DNA of 64,000 bases from Candidatus Aenigmatarchaeota archaeon (GTDB taxonomy: Archaea; Aenigmatarchaeota; Aenigmatarchaeia; PWEA01; JACQIF01): NCBI GenBank assembly GCA_016432325.1, contig CP066684.1, positions 714,112 to 778,111 of the forward strand. Reading direction: 5' to 3'. A model generated the notes under the pieces. The model searched no databases. It was given only the letters and a program-made list of their open reading frames with translations, and was not told where the DNA came from. The position numbers and the translations under genes were made by a program. Each line of letters begins with the position of its first letter. Position 1 is the stretch's first letter. This document shows, one piece after another, positions 1 through 64,000 of the stretch.

Positions 1-431
1 ATCTCGGTGCCAATGCCTTTGCATTTTTCGCAGCAGCCCAACGGGCTGTTGAAAGAGAAATGGCCAGCACTTAAATTTCTGGAACCTGCCCGTGAGAACA
101 GTAGCCTTAGATATGTGTAGATTTCTGTAACTGTGCCTACAGTAGAGCGGGGACTTTCTCTCAACTGTCTCTGTTCTATCATAATTGTTGGCGAGAGTCC
201 TTTAATGTCGTCTACGTCTGGTCGTTCGGTTCTTTGAAGGAGGCGAGCCGCGTATGTATCTAACGATTCCAAGAACTGCCGTTGCCCCTCGGAAAATATG
301 ATATCAAAAACAACAGTCGACTTGCCCGACCCAGAAACCCCAACGAGAGACGTTATCTTGTTACGGGGTATCTCAACGTCTATGTTCTTCAGGTTGTGTT
401 CCCGCGCTCCGAGAATTTCAATATGGTCCAT
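1..431 (-). CDS. UvrA-like ABC ATPase (excinuclease ABC subunit A family), N-terminal part; the CDS runs off the left edge
   Basis: Absent from the ORF track because it is open-ended. Reverse translation from the ATG at 431..429 gives [57 protein letters not shown]...[12 protein letters not shown]...[15 protein letters not shown]...[17 protein letters not shown]. It has a Walker A motif (GVSGSGKS) and the UvrA N-terminal signature. Confidence 0.8.
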
Positions 432-487
432 CGTCTCGCTTTCCTATTCTGCGATATGTTTTTAAAGGTTCCTGCCTAACTCACGGC

Positions 488-880
488 ATGTCCAAGCAAG
501 AAAAAAAGGCCGCAACTGTCGGCGAGGCGTTGACGAATTGGCACGAAGATTTCACGCATAATTTCAACCCCGAAGACGTTCCGGCTGGCGCAGAGGACCT
601 GGAAAACGCCGTTCTGTACATCGTGACTCACGCGGAGTCAGAGGCGCTGAAAGACAATGCGAGTATCCTGGGCGCTCTTGAGTCCGAGGTACGGTTCTTC
701 ATCATGAATATGGATAACGTGGACCACAAATACGCTCCTGTGGCGAACAGGAACGTCGAACTGCTCGGCCGGTTTTACGGCAGGCTCGTGGAAGAGCTGG
801 AGAAAGAGCCGGCGATACGCGACGGCAGACTCGAAGACGTCAACCATTCCATTCGGATCGGACGAAGATGGCGCGGTTAA
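488..880 (+). CDS. hypothetical protein (130 aa)
   Basis: Track ORF, divergent from the UvrA-like gene across an AT-rich 56-nt spacer. I recognise no motif. Confidence 0.45.
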   Translation: MSKQEKKAATVGEALTNWHEDFTHNFNPEDVPAGAEDLENAVLYIVTHAESEALKDNASILGALESEVRFFIMNMDNVDHKYAPVANRNVELLGRFYGRLVEELEKEPAIRDGRLEDVNHSIRIGRRWRG

Positions 881-904
881 ATAACTTATCGTGCAAATCG
901 CACC

Positions 905-1159
905 ATGGCCGCGAGAATAGACAAGCGCGTGATAGGAGGAACGCTCAGCGGAGTAGCAGGCGCGTTCGTCGGAGATTCAGCGGCGCACGCGTTCGATAGG
1001 CTCCTGATGCCTGACGCGCCGACGCACTCGCTGCTCGATACGATGCTCCGCAACATTCCGTACGAGCCCACGATTGGACAGTACGTTACGACTCTTGGCA
1101 CGATGCTCATCTGCGTCAAGGTTGGAATGGACTATTTCGGCAGACCTATCAGACAGTGA
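905..1159 (+). CDS. hypothetical small protein (84 aa), Gly/Ala-rich N-terminus and hydrophobic C-terminal part
   Basis: Track ORF directly following 488..880. Its 3' end overlaps the convergent DHH gene by 11 nt. No recognisable motif. Confidence 0.3.
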   Translation: MAARIDKRVIGGTLSGVAGAFVGDSAAHAFDRLLMPDAPTHSLLDTMLRNIPYEPTIGQYVTTLGTMLICVKVGMDYFGRPIRQ

Positions 1160-2252
1160 GCCCCTCGAACTTCCTTCTGACGCGCTCAAGAAACTCCTCC
1201 TTGTGTTCTATCGGAACCGATCCTGCCGCGGCCTTGTCGTGACCGCCGCCTTCTCCGAGCCCGCGCGTCAGCTCCTTCACGAGCGCCGCCACGTCCACGC
1301 GGCCGGACTGGCAGCGGAAGGACATCTCGACGTTGTGCGCCGTCGCCCGCCAAACCATCACGACGCTGTCCGAATGCGCTTCTGCCACGCGTGTGGCAAG
1401 CACGCCGACTATCTTGTATTTGCTCGCGATGTGGTACATGAGCGCGCCGGCCTTTTCGAAGCGCACTGCATTGTGCTCGAAGTCGTCCATCGTCGCCTCA
1501 AGCTCGGTCTGATACGCGTTGTAGTGCTTCATGAGCGCGCTCGACGTGATGTCCTCCGGGCTTTCCGCGTTAGAAACCACGTCAAACGCCAGCGTGGCGC
1601 CCTTGTGGCCCTCGACGCCGTAAGCCGCCGAGATTATGTTTGAGATGAGGCCGAGCCCGCTGTTCCACATCTCGCGCTGGTCGTACAACTCCTTCAGTAC
1701 CAGTTCCGGATGCTTCTTCGCCACGAGGTCGATGAGGTCCTTGCAGTCCTTCAGGCCGTAGTCGCTCAGCACGCCGACGCCCGCCAGCCAGCAGTATTTG
1801 GTGGAGAACGGTTGCGTAAGCACGTAGGCGAGATAGGACGTGGGCCTGTACAGCTTCGCGTCTTCGAAGCGCGGATTGATGTGGACGACCGTGCGCGACG
1901 ACAGGTCCTTCCTCGGTATGTGGTGGTCGAGAACGAGCATCTTCACGCCCCTCAGGGACGGCTCCATCGGAGACTGGTCTATCGGAAGGTCGCAGGTTAT
2001 CACGCGCTCCTGTTCCTTCATCTGGTCGAGAAGCACGTCAGAAACGTTGATGCCCACCTCGTCCTTGCATTTCGCGAGAACCGGTTCGATGCCTTTGGTT
2101 CGAAGATACTTCACAACAAGCGCCGCAGAACAGATGCCGTCGGAATCCCTGTCGAAAACGATACCATAAGAACGAGTCTCTTCGAGGAACGCTCGCGCCT
2201 TGTCCAGATTGAAGGGCATCCCGGAAGGACCGGCGCTTCGTTTGACGACCAC
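1149..2252 (-). CDS. DHH/DHHA1 family phosphoesterase (RecJ/NrnA-like)
   Basis: Motifs FDRDSDGICSAAL (DxD), LVLDHHIP (DHH) and GEGGGHDKAAAG (DHHA1 GGGH). The start abuts the ileS stop (2253), which indicates an operon. Confidence 0.8.
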   Translation of the reverse strand: MVVKRSAGPSGMPFNLDKARAFLEETRSYGIVFDRDSDGICSAALVVKYLRTKGIEPVLAKCKDEVGINVSDVLLDQMKEQERVITCDLPIDQSPMEPSLRGVKMLVLDHHIPRKDLSSRTVVHINPRFEDAKLYRPTSYLAYVLTQPFSTKYCWLAGVGVLSDYGLKDCKDLIDLVAKKHPELVLKELYDQREMWNSGLGLISNIISAAYGVEGHKGATLAFDVVSNAESPEDITSSALMKHYNAYQTELEATMDDFEHNAVRFEKAGALMYHIASKYKIVGVLATRVAEAHSDSVVMVWRATAHNVEMSFRCQSGRVDVAALVKELTRGLGEGGGHDKAAAGSVPIEHKEEFLERVRRKFEGLTV

Positions 2253-5200
2253 TTATTTCACCACTTCAAATTCGGCGGTCAAATCTTTAAATGCGCATGC
2301 ACGCGCCTCTCTCAAGGACGCGTTGTACACGATGCGCGAAGAACCGGTGCGCTTCTTCAGTTCGCCTTCCCATCTTCGAAGGGCTCCCATAGCGTTCGAG
2401 TCTGCGTTTACGTTCAGCGCCACGCGTTCGCTGACTTTAAGGCCCAGTTCTTTGCGCCTCTGTTGCACGGCGCGCGAGAGCTCGCGCACGAACGCTTCTT
2501 CCTCGAGTTCGCGCGAGCTGGTCAAGTCCAGTTCCACCGTTCCCCATCCGAGAGCGCTCGAGAAGGCGCGCCCGCGTTCGGCAACGGCCCGCAGTACGAT
2601 CTCGTCTTTTGTCAACGTGTACGAACCGGCTTTCGCCTTTCCTTCTTTCTTCAAGGCGGCCGCGATCTTCGTTGCGTCCGCTTCTGCGAGCGCCTTCGCT
2701 ATCTTCGGCACGTCCTTGCCGTACTTTGGTCCTGCCGTAGCGTAGTTGAGCTTGACTTCGAAGCCGACATCCGCCAGTACGGTCTCGACGTCCTTGACGT
2801 TGACGAGAGCGCGTATCGTGTCATCCATATCCTTTGCGGCTTTGAGCAGTTCCTTCGAACCCGCAACGACGACCTTCTTCAGCGGGTATCGGAGGCCGAT
2901 TCCGGATTCGTCGCGCAGCGCGAGGCACGCCTCGACGAGCGAGCGCACTCCGTCCATGCTGCGTTCGAGAGCCGTGTTTGTGCGCGCGGTCGTTGGCCAA
3001 TCCTGGAAATGGACACTTTCATTGTCGCCGCTCAGGCCACCGTAAATCCCGTCCGACATGAATGGAGCAAGAGGCGCGAGAATCTTGCTAAGCGTAACGA
3101 GCGCTTCGCCAAGCGTCGCATATACGGCGTTCCTCGAGGCCATTGTGGCGTTCTGGCCCACGCGCTCGCGCACGAGCTTGATGTACCACCTGCTCAAATC
3201 GTTCATAACAAAGTCCTGAACAAGGGCCGGATTGTTCTGGAACTCGTACGCCTCGAAGTTCTTCTCGCACTCCTTGGCGAGCGTGTTGATGCGCGACAAG
3301 AGCCAGCGGTCTTCGACGCGCCGAACGGCCTTGCCCTTTCCCGTATAGCCGTCCGCGTTCGCGTACGTCGTGAAGAACTTGTAGGAGTTCCACAGCGTGT
3401 CCATAGTCTTCTTCATTGCCGCGAGACCGTCTTCCGAATACTTCACAGACTCGTCCGGACTCAGCGAGGCCATGTACAGCCGCGTCGCATCCCGGCCGTA
3501 CTTCTCCACGAGAGTGTTGGGATGTATGACATTTCCGACACTCTTCGACATCTTTATGCCCGACGCATCGAGCATCCATGAGTTAATCAGAACGTTCTTG
3601 AACGGCGCCTTATCGAATACGAGTACGCTCGCGTTCGTTTGTGCATTCCACCAGCCGCGTATCTGGTCCCTCCCCTCTATGTTCAAATCGGCGGGCCAGT
3701 ACTTCTTCAGCTTCTTGTCTGTCGTCGGATAGTCGAGCGCCGACCAGCTCGCGACAGAAGATTCCAGCCAGACGTCCATTATGTCGGGTATGCGCGTCGC
3801 TTCAGCACCGCATTCGCATTTCACGCGAACGGCGTCAATGTAGGGGATGTGCGGGTCGAAATCGTCTGGCACGCTCGCCGTCGCCAGTTTCTGAAGCTCC
3901 TCGAGCGATCCTATGATGGTGGCGCGCCCGCACGCCTTGCAGTCCCATATGGGGAGCGGGACCCCCCAGTATCTCTGGCGAGTGATCGGCCAGTCTGTCA
4001 GGCTCGTGCGGAACCACTCGTCGGTCTTGCGCTTCGCGTGGTCAGGAATCCAGTTGACTTTGCCGTTCTCCTTGACGAGCGCGTCCCTGTATTCCGTTGA
4101 GCGGATGAACCAGTTGTCCATCGCGAGCTGCAGCAGCGGCGTCGAGCATCTCCAGCAGTGCGGATATTCGTGCTCTATCTGTTCCGTGTGGAAGAGCTTT
4201 CCGTTGGCGCGCAGCCAAGCCGTTATCTCCTCGTTCGCTTCCGTGACGTTGCGGCCCGCGAGGTTCGGACCTGCCTCTTTCTTGTATCTGCCGTCCAGCC
4301 CGATTGGATTTATCAATGGCAGTCCTTGCCCCGTGCCTTCGAAGAAGTCTTCGCGGCCGTGTCCGGGAGCAGTGTGGACGAGGCCCGTGCCTGCGTCGAG
4401 CGTCACGTACTGCCTGGAAAGTATGACGCGATAGCCGCCTTCGCGTTCGCTTGCGAGCGGCGTGAAGCCCTTAAGCAGAGGCTCGTACTCTATTCCCTCG
4501 AGTTTCTTACCCGTTTTCTCTTCAAGAACCGTGTAGTGCTTGCCCAATCGTTTCATCAACGGCGCGAGCAGCTCTTTCGCAGCCCAAACCTTCTTCCCGT
4601 CGACTTCGACCTTCGCATAGACGTAATCCGGATGGACCATTATTCCGGTGTTGGATGGCAGAGTCCATGGCGTCGTGGTCCACGCCATCAGATGCTCGTC
4701 GTTACGCGTCTTGAACGTAACGAACACAGACGAGTCCTTTCTCGTCTTGTGAACGGCCTCTGCGTTTGAGAGAGTCGTCTGGCATCTAGGGCAGACGCTG
4801 ACCGGATATTTCCCTTTGGAAAGCAAGCCGCGTTCCTGCGCGCGCTTCACCACAAACCACGCGCCGAACATGTATTCAGGCGCCATCGTGCGGTACGGGT
4901 TGTCCCAGTCGAAGACGAGACAACCGAGGTTCTTGAACTCCTCTGTCATTATCTGCATGTTGCCCGTTGAGAAACGCTTGCACTCCTCGATGAAGCGCTC
5001 GATGCCGAACTCGGCGAGCCGCGTCTTGTCGATGCTGTGCGCCTTCTCGACCTTGTTTTCTATGGGCAGGCCGTGCATGTCCCATCCCGGCCGGTTCTCC
5101 ACGTCGAATCCGCGCATGAACTTGTATCTTGACGCGATGTCTTTCCAGATGCCGTTGAGTGCGGTTCCCAGGTGCAAGTGGCCCGTAGGATAAGGCGGCC

Positions 5201-5333
5201 CGAAGCACAGGTAAAATCCCTTGCCCTTTGAGCGCGAGGCGCGCAGCTTCTTGTACAGCGAACCGTCCCACCACCCCTTGGCGTAGCGCTCCTCGTCCTT
5301 GTTCGTGAACGTATCCGGCGCAGGCTTGAACAT
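2253..5333 (-). CDS. ileS: isoleucyl-tRNA synthetase
   Basis: 1026 aa. HIGH-type motif PPYPTGHLHLGTALN, KMSKS motif (GIKMSKSVGN), and the editing-domain signature TTTPWTLPSN. Confidence 0.97.
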   Translation of the reverse strand: MFKPAPDTFTNKDEERYAKGWWDGSLYKKLRASRSKGKGFYLCFGPPYPTGHLHLGTALNGIWKDIASRYKFMRGFDVENRPGWDMHGLPIENKVEKAHSIDKTRLAEFGIERFIEECKRFSTGNMQIMTEEFKNLGCLVFDWDNPYRTMAPEYMFGAWFVVKRAQERGLLSKGKYPVSVCPRCQTTLSNAEAVHKTRKDSSVFVTFKTRNDEHLMAWTTTPWTLPSNTGIMVHPDYVYAKVEVDGKKVWAAKELLAPLMKRLGKHYTVLEEKTGKKLEGIEYEPLLKGFTPLASEREGGYRVILSRQYVTLDAGTGLVHTAPGHGREDFFEGTGQGLPLINPIGLDGRYKKEAGPNLAGRNVTEANEEITAWLRANGKLFHTEQIEHEYPHCWRCSTPLLQLAMDNWFIRSTEYRDALVKENGKVNWIPDHAKRKTDEWFRTSLTDWPITRQRYWGVPLPIWDCKACGRATIIGSLEELQKLATASVPDDFDPHIPYIDAVRVKCECGAEATRIPDIMDVWLESSVASWSALDYPTTDKKLKKYWPADLNIEGRDQIRGWWNAQTNASVLVFDKAPFKNVLINSWMLDASGIKMSKSVGNVIHPNTLVEKYGRDATRLYMASLSPDESVKYSEDGLAAMKKTMDTLWNSYKFFTTYANADGYTGKGKAVRRVEDRWLLSRINTLAKECEKNFEAYEFQNNPALVQDFVMNDLSRWYIKLVRERVGQNATMASRNAVYATLGEALVTLSKILAPLAPFMSDGIYGGLSGDNESVHFQDWPTTARTNTALERSMDGVRSLVEACLALRDESGIGLRYPLKKVVVAGSKELLKAAKDMDDTIRALVNVKDVETVLADVGFEVKLNYATAGPKYGKDVPKIAKALAEADATKIAAALKKEGKAKAGSYTLTKDEIVLRAVAERGRAFSSALGWGTVELDLTSSRELEEEAFVRELSRAVQQRRKELGLKVSERVALNVNADSNAMGALRRWEGELKKRTGSSRIVYNASLREARACAFKDLTAEFEVVK

Positions 5334-5373
5334 AACGCCAATGTTGTCGCGAAGCGCATTTAAATTAGAACGT

Positions 5374-6399
5374 TCAGGCCGCCTTCATGGCATAGAGCAC
5401 GTCTGGCGTCAGCGCGCGGTTGTAGATGCGCACGTTGTCTGCGAAGCCATCATAAGTGCCGCCTCCCTGATTCTTGCCGATGCGAAGCACGTTGGTAGAG
5501 GTGTCTATATTGCCGCTGCACGATTTGGAACCGACGGGATTGCCGTCAAGATACATTCTCGCCGTCGTCCCATCGTACGAATAGAGGACATGATGCCATC
5601 CTGTCGAAGCGAGCGCCGCTGTTGCGGTGAGCTCACAGGCCGTGGGAGCACCTCCTATGGAGACGTAACCGTAGGCCGACGCCGCGCGCAGCCGGATTCC
5701 GTAGACGTTCCACTTCTCGACAAAGCCGTCGCCGCCTGCCAGAACCTTGGCGCGCCCTTCGATCGTGATTGCGCTTGTCGGACTCAGGCTTGACGAGTGC
5801 GGGAGCTCCGCATAGTCCCCTGCGACTTCGCCGATCTTCAGGGAATATTCGGACGCGGGCAACGGCGTGTCGCTGTTCCACAACGACGAGCCTGTCAGCG
5901 TGCCTGTGGCGCCGCTGACGGAATCCTTCGTACTCGCCCCGCTGCCTTCCTCGAACAACCACTCCCCGACGAGACTCTCGCGCACGTGTTCTATTTCCAC
6001 AACAACGCTGTCAGAGAACGCGCCACCTGCTATTTCCAGCAGACGGTCCCCCTTCTCGAATTTCCACAAGCCTTGGACGTTCAGGTTGCCGCTGGAACCC
6101 GGGGCTATCGGAGACGCCAGCGTGTAGTTGAGTATTGTGCCGTCGACAAGAACTGTGAGAGAGCCCTGCGCTATGTCGTTTTGGCCCGTGTTGCGGAGGA
6201 CGACGTTCTGGTCCTGGACGCCGTCTATCCTGAAAAGAGTAGTCGCCGTCTCCACGAGTTCCTGCGAACTCTTCTGCCCGGCCTCGGTTTGACTCGACGA
6301 AAGACGACCTGTGAAGACAGTGTACGCGCCGGCGAGGGAGAGGACTATGAGCACGAGGATTATCGATGCGATTACAGGACTGATGCCCTTGTCTTTCAT
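5374..6399 (-). CDS. archaeal type IV pilin-like (class III signal peptide) protein with a LamG/concanavalin-like domain
   Basis: The N-terminus MKDKGISPVIASIILVLIVLSLAG matches the prepilin-peptidase site (KG|ISPVIA) followed by a hydrophobic helix. The C-terminal FADNVRIYNRALTPDVL is typical of LamG-type jelly-roll domains. Confidence 0.7.
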   Translation of the reverse strand: MKDKGISPVIASIILVLIVLSLAGAYTVFTGRLSSSQTEAGQKSSQELVETATTLFRIDGVQDQNVVLRNTGQNDIAQGSLTVLVDGTILNYTLASPIAPGSSGNLNVQGLWKFEKGDRLLEIAGGAFSDSVVVEIEHVRESLVGEWLFEEGSGASTKDSVSGATGTLTGSSLWNSDTPLPASEYSLKIGEVAGDYAELPHSSSLSPTSAITIEGRAKVLAGGDGFVEKWNVYGIRLRAASAYGYVSIGGAPTACELTATAALASTGWHHVLYSYDGTTARMYLDGNPVGSKSCSGNIDTSTNVLRIGKNQGGGTYDGFADNVRIYNRALTPDVLYAMKAA

Positions 6400-6400
6400 C

Positions 6401-7348
6401 TTACTTCCCGCCTAACTCTCTGGCCAGCTCCTTTATGAACCTTTCAAAGTTCTTCGCAGGCACCTGCGCGCCGCACGCGGCCGCGTGTCCTCCGGCAGAG
6501 CCGCCAAGAGGCTTCGCCACCTTGCGCGCCACGCGGGCCAAATCGTGAGCGAACCCCTTGTTCGCACGCAGGGACATGTCGACGTGTCCACCTTCGAGTA
6601 TTCCTATTACGCCTACCTTGGCGTCTGCTATTCCCATAATCAGGTGCGCGCCTTTGGCCAGCGAACCCATCTCGATTATCGCGTATGCGACCTTTCCGAC
6701 AACAGTGTGGTTCTGGACCAGACGCTCGTAGAGCAGCTTGTCGTGCCTGGCCTCTTTCAGAGCGAGTTCCACAACGTCTTTCATTTCAGACGGCTCGACG
6801 CCTTTAACGAGTTCACGAACGATTCTCCGTTTCAGGTCGTACAGATGCCTCGCCTCTCCCATCGCCTCGAGAAGGATGCCCGCCTGGAAATAGATTATCC
6901 TCTTATCCCACTTCTCGAGCTCTTTCGTTATCCAGTTCGTGTCGTCCGCGTAGTCGCCTATCGCCCCGTAGAGCGCTATTCTTGAGAACTCCCTTGGAAG
7001 CTTTTCGTGCAGATACATGTACGCGAGCTCTGCCGTAGAGCGGTTGGTGTCGTGAACGTACTCGTCCGGAACGTCGCGATCGCGCGTTCCGTTGGGCAGC
7101 GGGTGGTGGTCTATGTAGAGAAGTTCGTATTTCGATGAGATGCGTTTCAGCTCCGCGAGAATCAGAGGCGCGTCCTCGTCGTGCAGCGCGATGTCCAGAA
7201 TCACGGTGTGCTCCTTGGTCGCCTTCAGGTCCGACAGGAGTTGCGTAGGCCGGCTGAAGTGTACGCTCTCCGCATCGACGCCGAAGGCTTTGGCTACGAG
7301 AACGGCAGACGTAAGACCGTCTGTGTCGCCGTGCGCGAAGATCTTCAG
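6401..7348 (-). CDS. DHH/DHHA1 family phosphoesterase, apparent non-canonical CTG start
   Basis: The track ORF starts at a GTG (7204). The same frame stays open upstream and encodes (L/M)KIFAHGDTDGLTSAVLVAKAFG, the DHH motif I. YIDHHPLP (DHH) and GGSAGGHAAACG (DHHA1) lie downstream. There is no in-frame ATG, GTG or TTG upstream of 7204, and CTG at 7348..7346 fits the family N-terminus. Confidence 0.65.
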   Translation of the reverse strand: MKIFAHGDTDGLTSAVLVAKAFGVDAESVHFSRPTQLLSDLKATKEHTVILDIALHDEDAPLILAELKRISSKYELLYIDHHPLPNGTRDRDVPDEYVHDTNRSTAELAYMYLHEKLPREFSRIALYGAIGDYADDTNWITKELEKWDKRIIYFQAGILLEAMGEARHLYDLKRRIVRELVKGVEPSEMKDVVELALKEARHDKLLYERLVQNHTVVGKVAYAIIEMGSLAKGAHLIMGIADAKVGVIGILEGGHVDMSLRANKGFAHDLARVARKVAKPLGGSAGGHAAACGAQVPAKNFERFIKELARELGGK

Positions 7349-7516
7349 AACACATCGCCCCCAATCCGTTCTGAAGTATTCGAACGAGGTTCGAAGATTT
7401 TCACGCGCCCGCCTCCGCGCGGCGTGAAAACTTGAGACCGCGTTTCAAGATTTTCAGGACCTATCCCCTCCATCCGGTCCCGAAGTATTTGAATGAGGTT
7501 CGAAGATTTTCATACT
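7329..7516. repeat. tandem ~78-nt direct repeat (7329..7406 and 7438..7516, about 75% identical) covering the 5' end and upstream region of the DHH gene
   Basis: Alignment by eye: ccgtgcgcgaagatcttcagaacacatcgcccccaatccgttctgaagtattcgaacgaggttcgaagattttcacgc versus ccgcgtttcaagattttcaggacctatcccctccatccggtcccgaagtatttgaatgaggttcgaagattttcatac. The two copies are separated by a GC-rich hairpin (ttttcacgc...gcgtgaaaa). Confidence 0.7.
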
Positions 7517-7546
7517 CCAGATAGTGCGGACCGATAAATAAAGAAG

Positions 7547-7752
7547 TGGTAGCCCCGGTAGGATATTCATGAAACGCGCGGCGTTTCATACTTTCGGCTT
7601 CTTCGAATCCGAAAGTCTTCGAACCTACGTCAACGGTTAGCTTCGTCTGCTCACAGTTCTTTCGAACTCGCATCTTTAGAGACAAACTCCAAAGACCGCT
7701 ATCCTTTTGTGGAACCGCTGGAATTCCGGTTTGGCCACTAGACGACGGGGCT
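7547..7752 (-). tRNA. tRNA-Gln(TTG), three introns (D-loop, 37/38, T-loop about 59/60), CCA encoded
   Basis: Hand fold. Approximate exons: 7752..7731, 7705..7689, 7638..7618, 7563..7550. Acceptor AGCCCCG/CGGGGCT plus A plus CCA. D stem GTCT/GGAT. Anticodon arm GCGGT-CTTTGGA-ACCGT. T arm GTAGG-TTCGAAT-CCTAC. Mature length is 74 nt. Introns are about 25, 50 and 54 nt. Confidence 0.8.
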
Positions 7753-7775
7753 CCGCGCAGACGTACGCGAGAACG

Positions 7776-7783
7776 CTTATTAA
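7776..7783 (-). promoter_or_regulatory. TATA-like box (TTAATAAG) for tRNA-Gln
   Basis: Centred 27.5 nt upstream of tRNA position 1. Confidence 0.5.
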
Positions 7784-7786
7784 CCT

Positions 7787-8086
7787 TTACTTCGCCTCTC
7801 CCCACTTGATAATGTAGTGGACGAAGGCGAAGACTATAATCAGCGTTATCGCAAACTGAACGAAGACATTGGCGAATGCACCTATCTTTATCGTCGCGTC
7901 GCCCACGTTCCAGGAGAACAGCCAAAGGCTCGACTTGTTCACGGTCGCGCCCAGAAGCGGCGAGAGCACCGCGTCGACAAAAGAGCGGACAAGGTCGTTG
8001 ACGGCCAGCGCTATCACAAAAGCGACAGCCGCGCCAACCACCTTGAATTCCTGCAGGAACTGCTTGAACTCGGAAAAGACGCCCAT
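7787..8086 (-). CDS. mscL: large-conductance mechanosensitive channel MscL-like
   Basis: 99 aa. The N-terminus FKQFLQEFKVVGAAVAFVIALAVNDLVRSFVDAVLSPLLG matches the MscL TM1 pattern, and a second TM helix is present. Confidence 0.75.
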   Translation of the reverse strand: MGVFSEFKQFLQEFKVVGAAVAFVIALAVNDLVRSFVDAVLSPLLGATVNKSSLWLFSWNVGDATIKIGAFANVFVQFAITLIIVFAFVHYIIKWGEAK

Positions 8087-8181
8087 AACACTGTAACGGG
8101 AAAGGCCTTTATTAACGTTGCGTTGAAATGTGAGTCCATGAAAACATCGAAACTCGGTTTCGAATCTTCCAGAGGAAACAG

Positions 8182-10008
8182 GTGAATTTCGTGAAAATAC
8201 TGACGCTGCACTCGAACTCGCTGACCGTGACGCCTACAAAGAAGGCGATCAAGGACGCCGACGAGGAGCACGAGGCGCTCACGGCGAAAGAAGCTCTGGT
8301 CGTCTTCACGAGCGTCGAGAAGGAGGACGAGAAGAACAATGACGTCGTGGAGCGAACCGTAGAAGAGATACTCAAGGTCAACGAGCAGGTGCATGCGAAA
8401 GAAATCGTAATCTATCCGTACGTGCACCTGACGAACGCGCCGTCGTCGCCCGGTTTCGCCAAGGAGACTTTGAACAGACTAACCGCGGCTCTGGGAAAGC
8501 ACGCAATCGTGAAGAAAGCGTCTTTCGGCTGGTACAAGGCGTTCACCATAGACGTGAAAGGCCACCCGCTGGCCGAACTGTCGCGCGAGATAAAAGGCGA
8601 AGCGGAAAAGAAGCGCGCGCCGATAAAGAAGGAATATTTCATCATGACAGAGGACGGCAAGACGCACGACCCCGGAACGTACAAGTACAAGCAAGGCGAG
8701 GAGAACTTCAAGATTCTGGTGGATAAGGAAGCTCTGGGAAAAGAAGCGCCAGGAGGGAAAGAACCTGAATACATCAAGCATGTCAAACGTTTTGGAATAG
8801 ACTGGGAGAGCATGTCAGACAGCGGCCACATGAGATACGGACCGCTGGGCGCGATGATACTTGAGCTCGCTTCGGACTACGCGAACGCCGTTGTGCGCTC
8901 CGTGGGGATTCCCGTGTACAACGTGCGCGGAACGAACATGTTCTCCCTGAACGAGCGCGCGATAGCAGAGCACGCGAAGCTCTTCGGAGATCGTCTGTAC
9001 GAGCTGGAGATGGAGAAAAAGAGGTTCGTCCTCAGATACGCCGCGTGCTTCCAGCAGTTCGCGATAATGAAGGACTGGATTATATCGTACAAGAACATCC
9101 CTCTCGGTGCGTTCGAGGTCGCCGATTCATATCGTTTCGAACAGTCAGGCGAGACGCTGCTGTGCTTCCGCCTTCGAAAATTCCAGATGCCGGACATGCA
9201 CGTGCTTACGTCAGACATGGAAGAGGCCAAGAAATGGACGCTCAGGATTCACGACAAGATATACGGGGAGATCGGCAAGCTTGGTCGCGACTACTACTCG
9301 CTCTACAACCTCACATCGAAGGAATACTTCGAAAAGAACAAGGAGTTTTTCAAGGAGATGGTTCGCCGCGAGAAGAAGCCCGTGCTTCTGTGCTTCTATC
9401 CGCAGGGCGTCAACTATTACTGGATGTTGAATGTGGAGTATCACATCGTCGATTCGATGCAGAGGCCGCGCGAAATCGGGACGGTGCAGATAGACGTCGG
9501 CAACGCCGAGCGCTTCGGCATCACATACACAGACGCGTCGGGCGCCGCGAAACATCCGATAATCCTGCACACGGCGATAATAGGCGGCCTTGAGAGATAC
9601 ATCTACACGATATTCGACACGGCGCTCCGCGAGAAGCATCCGACGTTGCCTCTGTGGCTGAGCCCGACGCAGGTTCGCCTGTGTCCGGTGAACGACACGT
9701 ACGCGAAGAAGTGCGAGGCTCTGGCGGAGGAACTGGAGAAGAAAGGCGTGCGCGCGGACGTGGACGACCGCACGGAGTCCGTGCAGAAGAAGGTCCGCGA
9801 CGCGGAGACGGATTGGATACCGCTCATCGTTGTCTACGGAGAGAAGGAAGACGCGGCGAAGAAGCTTGCCGTGCGCTTCAGGAAGTCTGGAGACGTCGAG
9901 AATATGTCTCTCGTCGAGCTGGCTTCGAGAATCAGGAAGGAGACATCCGAATATCCGTTCAGGCCGTTGACGATGCCGAAATTGGTTTCAAAGAGGCCGA
10001 AGTTCTAG
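8182..10008 (+). CDS. thrS: threonyl-tRNA synthetase, archaeal type with N-terminal editing domain
   Basis: 608 aa with a class II core (FRFEQSGE, HTAIIGGLERY) and a C-terminal anticodon-binding domain. The N-terminal ~140 aa resemble the archaea-specific editing domain. The start is GTG at 8182, or alternatively GTG at 8191. Confidence 0.93.
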   Translation: MNFVKILTLHSNSLTVTPTKKAIKDADEEHEALTAKEALVVFTSVEKEDEKNNDVVERTVEEILKVNEQVHAKEIVIYPYVHLTNAPSSPGFAKETLNRLTAALGKHAIVKKASFGWYKAFTIDVKGHPLAELSREIKGEAEKKRAPIKKEYFIMTEDGKTHDPGTYKYKQGEENFKILVDKEALGKEAPGGKEPEYIKHVKRFGIDWESMSDSGHMRYGPLGAMILELASDYANAVVRSVGIPVYNVRGTNMFSLNERAIAEHAKLFGDRLYELEMEKKRFVLRYAACFQQFAIMKDWIISYKNIPLGAFEVADSYRFEQSGETLLCFRLRKFQMPDMHVLTSDMEEAKKWTLRIHDKIYGEIGKLGRDYYSLYNLTSKEYFEKNKEFFKEMVRREKKPVLLCFYPQGVNYYWMLNVEYHIVDSMQRPREIGTVQIDVGNAERFGITYTDASGAAKHPIILHTAIIGGLERYIYTIFDTALREKHPTLPLWLSPTQVRLCPVNDTYAKKCEALAEELEKKGVRADVDDRTESVQKKVRDAETDWIPLIVVYGEKEDAAKKLAVRFRKSGDVENMSLVELASRIRKETSEYPFRPLTMPKLVSKRPKF

Positions 10009-10619
10009 TTCTTGCGAAGCTCGCGCAGTTTTAAAACCACATAACAGATTGCCGCGAGAACGAGCGCTATCAGAACAACATTCTCATACGGCGCCAGCAT
10101 CGTTCCTACGTCGTGCCAGCGTTCGCCGAGCTTGACTCCGACCCACAACAGGAGACCGTTCCAGATCGCCGCGCCTGCAGCTGTCGCAACAACGAACGGC
10201 ACGAAAGGCATGCGCGCAGTTCCTGCCGGTATAGAAATCACGTGGCGCACCGCGGGTATGAAGCGCGCGGCGAATATCGCAACAAAGCCGCGCCTTTTCG
10301 CGAAACGTTCTGTCCATTCCAGCTCGCGCCGCGAAATCAAAAACCACCTGCCGTACTTTAAAAGGAATGGCCTGCCTGCGCGGACTCCAACATAATAGCT
10401 CAACGCGCTGCCGACTATACTGCCCAGAGTCGCGACTGCCAAGGCTGTCATAAAGTCGAACGTTCCCGAGAATACCACGAAGCCCGCGAAAGGCATAACG
10501 GCTTCGCTGGGGACAGGGACGGCCGTGCTCTCCAGAACCATCATTAAGAAGAGCCCCTGATAGCCCATCGTCGAGAGTATCGAAACAACTGTCGCGGACA
10601 GAACGCTTAGGATGCCCAT
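10005..10619 (-). CDS. DedA/SNARE-associated family membrane protein
   Basis: Trimmed to MGILSVLSATVV... (ATG at 10619). GYQGLFLMMVLESTAVPVPSEAVMPFAGF is the DedA signature. The longer track ORF (to 10799) would overlap asnS. Confidence 0.8.
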   Translation of the reverse strand: MGILSVLSATVVSILSTMGYQGLFLMMVLESTAVPVPSEAVMPFAGFVVFSGTFDFMTALAVATLGSIVGSALSYYVGVRAGRPFLLKYGRWFLISRRELEWTERFAKRRGFVAIFAARFIPAVRHVISIPAGTARMPFVPFVVATAAGAAIWNGLLLWVGVKLGERWHDVGTMLAPYENVVLIALVLAAICYVVLKLRELRKN

Positions 10620-10670
10620 GGCCTCCGTGCGGCAAAAGCGTATATATCCTATTCGGTTCCTACCCGTCTC

Positions 10671-11963
10671 ATGGACTTCATGTCTGTGAGAGAGGCCATG
10701 GAACAGGAAGGCGGAACGGCCGCGCTGCGCGGCTGGTGCTCTACCGTGCGCACGCAGAAGACCACGGTTTTCATAATCCTGCGCGACGGAACCGGCCACA
10801 TACAGGTCACGTTCAAAGAAAGCGACACGGACGCCAAGACGTTCAAGGCCGCGTCAGAACTTACGACCGAATCATCCGTAACGCTTACAGGCACGGTCGC
10901 AAAGGACGCACGCGCGCCCGGCGGCTTCGAGGTCAAGGGGCGCACGCTTGACGTTGTGCAACTGGCCGAACCATATCCCATCGCCCGCGACAAGTCCCCG
11001 GAGTTCCTCATGGATCAGCGGCATTTGTGGATTCGTTCGCCGCAGATGACTGCGATACTGCGCGTGCGCTCGACGGTCTTCGGAGCCATACACGAATACT
11101 TCCGCTCGCAGAATTATTTTGAATTCCAGTCTCCTACGTTAACGAAGGCCGCTTGCGAGGGAGGTCCGACACTCTTCAAGGTCGACTACTTCGGAGACGA
11201 AGTTTTCTTAACGCAGTCGTGGCAGCTCTATGCGGAAGCAGGGATTCACGCTCTTGAGAAGATTTACTGCATTGCTCCTTCGTTCCGCGCGGAGAAGTCG
11301 CGCACGACGCGCCATCTCACAGAGTACTGGCACGCGGAGTGCGAGGCAGCGTGGATGGACTTGGACGGACTGGCGCGCGTGGCGGAAGGATTGATTTCGC
11401 ACATCTGCGCACGCGTCGCGGAGAAGAACCCTGAAGACTTGCGCACTCTCGGACGCGACCCCAACGATTTGCTCAAGATAACGCCTCCGTTCCCACGCAT
11501 CACGTACACCGAAGCGCTTGACATGCTGGCGAAGAAAGACGGCATCAAAATCAAGTGGGGCAAAGACCTCCGTACGGAAGAAGAGCGCGCGATTGCGCAG
11601 CATTTCGAACGTCCTGTCATAGTGACGCGCTATCCCAAGGAGATAATGGCCTTCTACAAGCCCGCGGATCCAAAGGATCCCAAGGTCGCTCTATGTTTCG
11701 ACGTGCTCTGCCCTGAGCTCGGAACAGAAATAATCGGCGGCTCGCAGAGGGACGCGGACGTGAAGGCCATGATAAAGGCGTTGAAGAAAGAAGGCGCTGA
11801 CCCGAAGTTCTATGACTGGTATTTTGCGACGCGACGTTACGGCGGCGTGCCTCACTCGGGCTTCGGCATGGGAGTGGAGCGCGTCATCCAGTGGATATGC
11901 AAGCTGGAGCACATCCGCGACACGATACCGTTCCCGAGAATGATGAATCGGTATTATCCTTGA
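10671..11963 (+). CDS. asnS: asparaginyl-tRNA synthetase (archaeal type, with OB-fold anticodon-binding domain)
   Basis: PSFRAEKSRTTRHLTEYWHAECEAAWMDL, EIIGGSQRD and RRYGGVPHSGFGMGVERV...IPFPR match archaeal AsnRS rather than AspRS (which has GAQR / PPHGGFGLG). The N-terminal LRGWCSTVRTQKTTVFIILRDGTGHIQV is the OB fold. Confidence 0.88.
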   Translation: MDFMSVREAMEQEGGTAALRGWCSTVRTQKTTVFIILRDGTGHIQVTFKESDTDAKTFKAASELTTESSVTLTGTVAKDARAPGGFEVKGRTLDVVQLAEPYPIARDKSPEFLMDQRHLWIRSPQMTAILRVRSTVFGAIHEYFRSQNYFEFQSPTLTKAACEGGPTLFKVDYFGDEVFLTQSWQLYAEAGIHALEKIYCIAPSFRAEKSRTTRHLTEYWHAECEAAWMDLDGLARVAEGLISHICARVAEKNPEDLRTLGRDPNDLLKITPPFPRITYTEALDMLAKKDGIKIKWGKDLRTEEERAIAQHFERPVIVTRYPKEIMAFYKPADPKDPKVALCFDVLCPELGTEIIGGSQRDADVKAMIKALKKEGADPKFYDWYFATRRYGGVPHSGFGMGVERVIQWICKLEHIRDTIPFPRMMNRYYP

Positions 11964-12579
11964 GGCTCATGACAATCCCTTCGACTTCTTTCATTACGTC
12001 TTCCGTCTTCGCGCGCTGTTGTAGCTCGTAAATCCCATTCAACACGCCTTCCACGACGAGTTGTTCTAGTGTAGCGCCTCCTCGACGCATCCTCTTTGCG
12101 TGTTCCGCATAGCCCATTGCGAAACTGACGTCCAACAGTATGTCATAAAGGCTGTTTTTACCATCATTGAAACCGTTTACGTGCCGCGTCCATTTTATCC
12201 GTGCACAACACCGCAACCAACAAGACATTCTTTCGTTGTATGTTATGCATGCGCCTGTCGCCGCCTTTGCCACACGCGATATCTTATCCGGAACTGTTTT
12301 ATCGCCCAATACAATATGATTTTCTGATAGGATATTTTCAATCGCATAGTCCCTCAACATCACGGCCTTCTGAAAGTTGTGCGGTGTCAGGAACATCACG
12401 TCCACCCATTTCCCCGTCTGAGCCTCGATTTTCCTTAGCACGTGGTGTGCTCCCTCCAGGGAGCCTACGTACACCACGTCAACATCTCCGGCATCCGCGC
12501 CCTTCCGCAGGTACGAGCCGTATATTATCACAAACTCGCCTTGCGGCACTTCCAAATCCAGTTCCCGAATCGCTAACAT
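11884..12579 (-). CDS. Pol-beta-superfamily nucleotidyltransferase with a helical C-terminal domain carrying an Rx4-6H (HEPN-like) motif
   Basis: IIYGSYLRKGADAGDVDVVYV is the minimal NTase GS-x(n)-DxD motif. CCARIKWTRHVNG contains R-x5-H. SD AGAGG lies 8 nt upstream of the ATG. It is the last gene of the micro-ORF operon. Its 3' end overlaps the convergent asnS by 80 nt. Confidence 0.55.
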   Translation of the reverse strand: MLAIRELDLEVPQGEFVIIYGSYLRKGADAGDVDVVYVGSLEGAHHVLRKIEAQTGKWVDVMFLTPHNFQKAVMLRDYAIENILSENHIVLGDKTVPDKISRVAKAATGACITYNERMSCWLRCCARIKWTRHVNGFNDGKNSLYDILLDVSFAMGYAEHAKRMRRGGATLEQLVVEGVLNGIYELQQRAKTEDVMKEVEGIVMSLKDNTDSSFSGTVSCRGCAPACISTG

Positions 12580-12629
12580 TCTCTCGCCTCTTATTGGTGC
12601 GCAGGGTCTGCAGCCCCGGCGCGTTCGTT

Positions 12630-12809
12630 TTATCCTAGCCTGAATCCGTCCCTGTACGGGACGAGTTTCCCCGAGGGACTTACGTGCGAAATGTCCACGT
12701 GCGGATACGGGTGGCCTCTCGACGAATGGATGTCGCTTATGACGGCCACGCTGCCGAACTCATTTAGGTATCCAAGTCGCATTTCCCTCATCGATGTCGG
12801 TACACTCAT
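12630..12809 (-). CDS. micro-ORF 4 (59 aa): MSVPTSMREMRLGYLNEFGSVAVISDIHSSRGHPYPHVDISHVSPSGKLVPYRDGFRLG
   Basis: Below the 60-aa cut-off of the ORF track. SD AGAGGTGA lies 4 nt upstream of the ATG at 12809. It is packed 31 nt after micro-ORF 3. Confidence 0.5.
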   Translation of the reverse strand: MSVPTSMREMRLGYLNEFGSVAVISDIHSSRGHPYPHVDISHVSPSGKLVPYRDGFRLG

Positions 12810-12840
12810 GTCTTCACCTCTTTGTTTTTTGTTCGTCGTT

Positions 12841-12984
12841 TCATCTCAGTCCACGCAACGCGTAGCTCTGTTCCAACGCGCTCATGTACAGCCCGGGTGG
12901 CTGCATCAGGTCGCTGGGCAGCGTGCCGCCGTACGGTATCGCGCTGTAGTGGCCCGGTCCGATCACTGGTCCTTGTCCGCTCAT
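12841..12984 (-). CDS. micro-ORF 3 (47 aa, Gly/Pro-rich): MSGQGPVIGPGHYSAIPYGGTLPSDLMQPPGLYMSALEQSYALRGLR
   Basis: Perfect SD GGAGGTG lies 7 nt upstream of the ATG at 12984. Not in the ORF track because it is under 60 aa. Confidence 0.5.
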   Translation of the reverse strand: MSGQGPVIGPGHYSAIPYGGTLPSDLMQPPGLYMSALEQSYALRGLR

Positions 12985-13021
12985 CGTTTTCACCTCCGTT
13001 GAACTTTTGTCGCGATGACAC

Positions 13022-13132
13022 TCATCGTCCCTTGTACTGTTTCATGCCGGCCTGACAGTTGGGACAGCACGGGTCAAACCCCGGCGGTCCGGGACAGTAC
13101 TCGGCCGACAATCTACTTGCGTACGTTTCCAT
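13022..13132 (-). CDS. micro-ORF 2 (36 aa, Cys-rich): METYASRLSAEYCPGPPGFDPCCPNCQAGMKQYKGR
   Basis: This is the tail of track ORF 13022..13252. The ATG at 13132 lies 5 nt after the stop of micro-ORF 1, with GGAGGG 12 nt upstream. Cysteine pattern C-x9-CC-x2-C. Confidence 0.4.
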   Translation of the reverse strand: METYASRLSAEYCPGPPGFDPCCPNCQAGMKQYKGR

Positions 13133-13137
13133 CACTC

Positions 13138-13326
13138 CTACCGCCCTCCGACGAGTTTCGCGTGCCCTTCGTACGCCGGGTTTCCGGCCAGCACGTCTCC
13201 CATTCTCTGTATGTACGCCCTGTCCGTCGACCAGTCCCAGCTCTGCGCCCACTTCTTTCTCTTCGCCGGCGCGCCTGGAATGAAGTACGACGGGCTTTCT
13301 TCATCCGTTCCCAATTCGTTCACCAT
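13138..13326 (-). CDS. micro-ORF 1 (62 aa): MVNELGTDEESPSYFIPGAPAKRKKWAQSWDWSTDRAYIQRMGDVLAGNPAYEGHAKLVGGR
   Basis: This is the tail of track ORF 13138..13395. SD AGGAGGTG lies 7 nt upstream of the ATG at 13326. It is the first gene of the operon. Confidence 0.5.
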   Translation of the reverse strand: MVNELGTDEESPSYFIPGAPAKRKKWAQSWDWSTDRAYIQRMGDVLAGNPAYEGHAKLVGGR

Positions 13327-13502
13327 TTCCAAACACCTCCTTTGTTTTTTTGTCGCGTTCTTTGGTCCTGCGTTGTCCGCAGGGTTGGAACCCAATTGAT
13401 TAGCGCCACCATAAAAAACAGTCGTGTTACAGCTAACTGAAAGGATAAATAGTTGTACGGTTAACTAATTATAACGAAAAACGTTAACCCAAACGGGAGC
13501 GC

Positions 13503-13510
13503 TATATAAG
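13503..13510 (+). promoter_or_regulatory. TATA box (TATATAAG) for the leaderless 13533 gene
   Basis: Centred 26.5 nt upstream of the ATG at 13533, in an AT-rich divergent intergenic region (13396..13532). That region also carries a TATA-like ctatttatcc (minus orientation, around 13445) for the micro-ORF operon. Confidence 0.55.
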
Positions 13511-13532
13511 GTTAATCTGTGGTGTATGAAGA

Positions 13533-14315
13533 ATGGACAAGGAGATAACACAGATTGTGTTTTTGGGTAATCCATACCATATGGAGAGGATAAGATACCT
13601 TCTAAGAAAACGCATTCCGCAAAAGGTCTACTTCATAGAGGCCGAGGAGAACAATCACAGGGAGGAAGCCAAGGAGATGGCAGAAAAGATGCGCTCCGAG
13701 CTTGAGGGGAATCTGCCGCGATGGGTGGTGGAAAAATCGGAGTTCACCGCTGTACCATTTTTTGACTTCACATCCGCTTTCATGAAACTAATCTCTATCA
13801 TGCACAACGAGATTAGGCAAGACAGAGACGTTCTTGTCAACGCCCACGGCGGCAGCGTGATAGTCACTACAGCAGCCCTCTTGGCAGCTAACGCTACCGG
13901 AGCAAAGGTATGCTGGGTTGAGCCCGAGAGCTGGGGGTTTGTAGAAATGGGAGGCCACGTTTCACATATGGCCAAAGGAGCCAAGGGCATCAAGGAGGTG
14001 GCGATTCCAATAAGCCTTGGAGTACCTGAGGGAGTGGACGCCAGCGTCCTCGGACATATCTACAGCAGAGGAGGAACCGTTAAGGGCAGACTGTCCGCCA
14101 TAACGGAGGACGTGGGCCTAGACAAGCTCGGCGCGAACGTGAAGAAGTCCAGCTCGGGCGTCGTGAAGCTCTCGAAGACCCTCGGCCGCCTCCGTGCGAA
14201 AGGCCTCATAGAGACGCGCAAGCTTGGCAGGAAATCCTTCGAAATCAAGCTCACCAAAGACAAGGGAGAGGTCGTGGGGAAGGTAGTGAGTCTGGTGTTA
14301 GAGAAAAGCATTTGA
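13533..14315 (+). CDS. Csa3/HFX_2341-like regulator: Rossmann-like (CARF-like) N-domain plus C-terminal winged helix
   Basis: The architecture parallels Csa3. The N-terminal strand is QIVFLGNPYH, followed by FDFTSAFMKLISIM, then VLVNAHGGSVIVTTAALLAA, then a wHTH (VLGHIYSRGGTVKGRLSAI...VVKLSKTLGRLRAKGLIETRKLGRKSFEIKLT). This is pattern resemblance only. Confidence 0.5.
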   Translation: MDKEITQIVFLGNPYHMERIRYLLRKRIPQKVYFIEAEENNHREEAKEMAEKMRSELEGNLPRWVVEKSEFTAVPFFDFTSAFMKLISIMHNEIRQDRDVLVNAHGGSVIVTTAALLAANATGAKVCWVEPESWGFVEMGGHVSHMAKGAKGIKEVAIPISLGVPEGVDASVLGHIYSRGGTVKGRLSAITEDVGLDKLGANVKKSSSGVVKLSKTLGRLRAKGLIETRKLGRKSFEIKLTKDKGEVVGKVVSLVLEKSI

Positions 14316-14319
14316 AGCT

Positions 14320-15732
14320 ATGCGCCTCAACGTTACCGTGTCTTATCAGGAACATTTAAAGAAGCTAAGGGAGCATCTGAGCAAAGAGAATATCCCCTTC
14401 GCCGACCAATTAGACGCCGTCTATGCCGAGATGGCAGAAATCGATAAAAAACTGCAGATGTCTTACCCGCGGCCCGACGCCCTCATCCTTTGCGGAGGCA
14501 ACGGAACCAGATTTGCGGAAGGCAAGAAACCAAAGGTCCTCGCCGAGGTCAATGGAAGAATCCCATTGGAGTATACAATCGACACGCTCGCAAAACTCAA
14601 CTTCGACAAAGCCTTCATATCCGTTGGAGGCCCTCACGGAGACTCCATTAATGCCCACCTGAAAGAGATGGAGGCAAAACCAATCGGGCTGCTTGGACTA
14701 ACGTCGAGGCCAACAATCATCGAATCCGTAGATTACGGCAGACTCATGTCACACCTACACCACATATCGAAGGCCAACGGGAAGCTGATTGAAAACGGGT
14801 GCGAGCCGCTCAATCCAAACCTATTTGACAACGAACTAGACACGATTGTCGGGGTTGCGGCAGTTGCGTACACCGCCGCGACTCAACCGCCCCTTACAGT
14901 CGTGCTCGGCGATTCTATCTACCAAGAAGATGCCATATCATGGGCGTCAGGGTACTATACAATCGAGGCAAACATGGGCTTGACGGAGATGATGCCTGGC
15001 ACACGGGGAATATCGCCACGATTTCCATACATAAAGCCGCTCGTCCATGTTATGGAGAATTCAACAGAGGCGTATAAGGCGCCAGTCCCCAAGATTCATA
15101 AATTATTCTCCGTTCGCAAAGGCCCCCTTTCCTTTGATATCGGGCGTGCCGTTGGGTTCACCGAACACAGGACAAAACGAGTTGCCATATCGGTTGTAAG
15201 CCCATTGCCCTTCGACTACAGGATTATCTTCAGAGATAACGACGATCCAGCTGGACGCTCTCTCCCCCTCACCGAGGACGGGTCCCGAATAGACATGGAG
15301 AAGATCGCGTTACCGGGGATTTCTTACGGAGGATTCCTTTCGCACCTGAAAGAGGTCCAGTCCATATTCCCGCCGCTGGAAACAGGAAGTCGCCAGAAGC
15401 CTGCGCGCCTGCCACCATCGGACGCTACGCTCGAGCTTGCCGAGGCTACCTCGTCGCTGCTTGTGATGAGAACAAACTTCAAGTACTTCGACATCGACGA
15501 CGAGGAGACGCTTGCCGCGGCCAACGACGTTGACATAAAGGAATTTATCGCCAACGATCCACTAAGCATCCTGGAGAAGTCGACGCCCGGATACAGAAAA
15601 CAGTTTCTGGAAAAGCTTAACGAGGCCAGACACCGCCACCAACATACGTTCCGTGCTACAACTGGGGGACTCGGGAACTTTAAAGACCTCTATCAGTATG
15701 CGCTACGTGCATTTCGTAGACACACCGGATAG
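14320..15732 (+). CDS. protein with an N-terminal sugar-phosphate nucleotidyltransferase (NTP_transferase) motif and a large uncharacterised C-terminal region
   Basis: ALILCGGNGTRFAEGKKPKVLAEVNG is the GxGxR...K signature of GlmU/RmlA-type NTP transferases. It begins 4 nt after the preceding gene. Confidence 0.5.
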   Translation: MRLNVTVSYQEHLKKLREHLSKENIPFADQLDAVYAEMAEIDKKLQMSYPRPDALILCGGNGTRFAEGKKPKVLAEVNGRIPLEYTIDTLAKLNFDKAFISVGGPHGDSINAHLKEMEAKPIGLLGLTSRPTIIESVDYGRLMSHLHHISKANGKLIENGCEPLNPNLFDNELDTIVGVAAVAYTAATQPPLTVVLGDSIYQEDAISWASGYYTIEANMGLTEMMPGTRGISPRFPYIKPLVHVMENSTEAYKAPVPKIHKLFSVRKGPLSFDIGRAVGFTEHRTKRVAISVVSPLPFDYRIIFRDNDDPAGRSLPLTEDGSRIDMEKIALPGISYGGFLSHLKEVQSIFPPLETGSRQKPARLPPSDATLELAEATSSLLVMRTNFKYFDIDDEETLAAANDVDIKEFIANDPLSILEKSTPGYRKQFLEKLNEARHRHQHTFRATTGGLGNFKDLYQYALRAFRRHTG

Positions 15733-15915
15733 AATAAGTCGCAAGCAAAACGGCCCGTCTAACCCTTAAATACCTTCTCCTTCCAATACTCGTCATGCGC
15801 GCAACACACGTACGAGAAAGTTCTGCATCCAGCCGCGCGAATAATACAGCCGTCTAGGGCCCATTTCTTCCCCAGACCACAGGCTTTACGTCAGTGTCAA
15901 CTCTATTAACCCAAT

Positions 15916-16024
15916 GCTCCGGTAGTTCAATTGGCAGAATGCTACGCTGTTAAACACTCCGCTCAAAGGGGCGGGTGCAAGCGGAGACGTAGAGACGGAG
16001 GTTCGAGTCCTCCCTGGAGCGCCA
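15916..16024 (+). tRNA. tRNA-Asn(GTT), canonical 37/38 intron (34 nt), CCA encoded
   Basis: Acceptor GCTCCGG/CTGGAGC plus G plus CCA. D arm GTTC-AATTGGCA-GAAT. Anticodon arm CTACG-CTGTTA[15953..15986]A-CGTAG. T arm GGAGG-TTCGAGT-CCTCC. The intron has a CTCCGC/GCGGAG helix. Mature length is 72 nt. A weak TATA (ctttacgt, 15884..15891) is centred 28.5 nt upstream. Confidence 0.9.
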
Positions 16025-16035
16025 TTGTGATAACC

Positions 16036-16293
16036 ATGGACATCGAAGAAGCGAAGAAGACCGCGAGGATAGCGAGGCTCGCGCTGAGCGAAGCCGAGCT
16101 CAGGAAGCTCGCCAAAGACGCGGATGAGATACTTGAGTGGGCCGAGCAGCTTGAGAGCGTGAAGAGCGAAACGGAAAAACGCGAGAGCGGCGCATTACGA
16201 GACGATCTGCCACAACACTTCGAGCCGCAAACGATAACTAAAAACTTCCCGCAGAAGAGCGGGTCGCATCTGAAGGTGCCGCGCTCGTTATGA
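16036..16293 (+). CDS. gatC: Asp/Glu-tRNA amidotransferase subunit C
   Basis: 85 aa, MDIEEAKKTARIARLALSEAELRKLAKDADEILEWAEQL. The ATG lies 11 nt after the tRNA-Asn CCA, and the stop overlaps the gatA start (ATGATG). Confidence 0.85.
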   Translation: MDIEEAKKTARIARLALSEAELRKLAKDADEILEWAEQLESVKSETEKRESGALRDDLPQHFEPQTITKNFPQKSGSHLKVPRSL

Positions 16294-17588
16294 TGGGCTC
16301 CAAGGAGATTCTCGGCCTGAGCACATCCGACGCGACAGAACGTTTTCACAAGCAGCTCACGCTCATAGAGAAGCAGAACAAGACATACAACGCGTTCGTT
16401 ACGGTCACAGACAAATATGCGAACGCCGGATATCCGTCGCTCGCAGTCAAGGACAACATACTCGTGGAAGGCATACGCTGCACATCCTCGTCGCGCGTTC
16501 TCGAAAACTACGTCGCGCCCTATTCGGCGGACGCGCTTCATAACGTCACGACGCACCTGCGCGTCATCGGCAAAACGGTGCACGATCCGTTCGGGGCTGG
16601 AGGTTCCGGCACGACATCCGATTTCGGCGCCACGAAAAACCCGTTTGACACGACGCGCGTTCCTGGTGGCTCTTCTGGAGGAAACGGAGTCGCGCTCGCT
16701 CTAGAGCAGTGCGACTTCGCGATAGGCAGCGACACTTTCGGCTCGGTACGTGCGCCTGCGGCGTTTTGCGGCGTCGTCGGCCTGCGTCCGACGTACGGAC
16801 TCGTTTCGCGCCACGGCTTGATGGACCTCGCGATGTCTCTTGATACTATAGCGCCGATGGCCCGCGACGTTTACGGAGTCGCGTATCTTCTGGAAAGAAT
16901 GGCGAACAAGCGATACGAACTGGATAAATTCTCGGCGAGGGGACTGAAGATTGTCGTACCGACAGAACTGCTGGATGGTTCGGCGAAGGAAGTCAGAGAC
17001 GCGGTTGAAAAGGCCATAGCGACGCTCACGGACGCGGGAGCGAAACGCGTTGACGTTCGCGCGCCTAACCTGCGCTACGCTGTTCCGTCTTACTACATCA
17101 CGATGTTTGCTGAGTTCTCGTCGGCGATGCAGCGGTTTGACGGCCTGAAATACGGGCCGCGCGCGGACGGCGAGACGCCGGAAGAAGCGGTTTCAAAGAC
17201 ACGCGGTTCGTACTTGAGCGAGGAGCTTAAACGGCGCATCTTCCTTGGCACGTATGCGACGCGCAAGGAGCACGCGAACAAGTGGTACGCCGCGGCTCTG
17301 CGAGGGCGCACGCTTGTCGCGAAAGAGATGCAGGGCCTGCTGAAGAAAGGCGACTTCATCGTGACGCCGACGATGCCTGTCCTGCCGTGGAAAATAGGAG
17401 AGCTCACGACGCCGCTTCAAAATTATCTGATGGACGTAATGACAGGCCCGCCTTCTCTGGCAGGTATGCCTGCGCTTAGCGTTCCGTGCGGCCGTACTGT
17501 CGGCCTGCAGATAATCGGGAACCGGTTCAAGGACGCGGAGGTATTGCAGCTCGGTCACGCATACGAGCGACTGAGGGATTCAAAATGA
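16290..17588 (+). CDS. gatA: Asp/Glu-tRNA amidotransferase subunit A (amidase signature family)
   Basis: 432 aa. Amidase signature GGSSGGNGVALA...GSDTFGSVRAPAAFCGVVGLRPTYG. Confidence 0.93.
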   Translation: MMGSKEILGLSTSDATERFHKQLTLIEKQNKTYNAFVTVTDKYANAGYPSLAVKDNILVEGIRCTSSSRVLENYVAPYSADALHNVTTHLRVIGKTVHDPFGAGGSGTTSDFGATKNPFDTTRVPGGSSGGNGVALALEQCDFAIGSDTFGSVRAPAAFCGVVGLRPTYGLVSRHGLMDLAMSLDTIAPMARDVYGVAYLLERMANKRYELDKFSARGLKIVVPTELLDGSAKEVRDAVEKAIATLTDAGAKRVDVRAPNLRYAVPSYYITMFAEFSSAMQRFDGLKYGPRADGETPEEAVSKTRGSYLSEELKRRIFLGTYATRKEHANKWYAAALRGRTLVAKEMQGLLKKGDFIVTPTMPVLPWKIGELTTPLQNYLMDVMTGPPSLAGMPALSVPCGRTVGLQIIGNRFKDAEVLQLGHAYERLRDSK

Positions 17589-18886
17589 AGGTCGGCCTGG
17601 AGATTCACGTCTATCCGCGCACGAGTGCCAAGATGTTCTGTATGTGTTTCGTGCGCGCTGAAGACGCCAATACGTCCGTATGCCCGCGGTGCACGGGCCA
17701 GCCGGGAGCGAAACCGATGGCCCCGAACAGAACGGCAGTGGAGAAAGCCGTTGTTCTTGCCAAGGCGCTTGGTTGCAAGTTGGAAGTGCGCGCGACTGTT
17801 CTGCGCAAGCACTACTTCTATCCGGATCTGCCGTCGAACTACCAGAGAACGTCGACGCCCATCGGCCGCGAAGGTTCGTTCCTGGGCGTGCGCATACGTG
17901 AAGTGCACGTTGAGGAGGACGCCGCGCGTTACGAACCGCGGGACGGGACCGTGGACTACAACCGAGCGGGCGTACCCTTGATAGAAGTAGTTACAGAACC
18001 GGACATCAACAGCACAGACGCGGCAAAGAACTTCGTCGACGAGTTCTCGCGCCTGCTGCACTATCTCAAGATTGCGGATCCCTCGTCCGCGATAAAGGCC
18101 GATACGAACGTGTCTGTCGGCGACACGCGCGTGGAGGTCAAGAACATCAACACAACGCATGGAATCCTGGCCGCGATTGAACACGAGGCCAAAAGACAGA
18201 CCGAGCTTCTCGAGCGCGGAGGCACGCTCGTGCAAGAGACGCGCCACTGGGATGAAACGAAAGGCCGCACACTCGCGTCGCGGGAAAAGGAAACGGAATC
18301 AGACTACAGATATATGGAAGACCCGGACCTGCAGCCGATTGACATTTCGTCCGTACGCGTCGCAACGCCGGAGGACACGTTCGCCGCGCGCAAACGTTTG
18401 GAACGTGCGGGCGTGGCGCGCGACGCGGCTGTCGCCGTAACAGAGGAACAGGAGTTCGTGGCGCTGTTCGACTCGTTGTCCAAGAGGTTCGAGCCACAGC
18501 GCGTCGCCGAGTGGATAAGACGCGACCTGCGCGGCGAGCTCAACCACCGCACGCTGACGCTGGAACAGAGCGGCGTGAAAACGAAAGACGTCGAAAGGCT
18601 CATGGACGACGCGTTGTCCGAGAAGATTACGCGGCACAAGGCGAAACAGCTGTTGCGTGAGCTTCTGGACAAGAAGGAGAGCAAGCACACAACGAAAGCA
18701 TCGAAGGAGGACGTCGAGAAGGCCGTCGAGGCGACACTGCTGGCACACCAAGATGTCGTACAGAGGTACCGCGAAGGCAAGAAAGAGGCCTTCAACTTCC
18801 TGCTCGGCGAAACCAATCGCGCGCTCGGCTTCGCCGCGGACCCGAAGGAGATCGCGAAGGTTCTGAAAGAGAAGCTTAATATGTGA
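17585..18886 (+). CDS. gatB: Asp/Glu-tRNA amidotransferase subunit B
   Basis: MKVGLEIHVY..., YFYPDLPSNYQRTS, EVHVEEDAA, and the C-terminal GatB/YqeY-like helices. The start overlaps the gatA stop (ATGA at 17585). Confidence 0.9.
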   Translation: MKVGLEIHVYPRTSAKMFCMCFVRAEDANTSVCPRCTGQPGAKPMAPNRTAVEKAVVLAKALGCKLEVRATVLRKHYFYPDLPSNYQRTSTPIGREGSFLGVRIREVHVEEDAARYEPRDGTVDYNRAGVPLIEVVTEPDINSTDAAKNFVDEFSRLLHYLKIADPSSAIKADTNVSVGDTRVEVKNINTTHGILAAIEHEAKRQTELLERGGTLVQETRHWDETKGRTLASREKETESDYRYMEDPDLQPIDISSVRVATPEDTFAARKRLERAGVARDAAVAVTEEQEFVALFDSLSKRFEPQRVAEWIRRDLRGELNHRTLTLEQSGVKTKDVERLMDDALSEKITRHKAKQLLRELLDKKESKHTTKASKEDVEKAVEATLLAHQDVVQRYREGKKEAFNFLLGETNRALGFAADPKEIAKVLKEKLNM

Positions 18887-18911
18887 GCGCGCTCCAGTAA
18901 GGCAGGGAACT

Positions 18912-19280
18912 ATTAAGATCTTCATCGTCGACATAGACGGCACCATCTGCGAGCACGTTTCGAACGAGGCCGGCGCACAAAAGATGCTCGACGCCGCGCC
19001 GTTTCCTGAATCTATCGCTTCGGTGAACAGGTGGTACGACGAAGGTCACATCATATGCTTCTTCACGGCACGTACGGACGAGCACGCATCCGCGACAGAG
19101 GCGTGGCTCAAGAAACACGGAGTGAAGTACCACAAGGTAATCTATAACAAGCCGCGCAAGATTGCTCCGTACACCGAGTACCACTTCATAGACGACACGC
19201 CTGTGCGCGCGACGCGCTTCACGGGTAAGATGGGAGCGTTCGTCAGAAAAGCGAAGGAGATAGAAGTCTTCGAGGAGTAG
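18912..19280 (+). CDS. HAD-superfamily hydrolase-like protein, apparent ATT start
   Basis: The track ORF begins at 18984, but the frame is open from 18867 and encodes (I/M)KIFIVDIDGTICEH, the HAD motif I DxDGT. There is no in-frame ATG, GTG or TTG between the stop at 18864..18866 and 18984. Confidence 0.55.
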   Translation: MKIFIVDIDGTICEHVSNEAGAQKMLDAAPFPESIASVNRWYDEGHIICFFTARTDEHASATEAWLKKHGVKYHKVIYNKPRKIAPYTEYHFIDDTPVRATRFTGKMGAFVRKAKEIEVFEE

Positions 19281-19281
19281 G

Positions 19282-20226
19282 CTAGCTTCTCACTACCTTC
19301 TGCGCGGATACGAGCGCTTCGTAGTTCTCCAGAGCCAGCGCGTCGCGGAATATCTTGTCTGTCGCGGCCGCTGCCTTGTCCAGATCGCGTCCGAAATGCG
19401 CGAATACGCCGTCGCCAACGACGAAACGGCCCTTCTTCAGGGTTTTTGCGTTCGAGAAGCCCAGCTCTTCCAGAACCCGTTGCGTGTTTTGCACATCGCC
19501 TGCCTTGCACATGAGCACGAATCCGTCCTTCTCAAGAACGTGATGGACCGCGTGTCCCGTGAACTTGTCAGTGAAGACGAGCGCGTCCTCTCCATGTCTG
19601 CCGTGTTTCATCATCTCCCCAAGATCGTGCCTTATGGCGTTAATGGTGTCGGTTTTCGGAGGTTGCGGTTGCCGGACAGGCTCTGCCTCTTTCATTGTCA
19701 AACCGGTCTCAACAGGCGGTGTTTTGGTCTCAGGGGCTGGTATCGCAGCCTTCCTTATGGTACTCGACCTCTCAATCTTCGGCTCGGGCTTGCGCTTTAT
19801 CTCCACTTGCATCGTAGGAGCGTTTCGGACGCGTATGCCCGTATCGTTCAGTATGATGTTCTTGGCGTCGGCCTTCTTCTCCGCGGCCACCTCAAGAAGG
19901 TTCGTCAGCTTCTCCTCGTCCCATATCTCCATGCTAAACCTCTTGGCCAGGCCGGTTTCCTTCTCTGTAAGATCGCAGTCCACGAGGACGAGGACTATGC
20001 TGTCTATGCCAAGAACGCGCTGGATACTGTCCATGATATGGATAAAATTGCGGATGTTCTGCGAATTCTTCTCCCTGTAGACGCACTGTATCACTATCTT
20101 CTTCTTCTGGTGCTCGAGATAGAAATCGGTTTCGTAGCCGTGCAAGTCCCTGTTCCTTTCGTACGGAATCCCGCAGAGGCTGAGAAGATGCTCGACGTTC
20201 CTTTCAAGCAAAGTGGACTGCGGCAT
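19282..20226 (-). CDS. hypothetical protein; the N-terminal ~100 aa are possibly a PD-(D/E)xK nuclease-like fold
   Basis: 314 aa. GYETDFYLEHQKKKIVIQCVY loosely resembles a restriction-endonuclease-like core. It has a Pro/Lys-rich linker and an unknown C-terminal domain. Confidence 0.5.
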   Translation of the reverse strand: MPQSTLLERNVEHLLSLCGIPYERNRDLHGYETDFYLEHQKKKIVIQCVYREKNSQNIRNFIHIMDSIQRVLGIDSIVLVLVDCDLTEKETGLAKRFSMEIWDEEKLTNLLEVAAEKKADAKNIILNDTGIRVRNAPTMQVEIKRKPEPKIERSSTIRKAAIPAPETKTPPVETGLTMKEAEPVRQPQPPKTDTINAIRHDLGEMMKHGRHGEDALVFTDKFTGHAVHHVLEKDGFVLMCKAGDVQNTQRVLEELGFSNAKTLKKGRFVVGDGVFAHFGRDLDKAAAATDKIFRDALALENYEALVSAQKVVRS

Positions 20227-20339
20227 ACAACCCCCGCGTCAAGCTGCGCGGCCGTGTATAAATATGCCTGCCGGGCGCGCGGACGGACCGCAAAAAGATT
20301 TATATAGCGGTCCGCGCATTCTGTAGACGTGACGCCGAC

Positions 20340-23300
20340 GTGAAAAACCATAGGACGTTCTTGCTGACACTGTTCGCAGCGGCAATATTAATGGGCCCAT
20401 CGGCTCTCGCGCAGACTCCCGATTATCTGAACATAGACGCCGGAACGACTCCGGACGACCCGTTCTACTTCTTTGACACGACGTGGGATGGCGTCCAGAT
20501 GTTCATCGCAATCAGCCCAGAAGACAAGGCGGCGCTCGCCGCGGAAATCAGCGCGGAGCGCTTCGCCGAGATGCACCAGATGATGGAAGAGAACAACTGG
20601 GTGGCGGCCCAATCAGCGGCGCAAGGCGCCGAGTCGTGGACGGGCCAGTTCGCCACTGCGCTTGAGAGCCTGCCGCCTATTGTTGATCCTGTTGCTCTTG
20701 CAGAGATAGGAGAACTTTCTCATTATGTTAACGACTATTCAGATGCCGTACATGAGCAGTATGAAGAGCTTCTGGCGTCCGGCGAGCTTGATGAGGCGAC
20801 GGCAGACACGCTGCCTGTAGACGCCCTTGTCGAAAGCACTGTTGACGCCCAGGCCGGTTATGTCGAAGCCAAGGACGAGGTCATAGCGGCCGCGGCCGAG
20901 GAACAGGGAATCACGCAAATAGAGGCCGGGATACAGTACTCCAATGCCGAGGAGGATGTGGGCCTGACAGACGTGCAGAAGGATGCGGTCGCTACGGAAC
21001 TCGTGGACGCGCGAGATGCGGCGACTGAACTTGAGGAGGCGTACTTGGCTCTGCCTGACGGCGAGGAGAAGCTCGTCCTAGGCAACATGGTGGAGGACGC
21101 GAAGCTCAACCTGCAACAGAGCGAGTACCTGTTCAAGGCGGGCGATTATGACGCAGCTTCCGGCAATCTCATCGAGGGACAGCACTGGATATTCAACGCG
21201 CAGGACTACGCTGGCGGCGAGCTGACCGAGGACCAAAAGGCCGCCTTTGAAGAGCAGTTCACGAACGTGGAAGCCATAAGGGACGAGGTAACGGACGGGA
21301 GCGCGACTTTCGTGGAAGAGTGGGAAGCCAACAAGGACGCCCTGACAGCCGCATATCCTGAAGAGGCGGCGATTCTTGAGCAGCGCTTCGAGCAGGAGCA
21401 GAACGTTGTTGCTATAGCGACCGCCCTTGAAGAATCATATTCAACAGAGCTCAACGACCTGATTACGGCAGGCGAGGACCCGTCAGAGGCCGCTCGGATA
21501 TTGGCGGCGCAGCAGGCCGACGAATACAGGAAGGCATACGGCGAGGAGTTCGTTCCTCCGGGATTCATCGTAACGGGTGAGATTGAACTGCCTGAAGGAG
21601 CCGATGCAACTGCGGTAGAGAATTTCGCCGATCCTGAAATCGCGGCTGGCGCAGGCGGCGGCTTCGTGATAGGAACGCAGTACGTTGATCCAGTCACGGA
21701 TTACAAGTATGAGTTCGTCGAAACGGGCTGGAGATTCACGACTCCGTCCGGCCAGGCATACGAGCATCCATATCCTGAAGGATACGAACCGGCGTCCGCC
21801 TTCGAGAACGGCAACGAAGAGTACAGTTATACTGTCGACACTCCAGAAGGGCTCGCTCAATATACGTATACTCCTACCGGATACGAAGTCGTCACGCCTG
21901 AAGGAACGACCGAAACTTATGCTTACACGCCCGGGCAGTATAAGCTTCCTGACGGCAAGACAGTGAACTACAAGCCGACCGGCTACGAGATAAGGGACGG
22001 CGCGGTCGTCGAGGCAAAATACGATTACAATCCCGAGTTCAACGCCTACGCGTCCGCCGACGGCACGGTCTACAGGCCGCCTGACGGGGCGTACTACCAC
22101 TACAAGACCGACTACAGCGCAGTCGAGGGAAAATACACTTATGCCGCGGGCAGCGACACGTGGACATACGATCCCAAGACCGCTTCGTGGGCTTCCGGAG
22201 GCGGAGAGACCTACAAGCCGCCCACGGCCGTCGTAGCGCCTGTCGGTTACGAGTCTGACGGCGTTTACCGCTCGCCATCAGGCGTCAGATGGGATTACAA
22301 TTCTGGCACAGGAACGTGGGGATCCACAAGCGGGGAATCCTACAACTCTGCAAACGGCGCGTACCGCTCTGCAACAGGCGCCACAACCACGCACGCTTAC
22401 GATTACAGCAGGCCAACCTACGGCTACGATGCGAGAACGCAGGAGTACAGGTTTGACACCGTGACGCGCGAAGGCACAGGCACGTGGACATACAACCCGC
22501 AGGCGAACATCTGGACGTCAGGCTCTGGAGAAACTACAGAAGCAAGTCGCGGTTACGTGCCGCCTACCACGTTGAACTACCCAACGCCCGTGGCGTATCA
22601 GTCTCCATCGTTCTATCCATACCCATCGCCAGGACAGGCGTACGTGACGCCGGCTCCTTACCAGACACCGTCTTACCAGACTCCCAACTTCGCTTACCAG
22701 ACTCCTTACTACTCCTACCCCTCGCCCTCGTACGTTTACCCGTCGCCCGGCACGTATCCAACGCCTTCGTACGTCTACCCCACTCCGTACCAGTACCCGA
22801 CACCGGGAAATACATACCCGTCGCCATACTACGCCTACCCAACTCCGGGACAGTACTACCAGACGCCAAACTACTACATCTACCCGACGCCAAGCTCCAC
22901 GTACCCAACGCCTGCGTACACATACCCGTCTCCCTACTACTCTTACCCTTCGCCGTCTGACTCCTACCAGACTCCGTACTACGCTTACCCGTCTCCATCC
23001 TCTTACCCAACGCCCTCATACACATATCCAACTCCGGGAACAGAGTACGCTTACCCAACGCCTTCGACCACAGGATATTCGTACCCATCGCCTTCGTACG
23101 CGACACCATACACCTATCCCACTCCGGGCTCGTACCCAACACCATACTACCAGAGCCCCACGTACTACGCTTACCCCACGCCTTCCGCAGACTACGTGAC
23201 GCCAACATACTACTCGTACCCGTCGCCGTCTGAAGGCAGCTACCCGTACCCAACGCCTTCATACCCGTCTCCGTATTCGTACCCGACACCGGGAACCGGC

Positions 23301-23693
23301 TACTCGTATCCGTCGCCTTCGTACAGCTACCCGACACCTTCGTCATACACATATCCGACCCCGGGCAGCGCATACGGATATCCGTCGCCTTCGTACACGT
23401 ACCCATCCCCGACGGGTACTTACGTAACGCCTTCCTACTCGACGCCCTCATACGCCTACCCGACTCCAACAGAGGGAGGTTACTCGTATCCATCGCCTTA
23501 CCCGTATCCAACGCCGTCCGAGGGAGGTTACCCGTACCCAACGCCTTACGCGTCTCCGTCCGAAGGATATTCGTACCCATCGCCTGGTTCGTACCCAACT
23601 CCGTCCGAAGGTTATGCCTATCCAACTCCGTACGGAACTCCTGAGTCGTACGGCACACCATACGACTACCCATCTCCGTACGGCACGCCCTAG
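20340..23693 (+). CDS. large secreted/surface protein: signal peptide, acidic helical N-region (DUF5667-like), beta-rich middle, and a ~375-aa Y/P/T/S low-complexity tail
   Basis: 1117 aa. N-terminus MKNHRTFLLTLFAAAILMGPSALAQ. DDPFYFFDTTWDGVQMFIA...AERFAEM resembles DUF5667. The tail is made of YPTPS / YPSPS / YQTP units and has no C-terminal TM helix. GTG start, with a TATA (gatttatata) about 35 nt upstream. Confidence 0.8.
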   Translation: MKNHRTFLLTLFAAAILMGPSALAQTPDYLNIDAGTTPDDPFYFFDTTWDGVQMFIAISPEDKAALAAEISAERFAEMHQMMEENNWVAAQSAAQGAESWTGQFATALESLPPIVDPVALAEIGELSHYVNDYSDAVHEQYEELLASGELDEATADTLPVDALVESTVDAQAGYVEAKDEVIAAAAEEQGITQIEAGIQYSNAEEDVGLTDVQKDAVATELVDARDAATELEEAYLALPDGEEKLVLGNMVEDAKLNLQQSEYLFKAGDYDAASGNLIEGQHWIFNAQDYAGGELTEDQKAAFEEQFTNVEAIRDEVTDGSATFVEEWEANKDALTAAYPEEAAILEQRFEQEQNVVAIATALEESYSTELNDLITAGEDPSEAARILAAQQADEYRKAYGEEFVPPGFIVTGEIELPEGADATAVENFADPEIAAGAGGGFVIGTQYVDPVTDYKYEFVETGWRFTTPSGQAYEHPYPEGYEPASAFENGNEEYSYTVDTPEGLAQYTYTPTGYEVVTPEGTTETYAYTPGQYKLPDGKTVNYKPTGYEIRDGAVVEAKYDYNPEFNAYASADGTVYRPPDGAYYHYKTDYSAVEGKYTYAAGSDTWTYDPKTASWASGGGETYKPPTAVVAPVGYESDGVYRSPSGVRWDYNSGTGTWGSTSGESYNSANGAYRSATGATTTHAYDYSRPTYGYDARTQEYRFDTVTREGTGTWTYNPQANIWTSGSGETTEASRGYVPPTTLNYPTPVAYQSPSFYPYPSPGQAYVTPAPYQTPSYQTPNFAYQTPYYSYPSPSYVYPSPGTYPTPSYVYPTPYQYPTPGNTYPSPYYAYPTPGQYYQTPNYYIYPTPSSTYPTPAYTYPSPYYSYPSPSDSYQTPYYAYPSPSSYPTPSYTYPTPGTEYAYPTPSTTGYSYPSPSYATPYTYPTPGSYPTPYYQSPTYYAYPTPSADYVTPTYYSYPSPSEGSYPYPTPSYPSPYSYPTPGTGYSYPSPSYSYPTPSSYTYPTPGSAYGYPSPSYTYPSPTGTYVTPSYSTPSYAYPTPTEGGYSYPSPYPYPTPSEGGYPYPTPYASPSEGYSYPSPGSYPTPSEGYAYPTPYGTPESYGTPYDYPSPYGTP
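22560..23693 (+). repeat. degenerate in-frame tandem repeats encoding (Y-P-[TS]-P-[SG]-x-Y)n
   Basis: Repeated tacccaacgccttcg / tacccgtcgcc units are visible throughout. The long antisense ORFs here (for example 22564..23673) are by-products. Confidence 0.8.
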
Positions 23694-23731
23694 CGTTAAC
23701 AATTTAAACTGGGAAACACCAGCGGTTCCTT

Positions 23732-26143
23732 ATGCGTGGAACAACGATTTGGATTCTGTTCGCGGCTCTCGTCTTGCTTGCGACGGCCGTTCCTGCGTCG
23801 GCTCACAGCCCGACGACCGTTGCAATAACAGAAGACGGCTTTTCTCCTGACCACGTGACCGTCCACGTAGGCGACAGCGTCACGTGGATAACCCGCGGCG
23901 TCGCAGGCCACTGGCCCGCGTCAGACATGCACCCAACGCACACCGCGTATCCGGGCTCTTCAATAAACAAGTGCATCACCGATGAAAAGAAGGACATACT
24001 GGACTCCTGCGTCGGTCTAAAGGGCGGGGAAAGCTACACTTTTACGTTCAGCCAAGCCGGCAAATGGGGACTCCACGACCACCTGTATCCCGGAAATACG
24101 ATGACCGTAGAGGTCGTCGGTGAAGAGAAGGTAGACGTTTTCAAGAATTTGATAGACGCTGTAACGGCTTACCTGTCCAGCATCGGAAAGAGCGGCCCCA
24201 CTTCAGACGAGTTCCGCGCACTCGATTACACGGTGCAGAAATCGACGTTCAAGACGATGGCCGCCAGAGACCCGGCCGGCGCGTGGAAGTTTCTCACCGG
24301 CACTTTCATAATAGACGGGCAGGTGAAGGAGAATCCTCACGAGCTCGCGCACGTGGCAGGCAAGGCTCTCTACAAGGCCAAAGGGATAGACGGCATAGGC
24401 GTCTGCGACCCCGCGTTTGCGTTCGGCTGCTATCACGGCGTCACAGAACAGATGCTTCTTGAGCGCGGCTCCGAAGGCGTGCCGGAGATAGAGAGCACGT
24501 GCATGCGCCTCTTCCCCAACGAGGAAGCGCTCATCGCGAGCTGCATTCACGGCACGGGCCACGGCCTTCTCACGTGGGAGAGCCTTGACGTCGGCTCTGC
24601 GTTGAAGGATTGCGACGCTCTCGGCGAACGCCACAGGAGCTACTGCTATGACGGAGTCTTCATGGAGAACAGTTTCAGCGCTCCGGCACGCGACGACTGG
24701 ACGCTTTGCGAGAGCGTTGACGAGCGCTACGACGCGGAGTGCGCGAAGTATCACGTTTACGGCATGGGCGCAAGAGTCGGCTGGGACCCCTCCGCAATGG
24801 CCGCGTCCTGCGAGGAAGCGCCCCGTCAGGCGCTCAGGGACGGCTGTTTCACAGGTCTGGGCTTCTACTCGGCCAACGCGGCCCGCGGCGACTTCAACGG
24901 AATAACCAACGCGTGCGGCACGGCGCAGAGCGAGGACGGCAAGAGTACGTGCATAACGAGCGCGGCCGTCGAGGTCATATTCCAGGAGTACGCGGGCTGG
25001 CCCGCGACATCCGTGAACCTTTGCGGTTCGCTTGCGGAAGGTTTGAAGAACGAATGCTTGGCGCGCACGACTGCAATCGTGGCCGACTATAAGAGAGGCG
25101 TTACGAACACCCCTGAAATAGACAGGATAAAATCGATGACAAACCTCGAGGAACAGGGGAAGATTTACCTCCAGCTTATCGAACGCGTAGGTCCTGTTGA
25201 AGCGCAGGAGCAGCTATTCCATTCGGGCCTTCCGTTCACCGGTCAAACGCACCTGCTCAATCACGTGGTCGGTGAGTACCTCTATGAAAAGCACGGCGCC
25301 CAGGGACTGGTCTACTGCAAAGAATACTTCCTGGCATCGTGCTACCACGGTTTCGTCATCGACGCAATCGGTTTCAAAGGCATCGATGGAATGGATGAGA
25401 TAATGGCCGAGTGCAACAAGTACGGCCTGTCCGTGTCCGCACAATGTTCGCACGCGATGGGCCATGGCTTCCTAGCGTGGAACGGCTATGCGAACATTCC
25501 TGACGCGCTCAAGATGTGCAACGAGATGACCTCGCGCGTCGAGGGCTTCCCTTCGTTCAACTGCCGTGACGGAGTCTTCATGGAGAACATCTGGGGAATC
25601 CACGCCGGCGCGCCTTCCGATGAAAGGTGGGTCAAGGAAGGGGACAACTTTTACCCGTGCGACGATCCACGCCTGAGCTACGCCGATCTCGACGGCTGCT
25701 GGGCCAACCAGCCTTCGCTGATTTACCAGAGCAATGGCGGCGACATCGCTGCCGTCGGCCAGGAGTGCCTGAAGGTCGAGAACCCCGCTTACCAGAAGAT
25801 ATGCTTCAACGCGCTCGCGCGCCAGATACATCCACTGACCAAGGGTGACCCTGCCGCGGCGTTCAGCATGTGCGGCCTGTTGCCGAGCGAATGGACGGAC
25901 CACTGTTTGTCTACGATAGCTACGTCCGACTTCTCGGTCGGCGGCCGCGCGATGAGCTTCGACATCTGTTCGAACGTGAAAGACAAACCGCAGTGCTACA
26001 CAGGCTTGTTCGGAGCGATGTCCGTCTACGCGCGCACTCCTCAGGAGTACGAGTCGTTCTGCGCTTACGTGACCGAGGACTCGTGGAAACAGGCGTGCCT
26101 GAACCGCACGGCAACAGTCACCACGGTGGCGCTGGCGAAATGA
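23732..26143 (+). CDS. secreted protein: N-terminal cupredoxin-like domain plus two copies of a Cys/His-rich module
   Basis: Signal peptide MRGTTIWILFAALVLLATAVPASA. VTVHVGDSVTWITRGVAGHWPASDMHPTHTAYPG is cupredoxin-like. The motif set CYHG...C-x-H-x-x-GHG-x-L-x-W...C-x-DGVFMEN occurs twice. Confidence 0.75.
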   Translation: MRGTTIWILFAALVLLATAVPASAHSPTTVAITEDGFSPDHVTVHVGDSVTWITRGVAGHWPASDMHPTHTAYPGSSINKCITDEKKDILDSCVGLKGGESYTFTFSQAGKWGLHDHLYPGNTMTVEVVGEEKVDVFKNLIDAVTAYLSSIGKSGPTSDEFRALDYTVQKSTFKTMAARDPAGAWKFLTGTFIIDGQVKENPHELAHVAGKALYKAKGIDGIGVCDPAFAFGCYHGVTEQMLLERGSEGVPEIESTCMRLFPNEEALIASCIHGTGHGLLTWESLDVGSALKDCDALGERHRSYCYDGVFMENSFSAPARDDWTLCESVDERYDAECAKYHVYGMGARVGWDPSAMAASCEEAPRQALRDGCFTGLGFYSANAARGDFNGITNACGTAQSEDGKSTCITSAAVEVIFQEYAGWPATSVNLCGSLAEGLKNECLARTTAIVADYKRGVTNTPEIDRIKSMTNLEEQGKIYLQLIERVGPVEAQEQLFHSGLPFTGQTHLLNHVVGEYLYEKHGAQGLVYCKEYFLASCYHGFVIDAIGFKGIDGMDEIMAECNKYGLSVSAQCSHAMGHGFLAWNGYANIPDALKMCNEMTSRVEGFPSFNCRDGVFMENIWGIHAGAPSDERWVKEGDNFYPCDDPRLSYADLDGCWANQPSLIYQSNGGDIAAVGQECLKVENPAYQKICFNALARQIHPLTKGDPAAAFSMCGLLPSEWTDHCLSTIATSDFSVGGRAMSFDICSNVKDKPQCYTGLFGAMSVYARTPQEYESFCAYVTEDSWKQACLNRTATVTTVALAK

Positions 26144-26152
26144 ATAATCTGG

Positions 26153-26833
26153 TTATATCCTGTCGGCCTCCTTGAGCTTTGTTCTCGTGGGATCTAGATC
26201 CAAAGTTCTGCCATATAGGTTGAAGTACCAGCCATAATGATGGCTCATTCCACCGACGGCCACGACCCTCCCATCGGCATTTCTAATCAGAGCTTCCGTT
26301 AAGTGGTCCGACCCTACAACGACATCTGCCATGGGATAAAACCCAAGCGCGTCATCCACACCCATTATCACATCATCGTACCTAGCATCAACTAACCCTT
26401 GCCGCTCATCCGGCCCCATGTTTTTGAATTTCGCGTACAGCCCCTCGTTCTGAGTCAACGCGCCACGCTCCAGACGCTCCTCCAGTTCCCTTTCACCCAT
26501 CCCGTAGAATATTGCCACCGTGGACACATCTTCCTCGCTGAAGAGCGCGTCGTCGTCAAGAGACTCTCCTTGAATCGGATACGATTTGTCTGCAACATAA
26601 AGCGGAATGCCGTGCCGCCGCGCATACATCCGAGAGACCGCGGCTTCAAACCATTCTTCCCCGTCATCCTCACGATTCTCGTTTTCGTCTGCCTTCGAAA
26701 ACGAATCCACTAGTGCCGCATTGGACTCGACAACTATCGCGTCAGGCTTCATGTAATCAAGAAGCTTGGCCAGCCTTTCTGTTCCTCTGGGATCTCTGTG
26801 GATAGTACCTATAAAGTGGAGTTCGGATGGCAT
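26153..26833 (-). CDS. TraB/GumN-like family protein
   Basis: The N-terminus LHFIGTIHRDPRGTERLAKLLDYMKPDAIVVES resembles the TraB/PrgY signature (IGTxH...PDxVxVE). Confidence 0.45.
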   Translation of the reverse strand: MPSELHFIGTIHRDPRGTERLAKLLDYMKPDAIVVESNAALVDSFSKADENENREDDGEEWFEAAVSRMYARRHGIPLYVADKSYPIQGESLDDDALFSEEDVSTVAIFYGMGERELEERLERGALTQNEGLYAKFKNMGPDERQGLVDARYDDVIMGVDDALGFYPMADVVVGSDHLTEALIRNADGRVVAVGGMSHHYGWYFNLYGRTLDLDPTRTKLKEADRI

Positions 26834-26865
26834 GAATCTTCATCCGACTGAAGCTTTAAATAGGA

Positions 26866-27085
26866 TGGTGCTCCTGTCGGGATTTTCATGGTGCCGGAAG
26901 GCGTAGTTTCTTTGCACCCGTGCTTTCTTTTTAAAGAAAGCCCGGTTTGAACCCGAGTCACAGCCTTTCTCTGCGTCGTTTTCTGCTGAAGCTCTTTCTT
27001 AAAGAGCTTCCTTGAGAGGGCCGGATCCTTACGATTTCTTCCTGCCCGCAGGACGGGAAGTTTGACCGGTCTAGACTACAGGAGC
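26866..27085 (-). tRNA. tRNA-Glu(CTC), three introns (D-loop, 37/38, T-loop 59/60), CCA encoded
   Basis: Approximate exons: 27085..27062, 27029..27013, 26966..26946, 26882..26869. Acceptor GCTCCTG/CAGGAGC plus A plus CCA. D stem GTCT/GGAT. Anticodon arm CGGCC-CTCTCAA-GGCTG. T arm TCGGG-TTCAAAT-CCCGA. Mature length is 76 nt. Introns are about 32, 46 and 63 nt. Confidence 0.8.
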
Positions 27086-27109
27086 CCGCGAACGAGTTCC
27101 ACAGAAGAT

Positions 27110-27117
27110 TATTTAAA
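27110..27117 (-). promoter_or_regulatory. TATA box (TTTAAATA) for tRNA-Glu
   Basis: Centred 28.5 nt upstream of tRNA position 1. Confidence 0.55.
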
Positions 27118-27161
27118 GCGCGTTTCCCAACTCTTTCCATGGCAATCAAACCCGAAACCGC

Positions 27162-27710
27162 CTATTCCAAAAGCTTTTGAATGTTTCCCTTTATTTTTTG
27201 ATATAGTTCTAAAAATGCCTCATTCTCGTTTTTAACGTAACTCTCTATCTGCCCAAACTCTTTGTTATCATACCATTGTCTTATCGAGGCGCCTGTATGA
27301 ACCTTTCTACTAAACCTTTGCAGCGTGGCACCCTTGAAATTGCCATCGTTAAGCAAGATAGCAATGTCTCTTAAATCTATTTTAGGTGTGCCCCAGTGAA
27401 AGTCCTTGCTTGTAAATTTGCGTCTTGTGTATTTTCCGAATTTGGCAATAAGAAACTCCCATTCAAAGTTAAGGTTGAATCCAACGGGTATGAAGTCCCA
27501 AACATCTAGGTTGGCAAAGAACTGTTTGTAAAAACGCATCACTATGTCCCTTTCTGAAGATTCCCATTCCTTTAAGACCACTAGATCGCCAATAGGCCTA
27601 CCGGTCCTTGTATCCATCTTCTGAAACTGGATAGTTATTATTCTGTCTATGTCGGGGTTTGGAAGCTTCCCCACTGTATATGTTTCTATGTCAAAATAAT
27701 ATGCTGGCAT
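27162..27710 (-). CDS. DnaQ/RNase H-like 3'-5' exonuclease domain protein (AT-rich gene)
   Basis: MPAYYFDIETY is an Exo I DxE motif at the N-terminus. The gene is visibly AT-rich compared with its neighbours. The longer track ORF (start 27773) would overlap msrA. Confidence 0.55.
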   Translation of the reverse strand: MPAYYFDIETYTVGKLPNPDIDRIITIQFQKMDTRTGRPIGDLVVLKEWESSERDIVMRFYKQFFANLDVWDFIPVGFNLNFEWEFLIAKFGKYTRRKFTSKDFHWGTPKIDLRDIAILLNDGNFKGATLQRFSRKVHTGASIRQWYDNKEFGQIESYVKNENEAFLELYQKIKGNIQKLLE

Positions 27711-27750
27711 GGCTATATTATCATCAGGGGTAATAAATGCTTGTGAAATT

Positions 27751-28233
27751 ATGGGAAGTCGTGTTATCTCCAAACCCGAAACCGCCTTCTTCGGCGCGGG
27801 ATGCTTCTGGCACGTTCAGGCCGATTTTGACATGCTGGAAGGCGTCGTTGAGACCACGGTGGGCTACATGGGCGGCTCGAGCAAGAATCCCACCTATGAT
27901 GATTATGCGCACGCCGGGCACATAGAAGTATGCAAGGTCGTTTTTAATCCGAAACTCGTTGCCTACAAACGTCTTCTGCAAGCCTTCTGGAATATGCACG
28001 ACCCGACGCAGGGCAACCGGCAGGGGCTCGACCTCGGAGCGCAGTACAGATCCGTGATATTTTACGCGACGGCCGAGCAGAAGAAGCAGGCCGAGGCATC
28101 GCTGACCGAAGAGCAGGCGAAGCTAAAGAGAAAGATAACGACCGCGATAGAGCGCGCGGTCGCGTTCTGGCCCGCGGAAGATTACCACCAGAAGTACAAC
28201 GCGAAGCACGGGATTAGGGGGAAGGTTTGCTAG
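27751..28233 (+). CDS. msrA: peptide methionine (S)-sulfoxide reductase
   Basis: ETAFFGAGCFWHVQADF (the GCFW active site), YMGGSSKNPTYDDY, HIEVCKVVFNP, and DYHQKY at the C-terminus. The start is trimmed to MGSRV. Confidence 0.9.
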   Translation: MGSRVISKPETAFFGAGCFWHVQADFDMLEGVVETTVGYMGGSSKNPTYDDYAHAGHIEVCKVVFNPKLVAYKRLLQAFWNMHDPTQGNRQGLDLGAQYRSVIFYATAEQKKQAEASLTEEQAKLKRKITTAIERAVAFWPAEDYHQKYNAKHGIRGKVC

Positions 28234-28236
28234 GGT

Positions 28237-28914
28237 TTAACGGTATTTCGCATTGGATAATCCTATAGAAGTATTTCCGTCGGTGCAGTATATTTGAGGC
28301 ATCGTTTCCATAAATCCAAGGAAGCCGAGCAGCGTAGCCCTGTAGAGTTCCAATCCGCCCGTTCCGGCAACGTCGAACTTCTTGGTTCCGAGGGCCGAAA
28401 AGCTTTCGAAGTCTCCCTGGAACGCGGATTCATTGAAAGGGTTCACCGCATGGCCGTCTCGTTTCACGGTAAGAGGAAGCGCCGTGGCTGCTGTCCGCAC
28501 AAACGGCGCTGCCAGATGGAGATAGTGAGCTCTCCTTTCTCGCTGGCCGTCGAGATATGAATGGAACTCGTCCTTCGGCAATCTAAGATCACAAGAGGCC
28601 GAGATTCCTATTTCAGCAGTCTGGGAAGGCTTGGTCCTGTCGGCAGGAAGAACGCGTGACGTGAAGAGATCTACGAAGTCCGTGCGCTCATCTTCCCAAT
28701 CATTATCCGTATCCAGCAATTTGCAGTTCACAACTGGCCGTCTGATTAACAAGTCGTTGAACAAGAGAATTCTGCGAGGAGATGCCGTCGTTTGAGCGGC
28801 AGTAGCCGTGGTATTAAGCGTCACATCCTCATCCAAGGGGACCGTCAGAAGTTTCACGAGGTCCAGCTTCGAAATTTGCCCGCTCAATGCCGCAATTTCA
28901 TACTGCATAGACAT
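28237..28914 (-). CDS. hypothetical protein (225 aa)
   Basis: Track ORF with no recognisable motif. Confidence 0.5.
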   Translation of the reverse strand: MSMQYEIAALSGQISKLDLVKLLTVPLDEDVTLNTTATAAQTTASPRRILLFNDLLIRRPVVNCKLLDTDNDWEDERTDFVDLFTSRVLPADRTKPSQTAEIGISASCDLRLPKDEFHSYLDGQRERRAHYLHLAAPFVRTAATALPLTVKRDGHAVNPFNESAFQGDFESFSALGTKKFDVAGTGGLELYRATLLGFLGFMETMPQIYCTDGNTSIGLSNAKYR

Positions 28915-28958
28915 TGTTTGCGACCGAAGCTATTTATTCTAGAAAATGGCGGCCGGAG

Positions 28959-29237
28959 TCAGGAATCTCCTTCTATCTCTTCTCCGACTATGAACGTGCA
29001 TCCAGCCGGACCAACCTCGGCCGTGTGCGTGACGCCCATCGGGACTTTCATATGATCGCCCTTCTTCAGATTTGCTGCGCGGCCGTCTTCAAAGTTCATC
29101 GTTATACTTCCTTTCAGAATGTAGAAACTTACCTTGCCTCTGTGTTTGTGCGCGGGATATTTCGTGTGCGGTTTGTCTGTCCATTCGTAGACGTGAACGA
29201 AACCTTCGTCCTTCAGTTCTTTCTCGAAACCCTTCAT
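28959..29237 (-). CDS. cupin domain protein
   Basis: MKGFEKELKDEGFVHVYEWTDKPHTKYPAHKHRGKVSFYILKGSITMNF...VPMGVTHTAEVG is a cupin barrel with His ligands. The start is trimmed because the upstream part of the track ORF (to 29345) is the 3' part of tRNA-Arg. Confidence 0.75.
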   Translation of the reverse strand: MKGFEKELKDEGFVHVYEWTDKPHTKYPAHKHRGKVSFYILKGSITMNFEDGRAANLKKGDHMKVPMGVTHTAEVGPAGCTFIVGEEIEGDS

Positions 29238-29258
29238 CGTATCACACGAATGTGTAAA

Positions 29259-29522
29259 TGGCGGGCCCGGAGGGACGTTCATGAAACGCCCGGCGTTTCT
29301 AACTTTCAGCTCCTTCGGAGCCAAAAGCTTTCGAACCCTCGACATCTTGGTGTCTTTTGCCGAGCGTAGGCATTCGAAGCCAAGCGCTCTATTTACCCCG
29401 CCTTGCGGGAGCGGATTTCATTCGGGAGTGCTCTCCCAATGTGCCGGAACTTTGTTCCGTGCATTCCCGCGGGTTTTTGCACGGACGTGTGCAAAAAGGC
29501 GCCCAAGCTGAGCCACGGACCC
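29259..29522 (-). tRNA. tRNA-Arg(TCG), three introns (D-loop ~111 nt, anticodon loop ~22 nt, T-loop ~54 nt), CCA encoded
   Basis: Approximate exons: 29522..29502, 29390..29373, 29350..29330, 29275..29262. Acceptor GGGTCCG/CGGGCCC (one G-U pair) plus G plus CCA. D arm GCTC-AGCTTGGGA-GAGC. Anticodon arm CTTGG-CTTCGAA-CCAAG. Variable loop ATGTC. T arm GAGGG-TTCGAAT-CCCTC. Mature length is 74 nt. Confidence 0.8.
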
Positions 29523-29547
29523 TTGCGATAGAGGCGTGAGAACAAGG

Positions 29548-29555
29548 ACTTAAAG
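29548..29555. promoter_or_regulatory. TATA-like box (CTTTAAGT/ACTTAAAG) shared by divergent tRNA-Arg and the 29576 gene
   Basis: Centred 29.5 nt from tRNA-Arg position 1 and 24.5 nt from the ATG at 29576. Confidence 0.45.
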
Positions 29556-29575
29556 GTTGTCTGTCAACTGCACTC

Positions 29576-30184
29576 ATGGAAGAACGGGTTAAGCGGGCTA
29601 ATCTGGACGTTCCTTTCGTGAAGCAGAGCCGGGATGCCACGTGCGTCTATGCGTCAACGGCGATGGTCCTGCAGTACTATGGCCTCGATGTCAGCGAGGC
29701 GGCGTTGCTGGACATAGCGCCTGTGGATTTCGATAGAGGCGGAATGACCACGGGAGATTTTCTAAGAATGTTCAACAGGTTCGAGGGCAAAGAGAAGGCA
29801 GGACTGCGGGCCACAGTCTATTCGCGAATGACGCCGGCGGACGCCAAGAGAATGCAGGGCGATTTTCACACCGCGGTCCCAATGCTCCCAAACGTGATGG
29901 AAACCAACGGCCGCGTGGGCCTGTCGCTTGAACGGTTCATAGACTCCGGCATTCCGCCTCTCGTCACAGTCGAGAACCCCGAGTACAGGGGGAGGCACAC
30001 GGCCGTGCTGACAGGATATCTGAGGCACGAGTCGGCATTCGTGCCTGTGGTCAATGACCCCGGAAAACGCAGACCGCACATGGCAGATTCCACGCTTCTT
30101 CACAACCTCGGCTGGCAGAACATGAAACGCGTCATCGTCATAGAGAAAACCAAAAGCAATATAAGAGGGCGCGGAACGCAATAG
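29576..30184 (+). CDS. C39-like (papain-fold) cysteine peptidase domain protein
   Basis: DVPFVKQSRDATCVYASTAMVLQYYG carries the catalytic Cys context of peptidase_C39-like families. GRHTAVLTGY...VVNDPG supplies His and Asn/Asp. Confidence 0.6.
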   Translation: MEERVKRANLDVPFVKQSRDATCVYASTAMVLQYYGLDVSEAALLDIAPVDFDRGGMTTGDFLRMFNRFEGKEKAGLRATVYSRMTPADAKRMQGDFHTAVPMLPNVMETNGRVGLSLERFIDSGIPPLVTVENPEYRGRHTAVLTGYLRHESAFVPVVNDPGKRRPHMADSTLLHNLGWQNMKRVIVIEKTKSNIRGRGTQ

Positions 30185-30188
30185 CGGC

Positions 30189-30680
30189 ATGCGCGCATAC
30201 AAAGGCCCTCCTTCGCGTCTTGAGCATCTTGTGGACAAAACGATTCCTTTTGCATTGGTTATCCTTCTCGTCCTTCTCGTTTTCGAATTCTTCTTCGTGG
30301 AAGAAGCGCACGCGTACGAGGCTTGGGTGAACGTCGTGGACCTTGGTGTCATCGCGATATTCGCAACAGACCTGTGGTTCAAGTACAAGCGCCTGCCCGA
30401 CGGCCGCGCGTTCGTGCGCACGTATTGGCTCGAAATAGTGGCGACCATACCGTTCTTCCTTGCATTCAGGCTGTTCGAGCTTTTGACGGTCTCGCGTGCT
30501 GTCGAAACCGGACAGGAAGCCGTGCACGCCGCCGTGGCGGCGGAAGAGGAAGCCGCGTCTATCCTGCGAACGTCTCGTACGAGCCGCTATGCGCGGTTCA
30601 CGAAGTTCCTGCGAGTCGCGCTGCGCGCTCCGAGGTTCGCCAAGGCGGCCGCCTACTTCAAGGCTCCGCACGAGAAATAA
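30189..30680 (+). CDS. stand-alone voltage-sensor-like domain (Ion_trans S1-S4 only, no pore module)
   Basis: 163 aa. S1 is IPFALVILLVLLVFEFFF. S2 is VDLGVIAIFATDLWFKY. S3 is YWLEIVATIPFFLAF. The S4-like segment LRTSRTSRYARFTKFLRVALRAPRFAK has R/K at every third position. The ORF then stops. Confidence 0.55.
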   Translation: MRAYKGPPSRLEHLVDKTIPFALVILLVLLVFEFFFVEEAHAYEAWVNVVDLGVIAIFATDLWFKYKRLPDGRAFVRTYWLEIVATIPFFLAFRLFELLTVSRAVETGQEAVHAAVAAEEEAASILRTSRTSRYARFTKFLRVALRAPRFAKAAAYFKAPHEK

Positions 30681-30682
30681 GG

Positions 30683-30690
30683 TTTATATA
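30683..30690 (+). promoter_or_regulatory. TATA box (TTTATATA) for the leaderless 30712 micro-gene
   Basis: Centred 25.5 nt upstream of the ATG at 30712. Confidence 0.55.
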
Positions 30691-30711
30691 TCGGCCCTCC
30701 AAAGCACGGTT

Positions 30712-30885
30712 ATGGGACAGGACAACAAAGGAATTATCTCATACTTGTGGCTCGAGATGAAAGGAGCCATAGCCGGCGCCATTCTCGGCGTCGTCGTGAT
30801 GCTGATACTGTACTATCTGTCGTCGACGGGCACGCTGCCGTTCACGATGCCGTTCGGAGCGGCTCCTGCGCCTGCGGGACGCTGA
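30712..30885 (+). CDS. small membrane protein (57 aa)
   Basis: MGQDNKGIISYLWLEMKGAIAGAILGVVVMLILYYLSSTG... has one TM helix. This is the tail of track ORF 30496..30885. The TATA-to-ATG spacing fits a leaderless mRNA. Confidence 0.5.
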   Translation: MGQDNKGIISYLWLEMKGAIAGAILGVVVMLILYYLSSTGTLPFTMPFGAAPAPAGR

Positions 30886-30893
30886 AGGAACGG

Positions 30894-30901
30894 TTTAAAT
30901 A
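30894..30901 (+). promoter_or_regulatory. TATA box (cggTTTAAATAg) for the leaderless 30923 gene
   Basis: Centred 25.5 nt upstream of the ATG at 30923. Confidence 0.6.
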
Positions 30902-30922
30902 GATTGGATTTCTAAACGGTTT

Positions 30923-31705
30923 ATGGGACTCAATCCGTTCACCCCCAGCGCCGAAGACCAAGAGGCGACGCTTCTCTACATTCTGGACCAAGCCATACAG
31001 ACCACGGCAAAGACGAAGATGGACACGGCGACCAAACAGAAGATTAACTCTTATTTCATTGCAACAAAGAAACTCTCTCGCGACATCGCGCGCCTGAAGA
31101 TACCGAAGGGCGAAGGCACAGAAGGCCTTGTCCTGATGGCGCCCCAGTTCGAGCAGATAATAACGGCCTTCGACGCGATTCCGGGCAGGAACGAACTCGG
31201 CGAGTTGAAGACGTACATCGACAACTTCCTCCTCTCCATCAACGCGCTGGGCAAGTATGGAAAGGACGTGCCGCCTTCTGCCGTCGCCAGAGTCAAGGAG
31301 ACGTACGTGGACTTCCTGGAGGCCGTGGGCGTCTCCGTCGTTGGCGGTCAGGGAGTCGATATGGACGCGATTCTTCCGAATATCAAGCCCGCGGAGAGGA
31401 AGGCTCTTGAGCGTGCCCTCACCGAGCTGAAGAAGGCTGTGGACGATTCGGTAGCGGCCGCGAAGAAGATGGGGATGCCGACCGCAAGAGCCGCACATTT
31501 GATGATTCTCACCGTGGTGGTGCTGGCTCCCCTAATAGTTTTGTTCTGGGCCGATCTGAAGGTAATCGGAGGAGAGGGCACCACAATGGAAAAAACGATC
31601 GCGGGCTCTATATTGATGCTCGGGTTTATCGCTTCAAGCGTTGCGGCTGCAGACACACTTTGGGAACTACAAATTCAACAGAATAGGCGACCGTATCAAA
31701 AATAA
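30923..31705 (+). CDS. hypothetical protein with two C-terminal TM helices (260 aa)
   Basis: Track ORF with a helical N-domain. The TM helices are AAHLMILTVVVLAPLIVLFWA and IAGSILMLGFIASSVAAA. Confidence 0.6.
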   Translation: MGLNPFTPSAEDQEATLLYILDQAIQTTAKTKMDTATKQKINSYFIATKKLSRDIARLKIPKGEGTEGLVLMAPQFEQIITAFDAIPGRNELGELKTYIDNFLLSINALGKYGKDVPPSAVARVKETYVDFLEAVGVSVVGGQGVDMDAILPNIKPAERKALERALTELKKAVDDSVAAAKKMGMPTARAAHLMILTVVVLAPLIVLFWADLKVIGGEGTTMEKTIAGSILMLGFIASSVAAADTLWELQIQQNRRPYQK

Positions 31706-31767
31706 TTCTTGACGGTAATCTTTGATTCCCCGTCATCTTTATACGCCGCCTTCTGCGAGAATGAAAC

Positions 31768-33468
31768 ATGCATCGCACAGACGTCCTCGTCATCGGTTCT
31801 GGCGCCGCAGGACTCCGCACGGCCATAGAGCTCAACGAACGCGGCGTTGACGTTCTCGTTCTGGGGAAATGCAAAAGGGGCGACGCGCACACTGTTATGG
31901 CTACTGGCGGGATAAATGCCGCCCTCGCAACGATGGATACCAAGGATTCGTGGCTCGTGCACGTGGCCGACACTTTGAAAGAGGGTCGCTTCATCGCAGA
32001 CGCGCGGGAGGTTGAGCTGCTGTGCAGGAACGCTCCGCGCGCGATAAAAGAACTGGCCGATTGGGGCGTCAAATTTCACCGTGAAGCGGACGGCCGCCTG
32101 ACGCAACGCTTCTTCGGAGCGCACACTTACAGACGAACGTGCTTTGTCGGAGATGAGACAGGGAAAGATATAGAGCGCGCACTTGTTAAAGAGGCCGAGA
32201 GAAGGAAGATTCAGATTCTTGGCGAGATGTACATAACAAAACTTCTCAAAAGCGGAGGAACGGTTAACGGCGCGGCCGGCTTTGACATGCGTACGAACGA
32301 GCAGTTCGTCTGCGCGGCGAAGGCAGTGGTGCTCGCCACGGGCGGCCACTCGCGCCTGTATCGCCGCTCCTCATCGCGCATCATGGAGAACACGGGCGAC
32401 GGCGTCACGTTAGCGTACGAAGCAGGCGCGCTTCTCGAAGACATGGAGATGGTCCAGTTCCATCCCACAGGAATGGTCTGGCCGCCTGTGATGGAAGGGA
32501 CGCTCGTCACCGAGGCGGTTAGGGGCGAAGGCGGAGTGCTGACGAATGCGAAAGGACAACACTTCATGACAAAGTATGACAGACGCGGAGAGCTGGGTCC
32601 GCGTGACGTCGTGGCGCGCGCGATTTATAACGAGATTATTTCTGGACGCGCGACAAAGCATCATGGAGTATGGCTCGACGTTACGAAGCTCCCGAAGGAA
32701 AAGATTCTTGAGAGGATTCCGAAGGTCTATCGCCAGTTCGCGGAGGCCGGCGTGGACGTCACGCGTGAGCGCATGGAGGTCGCGCCAACGGCGCATTATT
32801 CGATGGGTGGCGTTCACGTAAAGAACGGTGCGACGCGCGTTCGCGGTCTCTACGCGGTCGGCGAAGTCACGAGCGGCGTCCACGGCGCGAACCGTCTCGG
32901 AGGCAATTCGCTCGCAGAGACCGTTGTTTTCGGAAGGCTTGTCGGCGAAGCCGTGGCGAAGTTCTGCAAGAGAACGAAACGAACAGAAGCGGATGCGCGG
33001 GCCGTTGAGAGGGCGCAGATTGAACTCGAGGATTTGAGGAAACAGAAAGGGAAATACGCTCCGCGGGATTTGCGCGCAGAACTTCAAAACGTTATGTGGG
33101 ACAATGCAGGAATAGTGAGGAACGCGCGCGACCTGAAAGAAGGGATGGAGAGGCTGGGCGAACTGAGAAAGAAGATGGACGAAATGGACATATCGGGGAC
33201 GGCCGAGCGCCTGGTGACGGCCCTCGACTTGAAGAATCTCCTCGTGCCTGCGGAAGCCGTTCTCAGAAGCGCGCTTGTCCGTTGCGAGAGCAGGGGCGCG
33301 CACTACCGTTCGGACTATCCGGAAGAGAGCAGGCGATGGACCGCGAATATAGGATGTTCAAAAGGCAGCGGCGGAATGACCGTTTCGAAGAGACCCGTTC
33401 CGAAACCTTCTGAAGCGATCCTGAAGGCCGTCAAAAGTGTAGGAGCCGCGCACAAGCTCCTTGAGTAG
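31768..33468 (+). CDS. succinate dehydrogenase/fumarate reductase flavoprotein subunit family (SdhA/FrdA/TfrA-like)
   Basis: DVLVIGSGAAGLRTA (FAD GxGxxG). DAHTVMATGGINAAL includes the His at the covalent-FAD position, which L-aspartate oxidase lacks. Also HPTG, RGEGG, HYSMGG and CESRGAHYRSDYPE. No Fe-S subunit gene is adjacent. Confidence 0.8.
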   Translation: MHRTDVLVIGSGAAGLRTAIELNERGVDVLVLGKCKRGDAHTVMATGGINAALATMDTKDSWLVHVADTLKEGRFIADAREVELLCRNAPRAIKELADWGVKFHREADGRLTQRFFGAHTYRRTCFVGDETGKDIERALVKEAERRKIQILGEMYITKLLKSGGTVNGAAGFDMRTNEQFVCAAKAVVLATGGHSRLYRRSSSRIMENTGDGVTLAYEAGALLEDMEMVQFHPTGMVWPPVMEGTLVTEAVRGEGGVLTNAKGQHFMTKYDRRGELGPRDVVARAIYNEIISGRATKHHGVWLDVTKLPKEKILERIPKVYRQFAEAGVDVTRERMEVAPTAHYSMGGVHVKNGATRVRGLYAVGEVTSGVHGANRLGGNSLAETVVFGRLVGEAVAKFCKRTKRTEADARAVERAQIELEDLRKQKGKYAPRDLRAELQNVMWDNAGIVRNARDLKEGMERLGELRKKMDEMDISGTAERLVTALDLKNLLVPAEAVLRSALVRCESRGAHYRSDYPEESRRWTANIGCSKGSGGMTVSKRPVPKPSEAILKAVKSVGAAHKLLE

Positions 33469-33523
33469 TTAAACGCGCGTTCACCGGAGCCATTTATATT
33501 GCCCCGCGCCGACCGCCTCTTCT

Positions 33524-34765
33524 ATGCCAACCAAGGACACCAACGGCGACCTGAAGAAGGCGGCCTTGAAATACCATGCGGACGCGCCGGCAGGAAAGAT
33601 AGGAATCGTTCCCACAAAACATCTGAGGGGCAAGAAGGACCTTGCTCTGGCGTACACGCCTGGCGTGGTTTACCCGTGCCTCGAAATCAAGGAGAACGTT
33701 GAACGCGCCTATGACTACACATCCAAAGGAAACACTATCGCAATTCTTACAGACGGCTCGCGCATTCTTGGCTTGGGCAACATCGGGCCTGAAGCCGGAC
33801 TGCCGGTGATGGAAGGAAAGTCATTGCTGTTCAAGATGCTCGGAGACGTGGACGCCATACCGATATGCGTGCGTTCGCAGGACACGCAACGGATCGTGGA
33901 TACGATGGTCGATATATCTCCGGGGTTCGGAGGCGTCAACGTGGAAGACATCAAGCATCCGAGATGCTTCGAGGTGGAGGAAACGCTCGAAAGAAGACTG
34001 GACATTCCCATATTCCACGACGATCAACACGGAACGGCCGTTGTCACGCTCGCCGGTCTGATGAATGCGTTTAAAGTAACCGGCAGGAAGCTTCGCGATG
34101 CGCGCATTGTGGTCAACGGCGCAGGCGCCGCCGGCCGCGGCATAACGAAATTGCTTTTGCACGCAGGAGCTCGGGACGTCATAGTTATCGACACCAAGGG
34201 ACCCCTATACGAAGGGCGCGCGGGGATGGACCGGTTCAAGGCAGAGCTCGCGATGCATACGAACCCCGACAGAAGAAATGGAGGTCTTGAGAACGTGATG
34301 ATTGACGCGGACGTGTTTATCGGAGCGTCTTCCGCCGGACTCCTGGACCCGAAGCTTGTGCGCGTGATGAACGACAAACCGATAGTCTTCGCGCTTGCGA
34401 ACCCGGTTCCTGAAATAGACCCGCTCGAAGCCAAGAGAGCGGGCGCGGCCGTTGTCGGAACTGGCTCTTCCCGCTACGCTAACCAGATTAACAACGTGCT
34501 CGCTTTCCCCGGGATGATGCGCGGCATGCTCGACGTGCGCGCGAAACGAATAAACGACGAGATGAAACTCGCGGCCGCGCAAGCCATCGCAGACAGCGTC
34601 AAGCCAACAGCCGAGCGCGTCGTGCCTGACGCACGCACGGTCGTGGCGCACAAGGTAGCCGCTGCGGTCGCCAAGGCCGCAGAGAGCACCGGCGCCGCAA
34701 GGAAAGGAATAGGAGGCCTGAAGAAGTACGAGAAAAGCGTCTACGACAGGATAGCGGCGCGCTAA
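33524..34765 (+). CDS. NAD(P)-dependent malic enzyme (short form)
   Basis: 413 aa. DLALAYTPGV, ILTDGSRILGLGNIGPEAGLPVMEGKSLLFK, FGGVNVEDIKHPRCF, FHDDQHGTAVV and VVNGAGAAG. Confidence 0.9.
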   Translation: MPTKDTNGDLKKAALKYHADAPAGKIGIVPTKHLRGKKDLALAYTPGVVYPCLEIKENVERAYDYTSKGNTIAILTDGSRILGLGNIGPEAGLPVMEGKSLLFKMLGDVDAIPICVRSQDTQRIVDTMVDISPGFGGVNVEDIKHPRCFEVEETLERRLDIPIFHDDQHGTAVVTLAGLMNAFKVTGRKLRDARIVVNGAGAAGRGITKLLLHAGARDVIVIDTKGPLYEGRAGMDRFKAELAMHTNPDRRNGGLENVMIDADVFIGASSAGLLDPKLVRVMNDKPIVFALANPVPEIDPLEAKRAGAAVVGTGSSRYANQINNVLAFPGMMRGMLDVRAKRINDEMKLAAAQAIADSVKPTAERVVPDARTVVAHKVAAAVAKAAESTGAARKGIGGLKKYEKSVYDRIAAR

Positions 34766-34799
34766 TCAAAGTTATAAACCCACAATATAAATTCGCTCC

Positions 34800-35495
34800 A
34801 TGGTCAATGAAGGCGGTCTGCTCAACGGACTAATGCTCGTTGCGGCATCTTTCATCTTCTTGTTGAGCGTCTATCTGGAACACCGCCGGTGGAAAGATCT
34901 CCTATCCTCGAGCGCGATGGGCATCTCTACGGTCTTCTGGACGCTGGCCGGAGCGCTCACGTTCTTCATGGGCGCGAGACAGATAGCCGCATATTTCGGG
35001 GCTTATGGAATCGACAAGACGTTTTTCCTGGCGGCAGGGATACCCGGCTCTATAATCGCCGCGCCTGTGATAGGACTATTGGTCTTTACGCTCACTGGAG
35101 ACAGAAAGAGGACCCTGCTTGCCGAGCTGGCAGTGGCCCTTCTGGCGCTCTGGAGCGTGATACTCGCGGCTCAGGAAGGTTTCGTCGGACCGCACGTCAC
35201 CTACTGGGGAACTCAATATGACCTTGTGAGCGGTCTCGCCAAGATTGTGATAATGGCCGGACTGCTCCTTCCCGGAGTCATAGGCTCCGCGGCCCTTCTG
35301 TGGATGTCCAGATATTCGCAGTCTCCCAGAATCGGGCGCTCCCTGTTCCTGTCGTCGCTCTCGATGCTCGTGTTCATGGCTTCGGTTTCGCTGGATACTA
35401 TTATCGGAGGCAGCAGCGGAGAGTTAATATTGCTGTTCAGGTTGCTGGTCGTGGCGAGCGCGGTTCTTGCGTTCAGGGCGTACGCCGTCGAATAG
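34800..35495 (+). CDS. hypothetical polytopic membrane protein (231 aa)
   Basis: Six to seven hydrophobic segments. No recognisable motif. Confidence 0.55.
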   Translation: MVNEGGLLNGLMLVAASFIFLLSVYLEHRRWKDLLSSSAMGISTVFWTLAGALTFFMGARQIAAYFGAYGIDKTFFLAAGIPGSIIAAPVIGLLVFTLTGDRKRTLLAELAVALLALWSVILAAQEGFVGPHVTYWGTQYDLVSGLAKIVIMAGLLLPGVIGSAALLWMSRYSQSPRIGRSLFLSSLSMLVFMASVSLDTIIGGSSGELILLFRLLVVASAVLAFRAYAVE

Positions 35496-35792
35496 CTAGC
35501 CTTCGAGTATTTCTCCGAAGCACCTGCGGAAGTAGTCCCTGGCGTATCGCATGGTCTTCGTTCCTTCCGGCGTCAGCGCGTAGACGATGGTCTTGCCGCG
35601 CTTCTCCCCCTTTATCAGTTTCTTCGTCGTGAGGTCCTTGAGCGCCGGGTATATCGTGCCGGCCTTGGGCTTGCCGCCGCGGCGCTTGCCTATCTCCTGC
35701 GCGAGCTCCTCCCCGTGCATCGGCTTCTTCGCGAGCAGGTAGAGTATCTGGAAGGAAAGCATCCCCCGCATGTCGCAGCCTATTTTTTTCAT
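35496..35792 (-). CDS. PadR family transcriptional regulator
   Basis: LSFQILYLLAKKPMHGEELAQEI...GTIYPALKDLTTKKLIKGEKRGKTIVYALTPEG is the PadR wHTH signature. The start is trimmed to MKKIG, about 28 nt downstream of the TATA (ctatataaata). Confidence 0.85.
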   Translation of the reverse strand: MKKIGCDMRGMLSFQILYLLAKKPMHGEELAQEIGKRRGGKPKAGTIYPALKDLTTKKLIKGEKRGKTIVYALTPEGTKTMRYARDYFRRCFGEILEG

Positions 35793-35807
35793 ATCACCAC
35801 GCCAAGT

Positions 35808-35861
35808 ATAGGGCATCCTATGTATTTATATAGTAATCGTGTCCAATATAGGACATCCGAT
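35808..35861. promoter_or_regulatory. bidirectional promoter with two related operator-like sites ATAGG-N4-CC(T/G)AT flanking a TTTATATA box
   Basis: ATAGGGCATCCTAT lies at 35808..35821 and ATAGGACATCCGAT at about 35848..35861. The TATA is at about 35824..35834. The region sits between padR (-) and the 35984 operon (+). Confidence 0.45.
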
Positions 35862-35983
35862 ACGACGTTACGGAGGTGTATGAAAGGGAGCGCCTTTCAA
35901 ACCTGCACGGGAACGGCGGTTCCCGGCATGCCGGCGGCGAGGCTGCCGTGCATCCTCGCAAGCGCATACGGAGGTGAGTTCAA

Positions 35984-36232
35984 ATGATGTGCAACATTTC
36001 GGCATGCGATGAGAGCGAATACGACTACCTCGAATCGAGGCTGACAGCATTCGCCGAGGCCGCGCACAAGCAGCTGCTTTTCGAGAAGATAAAGCAGAAG
36101 ATAGAGGAGAAGGAAGGCGCGAAACTCGACAAGATAGCCGACCTGCTCGTGGACGCGTTTTCGAGCGAGCAGAACGCGGAGAGAAGCCGCGAAGAGTTCA
36201 GGGACAAGCTGAGAGAAACGTTTGAGGAGTAG
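35984..36232 (+). CDS. hypothetical acidic helical protein (82 aa)
   Basis: SD GGAGGTGA lies 6 nt upstream of the ATG. The flavin reductase-like gene follows 2 nt later. Confidence 0.55.
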   Translation: MMCNISACDESEYDYLESRLTAFAEAAHKQLLFEKIKQKIEEKEGAKLDKIADLLVDAFSSEQNAERSREEFRDKLRETFEE

Positions 36233-36234
36233 AA

Positions 36235-36801
36235 ATGAACGTAGAATACGGAAGCGAAGAGGCGCACAAGTTCGTTACGAACGTGGGACTGGTCACCAGC
36301 GACGGGCCGCACGGGCCGAACGTGATGGCCTGCGAGTGGACGCACCACGTCTCGTACGAACCCGGTCTTATTGTTATAAACGTGGACGCCGCGGATGCGA
36401 CGGCCGACAACATCCGCGCGACCGGCGAGTTCGGCGTCTCTCTCGCCGCCGAAGACCAGAGTGTCGTTTCGAGCGTCGCAGGCGGCTCCCACGGCCAGAG
36501 CGTCGACAAGATTGCTGTTCTGAAAGAAATGGGCGTCGAGTTCTACGCGGGAAAGAAAATAAAGGCGCCGATGATAAAAGGAGTCGCTCTGAGCGTGGAG
36601 TGCCGCGTCGTCGAAACGCGCGAACTGGGAGACCATGTGATGTTCGTGGGCGAAGCCGTTGACGTGCGGATGTCCGACAAACCGCCTCTCGTGTATCACG
36701 GCGGCAAGTACTGGAAGGTAGGGGAGCGCGTAGAGAAGCCGTCGCAGGACGTTCTGGAGAGCATAAAGAGGCTCGTTGAGAAGCACAGGAAAGGCGCGTA
36801 G
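36235..36801 (+). CDS. flavin reductase-like (FMN-binding split-barrel) domain protein
   Basis: VGLVTSDGPHGPNVMACEWTHHVSYEPGLIVINV and GDHVMFVGEAVDV are typical of the Flavin_Reduct family. Confidence 0.7.
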   Translation: MNVEYGSEEAHKFVTNVGLVTSDGPHGPNVMACEWTHHVSYEPGLIVINVDAADATADNIRATGEFGVSLAAEDQSVVSSVAGGSHGQSVDKIAVLKEMGVEFYAGKKIKAPMIKGVALSVECRVVETRELGDHVMFVGEAVDVRMSDKPPLVYHGGKYWKVGERVEKPSQDVLESIKRLVEKHRKGA

Positions 36802-36831
36802 GTTAATATTATAAGCAATCAAATCCTGTGC

Positions 36832-38283
36832 ATGCACTATCGCACCGAGCGCGACGTACTGGGCGAGAAACGCGTTCCGGCGGACGCGTACTACGGCATA
36901 TTCACCGAACGCGCGCTTGAGACGTTTCGCATATCCGGGACGCGGACGCATTCTAAGATGATATGGGCTCTCGGCGTGATAAAGGAGGCCGCGGCAGAAG
37001 CGAATCGCGAGCTGGATATGCTCGACCAGAAGGCTGCGAGCGCCATTGTGAAGGCGTGCAAGGAGGTCCAGAACGGCAAGTTCAACCATTTCTTCGTTGT
37101 CGACGACTATCAGGCCGGCGCAGGCACTCCGATGAACATGAACGCTAATGAGGTCATCGCGAACCGCGCGACAGAACTGCTGGGCGGCGCTCTCGGCGAG
37201 TACAAGGTCAACCCGCATGACCACGTCAATATGGGCCAATCTTCCAACAATGTGATACCCACAGCGATGCGCATATCCACGTTCTTCATGATGAACTCGC
37301 TAATAACAGAGCTGCGAATGCTCGAGGCGTCGCTGCGCAAGAAGTCGCAGAAGTTCCGTGACGTAATCAAGGTCGGACGCACGCATCTGCAGGATGCGGT
37401 CCCGCTGCTTCTTGGACAGGAGTTCGAGGCGTACGCCGAGTACGTCAAGCGCGGCTACATGAGACTAAAGAACGCACAGGACGAACTGCGCGAACTTGGA
37501 ATAGGAGGCACGGCGATTGGCACGCAGATAACCGCACATCCGAACTTCAGGAAGACCTGCGTGAAACACATCAACAAGATTACAGGCGAGAGATTCCACC
37601 ACACAGAGAGCGCCGTATACCTGACACAGAGTGTGGACGTGTTCGTTCACGTTTCGGCGGAACTGCGCGCTCTCGCGACCGATATGCTCAAGGTGTGCAA
37701 CGACTTGGTTCTGCTCACTTCAGGACCGAAAGCCGGTTTCCATGAGATTGAACTGCCTCCGGTGGAGCCCGGTTCGTCGTTGATGCCCGGGAAGGTAAAT
37801 CCTTCCGTGGTCGAGGCATACAAGATGGTCTGTCTGCAAGTATTGGGCAACGACCACACAATAGAACACGCCTCGCGCGAAGGACAGCTCGAGCTGAACG
37901 CGATGACGCCTGTTATTTCCCACAATCTTTTGCAGAGCATCGATCTGCTTACGAACGGCACGAAGATGTTCAGGGAGAGATGCGTCGACGGGATAAAGGC
38001 AAACAGAGAAGTCTGCGAGCGCACCTTCACCAACAGCCTTTCTGTTGCAACGGCACTCACGCCTTATCTCGGATACGAGGTGACGGCCCATCTGGTTAAA
38101 GAATCGCTGAGCAAAGGCGTGACGATAAGAGACGCTGTTCTTGACAGCGCGCTGATGAGCGAGGCAGAGCTGACGCGCGTCCTGAATCCGCAGAGGCTCA
38201 CGCGTCCGTCCATAGTGGACCGCGCTTTGAAGGAGAAGATTTTGCGCAGCGATGCGTTCCGCAAGCTGGCGAGGAAGGTTTGA
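36832..38283 (+). CDS. class II fumarase/aspartase family lyase, most like aspartate ammonia-lyase
   Basis: The signature GSSLMPGKVNP is present. VPADAYYGIFTERAL and QAGAGTPMNMNANEVIANRA resemble AspA more than FumC (which has WGAQTQRS / QTGSGTQ). Confidence 0.8.
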   Translation: MHYRTERDVLGEKRVPADAYYGIFTERALETFRISGTRTHSKMIWALGVIKEAAAEANRELDMLDQKAASAIVKACKEVQNGKFNHFFVVDDYQAGAGTPMNMNANEVIANRATELLGGALGEYKVNPHDHVNMGQSSNNVIPTAMRISTFFMMNSLITELRMLEASLRKKSQKFRDVIKVGRTHLQDAVPLLLGQEFEAYAEYVKRGYMRLKNAQDELRELGIGGTAIGTQITAHPNFRKTCVKHINKITGERFHHTESAVYLTQSVDVFVHVSAELRALATDMLKVCNDLVLLTSGPKAGFHEIELPPVEPGSSLMPGKVNPSVVEAYKMVCLQVLGNDHTIEHASREGQLELNAMTPVISHNLLQSIDLLTNGTKMFRERCVDGIKANREVCERTFTNSLSVATALTPYLGYEVTAHLVKESLSKGVTIRDAVLDSALMSEAELTRVLNPQRLTRPSIVDRALKEKILRSDAFRKLARKV

Positions 38284-38313
38284 GTTTATATCCTTTTCCG
38301 TCCATCTGAGGCC

Positions 38314-39432
38314 ATGGTCGATGTGGCGAGGATTCTCGAAGACTATAATAAAGAAGCCCTCACTGTCGCAACTCTCGGTTCTCACAGCGCGCTTGACATC
38401 GCGAAGGGAGCGCACGACGAAGGCTTTCAGACGCTTGTCGTCGGCCAAGACGGGCGGGAAGGGCCGTATCAGAAATATCGACATGACTGCGATGAGAACG
38501 ATTTTTGCAGGGGCTGCATAAACCACGTCGAAGTTCTGGACAAGTTTACAGATATGGCAACACCAGAGTTTGTGGAAGGACTTCAGACGCGCAATGCCAT
38601 CTTCGTTCCACATCGTTCTTTCTCCGTTTACGTTGCGCATAAGATAGGCTACGATGCCGTCATGGACATGGAGGTTCCGTTCTTCGGCAACCGCGCGCTC
38701 TTGCAGGCGGAGGAGCGCGGACCCCTGGCGCCCAAGCTTAATCAGGATGCGCTTCTTGAACTTGCCGACATTCCGCGGCCGAGGACGTTCGCATCGCCGG
38801 ACGAAATCGATATGACCGCCATCGTCAAGGTAAGCAAGGGCCACGGCGACCGCGCCTTCGAGCGTTCGTTCTTCTACGCGCGCAACAAAGAGGAGTTCTG
38901 GCAGAAGGGTAGCAAACTGGTCGGCGAAGGGAAGACGACGCGCGAGCAGCTAAAGGATGCGCACATGGAAGAGTACGTCCATTCGGTCCGCGAAGACGCG
39001 CTTGGAAACGTTCTGGAAGTTCCGGCGCCCAAGTACAACTTCAATTTCTTCAATTCGCCGTTCCACGGACTCGAGTTGCTCGGAATCGACACGCGTGTCC
39101 AGGCTTCCAACGGCGAAGAGCTTGCGCATCACCCCGGCAGCCTGAAGGAGTCTTTGCTTTCGCAGGTCTTCGACCTAGGCGAGAGGTTCGTTAATGTTGC
39201 GAAAAAGCACGCCGCGCCCGGAGTCATCGGACCGTTCGCCCTGCAGGCCATTTTCAAGGGAGAGAAGGCGCTCGTGTACGACGCGAGCCTGCGAATGCCG
39301 GGCTCTCCTGACACGGAGTTCACTCCGTATTCAGGATATCTGTTTGGCAAACCTGTCAGCTTCGGCAGGCGCATAGCGATGGAGATAAGGGAGGCAGCCG
39401 GCAGGGACGAGCTTCTGGAAGTAGTTACTTGA
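38314..39432 (+). CDS. purP: 5-formaminoimidazole-4-carboxamide ribonucleotide (FAICAR) synthetase, archaeal PurP
   Basis: VATLGSHSALDIAKGAHDEGFQTLVV and an ATP-grasp C-terminal half. At 372 aa the length fits PurP. Confidence 0.75.
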   Translation: MVDVARILEDYNKEALTVATLGSHSALDIAKGAHDEGFQTLVVGQDGREGPYQKYRHDCDENDFCRGCINHVEVLDKFTDMATPEFVEGLQTRNAIFVPHRSFSVYVAHKIGYDAVMDMEVPFFGNRALLQAEERGPLAPKLNQDALLELADIPRPRTFASPDEIDMTAIVKVSKGHGDRAFERSFFYARNKEEFWQKGSKLVGEGKTTREQLKDAHMEEYVHSVREDALGNVLEVPAPKYNFNFFNSPFHGLELLGIDTRVQASNGEELAHHPGSLKESLLSQVFDLGERFVNVAKKHAAPGVIGPFALQAIFKGEKALVYDASLRMPGSPDTEFTPYSGYLFGKPVSFGRRIAMEIREAAGRDELLEVVT

Positions 39433-39452
39433 GTCTTGCCGACCAGAAAGTC

Positions 39453-39460
39453 TATTTAAA
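39453..39460 (+). promoter_or_regulatory. TATA box (TATTTAAA) upstream of the tRNA-Leu(GAG) locus
   Basis: Centred 29.5 nt upstream of the pseudo-5' copy at 39486, and 78 nt upstream of tRNA position 1 at 39535. Confidence 0.55.
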
Positions 39461-39485
39461 AGGGCCGGCTCATCAGGAAACATAT

Positions 39486-39534
39486 GCGGGAGTAGCCAGA
39501 ACTGCGGTTCTGAAACTCCCCCATTGAAGAACAT
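39486..39534 (+). other. promoter-proximal duplicate of the tRNA-Leu(GAG) 5' end, folded as a hairpin (leader or extra intron)
   Basis: GCGGGAGTAGCC (39486..39497) is identical to tRNA positions 1-12. GGGAGT pairs with ACTCCC (39515..39520), enclosing the hairpin AGAAC-TGCG-GTTCT. Confidence 0.6.
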
Positions 39535-39756
39535 GCGGGAGTAGCCTAGACTGGTCAATGGCGCCGGCTTGAGGGGCCGGTTCCTTAGTGGATTCGCCGG
39601 TTCAAAGCTTTTTGCGCCAATGCGCATAAAGCTCAACGCGCAAAAGGCTTTAGCAGAAATACGCCTTCGTGCATCTTCGAACGATTGCGTTCGAAGTATT
39701 TCGGACGCAGTCCGAAAACGAAGGCGCGCGTTTCGAAATTCCGGCCTCCCGCACCA
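39535..39756 (+). tRNA. tRNA-Leu(GAG), one 133-nt T-loop intron (59/60), CCA encoded
   Basis: Exons are 39535..39606 and 39740..39753. Acceptor GCGGGAG/CTCCCGC plus A plus CCA. Anticodon arm CCGGC-TTGAGGG-GCCGG. Long variable arm TTCCTTAGTGGATTC. T arm GCCGG-TTCAAA[39607..39739]T-CCGGC. Mature length is 86 nt. Confidence 0.85.
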
Positions 39757-39786
39757 CTATTTATTCGTTTACACGAAGCGTTGTCC

Positions 39787-40002
39787 ATGGCATGCGATAC
39801 GTGTGGCTCGAAGGAAGATCATGACATCTGCATTCTAGGAGTAGAACGGTTGGACATGTACTACGATCCGGCAGGCATCGATGACATGGCGGAACCGCCG
39901 ATCGACGAATACGCCGAGAGGAGATTGCGATTGTCTTCTGCCGGCAATCGATCCAACCAAAGAAAACTCGACGACTACGTTATTTCTTCCCTGCCTTCTT
40001 GA
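39787..40002 (+). CDS. possible small acidic protein (71 aa, MACDTCGSKEDHDICILG...)
   Basis: TATA-like ctatttattcg is centred about 25 nt upstream of the ATG (leaderless spacing). This is the tail of track ORF 39685..40002. It overlaps the convergent lysS by 23 nt. Confidence 0.35.
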   Translation: MACDTCGSKEDHDICILGVERLDMYYDPAGIDDMAEPPIDEYAERRLRLSSAGNRSNQRKLDDYVISSLPS

Positions 40003-41518
40003 CTTTCTTCACCACGTGCCCCTTGACTTCGTCGCCGAAGGAACGGTCTTCCTCGACCCGCTTTTCCGCGCGCTCTGGAACCATCTGCGGGAATAAAATG
40101 ACTTCCTTTATGGAGCTCTGGTTGGTTAGCAGCATCACCAAGCGGTCTATACCGATGCCTACGCCGCCTGTGGGAGGCATGCCGCACTCCAGCGCGCGTA
40201 TGAAATCTTCATCCATCTGGTGCGCTTCCGCGTGTCCGCGCTTGCGCATCGCGGCCTGCTGCTCGAAGCGCGAGCGCTGGTCTATCGGGTCGTTGAGCTC
40301 CGAAAACGCGTTGGCGAACTCGCGGCCCGTGATGAACAGCTCGAAACGCTCGGTGACGCCCGGTTCCCCGCGCTTCATCTTTGCGAGAGGCGACACCTCA
40401 ACAGGATAGTCCGTTATGAACGTCGGGTTAACGATTTTTGGTTCGACGAACTCCTCGAAGAACGCTTCGATGAGCTCTCCGCGAGTGGCGCCCTTGTCAG
40501 TTTCGAGACCGTGTTTCTTCGCCAGCGCGCGCAGCTCTTCCAGCGTACGGCCGAAGGTTTCGATGCCGGCTCCGCGCACGGCGTCTTCCATCGTGACGCG
40601 CCTCCACGGGGATTTGAGGTTTATCTTCTGGCCTTGATATTCGAATTCGAGCGTTCCGAGCGCCTTTATAGCAACGTGCTGGAATAGCCGCTCAACAAAG
40701 CCCATCATGTACTCGTAGTCCACGTACGCCTCGTAGAACTCCAGCATCGTGAACTCCGGGTTGTGCGTCGTATCGATGCTTTCGTTACGGAAGTCCTTGC
40801 TTATCTCGTAGACCTTTTCCATGCCGGCCACGACGAGACGTTTCAGGTACAGTTCGTCCGCGATGCGGAGATACATATCGACATCCAAATCGTTGTGATG
40901 CGTTTTGAACGGGCGTGCCATCGCGCCGCCGTATATCGGCTGCAGTATCGGCGTCTCGACCTCGACGTAGCCGTGCTTGTCGAGAAACTCGCGCGCCGCC
41001 TGTATAATCTTGGTGCGCGCGGCGAATATCCTGCGCACGTCGGGGTTCATCACCATATCGAGATATCGCTGCCTGTAGCGCACCTCGACGTCCTTCAAAC
41101 CGAACCACGTCGACGGAATCGGATAGAGGCATTTGGAAAGCAGCACGAGTTCTTCGGCCGCGATGGAGACTTCTCCCTTGAGAGTCTTCATGACCTTGCC
41201 TTTCGCGCCTATGTGGTCGCCGCGGTCAAGCAGACGGGAAATCCATGCGTACGCGTCGCCTATAGAGTCCGCGGACACGTAGACCTGAATCTTGCCTGTT
41301 GCGTCTTGCAAATCGATAAACGTCAGCTTGCCGTGAGTGCGTATGCCGTAGATGCGGCCCGCCACGCTGGCGCGCGCGCCTTCGTGCTTCGCGTAGGCGT
41401 TCACTATGTCTCCCGCGGTGTGCGTGCGGTCGTATGCGTACGCAAAGGGCTCGATGCCCAGCTTCTTCAACTCTTCCAGCTTGCGCAGGCGTTCTGCACG
41501 TGTGTCCATCGACTTCAC
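39980..41518 (-). CDS. lysS: lysyl-tRNA synthetase, class II
   Basis: 512 aa. OB-fold N-domain (VAGRIYGIRTHGKLTFIDLQDATGKIQVYV). Class II motifs FRNESIDTTHNPEFTMLEFY and GMPPTGGVGIGIDRLVMLL. Lys-rich C-terminal tail KGHVVKKVKKAGKK. Confidence 0.92.
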   Translation of the reverse strand: MKSMDTRAERLRKLEELKKLGIEPFAYAYDRTHTAGDIVNAYAKHEGARASVAGRIYGIRTHGKLTFIDLQDATGKIQVYVSADSIGDAYAWISRLLDRGDHIGAKGKVMKTLKGEVSIAAEELVLLSKCLYPIPSTWFGLKDVEVRYRQRYLDMVMNPDVRRIFAARTKIIQAAREFLDKHGYVEVETPILQPIYGGAMARPFKTHHNDLDVDMYLRIADELYLKRLVVAGMEKVYEISKDFRNESIDTTHNPEFTMLEFYEAYVDYEYMMGFVERLFQHVAIKALGTLEFEYQGQKINLKSPWRRVTMEDAVRGAGIETFGRTLEELRALAKKHGLETDKGATRGELIEAFFEEFVEPKIVNPTFITDYPVEVSPLAKMKRGEPGVTERFELFITGREFANAFSELNDPIDQRSRFEQQAAMRKRGHAEAHQMDEDFIRALECGMPPTGGVGIGIDRLVMLLTNQSSIKEVILFPQMVPERAEKRVEEDRSFGDEVKGHVVKKVKKAGKK

Positions 41519-41666
41519 CCATGTACGATGGATAATTGAAACCGCAGTTTCATATTGTCCATGAGAACCATTTGCACGCGAAGGTTATAAGAACGTTACT
41601 GAGAAGCCCGTTGGAACCATTCTTCTGAGACAATCAATACTCTAATCCATTCAAGACTCGCTTCCG

Positions 41667-42059
41667 CTACGCGCCCGATCGCCTTTTCTCCCAAGCGCGT
41701 ATCGTCTCCGTTGCAGTATCCCGTGCTCTGATGCCATCTCCCAGCATCTTGTATGCGTCAAAAAGTATGGGCCCGCCGTACACCATGTCAACCTCATCGA
41801 GGCAATTCTGCACGCTTTCCACTATCATGGTAAGGTCCTCCCTTGGCACACGTATCCCGTATTCTGTGATTAGGCCGAGAACGTTCCATGCCTCGTCGCG
41901 GTCGGCATCTTCTGCTTCGTGCGAGCCGCTTGCCAGATAATCCAGAACCTTTTCCCTGGCCGCGATCAGCTCTTCCTTTCCAAGGGCCTTATTCCGTTCT
42001 CGTATATCCAAGGCGCTGATTCGTTCTCGTTTATCCGGGTCACTGAATGAAGGCCTCAT
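41667..42059 (-). CDS. hypothetical protein (130 aa)
   Basis: cggTTTAAATAgc lies about 32 nt upstream of the ATG. No recognisable motif. Confidence 0.5.
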   Translation of the reverse strand: MRPSFSDPDKRERISALDIRERNKALGKEELIAAREKVLDYLASGSHEAEDADRDEAWNVLGLITEYGIRVPREDLTMIVESVQNCLDEVDMVYGGPILFDAYKMLGDGIRARDTATETIRAWEKRRSGA

Positions 42060-42105
42060 TGTACAACCGAGCCAATAACGCGCGAAAGCTATTTAAACCG
42101 ATGTC

Positions 42106-43164
42106 TCACTTCTCGGCCATTATCTCCTTGACCTTCTTTTCCAGATCGGTTTTGTAGGTCTCGGAACGGTCCTCTTTCGAATAGAAGTCGGTCTTCGCTG
42201 CCATCGATATCTTCGCCGCCAGAGCACGCGCGACCTTGCCCCTTTTCTCCTGCGGCGCGTGCTGGATGTACGGATGCGTGAACAGCAGTCCATACTTGGG
42301 CGGTCGCGCGTCCCGTGCGCCCTGCTTGCGCGACTTCATGAAACGGAAGAGCGCCTTCTCCGCGCCGAGGAGCTGTATCGTGGACGCAGGCATCTTGGCC
42401 AAACGCTCGAGAGAGCCGGCGTGCTTGATCATCTTCGCCGCCAGTATCGGTCCCGCGACGGCCGTTGTGTTGGGCGCGACTCCGGGCATCGCCCGTTCGA
42501 GATACATTTCGTAATCCCTTTTGAGGCCGAACAGGTCCACGGTTTCCGCGGCGTGCAGTCTTATCTGTTCGAGGTCGTCCTCCTCTATGTACGTGCCTAT
42601 AGTGTCTTCCTCGCGTTTCGCCCCGTCGACTATCGCCTGCGCGTACTTCTCGTTGTCGCGAGTCTTGCGTTCCAGTTCCGGATGGTAGATTCCGTACCAC
42701 TCGTGCAGGCGTTCTGACATCACGTTCGCTATCTCTGTCAGGTCTTCGATGGAAGCGACGGCCTGCGCGACTATCTTATCCTTGTTCGGTTTCGCCTTCA
42801 GTTTTTCCTTTGTTTCCAGCCGCGCGAGCTCGGAGAGCAGCGCGTTCAGCTCCTGCTGGTCCTTGACAAACCCCGTTTCGACTGCAAGTTTGCGGACGTT
42901 GCTCGCCGCGTACTGCGCGCCCGGGTTGCCGGGCTCGCGCGTTATCTCAAAGCCTTCGTACTCGAAACCCAGGTCTGTGACGAGCGCCTTGTCCTTGGCT
43001 GTCGCGAGAACCTCGTCCAGTTCGGGCGTAGTGACTCCCTTGCGCAGGACGTGCAGCCGCTCCTTGATGGTCGCTGCGTCCCTTGGAAACAGGGAGAAGG
43101 CTGCAACGTTGAAGTCCTTGTCCAGCGCGAAAACGCCCGCGTAGCAGGCTGTCACGTACAACAT
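42106..43164 (-). CDS. nop5: box C/D sRNP core protein Nop5 (Nop56/58)
   Basis: LAKMPASTIQLLGAEKALFRFMKSRKQGARDARPPKYGLLFTHPYIQ is the NOP domain signature. The start is trimmed to MLYVTACYAG (the track ORF begins at an upstream TTG). Confidence 0.88.
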   Translation of the reverse strand: MLYVTACYAGVFALDKDFNVAAFSLFPRDAATIKERLHVLRKGVTTPELDEVLATAKDKALVTDLGFEYEGFEITREPGNPGAQYAASNVRKLAVETGFVKDQQELNALLSELARLETKEKLKAKPNKDKIVAQAVASIEDLTEIANVMSERLHEWYGIYHPELERKTRDNEKYAQAIVDGAKREEDTIGTYIEEDDLEQIRLHAAETVDLFGLKRDYEMYLERAMPGVAPNTTAVAGPILAAKMIKHAGSLERLAKMPASTIQLLGAEKALFRFMKSRKQGARDARPPKYGLLFTHPYIQHAPQEKRGKVARALAAKISMAAKTDFYSKEDRSETYKTDLEKKVKEIMAEK

Positions 43165-43256
43165 ATCCGACCGCTCCTCTGAAAGGGTCGCTCGCGAAGG
43201 TTTAAATAGCTCATGCCGCAAGGGCGGGAGCTTTAAACCGCCCAGCGCCCGGAAGG

Positions 43257-43264
43257 TTTAAATA
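43257..43264 (+). promoter_or_regulatory. TATA box (ggTTTAAATAgg) for rps17e
   Basis: Centred 26.5 nt upstream of the ATG at 43287. Confidence 0.6.
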
Positions 43265-43286
43265 GGCAACGTCTAAACCTCCAGCT

Positions 43287-43580
43287 ATGGGAAGAAACGA
43301 AACCTTCGGTTTCAATCTTCCCCGTGAGTTGAGCTATATGGGAAGAATAAAGACCGCGCAGGTGAAGTCTCTCGGCAAGGATTTCGTCAAGGCCTATCCG
43401 GACAGGTTCACGACAGACTTCGACAAGAACAAGGAGATTCTGGCGACGGCCCAGATGAAGTCCAAGTGGCTCAAGAATCGTCTGGCCGGATACACGGCGA
43501 AGCTCATGAAGCAGAAGGCCCGCGGCGTCATCATAACCGCTCCTCAGAAACAGGAAGAAGAGAAGAAGGAAGAGACATAG
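43287..43580 (+). CDS. rps17e: 30S ribosomal protein S17e
   Basis: MGRIKTAQVKSLGKDFVKAYPDRFTTDFDKNKE...KNRLAGYTAKLMK matches S17e. Homology begins at the second MGR (43338), but the TATA spacing favours the leaderless ATG at 43287, so the start is ambiguous. Confidence 0.85.
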   Translation: MGRNETFGFNLPRELSYMGRIKTAQVKSLGKDFVKAYPDRFTTDFDKNKEILATAQMKSKWLKNRLAGYTAKLMKQKARGVIITAPQKQEEEKKEET

Positions 43581-43587
43581 TGGGATT

Positions 43588-43956
43588 TGGTGCGGAGGGC
43601 CGGACATTCTCCATGAATGCGCCAAGGCACATCGTGCCCGCAGGCGGATTTTTCATGAAAGTTTTTGCACGGAAGTGTGCAAAAAGTTTCGAACCGACGA
43701 ACGCACTAAGCGACCAGATATCTCGAAGCGCATTTTTGATTTTCGCGTTTCGGATAAGCCTTCTTGAGTGTTGCCTCTCACAGAGTTTCCTCTCGAAACT
43801 CAAGGAACTGGCACCGTTGGTCTACGACTTCGTGTCGGAAGACGTACTTTCCGTGCATCTCGGAACGCGTGCGTTCCGAGTTTCCGAATACCGTTCGGAA
43901 ATGCTTTTGCGCTCTGTGGCGCAAAAGCTTGCTTGGCCAGGCTTGGTTACCTCCGC
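43588..43956 (-). tRNA. tRNA-Leu(CAA), four introns (D-loop, anticodon stem 30/31, 37/38, T-loop 59/60), CCA encoded
   Basis: Exons are 43956..43933, 43816..43808, 43769..43763, 43719..43688 and 43604..43591. Acceptor GCGGAGG/CCTCCGC plus A plus CCA. The spliced anticodon arm is CCAGA-CTCAAGA-TCTGG (a perfect 5 bp). The variable arm TCGCTTAGTGCGTTC parallels that of Leu-GAG. T arm GTCGG-TTCGAAT-CCGGC. Mature length is 86 nt. Introns are 116, 38, 43 and 83 nt. Confidence 0.7.
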
Positions 43957-44015
43957 AAACTAAACCGACTTTCTTGCGGCAGGTACAAGAAGCTTTGCTT
44001 CTTGGTTACCTCCGC
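43957..44015 (-). other. promoter-proximal duplicate of the tRNA-Leu(CAA) 5' end, folded as a hairpin
   Basis: GCGGAGGTAACCAAG (44015..44001) is identical to tRNA positions 1-15. GCGG/GGTA pairs with TACCTGCCGC (43985..43976), enclosing the hairpin AAGAAGC-AAA-GCTTCTT. Confidence 0.6.
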
Positions 44016-44041
44016 ATTGCTAATCGCTTCAGAAACAAAGG

Positions 44042-44049
44042 ATATAAAT
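44042..44049 (-). promoter_or_regulatory. TATA box (ATTTATAT) upstream of the tRNA-Leu(CAA) locus
   Basis: Centred 30.5 nt upstream of the pseudo-5' copy at 44015. Confidence 0.55.
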
Positions 44050-44621
44050 CACTTAATCCTCGCAAGCTCCTTTTTCAGGTTGGAAAGCTCGCTCTGCAGC
44101 TCGGAGACGTATTGCGTTACGCGCGCCCGCTCCTTGGAGCGCGGTATCTCTATCTCCGCCTCTTCGGGGCGCACGAACTCGCCGTCCAGAGAGATGAGGA
44201 CGTCTGTGAGGTCCGTGACCGCCTGGCGCATCGCCTTCATGGTGCTGTCGCGGACGTGCTCCACTTCGTTCAAAAGGACCATTGTATCTGTCACGCTATG
44301 CAGGGACACCTTGATTTCCTCGAGCTTCTGGAGAATCTCCTTGTATCTGTCGATTTTGACGAACAGAGGCGCCATTTCTGACGCACGGAGAGTGCGTTCC
44401 ACGGTCTCACCGACAGGCGGCCCGTACACCGGCATCTGAGGAGCTTGCGGAACAGGACCGGAGATGGGCTGGGGCGTCCATGAAGGTGCAGGAGGCAGGG
44501 CCATGGAAGGCGGAGCCATCGGAGGCAAGGGCGGCAGAGGAGGTCGCGCGGCGCCCACCCTGTCTTTTACGGCCTGTATGTCCGTGCGCTCCTCGCTCTT
44601 CTTCCAGAAAGCCATTCGCAT
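44049..44621 (-). CDS. hypothetical protein: Pro-rich N-region plus coiled-coil C-domain
   Basis: The start is trimmed to MRMAFWKK because the ATG at 44663 abuts the TATA. It has PPLPPLPPMAPPSMALPPAP followed by a heptad-like helical part (LFVKIDRYKEILQKLEEIK...). Confidence 0.55.
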   Translation of the reverse strand: MRMAFWKKSEERTDIQAVKDRVGAARPPLPPLPPMAPPSMALPPAPSWTPQPISGPVPQAPQMPVYGPPVGETVERTLRASEMAPLFVKIDRYKEILQKLEEIKVSLHSVTDTMVLLNEVEHVRDSTMKAMRQAVTDLTDVLISLDGEFVRPEEAEIEIPRSKERARVTQYVSELQSELSNLKKELARIK

Positions 44622-44662
44622 CCCTATAAGTGTAACAACTGCATAGTGTTCAGGGGAACCCA

Positions 44663-44670
44663 TTTATAAA
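44663..44670. promoter_or_regulatory. palindromic TATA box TTTATAAA shared by tRNA-Gly (+) and the 44049..44621 gene (-)
   Basis: Centred 31.5 nt from tRNA-Gly position 1 and about 45 nt from the ATG at 44621. Confidence 0.5.
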
Positions 44671-44697
44671 CGTTTCAGCAGTTCTTATCGTTAACGC

Positions 44698-44824
44698 GCG
44701 CCGATGATCTAGTGGCATGATTCGAGCTTCCCAAGCTCGTTGTGCGGGTTCGATGACATCCTGTCCCATGGGGCGGGAGGTTTGAAACGCGAAGCGTTTC
44801 AGGAATATCCCGCTCGGCGCACCA
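44698..44824 (+). tRNA. tRNA-Gly(CCC), one ~53-nt T-loop intron (58/59 or 59/60), CCA encoded
   Basis: Exons are 44698..44753 and 44807..44821. Acceptor GCGCCGA/TCGGCGC plus A plus CCA. Anticodon arm CGAGC-TTCCCAA-GCTCG. T arm GCGGG-TTCGA[intron]AT-CCCGC. Mature length is 71 nt. Confidence 0.85.
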
Positions 44825-44840
44825 TTCTAAACCTTCTTGT

Positions 44841-44964
44841 CTCCGCCTCCTGCCGTGCACGGAAAACGGAAGTTTTCCGGCATTTTCGAACAGTGGTTCG
44901 AAAGGTTCGGATTGCATCCGAACATGCCGAAACGTCTATGCCGTTTCGTGCACAAGGGCGGGAG
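44841..44964 (+). ncRNA. candidate structured RNA element: four consecutive perfect hairpins closed by a long-range helix, immediately 3' of tRNA-Gly
   Basis: Hairpins: GGAAAAC-GGAA-GTTTTCC (44861..44878), TTCGAAC-AGTG-GTTCGAA (44885..44902), GTTCGGAT-TGC-ATCCGAAC (44905..44923) and CGAAACG-TCTATGC-CGTTTCG (44928..44948). Flanking GTGCAC/GTGCAC and CTCCGCC/GGCGGGAG pairings close the structure. The strand is uncertain. The 3' part overlaps the last ~9 codons of the GIY-YIG ORF. Confidence 0.3.
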
Positions 44965-45667
44965 GCCCGAACTGTATTCGTGTCGACGCCAGCGCATCCG
45001 TGAAGAGCCTCTCGTCCGCATCGTTCATCGGCGGCGCGCCGGCATGCTGGACGAGCCACATACCGCTCTCCCGGATCTTCTGGACTGGAGACGAGAGGCC
45101 CAGCCATGTCGGCGACACGCGGCATTCGTTGCAACCGGCCACCGTGCCGATAAGAGAGGCTTCCAAACCGTCCGTGCCCATGCGCTGCGTTTGATTATCG
45201 ACAACGATGAACCTGAATGAAAAGTTTTCGCGGAGGATGCGCGTGACCTCGGCTTCGACAGAGCGCTCTTTCTCAATGTCCCGCAACTTGAAGCCGGCTT
45301 CGCGCGAAGCGCGCGTTGTGAAGTCCTTCTCCCAGACAGCGAGGTAGGGATCGTTGGCGCGGTTGAGCAAAGCGCGCCCGATGTTTTTTCTGAAGATGCT
45401 CCTGTCGTGCGGCGGAGATTTCGTTGCGTCAAAATCCATCTTCTTTTCATCGACGAGGAAGTGCTCTGAAACGCGGCTGCGGAAATTTCCGTCCTTGTGC
45501 GTGCCTATGCGCACGATGCGCGGGCGCGAGCCTCCGTGGCCCCATGTCTCTCCTATCTCGTACAAAAAGTAGATGCCGTTGCGCGGAAGCGCGCTCACGT
45601 CAAAGGGCCACCTGACGAGCGGCAGCGTCTCAAGCTTTTCGTGGAGCGCCTTGCACGTCTGGGACAT
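44936..45667 (-). CDS. GIY-YIG nuclease superfamily protein
   Basis: LPRNGIYFLYEIGE...RIVRIGTH matches the GIY...YIG-type N-terminal motif pair. It is the last gene of a four-gene operon. Confidence 0.55.
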   Translation of the reverse strand: MSQTCKALHEKLETLPLVRWPFDVSALPRNGIYFLYEIGETWGHGGSRPRIVRIGTHKDGNFRSRVSEHFLVDEKKMDFDATKSPPHDRSIFRKNIGRALLNRANDPYLAVWEKDFTTRASREAGFKLRDIEKERSVEAEVTRILRENFSFRFIVVDNQTQRMGTDGLEASLIGTVAGCNECRVSPTWLGLSSPVQKIRESGMWLVQHAGAPPMNDADERLFTDALASTRIQFGPPALVHETA

Positions 45668-45675
45668 CGAAACAC

Positions 45676-46074
45676 CTACACTATTTCGGCGAGATGCGTT
45701 ATGAACCTTACGCGGTCCCGCAAACCCGATTCCGCAACCAATCGTTTGTATAGCGGATGGAAACGCCCGGGGTTGTTGTAGAATATTACTTCGTCGAAAG
45801 GAGCGAGCTTCGCGTTGAAATCCTCGACAAGCGCGACGAACTCAGCCACGCTTACGCTGTTCGGGTCTTTCTCGTACCATGCGTGCGAGACGTCGGGAAA
45901 CCAGACGCCGTGCAGGTCTGAGAGTATGGCCCATCGAACGCCTTGCGATCTGCACCGTTCCATGAAGCGTTGCGTCGGCGTGGCGGTGTAGAGTGCGTCA
46001 GGCCCGACAGCTTTGACCGTGTCGCGCAGGGAGTCATCCTTCTTTGCCGAGCAGTGCGTGAGATAGAGTTTCAT
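45676..46074 (-). CDS. hypothetical protein (132 aa; possibly DUF6884-like)
   Basis: MKLYLTHCSAKKDDS...PDALYTATPTQRF...WAILSDLHGVWFPD. I recall this pattern from DUF6884-type proteins, but the recollection is uncertain. Confidence 0.5.
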   Translation of the reverse strand: MKLYLTHCSAKKDDSLRDTVKAVGPDALYTATPTQRFMERCRSQGVRWAILSDLHGVWFPDVSHAWYEKDPNSVSVAEFVALVEDFNAKLAPFDEVIFYNNPGRFHPLYKRLVAESGLRDRVRFITHLAEIV

Positions 46075-46089
46075 CGGACAGCCCCTAAA

Positions 46090-46707
46090 CTACTGGAAAG
46101 CTGGATCGAACTTTTTTTCGTCGGAGCGTCGCTTGACGCGTTTTATCGCCCTCAATTTTTCGAGACTGGCAACTACATCTTTCTCTGACATGCCGACGTG
46201 TTGCGCTATCTCGGCAGGATCTCTGGTCGTCATCCATTCCAGTACCCTTGCCGCTTGCGCCTCTGGGATATCGAGGTTCTTCGCAAGAGCCCTAGCAGAT
46301 GCGGGATCCTCGTCGACGAATAAACATTTCCTTCCAGGGACGTCGCCTGTGAAAAAGTACTCCTTCGCGCCTATACGCAGCGAATTGATTGCGTTCTCCT
46401 CCACCATAATCTCGGGTCCCAAGAGTGTCAGCAGGCCTCCCATTTCATCGAAGCTAACGTATGGTCTGCCGTCGCGGCTTCTGAAATTGTAGTCTCTCGT
46501 CTTTTCGTCATATCGTATCTCGGCGCCAAGGCGCATGGATTTGGTTTTCATGCTCCCGCCCATAAGCGCATACCAAGCTCCGGCCACCCTTACGATTGGT
46601 AAAGCCCCTTCGACAGAGGACTCCTTCGTCACAAACTTGCCGTGCTCTTTGACTATTTCCTTGATTTCCTTGATAGAAAGCCGTCTGTTTGCATAACTCT
46701 TGGTCAT
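46090..46707 (-). CDS. hypothetical protein with C-terminal HTH-like segment
   Basis: The start is trimmed to MTKSYANRR, where the ATG lies 4 nt after the upstream stop and GGTGA overlaps that stop. EAQAARVLEWMTTRDPAEIAQHVGMSEKDVVASLEKL looks like a helix-turn-helix. Confidence 0.5.
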   Translation of the reverse strand: MTKSYANRRLSIKEIKEIVKEHGKFVTKESSVEGALPIVRVAGAWYALMGGSMKTKSMRLGAEIRYDEKTRDYNFRSRDGRPYVSFDEMGGLLTLLGPEIMVEENAINSLRIGAKEYFFTGDVPGRKCLFVDEDPASARALAKNLDIPEAQAARVLEWMTTRDPAEIAQHVGMSEKDVVASLEKLRAIKRVKRRSDEKKFDPAFQ

Positions 46708-46711
46708 CGAC

Positions 46712-47296
46712 TCACCCGAATATCCCACCGAATCCTTCGAAAGCCTTCTGCTCCTCGTCATAAATCTTCTTGATGATTTCATCCTTCTTGGCGCCCGTAA
46801 CCTCTTCGACCAGTCCGGTCAGAAGCTCGCGCGCAAGCGCGCACGCGCCGTCCGCCCCGTCTATGAGCAGCACCTGTCCTTTCTCATAACCGAATTGCGT
46901 CGCGTCCTTGAATATTATGGTCTGGCGTTCGATGGACTCGGTTCCTATGCCAAGCACGTTACGAGCCTTGTCCACGTTAGTCAACTCCCAGACAGCCACG
47001 TCGCCTTTCAGAGGATCATCGTCCTCTCCAAGACTCTTGTTGTACGCGTCCCGTATTCTCGTGCGCTCTTCAACGCTCTCCTCATTGGCAACTTTGGACA
47101 ATAGGCTTTTGAGTAGTTCGTACGCCTTGTCGTTGGGTCTCAACAGAAGCATGAAGTAAAACTTGTCTCCAGAGAGGCCGATGTCCTTGGCGGTCCGCGT
47201 GACGAACGTCCTTTTTGAAACGGAATTGTTGCCGACGCCTACTATGTCTTTCACGGCATCCGCGTTCTTCCCCGGCACCAAAAACAGCGCTTGCAT
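46712..47296 (-). CDS. hypothetical protein ending in a ribosomal-stalk-like C-terminal tail
   Basis: 194 aa with C-terminus ...KKIYDEEQKAFEGFGGIFG. The TATA (TTAAATAG, 47318..47325) is centred 25.5 nt upstream of the ATG, which indicates a leaderless operon start. Confidence 0.6.
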   Translation of the reverse strand: MQALFLVPGKNADAVKDIVGVGNNSVSKRTFVTRTAKDIGLSGDKFYFMLLLRPNDKAYELLKSLLSKVANEESVEERTRIRDAYNKSLGEDDDPLKGDVAVWELTNVDKARNVLGIGTESIERQTIIFKDATQFGYEKGQVLLIDGADGACALARELLTGLVEEVTGAKKDEIIKKIYDEEQKAFEGFGGIFG

Positions 47297-47317
47297 TGAA
47301 TCACGCTGAGAACGAAG

Positions 47318-47755
47318 CTATTTAACCTTCTTTACGGGCGCTGCTGTCGCTTTCTCATCGCCGTCTTTCTTCTCCTCTTGCTTCCCGCCCTTCCTCGCCT
47401 TCTCCGTTTCTTTCCGCTCTCGCGCCTTCTTGCCGTGCTGCGTCCACGCTTCCACCAACCACTCCTTCTCTTCGTCCTTGGCGGTGGCGCGCAGGTCTAT
47501 CTTAACCTCGGGCTGTTCGATTTGCTGCTCGACAACCTTGGCAGCCGTCTCGGCATGCTCCATCGAATACTCCTTCTCCTTCGTCTCCTCCTCTTCGGGT
47601 TTCTTCTCCTCTTCCTTTTTTTGTATCGCGTAGCCTTCTATGCTCTTGACTACATATGCCGTGTCTCCGCGCACGTCAAACTCCTTGTGTGCGCTCTCTT
47701 CCTCTTCCTTCTCCTTCTCCCTTTGCGTCACGTAACGCCCGCCGCGGAATACCAT
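47318..47755 (-). CDS. hypothetical highly charged (K/E-rich) protein
   Basis: The start is trimmed to MVFRGGRY. About 45% of residues are charged. No recognisable motif. Confidence 0.45.
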   Translation of the reverse strand: MVFRGGRYVTQREKEKEEEESAHKEFDVRGDTAYVVKSIEGYAIQKKEEEKKPEEEETKEKEYSMEHAETAAKVVEQQIEQPEVKIDLRATAKDEEKEWLVEAWTQHGKKARERKETEKARKGGKQEEKKDGDEKATAAPVKKVK

Positions 47756-47795
47756 GCAATCGGAATATTTAGCCGGGAAAGAGATAAATAAAGAG

Positions 47796-48305
47796 ATGAG
47801 AGAAGCGATAGTCATAGCGGTTCTGATCACGGCAGGATGCGTGGCAGGGGAGGCGGCGGATATGCTAACGTTGAAAAGCGGCGCATTCGCGGACGGTGGA
47901 GAGATTCCCGAGAAATACGGCTACAAACGAGATAACGTGAGTCCGCCTCTGGAGATATCCAGCGTGCCTGCCGACGCACGGTCACTCGTTCTGATAATGG
48001 ACGACCCGGACGCGCAGCGCGTTGCCGGGCGCGTGTGGGTTCACTGGGTCGTCTGGAACATGCCTGCTGAAACGCGTGCGATAGAAGAAGGCGAGTCGCC
48101 GGGAATAGAAGGCAAAACGGACTTCGGGACAGTCGGTTACGGAGGACCCGCGCCGCCGGACCGCCCGCACGTGTACGTCTTTAAATTGTATGCGTTAGAC
48201 GCGATGTTGGACTTGCCCGAAGGTTCGACAAAGGAGCAGGTCGAAGCCGCGATGCGCGGGCACGTCATAGCGCAAACGCAGCTGAAAGGAAGATACGCGC
48301 CTTAG
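47796..48305 (+). CDS. PEBP/YbhB-family protein with lipobox-type signal peptide
   Basis: MREAIVIAVLITAGCVAGE is the signal peptide. VSPPLEISSVPADARSLVLIMDDPDA...WVHWVVWNMP...GYGGPAPPDRPHVYVFKLYAL is the PEBP signature. Confidence 0.85.
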   Translation: MREAIVIAVLITAGCVAGEAADMLTLKSGAFADGGEIPEKYGYKRDNVSPPLEISSVPADARSLVLIMDDPDAQRVAGRVWVHWVVWNMPAETRAIEEGESPGIEGKTDFGTVGYGGPAPPDRPHVYVFKLYALDAMLDLPEGSTKEQVEAAMRGHVIAQTQLKGRYAP

Positions 48306-50314
48306 TCTCGCAACTGGTCCATCAGCCTTTTGCTCGGCTTCCAGCCAAGCGTGCGCGTGGCAGCGGTGGTATCTACTTTCACGCGGCGGTATGTAGGCGT
48401 GAGTTGCCTCGTGCGAGGGCCGTTCTTCTTCATCGCACGCAAAAGCGTTCCGCCTCCAAGAATCAGCGTGGATGCAAACCAGTGAGGAACGTACACCGCA
48501 CGCATCTTCGGATTGAGTTCGCTCAGGCGCAAGCGCAGCGCGTCTTCGAGTATGACGCTGTCCGGATGCACGATGTTGAAGACCTTGCCCGCGGAAGAGG
48601 CGTTCTGAAGGGCCCGTATGACAGCGTCTGCGACATCGTCCGCGTGAACCATCGCCAAAGGTTTCTTTCCGTCGATAAGGCACAAGAGAAGGCCGTTCAT
48701 CCTGCGGCCCGATAGTTTCTCGAGAGTGCGTCCGCGGCCGAAGACGAGACCGGGGCGAAGTATGGTCCACGGAGGCTTGCCGGATAGATGCGACAGCGCA
48801 ACCTCTTCGGCCTGTTTCTTTGCGACGGTCGCCGCGCCGCGCTGATGCGGCTGTGATTCGAGAGGAGTCTCTTCGGTCATGACATCGCCGTTTTTGAGAG
48901 AAGCGTAGTCATAGATTCCCATGGAGCCGATATGTATCACGCGCTTCGCGCCTGTGCACGCCGCCACGTTCTGCGTGCCACGAACACTCGTGGAGATTAT
49001 GAAGTCGCGACTGCCGCGCAGTGCTGCCGCGCCGTGTACGATTGCGTCCGCGCCTTTCGCAGCGTCCTTGACGTCCGCAAGATTCCTGATGTCACCGAAA
49101 CGTATTTCGACTCCGAGGCGTTCGAGCGCGTCGATGCGCGAGAGAGGCCGTACGAACGCCCGCACGCGATAGCCGTCTTTAACCAGACGTTCCACAATGG
49201 CAGAGCCGAGATAGCCGGCCGCACCCGTGACGAGCACCGTGCCGCGCTTCGCATCTTTCTGTTTTGAAGGCCGCGCTGTCGTGTCGAGGCGCAACCGTCC
49301 GCCTTGCTTCACGATTTGCTCCTCGACTTCGCTCACTGCGAGAGCCAGCTCTTGCGAGACGGGCGCAGGCCCGTTGCTTGCAAGAGCCGCATAAAACTCT
49401 TCAATGAGAACGTGCAAGCCGTGGTAAGGAACCAGACGCTTCGTAAGATGTTCGTAGATGTTCCTGAAGGTGCTGCCTGTCAGCTGGCGAGCCTTGTTCA
49501 GGTTCGCGCGCAGCCTGTAGAGGCGGCCTTCCTTTTCGACAAGCACGGTCATAGTCATGTAGTCCACTGTAACGGAGCCGCGCTCGCACTGCACGCGGAC
49601 GAAACGCGTTGGCGGTCGCGTGGCCATCGAGAGCACCGCATGCGCCGTTGCGGACGAGCCTTCCATGGTTATCTCTATATGGTCTGTGAGCCCTTGGGGA
49701 AGGGAGCCCGTCGCTTTGTGCGTCACGTGTACGTCGAGAGGTTTGCCGATAAGGTAGAGTGAGAGATAGAGCGGATGCGCAAAGACGTCGTGCATCGGTC
49801 CTCCTGGAAGACCGAAGCTCCAATGTACGTTTTCCTTCCTCGCAAGCTCCTGCTCCAGCGAGTATTGGCACTCGACGCGCACCACACGGCCCAGCGCGCC
49901 GCTCTGCACGATTTGGAAAGCTTCGCGAGTGCGCGGGTGGAAGAGCAGTATGAAATCCGGACATATCAGGACGCCTTTCTTGGCCGCGCGCCTGTATAGG
50001 TCCGCGGCCTCGGCGTGCGTCAGTGTCATCGGCTTTTCTATCAGAACGTTAACTCCGGCTTCTATAGCGCGCTTCGCCTGCTCGTAGTGGTAGAACGGAG
50101 GAGTCGTTATGTGCAGCACGTCGAGCTTCGTTTTGAGCAGTTCGTCCAGCGAGCCGTACGCGCGTGCGCCGCACTTCTCGGCGAAGCGCTTGGCGGCGTC
50201 GACGTTGACGTCGGCTACTCCAACGACCTGCGCGCCCGTTCTGGACAGGAACTTCACATGGTGTTCTGCGACAAAGCCGCAGCCGACGATACCTACGCGC
50301 AAACGTCGAGACAT
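48302..50314 (-). CDS. fusion protein: Gfo/Idh/MocA oxidoreductase (N-terminal) plus NAD-dependent epimerase/dehydratase (SDR, C-terminal)
   Basis: LRVGIVGCGFVAEHH and VLIEKPM mark the N-terminal half. VLVTGAAGYLGSAIVERL (TGxxGxxG) and a YxxxK-type SDR region mark the C-terminal half. It is a single 670-aa ORF. Confidence 0.75.
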   Translation of the reverse strand: MSRRLRVGIVGCGFVAEHHVKFLSRTGAQVVGVADVNVDAAKRFAEKCGARAYGSLDELLKTKLDVLHITTPPFYHYEQAKRAIEAGVNVLIEKPMTLTHAEAADLYRRAAKKGVLICPDFILLFHPRTREAFQIVQSGALGRVVRVECQYSLEQELARKENVHWSFGLPGGPMHDVFAHPLYLSLYLIGKPLDVHVTHKATGSLPQGLTDHIEITMEGSSATAHAVLSMATRPPTRFVRVQCERGSVTVDYMTMTVLVEKEGRLYRLRANLNKARQLTGSTFRNIYEHLTKRLVPYHGLHVLIEEFYAALASNGPAPVSQELALAVSEVEEQIVKQGGRLRLDTTARPSKQKDAKRGTVLVTGAAGYLGSAIVERLVKDGYRVRAFVRPLSRIDALERLGVEIRFGDIRNLADVKDAAKGADAIVHGAAALRGSRDFIISTSVRGTQNVAACTGAKRVIHIGSMGIYDYASLKNGDVMTEETPLESQPHQRGAATVAKKQAEEVALSHLSGKPPWTILRPGLVFGRGRTLEKLSGRRMNGLLLCLIDGKKPLAMVHADDVADAVIRALQNASSAGKVFNIVHPDSVILEDALRLRLSELNPKMRAVYVPHWFASTLILGGGTLLRAMKKNGPRTRQLTPTYRRVKVDTTAATRTLGWKPSKRLMDQLRD

Positions 50315-50335
50315 GAGAAGAAAAGCGCGAATGAC

Positions 50336-51253
50336 CTATTTAATGGCTACTTTGTACGCCTTCGTCAGCGCCGCGACATCGAACTTCTTCATCTTGAGGA
50401 ACGCCTCGGTGACGCGCGCCACGGCCGCCGCGTCCTTGCTCGCCATCATCCCGTCGATGACTGTCGGAACGATTTGCCAAGATACGCCGTAACGGTCCTT
50501 CAACCAACCGCACTGCTCAGACTCGGGCACGGCCGAGAGCTTCCAGTAATAATCGATCTCTTTTTGGTCCTCGCAACGCACGATGAACGAAATGGCCTCG
50601 TTGAAAGCGAACTTGTGCTCGTGCGCGCTGTCCATGGCGCCAAACTCCTGGCCTTCGAGGATGAACGATGCGTATTTTACAGTTCCTTCTTTATCGGGCT
50701 CTTCGCCCTTACCGTGGCGGGCACGAACGTCTACTCCCGTATCGTGGAATACAGACGCGTAGAAACGGATCGCGTCCTCGGCCTTTCCGCAGACTTTTCC
50801 AACAAACATAAGAAAGGGCGTAATCCTTTGCTTAAACTCGCCTTCCACGAAGATGATTTGCCACGATAAACCGTAACGATCCTGGAGCCATCCGTAACGC
50901 TTGCTGAACGGGTACGAACCAAGTTCCATCAGAACCGTGCCACCCTCAGAAAGTTTGGCCCAGATCGTGTCGACCTCCTCCATGCTCGCGCACTTGACGT
51001 GGAACGAAACGGACGGGTTGAACTTGAAGAGCGGGCCCGCGCTGATGGCCATGAAGTCGTATCCCAGTATTTTGAAAGAAACGATGTCGACGGAGCCCGA
51101 CGGGGTGTTGTGTATAGTCGTGACATTCCTTATTTCCGAATCCCCCGTGAAGGCCGAAACGTAGAACGCCGCGGCTTCCTTCGCTTCCTTGTCGAACCAC
51201 AGGTGTGGGACGATTTTTTGTGACGCTGCTTGTGCTTCGCCTTTTGCCACCAT
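50336..51253 (-). CDS. tandem VOC/PhnB-like (3-demethylubiquinone-9 3-methyltransferase domain) protein
   Basis: Two copies of the pattern: KIVPHLWFDKEAKEAAAFY...RYGWLQDRYGLSWQI and RITPFLMFVGKVCGKAEDAIRFY...CGWLKDRYGVSWQI. The start is trimmed to MVAKGEAQ because the track start at 51331 abuts the TATA. The start is uncertain. Confidence 0.65.
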   Translation of the reverse strand: MVAKGEAQAASQKIVPHLWFDKEAKEAAAFYVSAFTGDSEIRNVTTIHNTPSGSVDIVSFKILGYDFMAISAGPLFKFNPSVSFHVKCASMEEVDTIWAKLSEGGTVLMELGSYPFSKRYGWLQDRYGLSWQIIFVEGEFKQRITPFLMFVGKVCGKAEDAIRFYASVFHDTGVDVRARHGKGEEPDKEGTVKYASFILEGQEFGAMDSAHEHKFAFNEAISFIVRCEDQKEIDYYWKLSAVPESEQCGWLKDRYGVSWQIVPTVIDGMMASKDAAAVARVTEAFLKMKKFDVAALTKAYKVAIK

Positions 51254-51357
51254 CGCCACCCCATTCAAATGCCCTTCGGCGCCATATATAATGTTGCCCT
51301 TAACCGGGCCTCCGTTGGATTCCATTTGCATTTATTAAGCGTCTGCGCATCTAGTCC

Positions 51358-52548
51358 ATGAAACCGTTCATTCTTCTGGCCATCGTCTTCATAGCCGGGT
51401 GCGTGGCGTCCTCTGAGCTGCCTCCGCTCGCCGCGTCTGAAGAAGGTGGCACGGGACCGTCAGGCGAGAGTACACCCGACACAACGCAGGATGTCGATTC
51501 CATCAACGAAACAGAAGCCGAGGAGCCGCTCTCTTATGAAGAAACGGTTTGGAAGGAGAGGGTTGACGCCGCTCTGGAGCCCGCGTCCTGCCCGGCGTTG
51601 CGCAAGAAAACGTATCCGGAAGGATATTATAAGGGACCTCTCATAGACACGCACCTGCACATTCCCTCGATTCCGACCTCGCCGCCCGGCGAGGAGGACG
51701 AGGAAGAGGACCAATTCCCGCGTCTCGGCGTCAACGTGAAGGTGGCTGATGTGGTGTGCACACTAAAGCACGAAAACACGAAGAGCGCGTTCGTGTTCTT
51801 CCCGGTCTCAAGGGACGAATACGAAATTTCTGTGGAGGTCGTGAACAGGACGATGCGAACATACGATGTCTTCGTCCCTTTCATAATGCCGCCGGACGAT
51901 GACGGTTCACCGACAGGCTACCCCACCGTGGACGCTGATAAGCTGGAAAAGATGATTGGCGTGTATCCAGAGCTGTTCGAGGGATACGGCGAGATAGGCC
52001 TATATGAACGCCGGGGAGGAGCGGCCGAGCTGCCGCCGGATTCCGAGAGGCTGACGAACATCTATCCCATCGTTAGGGAGCACGAACTCGCGGTCTATTT
52101 CCATCCCGGCGAGGATCAGGAAGAGAGTCTGGAGCGCGTTCTCGATGCTTACCCAGACGTCAACTTCATCGTTCACGGCGAGCAGATAGAGGACGAGATT
52201 GCCGGCCTGATGTCCAGACACGACAATGTCTATTTCACCGTCAACGACCTCTATGGTGACCAGTACCTCCTGCATCCCGGCGAAGACGTGGACAGTTTCC
52301 TTGCCGCCACAGACGAATATGAGCCCCTCCTTGAGAAGGACCTCGGCACGTGGAAGAGCCGCATCGAAGCGCATCCCGATCAGTTCGTCTGGGGCACGGA
52401 TCGCGGAGGAATCGCCGTGTGGACGTTCGACAAAGCCGTTGGAGAGCGCCTGAACGACTACGGGCGCGCTTTCATCGGCCGCCTGAACCCGGATGTGCAG
52501 GAGAAATTCGCCTACAGGAATGCCGAGAGGATAGTCGAGGGAAGATAG
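51358..52548 (+). CDS. lipobox-bearing amidohydrolase-family (TIM-barrel metal hydrolase) protein
   Basis: LAIVFIAGCVASS is the lipobox. LIDTHLHIPS is the HxH metal motif. It is a paralog of the C-terminal part of 56182..57963. Confidence 0.65.
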   Translation: MKPFILLAIVFIAGCVASSELPPLAASEEGGTGPSGESTPDTTQDVDSINETEAEEPLSYEETVWKERVDAALEPASCPALRKKTYPEGYYKGPLIDTHLHIPSIPTSPPGEEDEEEDQFPRLGVNVKVADVVCTLKHENTKSAFVFFPVSRDEYEISVEVVNRTMRTYDVFVPFIMPPDDDGSPTGYPTVDADKLEKMIGVYPELFEGYGEIGLYERRGGAAELPPDSERLTNIYPIVREHELAVYFHPGEDQEESLERVLDAYPDVNFIVHGEQIEDEIAGLMSRHDNVYFTVNDLYGDQYLLHPGEDVDSFLAATDEYEPLLEKDLGTWKSRIEAHPDQFVWGTDRGGIAVWTFDKAVGERLNDYGRAFIGRLNPDVQEKFAYRNAERIVEGR

Positions 52549-52549
52549 G

Positions 52550-53713
52550 ATGCACTACAAGACGTTCCTTATAGTCGGGATTCTTCTCTCCGCGGGTTGC
52601 GTAGGAGAGAAACAAGAGTACGAACCCACCGGAAACGCGACGATCGGGTACATAGGATGCTCGAATACACGGGAGACGGTTGAAGGATATTATCACAATG
52701 GCGGCTCGCAGATGTGGCACTACGACAAGAGGTATGATTCCGGTACTGTTGTTGACTGGGCGCGTGACGCGGAAAGCGACTATTGGGAAGTATTTGATGA
52801 CCTAACCGATAGAAATCCAAGGACCAAGATAATATGGTGGGAGCTTTGCATAATGGACGGCGAGAGGGAAACGAGTTACGAACACGCCGCCATCGTATTA
52901 GACCGCATAAGAGAACGGATCCCGGACGCGGTAATCTACGTATCGCCGCTCGCGGAATACACGGACGGAGTGTGTGAAATAACAGGCACGTGGGGATTGG
53001 AAAAAGCGCAGGAGTTGGCGTCGGAACTGGACGATAAGAACGAGGATGTATCCCTTGGTCCTGTCCTTGGGCCGATGACTCCGGAGTTTACGCGCGAAGA
53101 CGGATGCCATCTTAGCCAGGACGGAAAATGGAACTTGGGCCGCCAGCTAAGGAAGTTCTTCGACGCGCCCGGCAGCGCGACCGTTGGATACATCGGATGC
53201 TCTAACACAAGGCAGACAATCGACGGCTACCGCATGGTAGGAGGCACCGAGATATGGGAACCGAACCAAGCCTCGCACAGAGACTATGACAGCGGTTCCG
53301 TGGAAGGTTGGGCGAGGATGGAAGACAATTTTTGGAGAAACTTTGATATTTACCTGGAATGGAATCCCAACACGACAACGATGTGGTGGGAGTTGTGCGT
53401 TCCAGAAGATCACGCGACGCCGTACGAAGGGGCCGTTGTCGTACTGAACGAGGTTCGCGCACGAATACCCGGAGTCACTTTTTACGTAACCCCCCTTCCG
53501 GACTACACAGAAGGCGTGTGCAGGATAACGGGCACGGCAGGAATTGAACGGGCGCGCGCCCTGGCGCTCGAGCTGGACGAGCGCAACGAGGACGTGCTTA
53601 TGGGCCCGGAGCTGGGTCCCATGACACCCGAATATACAGATGCGGACGGATGCCATCTCACCGTCGAGGGAGCGCGCGCGTTGGGCGAGCAGCTGAAAGA
53701 GTTCTTCGGCTAG
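52550..53713 (+). CDS. lipoprotein made of two tandem ~175-aa domains (SGNH-hydrolase-like?)
   Basis: ILLSAGCVGEK is the lipobox. The halves ATIGYIGCSNTRETVEGY...DGCHLSQDG and ATVGYIGCSNTRQTIDGY...DGCHLTVEG align along their full length. It starts 1 nt after the preceding gene. Confidence 0.6.
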   Translation: MHYKTFLIVGILLSAGCVGEKQEYEPTGNATIGYIGCSNTRETVEGYYHNGGSQMWHYDKRYDSGTVVDWARDAESDYWEVFDDLTDRNPRTKIIWWELCIMDGERETSYEHAAIVLDRIRERIPDAVIYVSPLAEYTDGVCEITGTWGLEKAQELASELDDKNEDVSLGPVLGPMTPEFTREDGCHLSQDGKWNLGRQLRKFFDAPGSATVGYIGCSNTRQTIDGYRMVGGTEIWEPNQASHRDYDSGSVEGWARMEDNFWRNFDIYLEWNPNTTTMWWELCVPEDHATPYEGAVVVLNEVRARIPGVTFYVTPLPDYTEGVCRITGTAGIERARALALELDERNEDVLMGPELGPMTPEYTDADGCHLTVEGARALGEQLKEFFG

Positions 53714-53729
53714 ACGGTCGCCTCGACTC

Positions 53730-55280
53730 TCACCCTGAATGATTTTCAGACAGCATCCGGTTCCACTTGGCCCACAAGTCTTCCGCGGGCTTGCCCCTTA
53801 CAGAGAGGTCCGGGCAAAGCGGGTTCTCCCAATGGGTATATCCAAACTGGACGTAACCGATTACAAACGGCCTCTGGCTCATCGCCCTGAAATAAGCGTT
53901 TACGGTTCTTGCCTGATCCTCAGGACCAAATTCATACGGACCGCCTTCCAGTACATCTTCCTCGCTTCCCATCCACGCGACAGAGCTGATGTTGTAGAAG
54001 GTGGCTCCTCTCCACGTCTCTTTCACGTTGAAGTATGTCGTTCTTACCAAGACGGGCTTGTCGAATTCGTCATAGAGCACCTTTGTTCCGTCGAGCATCT
54101 TCCCCGCACCTTCCTCCAACTCGGCGTCCGTGGGACTGTCTTCCAACGAAATGGAATGGTCAATTGCTATGTAAAAGTAGTCTAGTTCGTCGGCCCATGT
54201 TATGTATTCCGCGGAAGGAACGACGCCGTAACCTTGGAAGCTCCAGACCATCTGCCCCACATCTCCGGAGAAGTTCTTCTTTATCGCCTGGAATATTCTT
54301 CTCCAGCGCTCATCCTTGTCGGCACCCTGATAGTCGTTTCCAACGGCATAGTGAATCGAGTCGACGCCCGTTTCCTCTGCAACGATTGCCATGCGAACCA
54401 AATAGCCCTCGACCTCGGAGAAATACGCGTCCCACCACTCGTCGCTCCTGTTCCTGAAATCCAGCGTTTCGCAGCACGTCTGGGGACCGAGCATTACCTT
54501 GAGTCCTTGGCTTTTGTAGGCCAGAATCTCTTCCTTCAGCTTTTCTTCATTCGGATAGTTTGGATTCTCGCCAACGTTGTTCACCACCTTCGGCAGGCCG
54601 TCTACCATAGTCAGCTGTTCCGCGGGATCAATCTCGACCCATCCGTAGCCGTTGTTTTTCAGGTGCGCCGCTGTCGAGCCGAAGAAATCGTCGAACGCGG
54701 GAACGTAGAAGTCCTCGATAACCTGCCCGGACCTGAACTCAATTCCGTTAATCCGCGGCGAGAAGGTCCCTTCAGGCTCTATCGGAGACGTCTTTACTAT
54801 CTCCGTTCCCGCGGCAGGGAACCATCTCCATCTTCCCACAGCGTCCTTCTGAACCTTGCCGTTCTCGAATTTGGTCTCTCTGCCCTGCCTCGTCCAGAAG
54901 TAGTCGTTTGTGTCGGGTTCGAGATACTCTGCCGTATGATAGTCGTACCCGTTCCTGCCGTACCTGTACCTGACGTTGCCGTTTTCTGCAAGGGTTTCCA
55001 GTTCGTTGATAGAAACGTTATGGCCGTATGTGGAGACTCCGATTTTGTCCATCTTGTAGCCCTTCTGGTTGTGAAGGTAAATCCAGACAGTGTCTCCGTC
55101 CAACGTGTTCGAAGGTACATCGACCTCGAACGTCATGACCGCATTTTCACGCAACGCGCTTTCTTGGGCATTCGCTCTTTCTATTTCAGCCGTATATTCG
55201 GGGTCGATGCTGAGATTCTTCAAAAAGAAAAGTCCCAGAATTACTATTACAACCGCTCCTGCAACAACTCGACTCTTCAT
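53730..55280 (-). CDS. membrane-anchored putative glycoside hydrolase (TIM-barrel, GH5/GH113-like)
   Basis: The start is trimmed to MKSRVVAGAVVIVILGLFFL (a signal anchor). The C-terminal half resembles (beta/alpha)8 glycosidases (GLKVMLGPQ...WWDAYF...IVAEETGVDSIHYAVGNDY). This is a weak call. Confidence 0.4.
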   Translation of the reverse strand: MKSRVVAGAVVIVILGLFFLKNLSIDPEYTAEIERANAQESALRENAVMTFEVDVPSNTLDGDTVWIYLHNQKGYKMDKIGVSTYGHNVSINELETLAENGNVRYRYGRNGYDYHTAEYLEPDTNDYFWTRQGRETKFENGKVQKDAVGRWRWFPAAGTEIVKTSPIEPEGTFSPRINGIEFRSGQVIEDFYVPAFDDFFGSTAAHLKNNGYGWVEIDPAEQLTMVDGLPKVVNNVGENPNYPNEEKLKEEILAYKSQGLKVMLGPQTCCETLDFRNRSDEWWDAYFSEVEGYLVRMAIVAEETGVDSIHYAVGNDYQGADKDERWRRIFQAIKKNFSGDVGQMVWSFQGYGVVPSAEYITWADELDYFYIAIDHSISLEDSPTDAELEEGAGKMLDGTKVLYDEFDKPVLVRTTYFNVKETWRGATFYNISSVAWMGSEEDVLEGGPYEFGPEDQARTVNAYFRAMSQRPFVIGYVQFGYTHWENPLCPDLSVRGKPAEDLWAKWNRMLSENHSG

Positions 55281-55338
55281 GCGATTAGTAGGAATATCAC
55301 TATAAAATACCTTTATTAAGAGTCCGTCCATCTAACCT

Positions 55339-56148
55339 ATGAAACAGTTCGTTCTGCTGTTGGTCATTGTTTTCGTGGCCGGTTGCATCGGCGGAGAACC
55401 GTACACCGAATCCATCGCCGTTCCGGATCATGGCGGGATGGCGGCGGCCAACGAATCCGTTTCCATTGAAACTCACTCAGGGGAAGCCATCGTTCGCTGG
55501 GAATATGACAGAGAAGCGTCCGAGTGGAAACCCCGCGGAGACCCTCCGGAATGCCCGGCAGTCGTGATGCAGACGCCCGTCGATATCGATATTGCGACGT
55601 CGATCCTTTATCCTGGCCAAGAGCGGACCGGCGACTACAAGCCCCACGGCGGCTTCCGTTTTGACAACTCCGACAACGCCATAGAGGTTCGCGCGCCGTT
55701 TGACGGGTACATGTTCAGGGGCAGCCGCTCTCTCTCAAACGGCGAGATACAGTACAGTTTGGACGTGGTCCATCCGTGCGGGATCGTGTACAGGTTAGGT
55801 CACATTCTTGAGCTGCCGCCCAAATGGGCCGCTGTGGCTGAGAAGTTCCGCGAGCCGACGGAAGGCGACACGCGGACCACGGAAGTCGAACCGGTTCGCG
55901 TCGAAACCGGAGAGGTTCTGGCCACGAAGGTCGGTTTGGAGAACAACGTCTTCGTCGATTGGGGAGTTTACGATCTGCGTCAGAGGAACGAGGCTTCGCA
56001 AGACCCCGCGTGGGCAGCCGAGCGCGGAGGCGAGCACGCGTCTTACGCGCTTTGCTGGTTCGAACTCCTGCCGCCAGATGACGAGCAGGCCGTCAGGGCG
56101 CTTCCGCCTGCCGACGGCACGATGGGCACGACGAGCGACTACTGTTAA
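55339..56148 (+). CDS. lipoprotein of unknown function, paralog of 61428..62543
   Basis: VIVFVAGCIGGE is the lipobox. It shares motifs with 61428..62543: IEVRAP-x-D and (A/T)GEV(L/V)A. Confidence 0.55.
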   Translation: MKQFVLLLVIVFVAGCIGGEPYTESIAVPDHGGMAAANESVSIETHSGEAIVRWEYDREASEWKPRGDPPECPAVVMQTPVDIDIATSILYPGQERTGDYKPHGGFRFDNSDNAIEVRAPFDGYMFRGSRSLSNGEIQYSLDVVHPCGIVYRLGHILELPPKWAAVAEKFREPTEGDTRTTEVEPVRVETGEVLATKVGLENNVFVDWGVYDLRQRNEASQDPAWAAERGGEHASYALCWFELLPPDDEQAVRALPPADGTMGTTSDYC

Positions 56149-56181
56149 GCGCCCTCAACTTTTTGGTAGTAAGAGTCTTGC

Positions 56182-57963
56182 CTATCCTTTGAAAATACGT
56201 TGTGCATTCTCGTAGGCGTACTTCTCCTGCACGGCCGGATTGAGACGCCCGATGAATGCGCGCGTGTAGTTGTTCAGCGTCAGCGCAACTTCGGGATCCA
56301 GAGACCATGGAGAGCTCCAGCCGCGGTCCGTGTCCCACAGAACCTGGTTCGGATGGCGCTCGGTGAAGCCTTTCCACGTGCCGAGGTCCTTCTCAAGAAG
56401 CGGTTCGTAGTCCGCAAAGTGCGCCAGGAACTCCTCCTTGCTGACCTCCGGACGCATCAGGAACTCGTCCCCGTAAAGCTCGTCCACTCCGTAGTAGACG
56501 TTGGGATGATTGTCCAGTATCTCCTCGATGTGCTCAAGGTTCTGGACGCCGTTCTCGTAGGGAATCAGCTGGTCTCCGTGAAAAATGAACGTTATGTCCG
56601 GGTTCGCGCTTAGAACGTTCTCGTACGCCTCCTGCTGGCCTTCGCCCAGATGGAAGTAGACGACAAGCCCGTGCTCGCGCACGACGGGGTATATTTCCAT
56701 AAGTCTTTGAGAGTCCGGCGGAAGCGCAGCAGCGCCGCCTTGGCGCGCGTAAAGCCCTATCTCGCCGTAGCCTTCGAAAAGTCCCGGCTCGACGTCTAAC
56801 ATCTCTTCCAGCGTTTCGGCATCGACTGTCGGGTAGCCGTCAGGACTTCCGTCATCGTCCGGCGGCATTATGAAAAGGATGAAACGATCGGGATATTCTT
56901 CGGTTGTTTTCCTAACGACCTCAACCTGCTGCTCTATTATAGGTTCCCATACAGGGAAGAATCCTATCGCCTTCTCTGTGCCCTCGACGTCGAGCGCGCA
57001 TACGATGGTGTCCATTCCCATGTTGACTCCAAGCGTCGGAACGTCGCCCGCGTCCAGCTCGTCGCCAGGCCCGCCGTCGGGCAACGAGGCGATGTGCATG
57101 TGCGTGTCAAACATAGGACCTTTGTAGTAGCCGTCGGGCAGTCCGTTAGGGTCTCTTGGTGCTGGACAATCGACAGGCTCGAACGCCGCGTCTATTCGTT
57201 CGTTCCAATAGAGCTGCTCTGACGACAGCTCCTCTGTTGCTGAGGCGCCCTCCGTTATGTCAACGAGTTCGGTTCGTTGCCCATCCTCCAACGCGACTTC
57301 CAGAACGACCCAGCCTGCGTCAGGGCAGTAGTACTTGTGCGTGTCCGAGCCCGTTTCCAGAGGGGTCCAGTCCCTGGTTTTCAGGCAACCAGCGAACGTG
57401 CCCGAGCGCATCGTGACCGTTTCGTCCAGCGCGAGCACCTCGCCCATATCCTCCGCAACGCCCGCGTAATACTCCTGCCTGTACGAGTCACCGACGCGCG
57501 GGTCGGCCTTCATGATTATTCCGGGTTGCGCGTCGTCGACACCCGCCTCCCATGAACCTTCCGTGTTCACGACGGAACCGTCTTCCAGCTCTTTCGAATC
57601 CTCGCCGAAGTACCAGACGTTGCCTTCCGCGTCTTGCGCGTACCAGTCTTTCGTGTCTTCGATTAGTTCGCCGTCGAGCCAGACGCGGTCCCAAACCACG
57701 CGCGCTGTCACGCCCATCACGACGCGCGTCTCGTTGGTTACGTAAACTTCGATGCGTTCAAGGCCGTCTTCCGTATCGCTCTCGTATACGAAATTGTTTC
57801 CGGGCACAGCAGTGAAATAGCGGTTCGTGATGTCCGATACGAAATCGGAGGGCTCGATGAGAGGGGCGTAGCCTGCGGTTTTCGAATCTCCCGTTTCAGC
57901 CGCCCCGAGGCAGCCGCCGATGAGGATAACAACGACGAGTAACAATGGCGATCTCATGACCAA
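56182..57963 (-). CDS. lipoprotein: unknown N-terminal domain plus amidohydrolase-family domain
   Basis: VILIGGCLGAAE is the lipobox. YYKGPMFDTHMHIASLPDG... aligns along the whole length of 51358..52548. Confidence 0.65.
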   Translation of the reverse strand: MVMRSPLLLVVVILIGGCLGAAETGDSKTAGYAPLIEPSDFVSDITNRYFTAVPGNNFVYESDTEDGLERIEVYVTNETRVVMGVTARVVWDRVWLDGELIEDTKDWYAQDAEGNVWYFGEDSKELEDGSVVNTEGSWEAGVDDAQPGIIMKADPRVGDSYRQEYYAGVAEDMGEVLALDETVTMRSGTFAGCLKTRDWTPLETGSDTHKYYCPDAGWVVLEVALEDGQRTELVDITEGASATEELSSEQLYWNERIDAAFEPVDCPAPRDPNGLPDGYYKGPMFDTHMHIASLPDGGPGDELDAGDVPTLGVNMGMDTIVCALDVEGTEKAIGFFPVWEPIIEQQVEVVRKTTEEYPDRFILFIMPPDDDGSPDGYPTVDAETLEEMLDVEPGLFEGYGEIGLYARQGGAAALPPDSQRLMEIYPVVREHGLVVYFHLGEGQQEAYENVLSANPDITFIFHGDQLIPYENGVQNLEHIEEILDNHPNVYYGVDELYGDEFLMRPEVSKEEFLAHFADYEPLLEKDLGTWKGFTERHPNQVLWDTDRGWSSPWSLDPEVALTLNNYTRAFIGRLNPAVQEKYAYENAQRIFKG

Positions 57964-57987
57964 ACATTCGCGACCCCGTATAAATGC

Positions 57988-59376
57988 CTATCCCAGAACC
58001 CGTTCGTGCGTCACGCATCCCGGCGACGCCTCGTTGTCATAGATGCTTTTGTCGCCGCGATACTCTTCCCACGATTCGTAGAGTGCTAGTATTTTCGCTT
58101 CAACATCTGCCTTGATGGAATCGTCCATGTACGCGAACGGGCACAGATGTTCGGGTTGGGCGCCGCCGTGCAGGATGCCTATCTCCACGAGGCCCAGACC
58201 GTCGTAATTATCCTTGTCATGCGGGCTTACATCGGCGATTATCTGGCCCGCGGTGACGCGGTCGCCTGGGCTGACGCGCACGTTGGTGACGTGCTCGGTT
58301 TCGTAGATCCATTGGCTTCCTTCGTTCGCGGCCACGTGCACGGAGTAGTCGCCGCTGTACAGCTCGGGAACGCCCACCACGACGCCGTCGACGAGCGAAC
58401 GCACGCGCGTGCCCATGGGGACGCGGAACGTCGGCTGCGGGCTCACCTTGTCATCGCCTGTCGAAGTCACGCTGCCGGAAATAATGTAGCCGTACGGCGA
58501 GAAGAGCTGGTTGATGGTCATCTCGGCCTTGGTGAATTGGAAGTCGCCCGCGCGATTCGTTTTTGAATCGTAATAGTCGAGGTCGACGCCGATTGATTTC
58601 AGTTTCAATGGAGGTTCGTTGGCGTTTATTGGGGACTCCTGTTGCTTGCGTACTCTCGCATCCGTGCCTAACTCGTAACAAAGCCTCGGTCCGTTAGGGT
58701 ATTCGGCTTCGTCGAGCAGTCCTTTGTACTCGTAATAGCCTTCCGACTCCGATGTCTCCCACAGCTTGACGAACGCCGGGTCAGCGCGCAACTCTTCGAA
58801 CTTGTCTTCGAGGGCTCGTTGAGCACCCGGTTCCACCAGCGATACCCAACAAGCGGCATCCTTGTAAAACGCGTAATCGTTGAACGCGTACTCCAGACCA
58901 AGGTGGTTGTTGCCGAACATTATCGCGCTTTCGCCTATCTTCTCGCCCTTTTTCACGCTGCTGCCAACGTCCAGTTCTCCGAGCAGTTCTATATGCTCGT
59001 ACTTGAAGATCCACCCTTCTCCGTCTGCGACCGGAGCTATCAGGATGTCAACCACGGTCCCGCCTTGCCCGTCTTCTTTCTCGTTGTAGATTATCTCTCC
59101 GTCTGCTACGGCGTAAATGGGATCTCCTTTATGGATTGTGAAGTCGATTCCTCCGTGTCCGATGCCGCCGTCTTTTGAGCCCCGGATAACGCCGAAAGGG
59201 CTAATCATCTCTCCCGCATGCAAATCTTCTACATCGAAGGGCAAAGCCAGGCCGGTCGGTACTTTTTGAGCGTTCCCACCAGCCGCAATATAATCAGACG
59301 TCTCTCCCTGGCGCTCGCCGGCAACGCAGCCAGACACGAAGAGCAGAACGACGAACAAGACGTATTGTCTGTCCAT
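57988..59376 (-). CDS. lipoprotein with two M23/LytM-like peptidase domains
   Basis: The start is trimmed to MDRQYVLFVVLLFVSGCVAGE, with the ATG sharing one nt with the upstream stop (TGATG). GIGHGGIDFTIHKGDPIYAVADGEIIY is the M23 HxxxD / ...G..V motif. A second degenerate copy occurs near VRSLVDGVVVG...VSPGDRVTAGQIIA. Confidence 0.7.
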   Translation of the reverse strand: MDRQYVLFVVLLFVSGCVAGERQGETSDYIAAGGNAQKVPTGLALPFDVEDLHAGEMISPFGVIRGSKDGGIGHGGIDFTIHKGDPIYAVADGEIIYNEKEDGQGGTVVDILIAPVADGEGWIFKYEHIELLGELDVGSSVKKGEKIGESAIMFGNNHLGLEYAFNDYAFYKDAACWVSLVEPGAQRALEDKFEELRADPAFVKLWETSESEGYYEYKGLLDEAEYPNGPRLCYELGTDARVRKQQESPINANEPPLKLKSIGVDLDYYDSKTNRAGDFQFTKAEMTINQLFSPYGYIISGSVTSTGDDKVSPQPTFRVPMGTRVRSLVDGVVVGVPELYSGDYSVHVAANEGSQWIYETEHVTNVRVSPGDRVTAGQIIADVSPHDKDNYDGLGLVEIGILHGGAQPEHLCPFAYMDDSIKADVEAKILALYESWEEYRGDKSIYDNEASPGCVTHERVLG

Positions 59377-60758
59377 CAACTCTGCCTCAGGGCACCGTTT
59401 ATTTTTTCCAGATCCAATACTTTCTGCCAAGTCTTTCCGGAATCCGGCGATTTCCAGACATGGGCATCCGTACCGCTCATGTATATTGTGCCCGCGTCGT
59501 TGGGGTCCCATACGATATTTGAAATGCGCACGTTGGTGTTGTCTATCTCGTCCGGCTGAGCGACAGGCTGCCAGGTTCTTCCCGCGTCGTAGCTTTCCAC
59601 AAGATCGCCGTCGGCGTACCAAGGCGAGTAGCCTATTATGTGGTCGCCCTCAGAATCGTGCGGGTCGTAACGTCCAACCCAGACGAATACCGGAGTTTGT
59701 TCGAATGTGTCTCCTCTGTCCATGGATACAAAGCTTTTCTGTTCCGCATCGCTTGGGAATTTGTCACCAAAGAGGAAAGGCCTTACAAAGACATGGTCGA
59801 AATTTTGCTCTGCAACATCGGCGTCAAAAACGTTTTGGTAAGGGCTCGGCAGCTTTGCGGCCAGTGCCGTCCACGTGCGACCGCCGTCCACGGAGCGCAT
59901 GGGCCCGAACTGCTCGTACGTGAATATCTCTTCGATGTAATCCGGGTGATAGACGTGGGAGTGCGACTGGGTCATCAGCATAATCTCCTGAGAGCTTTCG
60001 CCCACGAAGATCGCCGTTGCCTGCAGGCCGGGCAGCATGCCGCTGTCGACTTCTGCCCACGTCTGTCCCCCGTCAGCCGTCCTGTACATAGGCCCTTTCT
60101 CGTTGATGACTTCTTTGTGAGGCGCCTCATTGAACGTGGCGGGATCCGAGTTCACGCCGTAGTATATTACCATTGGGTCGTTGGGGTCAAGTGCAATCGC
60201 TCCGGTGCCTCCGGCATTCATGTCGCCATGCACGATCTGGTGCCACGACTTGCCTCCGTCAAGTGTCTCCCAGATGCCCGCCGTTTCGGAATAAGACCAG
60301 TCTATCGGGCCGGTGGAAACATCCGCCGGGGCCAGCAAAAGCCGTTGGCTGTTGGCGGGATCCATGACCATTCCGGCCATGTCCGGATAGCACTTTTGCG
60401 TCAGGTCCTTGTTGTCCGGATATGCAAGAATGCCGTTCGAACTCGGTTTCCACGTCGCGCCTGCGTCGGTTGACTTGAAGATGCCTTTCCCCTCGACGCC
60501 CACGTATAGCACGCGCCCGGAAGGATCGATAACCAGGCTGTTTCTGGTATCGTAAGTATTTTCGAAGCTGCAGTCGATGCCGCCGGCTCGTAACGTTTGC
60601 TTGTGGGAAGCCAGAGGATCGTCGGAATGGACCGTTTCCCCGACGGTTTCGTTTTCCGGTGCCTCTGCGCCGGCTTCGCCTTCGATTTCCTGCGTTTCGT
60701 TCGGCGCAGAAACACAGCCGCTGATAAGAACTATGAGAATGACAAGAGCCAACTTCAT
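59376..60758 (-). CDS. lipoprotein with seven BNR/Asp-box repeats (beta-propeller, sialidase/Ycf48-like)
   Basis: ILIVLISGCVSAPN is the lipobox. Asp-boxes: STDAGATW, TLDGGKSW, TADGGQTW, SVDGGRTW, SMDRGDTF, SYDAGRTW and SPDSGKTW. Confidence 0.8.
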   Translation of the reverse strand: MKLALVILIVLISGCVSAPNETQEIEGEAGAEAPENETVGETVHSDDPLASHKQTLRAGGIDCSFENTYDTRNSLVIDPSGRVLYVGVEGKGIFKSTDAGATWKPSSNGILAYPDNKDLTQKCYPDMAGMVMDPANSQRLLLAPADVSTGPIDWSYSETAGIWETLDGGKSWHQIVHGDMNAGGTGAIALDPNDPMVIYYGVNSDPATFNEAPHKEVINEKGPMYRTADGGQTWAEVDSGMLPGLQATAIFVGESSQEIMLMTQSHSHVYHPDYIEEIFTYEQFGPMRSVDGGRTWTALAAKLPSPYQNVFDADVAEQNFDHVFVRPFLFGDKFPSDAEQKSFVSMDRGDTFEQTPVFVWVGRYDPHDSEGDHIIGYSPWYADGDLVESYDAGRTWQPVAQPDEIDNTNVRISNIVWDPNDAGTIYMSGTDAHVWKSPDSGKTWQKVLDLEKINGALRQS

Positions 60759-60800
60759 ACGGAAAAATATCCCCCGGAGTATAAATCCGCGGTTCGCAGG

Positions 60801-61421
60801 TCAATGGCCTTCCGGATCATCACCGGACGAATCCGGCGCGGTGCGCGTCAGTTTCTTTTTCACAACAGCGGTTCCTCCCGCCTTGTACGTCAGGTCGATA
60901 CTAACGGACTGCTCCCCGCTTACGTCGCCGAACCTGTAATGGTAGTGCACCTTGCCTTTCTGGCCCGGCTCAAGCACGAGCGGCTCGCCTTTGTAATAAT
61001 CGGGGTGCATGTTGACGTAGTCGATCCTCTCCCAGCTCTGTCGAGAAGGAAACGCCTCCCACGTGCCGCTGTACTGTTCGTATGTGCGCCCGCCGGCAGT
61101 AAACGTCATCTCCACAGACACGATGGATACGCGCTCCCCTCCTTCGTTATAAATGAGCATCTCCGACTCGTCGCCTTTCAGCGAATACGTCGAGGGCCAG
61201 TAGTGCTCCATGGAAACGCCGTCTTTTGAAAAGAAAATCTGTTCGGTTTGGACTGGCGAGCTCTCTTCCCTAACTTCTGTGCCTGACCCGTTTGTCGAGA
61301 CATCCACCGACGCGGGGTCGTCTACTGCAGGAGCATTCTCATCCGCGTACCCGTTAGGCGTTCCACCAGAGACACATCCCGCAACGAGGACAACCAGCAC
61401 GAATGTTGCAACCATTTTCAT
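60801..61421 (-). CDS. lipoprotein of unknown function (206 aa)
   Basis: VLVVLVAGCVSGG is the lipobox. It starts 6 nt after the upstream stop. Confidence 0.55.
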   Translation of the reverse strand: MKMVATFVLVVLVAGCVSGGTPNGYADENAPAVDDPASVDVSTNGSGTEVREESSPVQTEQIFFSKDGVSMEHYWPSTYSLKGDESEMLIYNEGGERVSIVSVEMTFTAGGRTYEQYSGTWEAFPSRQSWERIDYVNMHPDYYKGEPLVLEPGQKGKVHYHYRFGDVSGEQSVSIDLTYKAGGTAVVKKKLTRTAPDSSGDDPEGH

Positions 61422-61427
61422 ATGTCA

Positions 61428-62543
61428 CTACCTGTAGTAGGTTTTTGAAGATGCGGGCAGAGCCGATGGGCAGGATCCAGAATCGCTATATGCGAACTTC
61501 ATCTCTGTGGCAGAGACAACCTTGAAGAACGCGTATCCCCCGTCCGTCCTGTAGCAATGTTCGCTTGTTATCTTGGCCGGGTCCTTGTTCGTGGGTTCGT
61601 CGGCTTGAATATCCAAGCGCCGGTTATCGACCTGATGGACAACGGTTTCTCCGGCAGAGTTCCTGAAAACCGACAGCGGGCTCGCGTAGATCCCGTCCAG
61701 TTCTTCGCGCAACCCCGTTTCCGCATCGGGCGAGAAGTGCCACATACCGGAGAGCGTTCCTGAGACGTCTCTGGAAGCGGTCCCGCATGTCTGCGACTGC
61801 CCGGCGCGGCTGTAACCCATGAGGTCCATGTACTCGCGTTTTAAGTCTTCTGGGTAGAAATCAAACGGACAGCGCGCCGTTAGCAGACGCCTGCCCGCCT
61901 CATCCTTCGTTAATCTTTCCCTATTGGCGAAATTGTTTTCTTGCGTCGCGTCGGTAAGGTAGATGTTCCAGTTGTGCGCCAGCGAAGTGCCGCTGGTGTA
62001 GGCGACAACTTCGCCCGCTTTGACCGCGAGAGGTTTCGTTAGGAACTGGTCACGCGAGTCGCTGCTGGGAGTTCTTGTCGTAGCGTCCATTACCCCATCG
62101 CTGGCGCGCGTTATGTGGTCGTATTTGAGCACCACGTCGGGAGAAACCCTGAAGTGAAGAACCCAACCTTTCTCTCCTCCAGAGCTCCAGTAAGCGTATC
62201 GTTCGAGAATCATATCTGTCGGCGCACGCACCTCGATTTCGTTGTTGTTCGCGTACGCCTCTGGCTTGAGATTGACCATAACGCCGCCAATGGTCTGCGC
62301 CTCCGAATAGCCTCCGTTGAGTTCACCCAACGGCGTGATGTGGCTGGCGAAATCGGGGTCGAATATCTCGTGCGTGAAGACGAGCGGTGCTTCGAGAGCG
62401 TTTTGCGAAACCTCTTCCACAACATTGGAAACGTCCGAACTGTTTTCCGGTCGCTCCGGTTCCGATTCTCCCCATTGTCTGGTTTCACCGGAAAGGCAAC
62501 CAGAGACAAGAACAGCGGCGAGCAGAATGGCTACCATTTTCAT
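61428..62543 (-). CDS. lipoprotein of unknown function (371 aa), paralog of 55339..56148
   Basis: LLAAVLVSGCLSGE is the lipobox. It is the first gene of the minus-strand lipoprotein operon. Confidence 0.55.
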   Translation of the reverse strand: MKMVAILLAAVLVSGCLSGETRQWGESEPERPENSSDVSNVVEEVSQNALEAPLVFTHEIFDPDFASHITPLGELNGGYSEAQTIGGVMVNLKPEAYANNNEIEVRAPTDMILERYAYWSSGGEKGWVLHFRVSPDVVLKYDHITRASDGVMDATTRTPSSDSRDQFLTKPLAVKAGEVVAYTSGTSLAHNWNIYLTDATQENNFANRERLTKDEAGRRLLTARCPFDFYPEDLKREYMDLMGYSRAGQSQTCGTASRDVSGTLSGMWHFSPDAETGLREELDGIYASPLSVFRNSAGETVVHQVDNRRLDIQADEPTNKDPAKITSEHCYRTDGGYAFFKVVSATEMKFAYSDSGSCPSALPASSKTYYR

Positions 62544-62723
62544 AGACCGTTGACGTGAAGCCCTGAAGATAAGCTTGCGGCGCCCGCTTTAACAGAGGTA
62601 ATACCGAACAGTGTGTTATGGAGCCCCGGGTGAGGCGCCCACCCAGAATGTGGAACCTTTACTATGTCACTAAAATCCGACACTGATTATTGTATGTGTT
62701 TGTATTTATAGATTATCGGTGGA

Positions 62724-63101
62724 ATGAGATACATGGACGTCAAAATCACGACATCGGAGAAAGTTGTCATCGCAAGCGGGGCTTTCATCACATTCAACGA
62801 GAAACCTAGCGTGGTTTCTATGACTCACGAAGGCGAAACGTTGAATCTAGAATTATATTTCATACACGACGATGACACAAAAGAACGCCGTGTTGAGTAC
62901 AAACCAAATGAACAGAAGACCGCTCTAATCGTGAAATTGTTCAACTTCAGTAGTGGTCTTGGGACCAGTTTCGGAAAGCCCATTGAAATAGGAACAATAA
63001 ACGAGAAACCAATATACTTGCAGCTCCATGTAAAATCTCTTTCTAAAGCGACGAAGGAGGTTACATACACATTCTACAAAGGTGGTGCGAATGCCAGCTA
63101 G
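62724..63101 (+). CDS. hypothetical protein (125 aa) in an AT-rich segment
   Basis: Track ORF. The local GC content is visibly lower than in the rest of the window. Confidence 0.4.
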   Translation: MRYMDVKITTSEKVVIASGAFITFNEKPSVVSMTHEGETLNLELYFIHDDDTKERRVEYKPNEQKTALIVKLFNFSSGLGTSFGKPIEIGTINEKPIYLQLHVKSLSKATKEVTYTFYKGGANAS

Positions 63102-63357
63102 GGAGTCTCGCGAATATCTTAGTGGTAGCCCCGAAATAGTAGATGCACAATTCAAGTATGATCTAGAGAAACACAGGATTAGCGCCTCCACAGGAATAGA
63201 GAAACAAAGAATCGGAGTCAGTGCCATTATTGCAATTCTACTGACCATGGGGATATTTTTGATTTACTTCACGGACGTCCCTGATGGTGTTGCAGATAAG
63301 CTTCTTGTGGTTCTTACTACCATAATTGGTTTCTTGGTTGGTCAGAGCAAAGGTTAA
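63082..63357 (+). CDS. hypothetical small membrane protein (91 aa)
   Basis: It overlaps the previous ORF by 20 nt. It has two hydrophobic helices (AIIAILLTMGIFLIYF and LLVVLTTIIGFLVG). Confidence 0.35.
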   Translation: MVRMPARESREYLSGSPEIVDAQFKYDLEKHRISASTGIEKQRIGVSAIIAILLTMGIFLIYFTDVPDGVADKLLVVLTTIIGFLVGQSKG

Positions 63358-63472
63358 CTTGACATTCTTTGCTCACGTGCTGACATTATTCGACATTCAA
63401 CGAAGAGAGATGTAAATATATCTGGTTAGAAAGAATGCCCGTGCGGGGCACGGAACGCGGTACAGAAAAATT

Positions 63473-63754
63473 ATGTACCGACAACCAAAGGCCGTCGAAC
63501 AAATAGCTTTTGTATTGTTGGTATATAAAGTTTTTGACTCGCTTCACCTTCCAATAAAATCTATTGGCTGCGGAAGTGTCCTGCACGGAGCAGTGGTAGC
63601 TATGTCGCTACCGATAAAGATAGGTGTAGGCGCCGTCGGTCTGGCGGCTGTCCTAGGGGCCGGTTCAATTCTATTGGCCGGATTAAATGTACCACAGTGG
63701 TCAGTTTTCTTGCTGGCCGCCTTGGTGGTGTTTGTACTCGGAAGAGTCTTGTAG
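63473..63754 (+). CDS. hypothetical small membrane protein (93 aa)
   Basis: Hydrophobic segments GVGAVGLAAVLGAGSILLAGL and VFLLAALVVFVLG. Confidence 0.35.
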   Translation: MYRQPKAVEQIAFVLLVYKVFDSLHLPIKSIGCGSVLHGAVVAMSLPIKIGVGAVGLAAVLGAGSILLAGLNVPQWSVFLLAALVVFVLGRVL

Positions 63755-63799
63755 ACACGGGTACTGGGGCCTACGGGCCCCACCCCATCTATAAAATTC

Positions 63800-63964
63800 T
63801 CAGTTTGTCTTGATGTCTTTGTATCTATCGGGCAACTTCAACGTCTCCACTTCTCCGTCGTCGAGGCTCGGAAACATCGCATCGTAAAAACAATCCACAT
63901 ACCTCACGAACGGTCTCCCTTTCTTTACTTCTTCGAACAACATTTCATCTCGTGCTTCTTCCAT
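63800..63964 (-). CDS. possible micro-ORF (54 aa): MEEARDEMLFEEVKKGRPFVRYVDCFYDAMFPSLDDGEVETLKLPDRYKDIKTN
   Basis: SD-like GAGGTGG lies 6 nt upstream of the ATG at 63964. Below the track cut-off. Confidence 0.3.
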   Translation of the reverse strand: MEEARDEMLFEEVKKGRPFVRYVDCFYDAMFPSLDDGEVETLKLPDRYKDIKTN

Positions 63965-64000
63965 CTCCAACCACCTCGATATAACACTGTTATACCTTCT

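Follow-up and report, generated by a model that had tools for sequence, protein, structure and literature searches.

The minus strand of positions 43,588 to 43,956 raises the question whether five short pieces of sequence, spread over less than 400 nt, belong to one tRNA gene. A preliminary description of this DNA had proposed that they form a tRNA-Leu(CAA) split by four introns. We analyzed the locus within the whole 64,000-nt stretch of DNA, in the following called the window, in which class II LysRS, Nop5 and ribosomal protein S17e are encoded by neighboring genes. Homologs of Nop5 assign the host, whose contig measures 874,869 bp, to Aenigmarchaeota. The locus is most probably a functional tRNA-Leu(CAA) gene of Aenigmarchaeota (DPANN) that is interrupted by four bulge-helix-bulge (BHB) introns. 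We assign this reading, in which function is deduced from the features described below, a probability of roughly 85%.

Read on the minus strand, the exons agree base for base with the earlier proposal: GCGGAGGTAACCAAGCCTGGCCAA, CGGTGCCAG, ACTCAAG, ATCTGGTCGCTTAGTGCGTTCGTCGGTTCGAA and TCCGGCCCTCCGCA are 24, 9, 7, 32 and 14 nt long and join to 86 nt, or to 89 nt when the genome-encoded CCA (43590-43588) is included. Up to the discriminator the gene spans 366 nt; the encoded CCA brings it to 369 nt. Introns of 116, 38, 43 and 83 nt are located at tRNA positions 21/22, 30/31, 37/38 and 59/60, adding up to 280 nt of intron versus 86 nt of tRNA.

All features of the gene lie on the minus strand. Exon 1 (43933..43956) contributes the 5’ strand of the acceptor stem, the 5’ strand of the D-stem and the D-loop (positions 1–21). 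It is followed by intron 1 in the D-loop (43817..43932), which contains three perfect hairpins. Exon 2 (43808..43816) comprises the 3’ strand of the D-stem, position 26 and anticodon-stem positions 27–30, and is separated by intron 2 in the anticodon stem (43770..43807) from exon 3 (43763..43769), which provides position 31 and anticodon-loop positions 32–37 including the anticodon CAA. Intron 3 (43720..43762) occupies the canonical position 37/38. Exon 4 (43688..43719) continues with position 38, the 3’ strand of the anticodon stem, the long variable arm, the 5’ strand of the T-stem and T-loop positions 54–59. Downstream of intron 4 in the T-loop (43605..43687), exon 5 together with the CCA (43588..43604) supplies T-loop position 60, the 3’ strands of the T-stem and the acceptor stem, and A73.

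ARAGORN calls the joined exons tRNA-Leu(caa). The product has a 7-bp acceptor stem (GCGGAGG/CCTCCGC), a 3-bp D-stem, the perfect anticodon stem CCAGA/TCTGG that splicing had been predicted to create, the anticodon loop CUCAAGA, a long variable arm and the T-arm GTCGG-TTCGAAT-CCGGC with the T-loop TTCGAAT. Universal nucleotides are found at U8, A14, G18-G19, U33, G37, G53-T54-T55-C56, C61 and A73. The variable arm indeed parallels that of the other tRNA-Leu in the window, tRNA-Leu(GAG) (TTCCTTAGTGGATTC versus TCGCTTAGTGCGTTC). Overall the product aligns almost gap-free with this tRNA-Leu(GAG) and with a tRNA-Leu(CAG) from Thermoplasmata. Across the three tRNAs the anticodon stems keep their pairing despite sequence changes (CCAGA/TCTGG, CCGGC/GCCGG and CTAGA/TCTAG), and the D-arm created by joining exon 1 to exon 2, TAACCAAGCCTGGCCAACGGTGC, is the same as that of the uninterrupted Thermoplasmata tRNA-Leu(CAG) (contig L013). 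A canonical cloverleaf is thus regained once the four insertions are removed, as judged by ARAGORN and by the alignment to the two other tRNA-Leu. From the raw DNA of the locus nothing was returned by ARAGORN, with or without its intron mode, or by Rfam (gathering threshold as well as E ≤ 10).

We next consider the geometry of the junctions. In the archaeal BHB motif a 4-bp helix lies between two 3-nt bulges in which the cuts are made; besides the strict form hBHBh’ there are the relaxed forms hBH and HBh’. Each junction was examined for two 3-nt bulges cut as NN/N (the slash marks the cut) with a 4-bp helix between them, a rule calibrated on the canonical intron of tRNA-Asn and on 11 further introns of the window. 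The register holds at all four junctions of tRNA-Leu(CAA). For intron 1 it reads GGCC[AA/G]...GACC[AA/C], with 3 of 4 central pairs and an outer helix of 2 bp. Intron 2, TGCC[AG/T]...GGCA[AC/A], is the only one of the four with a perfect central helix and has outer and inner helices of 2 bp each. Intron 3, CTCA[AG/A]...CGAG[AT/A], again shows 3 of 4 central pairs, here with an inner helix of 4 bp and the 5-bp anticodon stem as outer helix; this outer helix is available only once exon 2 has been joined to exon 3. Intron 4, TTCG[AA/A]...AGAA[TG/T], has 3 of 4 central pairs and uses the 5-bp T-stem as outer helix. Introns 1, 3 and 4 hence conform to the relaxed form of the motif only. The weakest motif is that of intron 1, with a C·A mismatch, an outer helix of just 2 bp and no clear inner helix. 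Between random position pairs, at least 3 of 4 central pairs are expected with P = 0.148 and 4 of 4 with P = 0.019; for four junctions that all reach at least 3 of 4, P is about 5e-4. The minimum-energy structure calculated by RNAfold contains the UGCC:GGCA helix of intron 2, and not all BHB motifs of tRNA-Leu(CAA) are reproduced in minimum-energy folds.

One detail of the junctions has to be revised. The 5’ end of intron 2 had been described as exactly complementary to exon 3, and this pairing had been expected to build the cleavage motif. The complementarity itself is exact (CTTGAGT, nucleotides 5–11 of intron 2, with ACTCAAG), and the chance of such a match is estimated at about 0.004 (roughly 70 positions x 4^-7). 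However, it is no part of a BHB motif: with the CTTGAGT:ACTCAAG helix in place, the GGCA strand is enclosed and the UGCC:GGCA central helix of intron 2 cannot form, which makes the pairing an alternative fold rather than the cleavage motif. The pairing is either an alternative conformer or an evolutionary trace.

Is such an arrangement exceptional in this genome? We identified tRNA genes by scanning the window for pairs of acceptor stem and T-arm ending in CCA, followed by manual parsing. At least seven tRNA genes are present in the 64 kb, and seven of them contain 16 introns between them. Single introns occur in tRNA-Asn(GTT) (15916-16024, plus strand, 37/38), tRNA-Leu(GAG) (39535-39756, plus strand, 59/60, 133 nt) and tRNA-Gly(CCC) (44698-44824, plus strand, 59/60). 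Three introns each, located in the D-loop, at 37/38 and at 59/60, are found in tRNA-Gln(TTG) (7752-7547), tRNA-Arg(TCG) (29522-29259) and tRNA-Glu(CTC) (27085-26866), all on the minus strand. tRNA-Leu(CAA) combines the three intron sites of the Gln, Arg and Glu genes with an extra intron at 30/31, and its 59/60 intron shares position and register with five other tRNA genes of the window. All 16 introns fit the BHB register: at least 3 of 4 central pairs form in each, and 4 of 4 in ten of them. A textbook hBHBh’ motif is seen in intron 2 of tRNA-Gln, where the outer and inner helices have 6 pairs each and the central helix has 4. In the 59/60 introns the T-stem acts as outer helix and TTCG or TTCA (positions 54–57) as one strand of the central helix; the 5’ bulge is followed by a self-contained hairpin without an inner helix, which corresponds to a relaxed HBh’-type motif. 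After splicing in silico all seven products are called by ARAGORN as tRNAs with the expected anticodons, and CCA is encoded in all seven genes. Applied to the unspliced 64 kb, ARAGORN with default settings detects no tRNA and with introns allowed only one, tRNA-Asn; the single tRNA detected by Rfam is the same tRNA-Asn.

For comparison with relatives we reached an orthologous locus through the neighboring 204-aa ORF at 44049-44663. This ortholog lies on a contig from Logan run SRR27109257 (L016), in which the protein of the 204-aa ORF is 64% identical; protein identity to this relative is 64–70%. Since the contig stops within intron 1, the comparison covers exon 1 and the 5’ part of intron 1. 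Within this range the orthologous tRNA-Leu(CAA) bears out the gene structure: exon 1 is identical at 24 of 24 positions (3914-3937 of the contig) with both flanks diverged, and the sequences part directly after ...GGCCAA, which is the proposed boundary between exon 1 and intron 1. Further inside, intron 1 of the window and intron 1 of the relative have a 23-nt stretch in common, CACGGAAAGTACGTCTTCCGACA.

A second comparison is provided by tRNA-Gly(CCC) on the other side of the 204-aa ORF. In the window this gene contains a T-loop intron. In one relative (L017) the D-loop is interrupted by an intron, whereas the T-loop, GGTTCGATTCCCGC, is continuous, and in another (L019) the gene is intronless. 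When the 59/60 insertion of the window is removed, the predicted product is identical to these continuous sequences. This validates the 59/60 class of introns and indicates that gain and loss of these introns are fast.

Other searches added less. Beside Nop5 and S17e no tRNA-Leu was found in six further contigs (L001-L003, L021, L023 and L024), so gene order at this place is not conserved there. Scanning genome contigs with GCGGNGGTAACCNAGCCTGG yielded 12 matches, none from Aenigmarchaeota, and one Thermoplasmata tRNA-Leu among them was kept as comparator. A scan of metagenome contigs with a 20-mer gave one chance match to a GC-rich stretch that is not tRNA-like. Contig L022 is 100% identical to the window and carries no independent comparative information.

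The introns themselves are built from recurring hairpin modules. The 5’ hairpin of intron 4 of tRNA-Leu(CAA), CTTTTTGCACACTTCCGTGCAAAAAC, matches the start of intron 1 of tRNA-Arg at 25 of 26 nt, which means that a T-loop intron and a D-loop intron begin with a shared 26-nt hairpin. Intron 3 of tRNA-Gln and intron 3 of tRNA-Arg are 87.5% identical over 40 nt. The T-loop introns of the Gln, Arg and Gly genes have a common 3’ end, GAAACGC...GCGTTTCA-[TG]GAA-NN/T, to which the end of the tRNA-Leu(GAG) intron is similar. Beyond the window, a 45-nt module of the T-loop intron of tRNA-Leu(GAG) is 100% identical within D-loop intron 1 of tRNA-Leu(CAA) in the relative of contig L016. Copies of the modules outside tRNA genes were not found within the 64-kb window, and viral contigs gave no matches for an exon pattern and two intron modules. 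Regarding a C/D-box guide RNA inside the introns, Rfam returned a chance-level match only (snoR24, E = 2.1), and no RUGAUGA box was present. Hairpin modules common to several tRNA genes point to a spread of introns between tRNA genes, analogous to what is described for Thermoproteales. Assemblies appear to break at tRNA genes through these repeated modules.

The same modules can also be read in another way. The locus might be a decayed tRNA-Leu pseudogene in which hairpin repeats have inserted that are never spliced out, with UUG being read by another tRNA-Leu, i.e. a second CAA copy or a UAA tRNA. The insertions do consist of repeated hairpin modules that are also found at other loci and in another species, like small mobile repeats, and three of the four central helices contain a mismatch. 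On the other hand, the cloverleaf pairing is perfect across all exon segments, no universal tRNA nucleotide is missing, every insertion is located exactly in the BHB register, and exon 1 is completely conserved next to diverged flanks. In addition, the tRNA-Gly of the relatives demonstrates that the product obtained by removing a 59/60 insertion is a real tRNA sequence. We therefore consider a pseudogene improbable and retain the reading as a functional, interrupted gene.

Next, the exon structure could differ from the one given here even if the tRNA is real and interrupted: the boundaries of the very short exons might be different, or a fifth intron might be present. With respect to the boundaries, a CCAA repeat allows the junction of intron 1 to shift by up to 4 nt, and one A leaves that of intron 3 ambiguous. 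The boundary adopted for intron 1 is the best of five shifts and that for intron 3 gives the best register; among the equivalent shifts only the adopted ones are in BHB register. For exons 2 and 3 we carried out an exhaustive search for all two-piece solutions that fill tRNA positions 22–37, with exons 1, 4 and 5 fixed, in the 213 nt between them, allowing G-U pairs and any Leu anticodon. Exactly one solution exists, and it consists of the 9- and 7-nt exons that had been named earlier.

The idea of a fifth intron arises from the region upstream of the gene. A TATA-like box, TTTATATC, read from the sequence at 44041..44048 on the minus strand, may serve as the promoter of tRNA-Leu(CAA). It is located 25 nt upstream of a leader copy of the tRNA 5’ end; in contig L016 the element TTTTATATCC is found in a matching arrangement, 22 nt from its leader copy. 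The copy is part of a 5’ leader hairpin (43975..44016, minus strand) that contains the tRNA 5’ end as a direct copy, TGCGGAGGTAACCAAG (44016-44001), an inner hairpin CAAGAAGC-AAA-GCTTCTTG and a strand resembling the 3’ side of the acceptor stem, TACCTGCCGC. Its folding energy is -24.2 kcal/mol with z = -4.1. Equivalent leader hairpins precede tRNA-Leu(GAG) of the window and tRNA-Leu(CAA) of contig L016. In each leader hairpin the strands correspond to the tRNA that follows: GCGGAGG/CCTCCGC upstream of the CAA gene, GCGGGAG/CTCCCCC upstream of the GAG gene. We did not find a leader hairpin that copies the acceptor stem of its tRNA described in the literature; it would be a candidate element for pre-tRNA processing or quality control.

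If the upstream copy were the true 5’ end, the sequence between it and the gene would be a fifth intron. The copy does sit where other tRNAs of the window start relative to the TATA box, and a UGCG self-pair forms a central helix with 4 of 4 pairs in one register between the two copies. Yet this self-pair is trivial and has no outer or inner helix flanking it, it drops to 3 of 4 pairs in contig L016, and an intron at this place conflicts with the stable leader hairpin; the fifth intron was therefore rejected. A different exon structure, whether by shifted boundaries or by an additional intron, thus seems very improbable, and we keep the arrangement of five exons and four introns.

That tRNA-like words were assembled by chance within 366 nt, for instance on the antisense strand of a protein gene, is suggested by the shortness of exons 2 and 3, by 29 of 1000 dinucleotide shuffles (2.9%) that give some solution with a Leu anticodon when no junction constraint is applied, and by gene callers, which place a 116-aa ORF here and in contig L022 call a plus-strand ORF at 43466-43963, but is exceedingly improbable because exons 1, 4 and 5 alone provide 70 nt of correctly ordered and oriented textbook tRNA-Leu sequence that ends in CCA, no shuffle (0/1000) passes once a central helix of at least 3 of 4 pairs is required at three junctions, exon 1 is conserved as a discrete block of 24 nt, and the overlapping ORF has no Pfam match on record. 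The five-exon parse of tRNA-Leu(CAA) exceeds chance.

Two other types of interrupted tRNA genes do not apply to the locus. Group I introns, as in bacterial tRNA-Leu(UAA), are insertions of at least 200 nt in the anticodon loop with a P1-P9 ribozyme fold. Here we find four separate insertions of 38–116 nt instead, and no group I family of Rfam at E ≤ 10. Split or permuted tRNA genes, known from Nanoarchaeum and Caldivirga, consist of separate or permuted pieces with promoters of their own and with complementary leader and trailer sequences. The five exons described here follow one another in order on a single strand, fit within 369 nt and lie downstream of one TATA-like box.

How would such a gene be expressed? 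From the arrangement of the elements we infer the following course. A single precursor of roughly 430 nt would be transcribed from the TATA-like box and would begin with the leader hairpin. EndA would cut within both 3-nt bulges of each BHB-like motif, and the exons would be joined by an RtcB-type ligase. Removal of the introns would have to be stepwise, since exons 2 and 3, with just 9 and 7 nt, would be released by simultaneous cuts on both sides. Intron 2 probably leaves before intron 3, since intron 3 depends for its outer helix on the anticodon stem, which is absent until exons 2 and 3 have been ligated. When partly spliced intermediates were folded thermodynamically, the order of splicing stayed undecided. 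Among 30 ORFs scanned in the window, which represents 64 kb of a genome of about 875 kb, no Pfam match to EndA (tRNA_int_endo) or RtcB was detected.

Multiple-intron tRNA genes have reportedly been described in the Thermoproteales Pyrobaculum, Thermofilum and Caldivirga (Sugahara et al. 2008; Fujishima et al. 2010). For this order, BHB introns are documented at non-canonical sites and more than once per gene, as is intron transposition, and reviews give three introns per tRNA gene as the maximum (PMC4390854). The genes of the window resemble those of Thermoproteales in having non-canonical BHB introns in addition to 37/38, several introns in one gene and related introns across tRNA genes. They differ in that tRNA-Leu(CAA) contains four introns instead of at most three, in that the host belongs to DPANN and is not a crenarchaeon, in introns of up to 133 nt with perfect hairpin modules, and in exons of only 7 and 9 nt.

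The preliminary description regarded four introns in one tRNA gene as very unusual. They are rare, but not unprecedented. According to those parts of a 2024 study of Asgard archaea that we draw on here, most tRNA genes of Atabeyarchaeia and Freyarchaeia are interrupted, multiple introns occur in over half of the tRNA genes of three genomes, and some of these introns are missed by standard tRNA finders (PMC11291895). Four introns are listed there for Trp(CCA) of Atabeya-2 and for Arg(TCT), Ile2(CAT) and Leu(GAG) of Freya (PMC11291895, Supplementary Data 4). The window thus shares with these Asgard archaea interrupted and multi-intron tRNA genes including four-intron ones, as far as these parts of the study describe them. 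In contrast, the four-intron genes listed there span about 140–230 nt, compared to 366 nt here, and belong to another phylum. The same parts of the study make no mention of intron sequences shared between genes or of a leader hairpin (PMC11291895).

Within DPANN, marked disruption of tRNA genes was reported in 2018 for several lineages (PMC5829648). That study took the incomplete tRNA sets of some DPANN and Asgard genomes, then newly sequenced, to indicate disrupted genes that had escaped identification, and endonucleases of broad specificity are known from DPANN, namely the epsilon2 EndA of ARMAN-2 and alpha4 EndAs with an L3 loop (PMC5829648). The host of tRNA-Leu(CAA) belongs to the same superphylum; tRNA genes of Aenigmarchaeota were outside that analysis. 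Our literature search returned no paper on tRNA introns of Aenigmarchaeota. A eukaryotic parallel is the nuclear genome of the red alga Cyanidioschyzon merolae, in which D-loop, 37/38 and T-loop introns likewise occur in one gene with relaxed BHB motifs and in which ordered, stepwise intron removal was demonstrated by RT-PCR; unlike the gene described here, its tRNA genes contain at most three introns (PMC3728597).

Four-intron tRNA genes are therefore already known, and what is notable about the present one is its phylum, its length of 366 nt, its very short exons and its modular introns. As to the last point, the tRNA introns of this Aenigmarchaeota lineage could be modular mobile RNA elements that move between genes, positions and even species. 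We put this forward as a tentative and rather doubtful idea, which draws on the 45-nt module found across species, the 26-nt hairpin found at different intron positions and the leader hairpins at both tRNA-Leu genes.

The locus extends extreme fragmentation of tRNA genes to Aenigmarchaeota (DPANN). Interrupted genes explain why tRNAs are nearly absent from the output of standard finders, and the "missing tRNAs" as well as the hypothetical ORFs placed over such loci in DPANN are annotation artefacts. Finally, tRNA-Leu(CAA) offers a compact natural substrate for the ordered removal of multiple introns around very short exons by archaeal endonuclease and ligase.

Besides tRNA-Leu(CAA), the window contains six interrupted tRNA genes. 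Three of them carry a single intron each on the forward strand: Asn(GTT) (15916–16024, intron 15953–15986), Leu(GAG) (39535–39756, intron 39607–39739) and Gly(CCC) (44698–44824, intron 44755–44807). The remaining three lie on the reverse strand with three introns each: Gln(TTG) (7752–7547, introns 7732–7707, 7688–7639 and 7617–7564), Arg(TCG) (29522–29259, introns 29502–29393, 29373–29352 and 29329–29276) and Glu(CTC) (27085–26866, introns 27062–27030, 27012–26967 and 26945–26883). All six genes encode CCA, and each of their introns fits the bulge-helix-bulge (BHB) register of 3-nt bulges and a 4-bp central helix. Only Asn is detected by ARAGORN or by Rfam at the gathering score.

For tRNA-Leu(CAA) itself, the preliminary description had taken the complementarity between intron 2 and exon 3 as what would be expected if exon–intron pairing builds the cleavage motif. 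The complementarity is indeed exact: every base of exon 3 (43769–43763), which carries the anticodon loop, can pair with CTTGAGT at intron 2 nucleotides 5–11 (43803–43797, reverse strand). However, this pairing cannot coexist with the central helix of the intron 2 BHB, so that the proposed role in cleavage has to be abandoned. The pairing may instead represent an alternative fold of the precursor or a relic of the intron's origin.

Hairpin modules are common to introns of differing tRNA genes, intron positions and species. Within the window, 43686–43661 shares its module with 29498–29473, and 7605–7566 with 29317–29278. A 45-nt module at 39672–39716, inside the T-loop intron of Leu(GAG), recurs with 100% identity at 4002–4046 of L016, a relative's contig bearing a Leu(CAA) ortholog. 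When the window was searched, no module copies were found beyond tRNA genes. A sequence similar to the 45-nt module, GAAAATCTTCGAACCTCRTTCRAATACTTC, occurs twice in a structured intergenic stretch (7350–7520, reverse strand; fold z-score −2.5) between tRNA-Gln and a DHH-family gene. The stretch is directly preceded by the TATA-like TTTATTTAT and matches no Rfam family. Contigs of relatives end within the tRNA-Leu gene or shortly before it (L016 at 4046, L019 at 2332); the repetition of intron modules is the probable cause of these assembly breaks. On a contig identical to the window, L022, a gene caller predicts a 116-aa ORF antisense to tRNA-Leu(CAA) (L022 3276–3626, corresponding to 43613–43963, forward strand); it has no Pfam match and is probably a false gene.

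A stable hairpin is predicted by folding 5' of both tRNA-Leu genes of the window (44016–43975, reverse strand, for Leu(CAA); 39484–39524, forward strand, for Leu(GAG)) and of the L016 Leu(CAA) ortholog (3876–3910), with energies of −24.2, −19.2 and −20.9 kcal/mol and z-scores of −3.5 to −4.5. The outer stem copies both strands of the cognate tRNA acceptor stem, while the inner hairpin varies from locus to locus. These leaders sit about 22–25 nt 3' of a TATA-like box, the distance at which the gene itself starts in the window's other tRNA genes. A reading of the leader as the sign of a fifth intron was rejected.

The tRNA-Gly(CCC) gene adjoins a 243-aa ORF (44936–45667, reverse strand). On L022 this ORF has PF26468 (GIY_YIG_3) in its precomputed annotation, but our Pfam scan returned no family for it at E ≤ 0.01. 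Orthologs of this tRNA gene are present on two further contigs, L017 (304–419) and L019 (1680–1607). The window copy is interrupted in the T-loop, the L017 copy carries an intron of about 44 nt in the D-loop, and the L019 copy has none. As judged from these sequences, such differences among orthologs indicate that introns turn over rapidly in this lineage.
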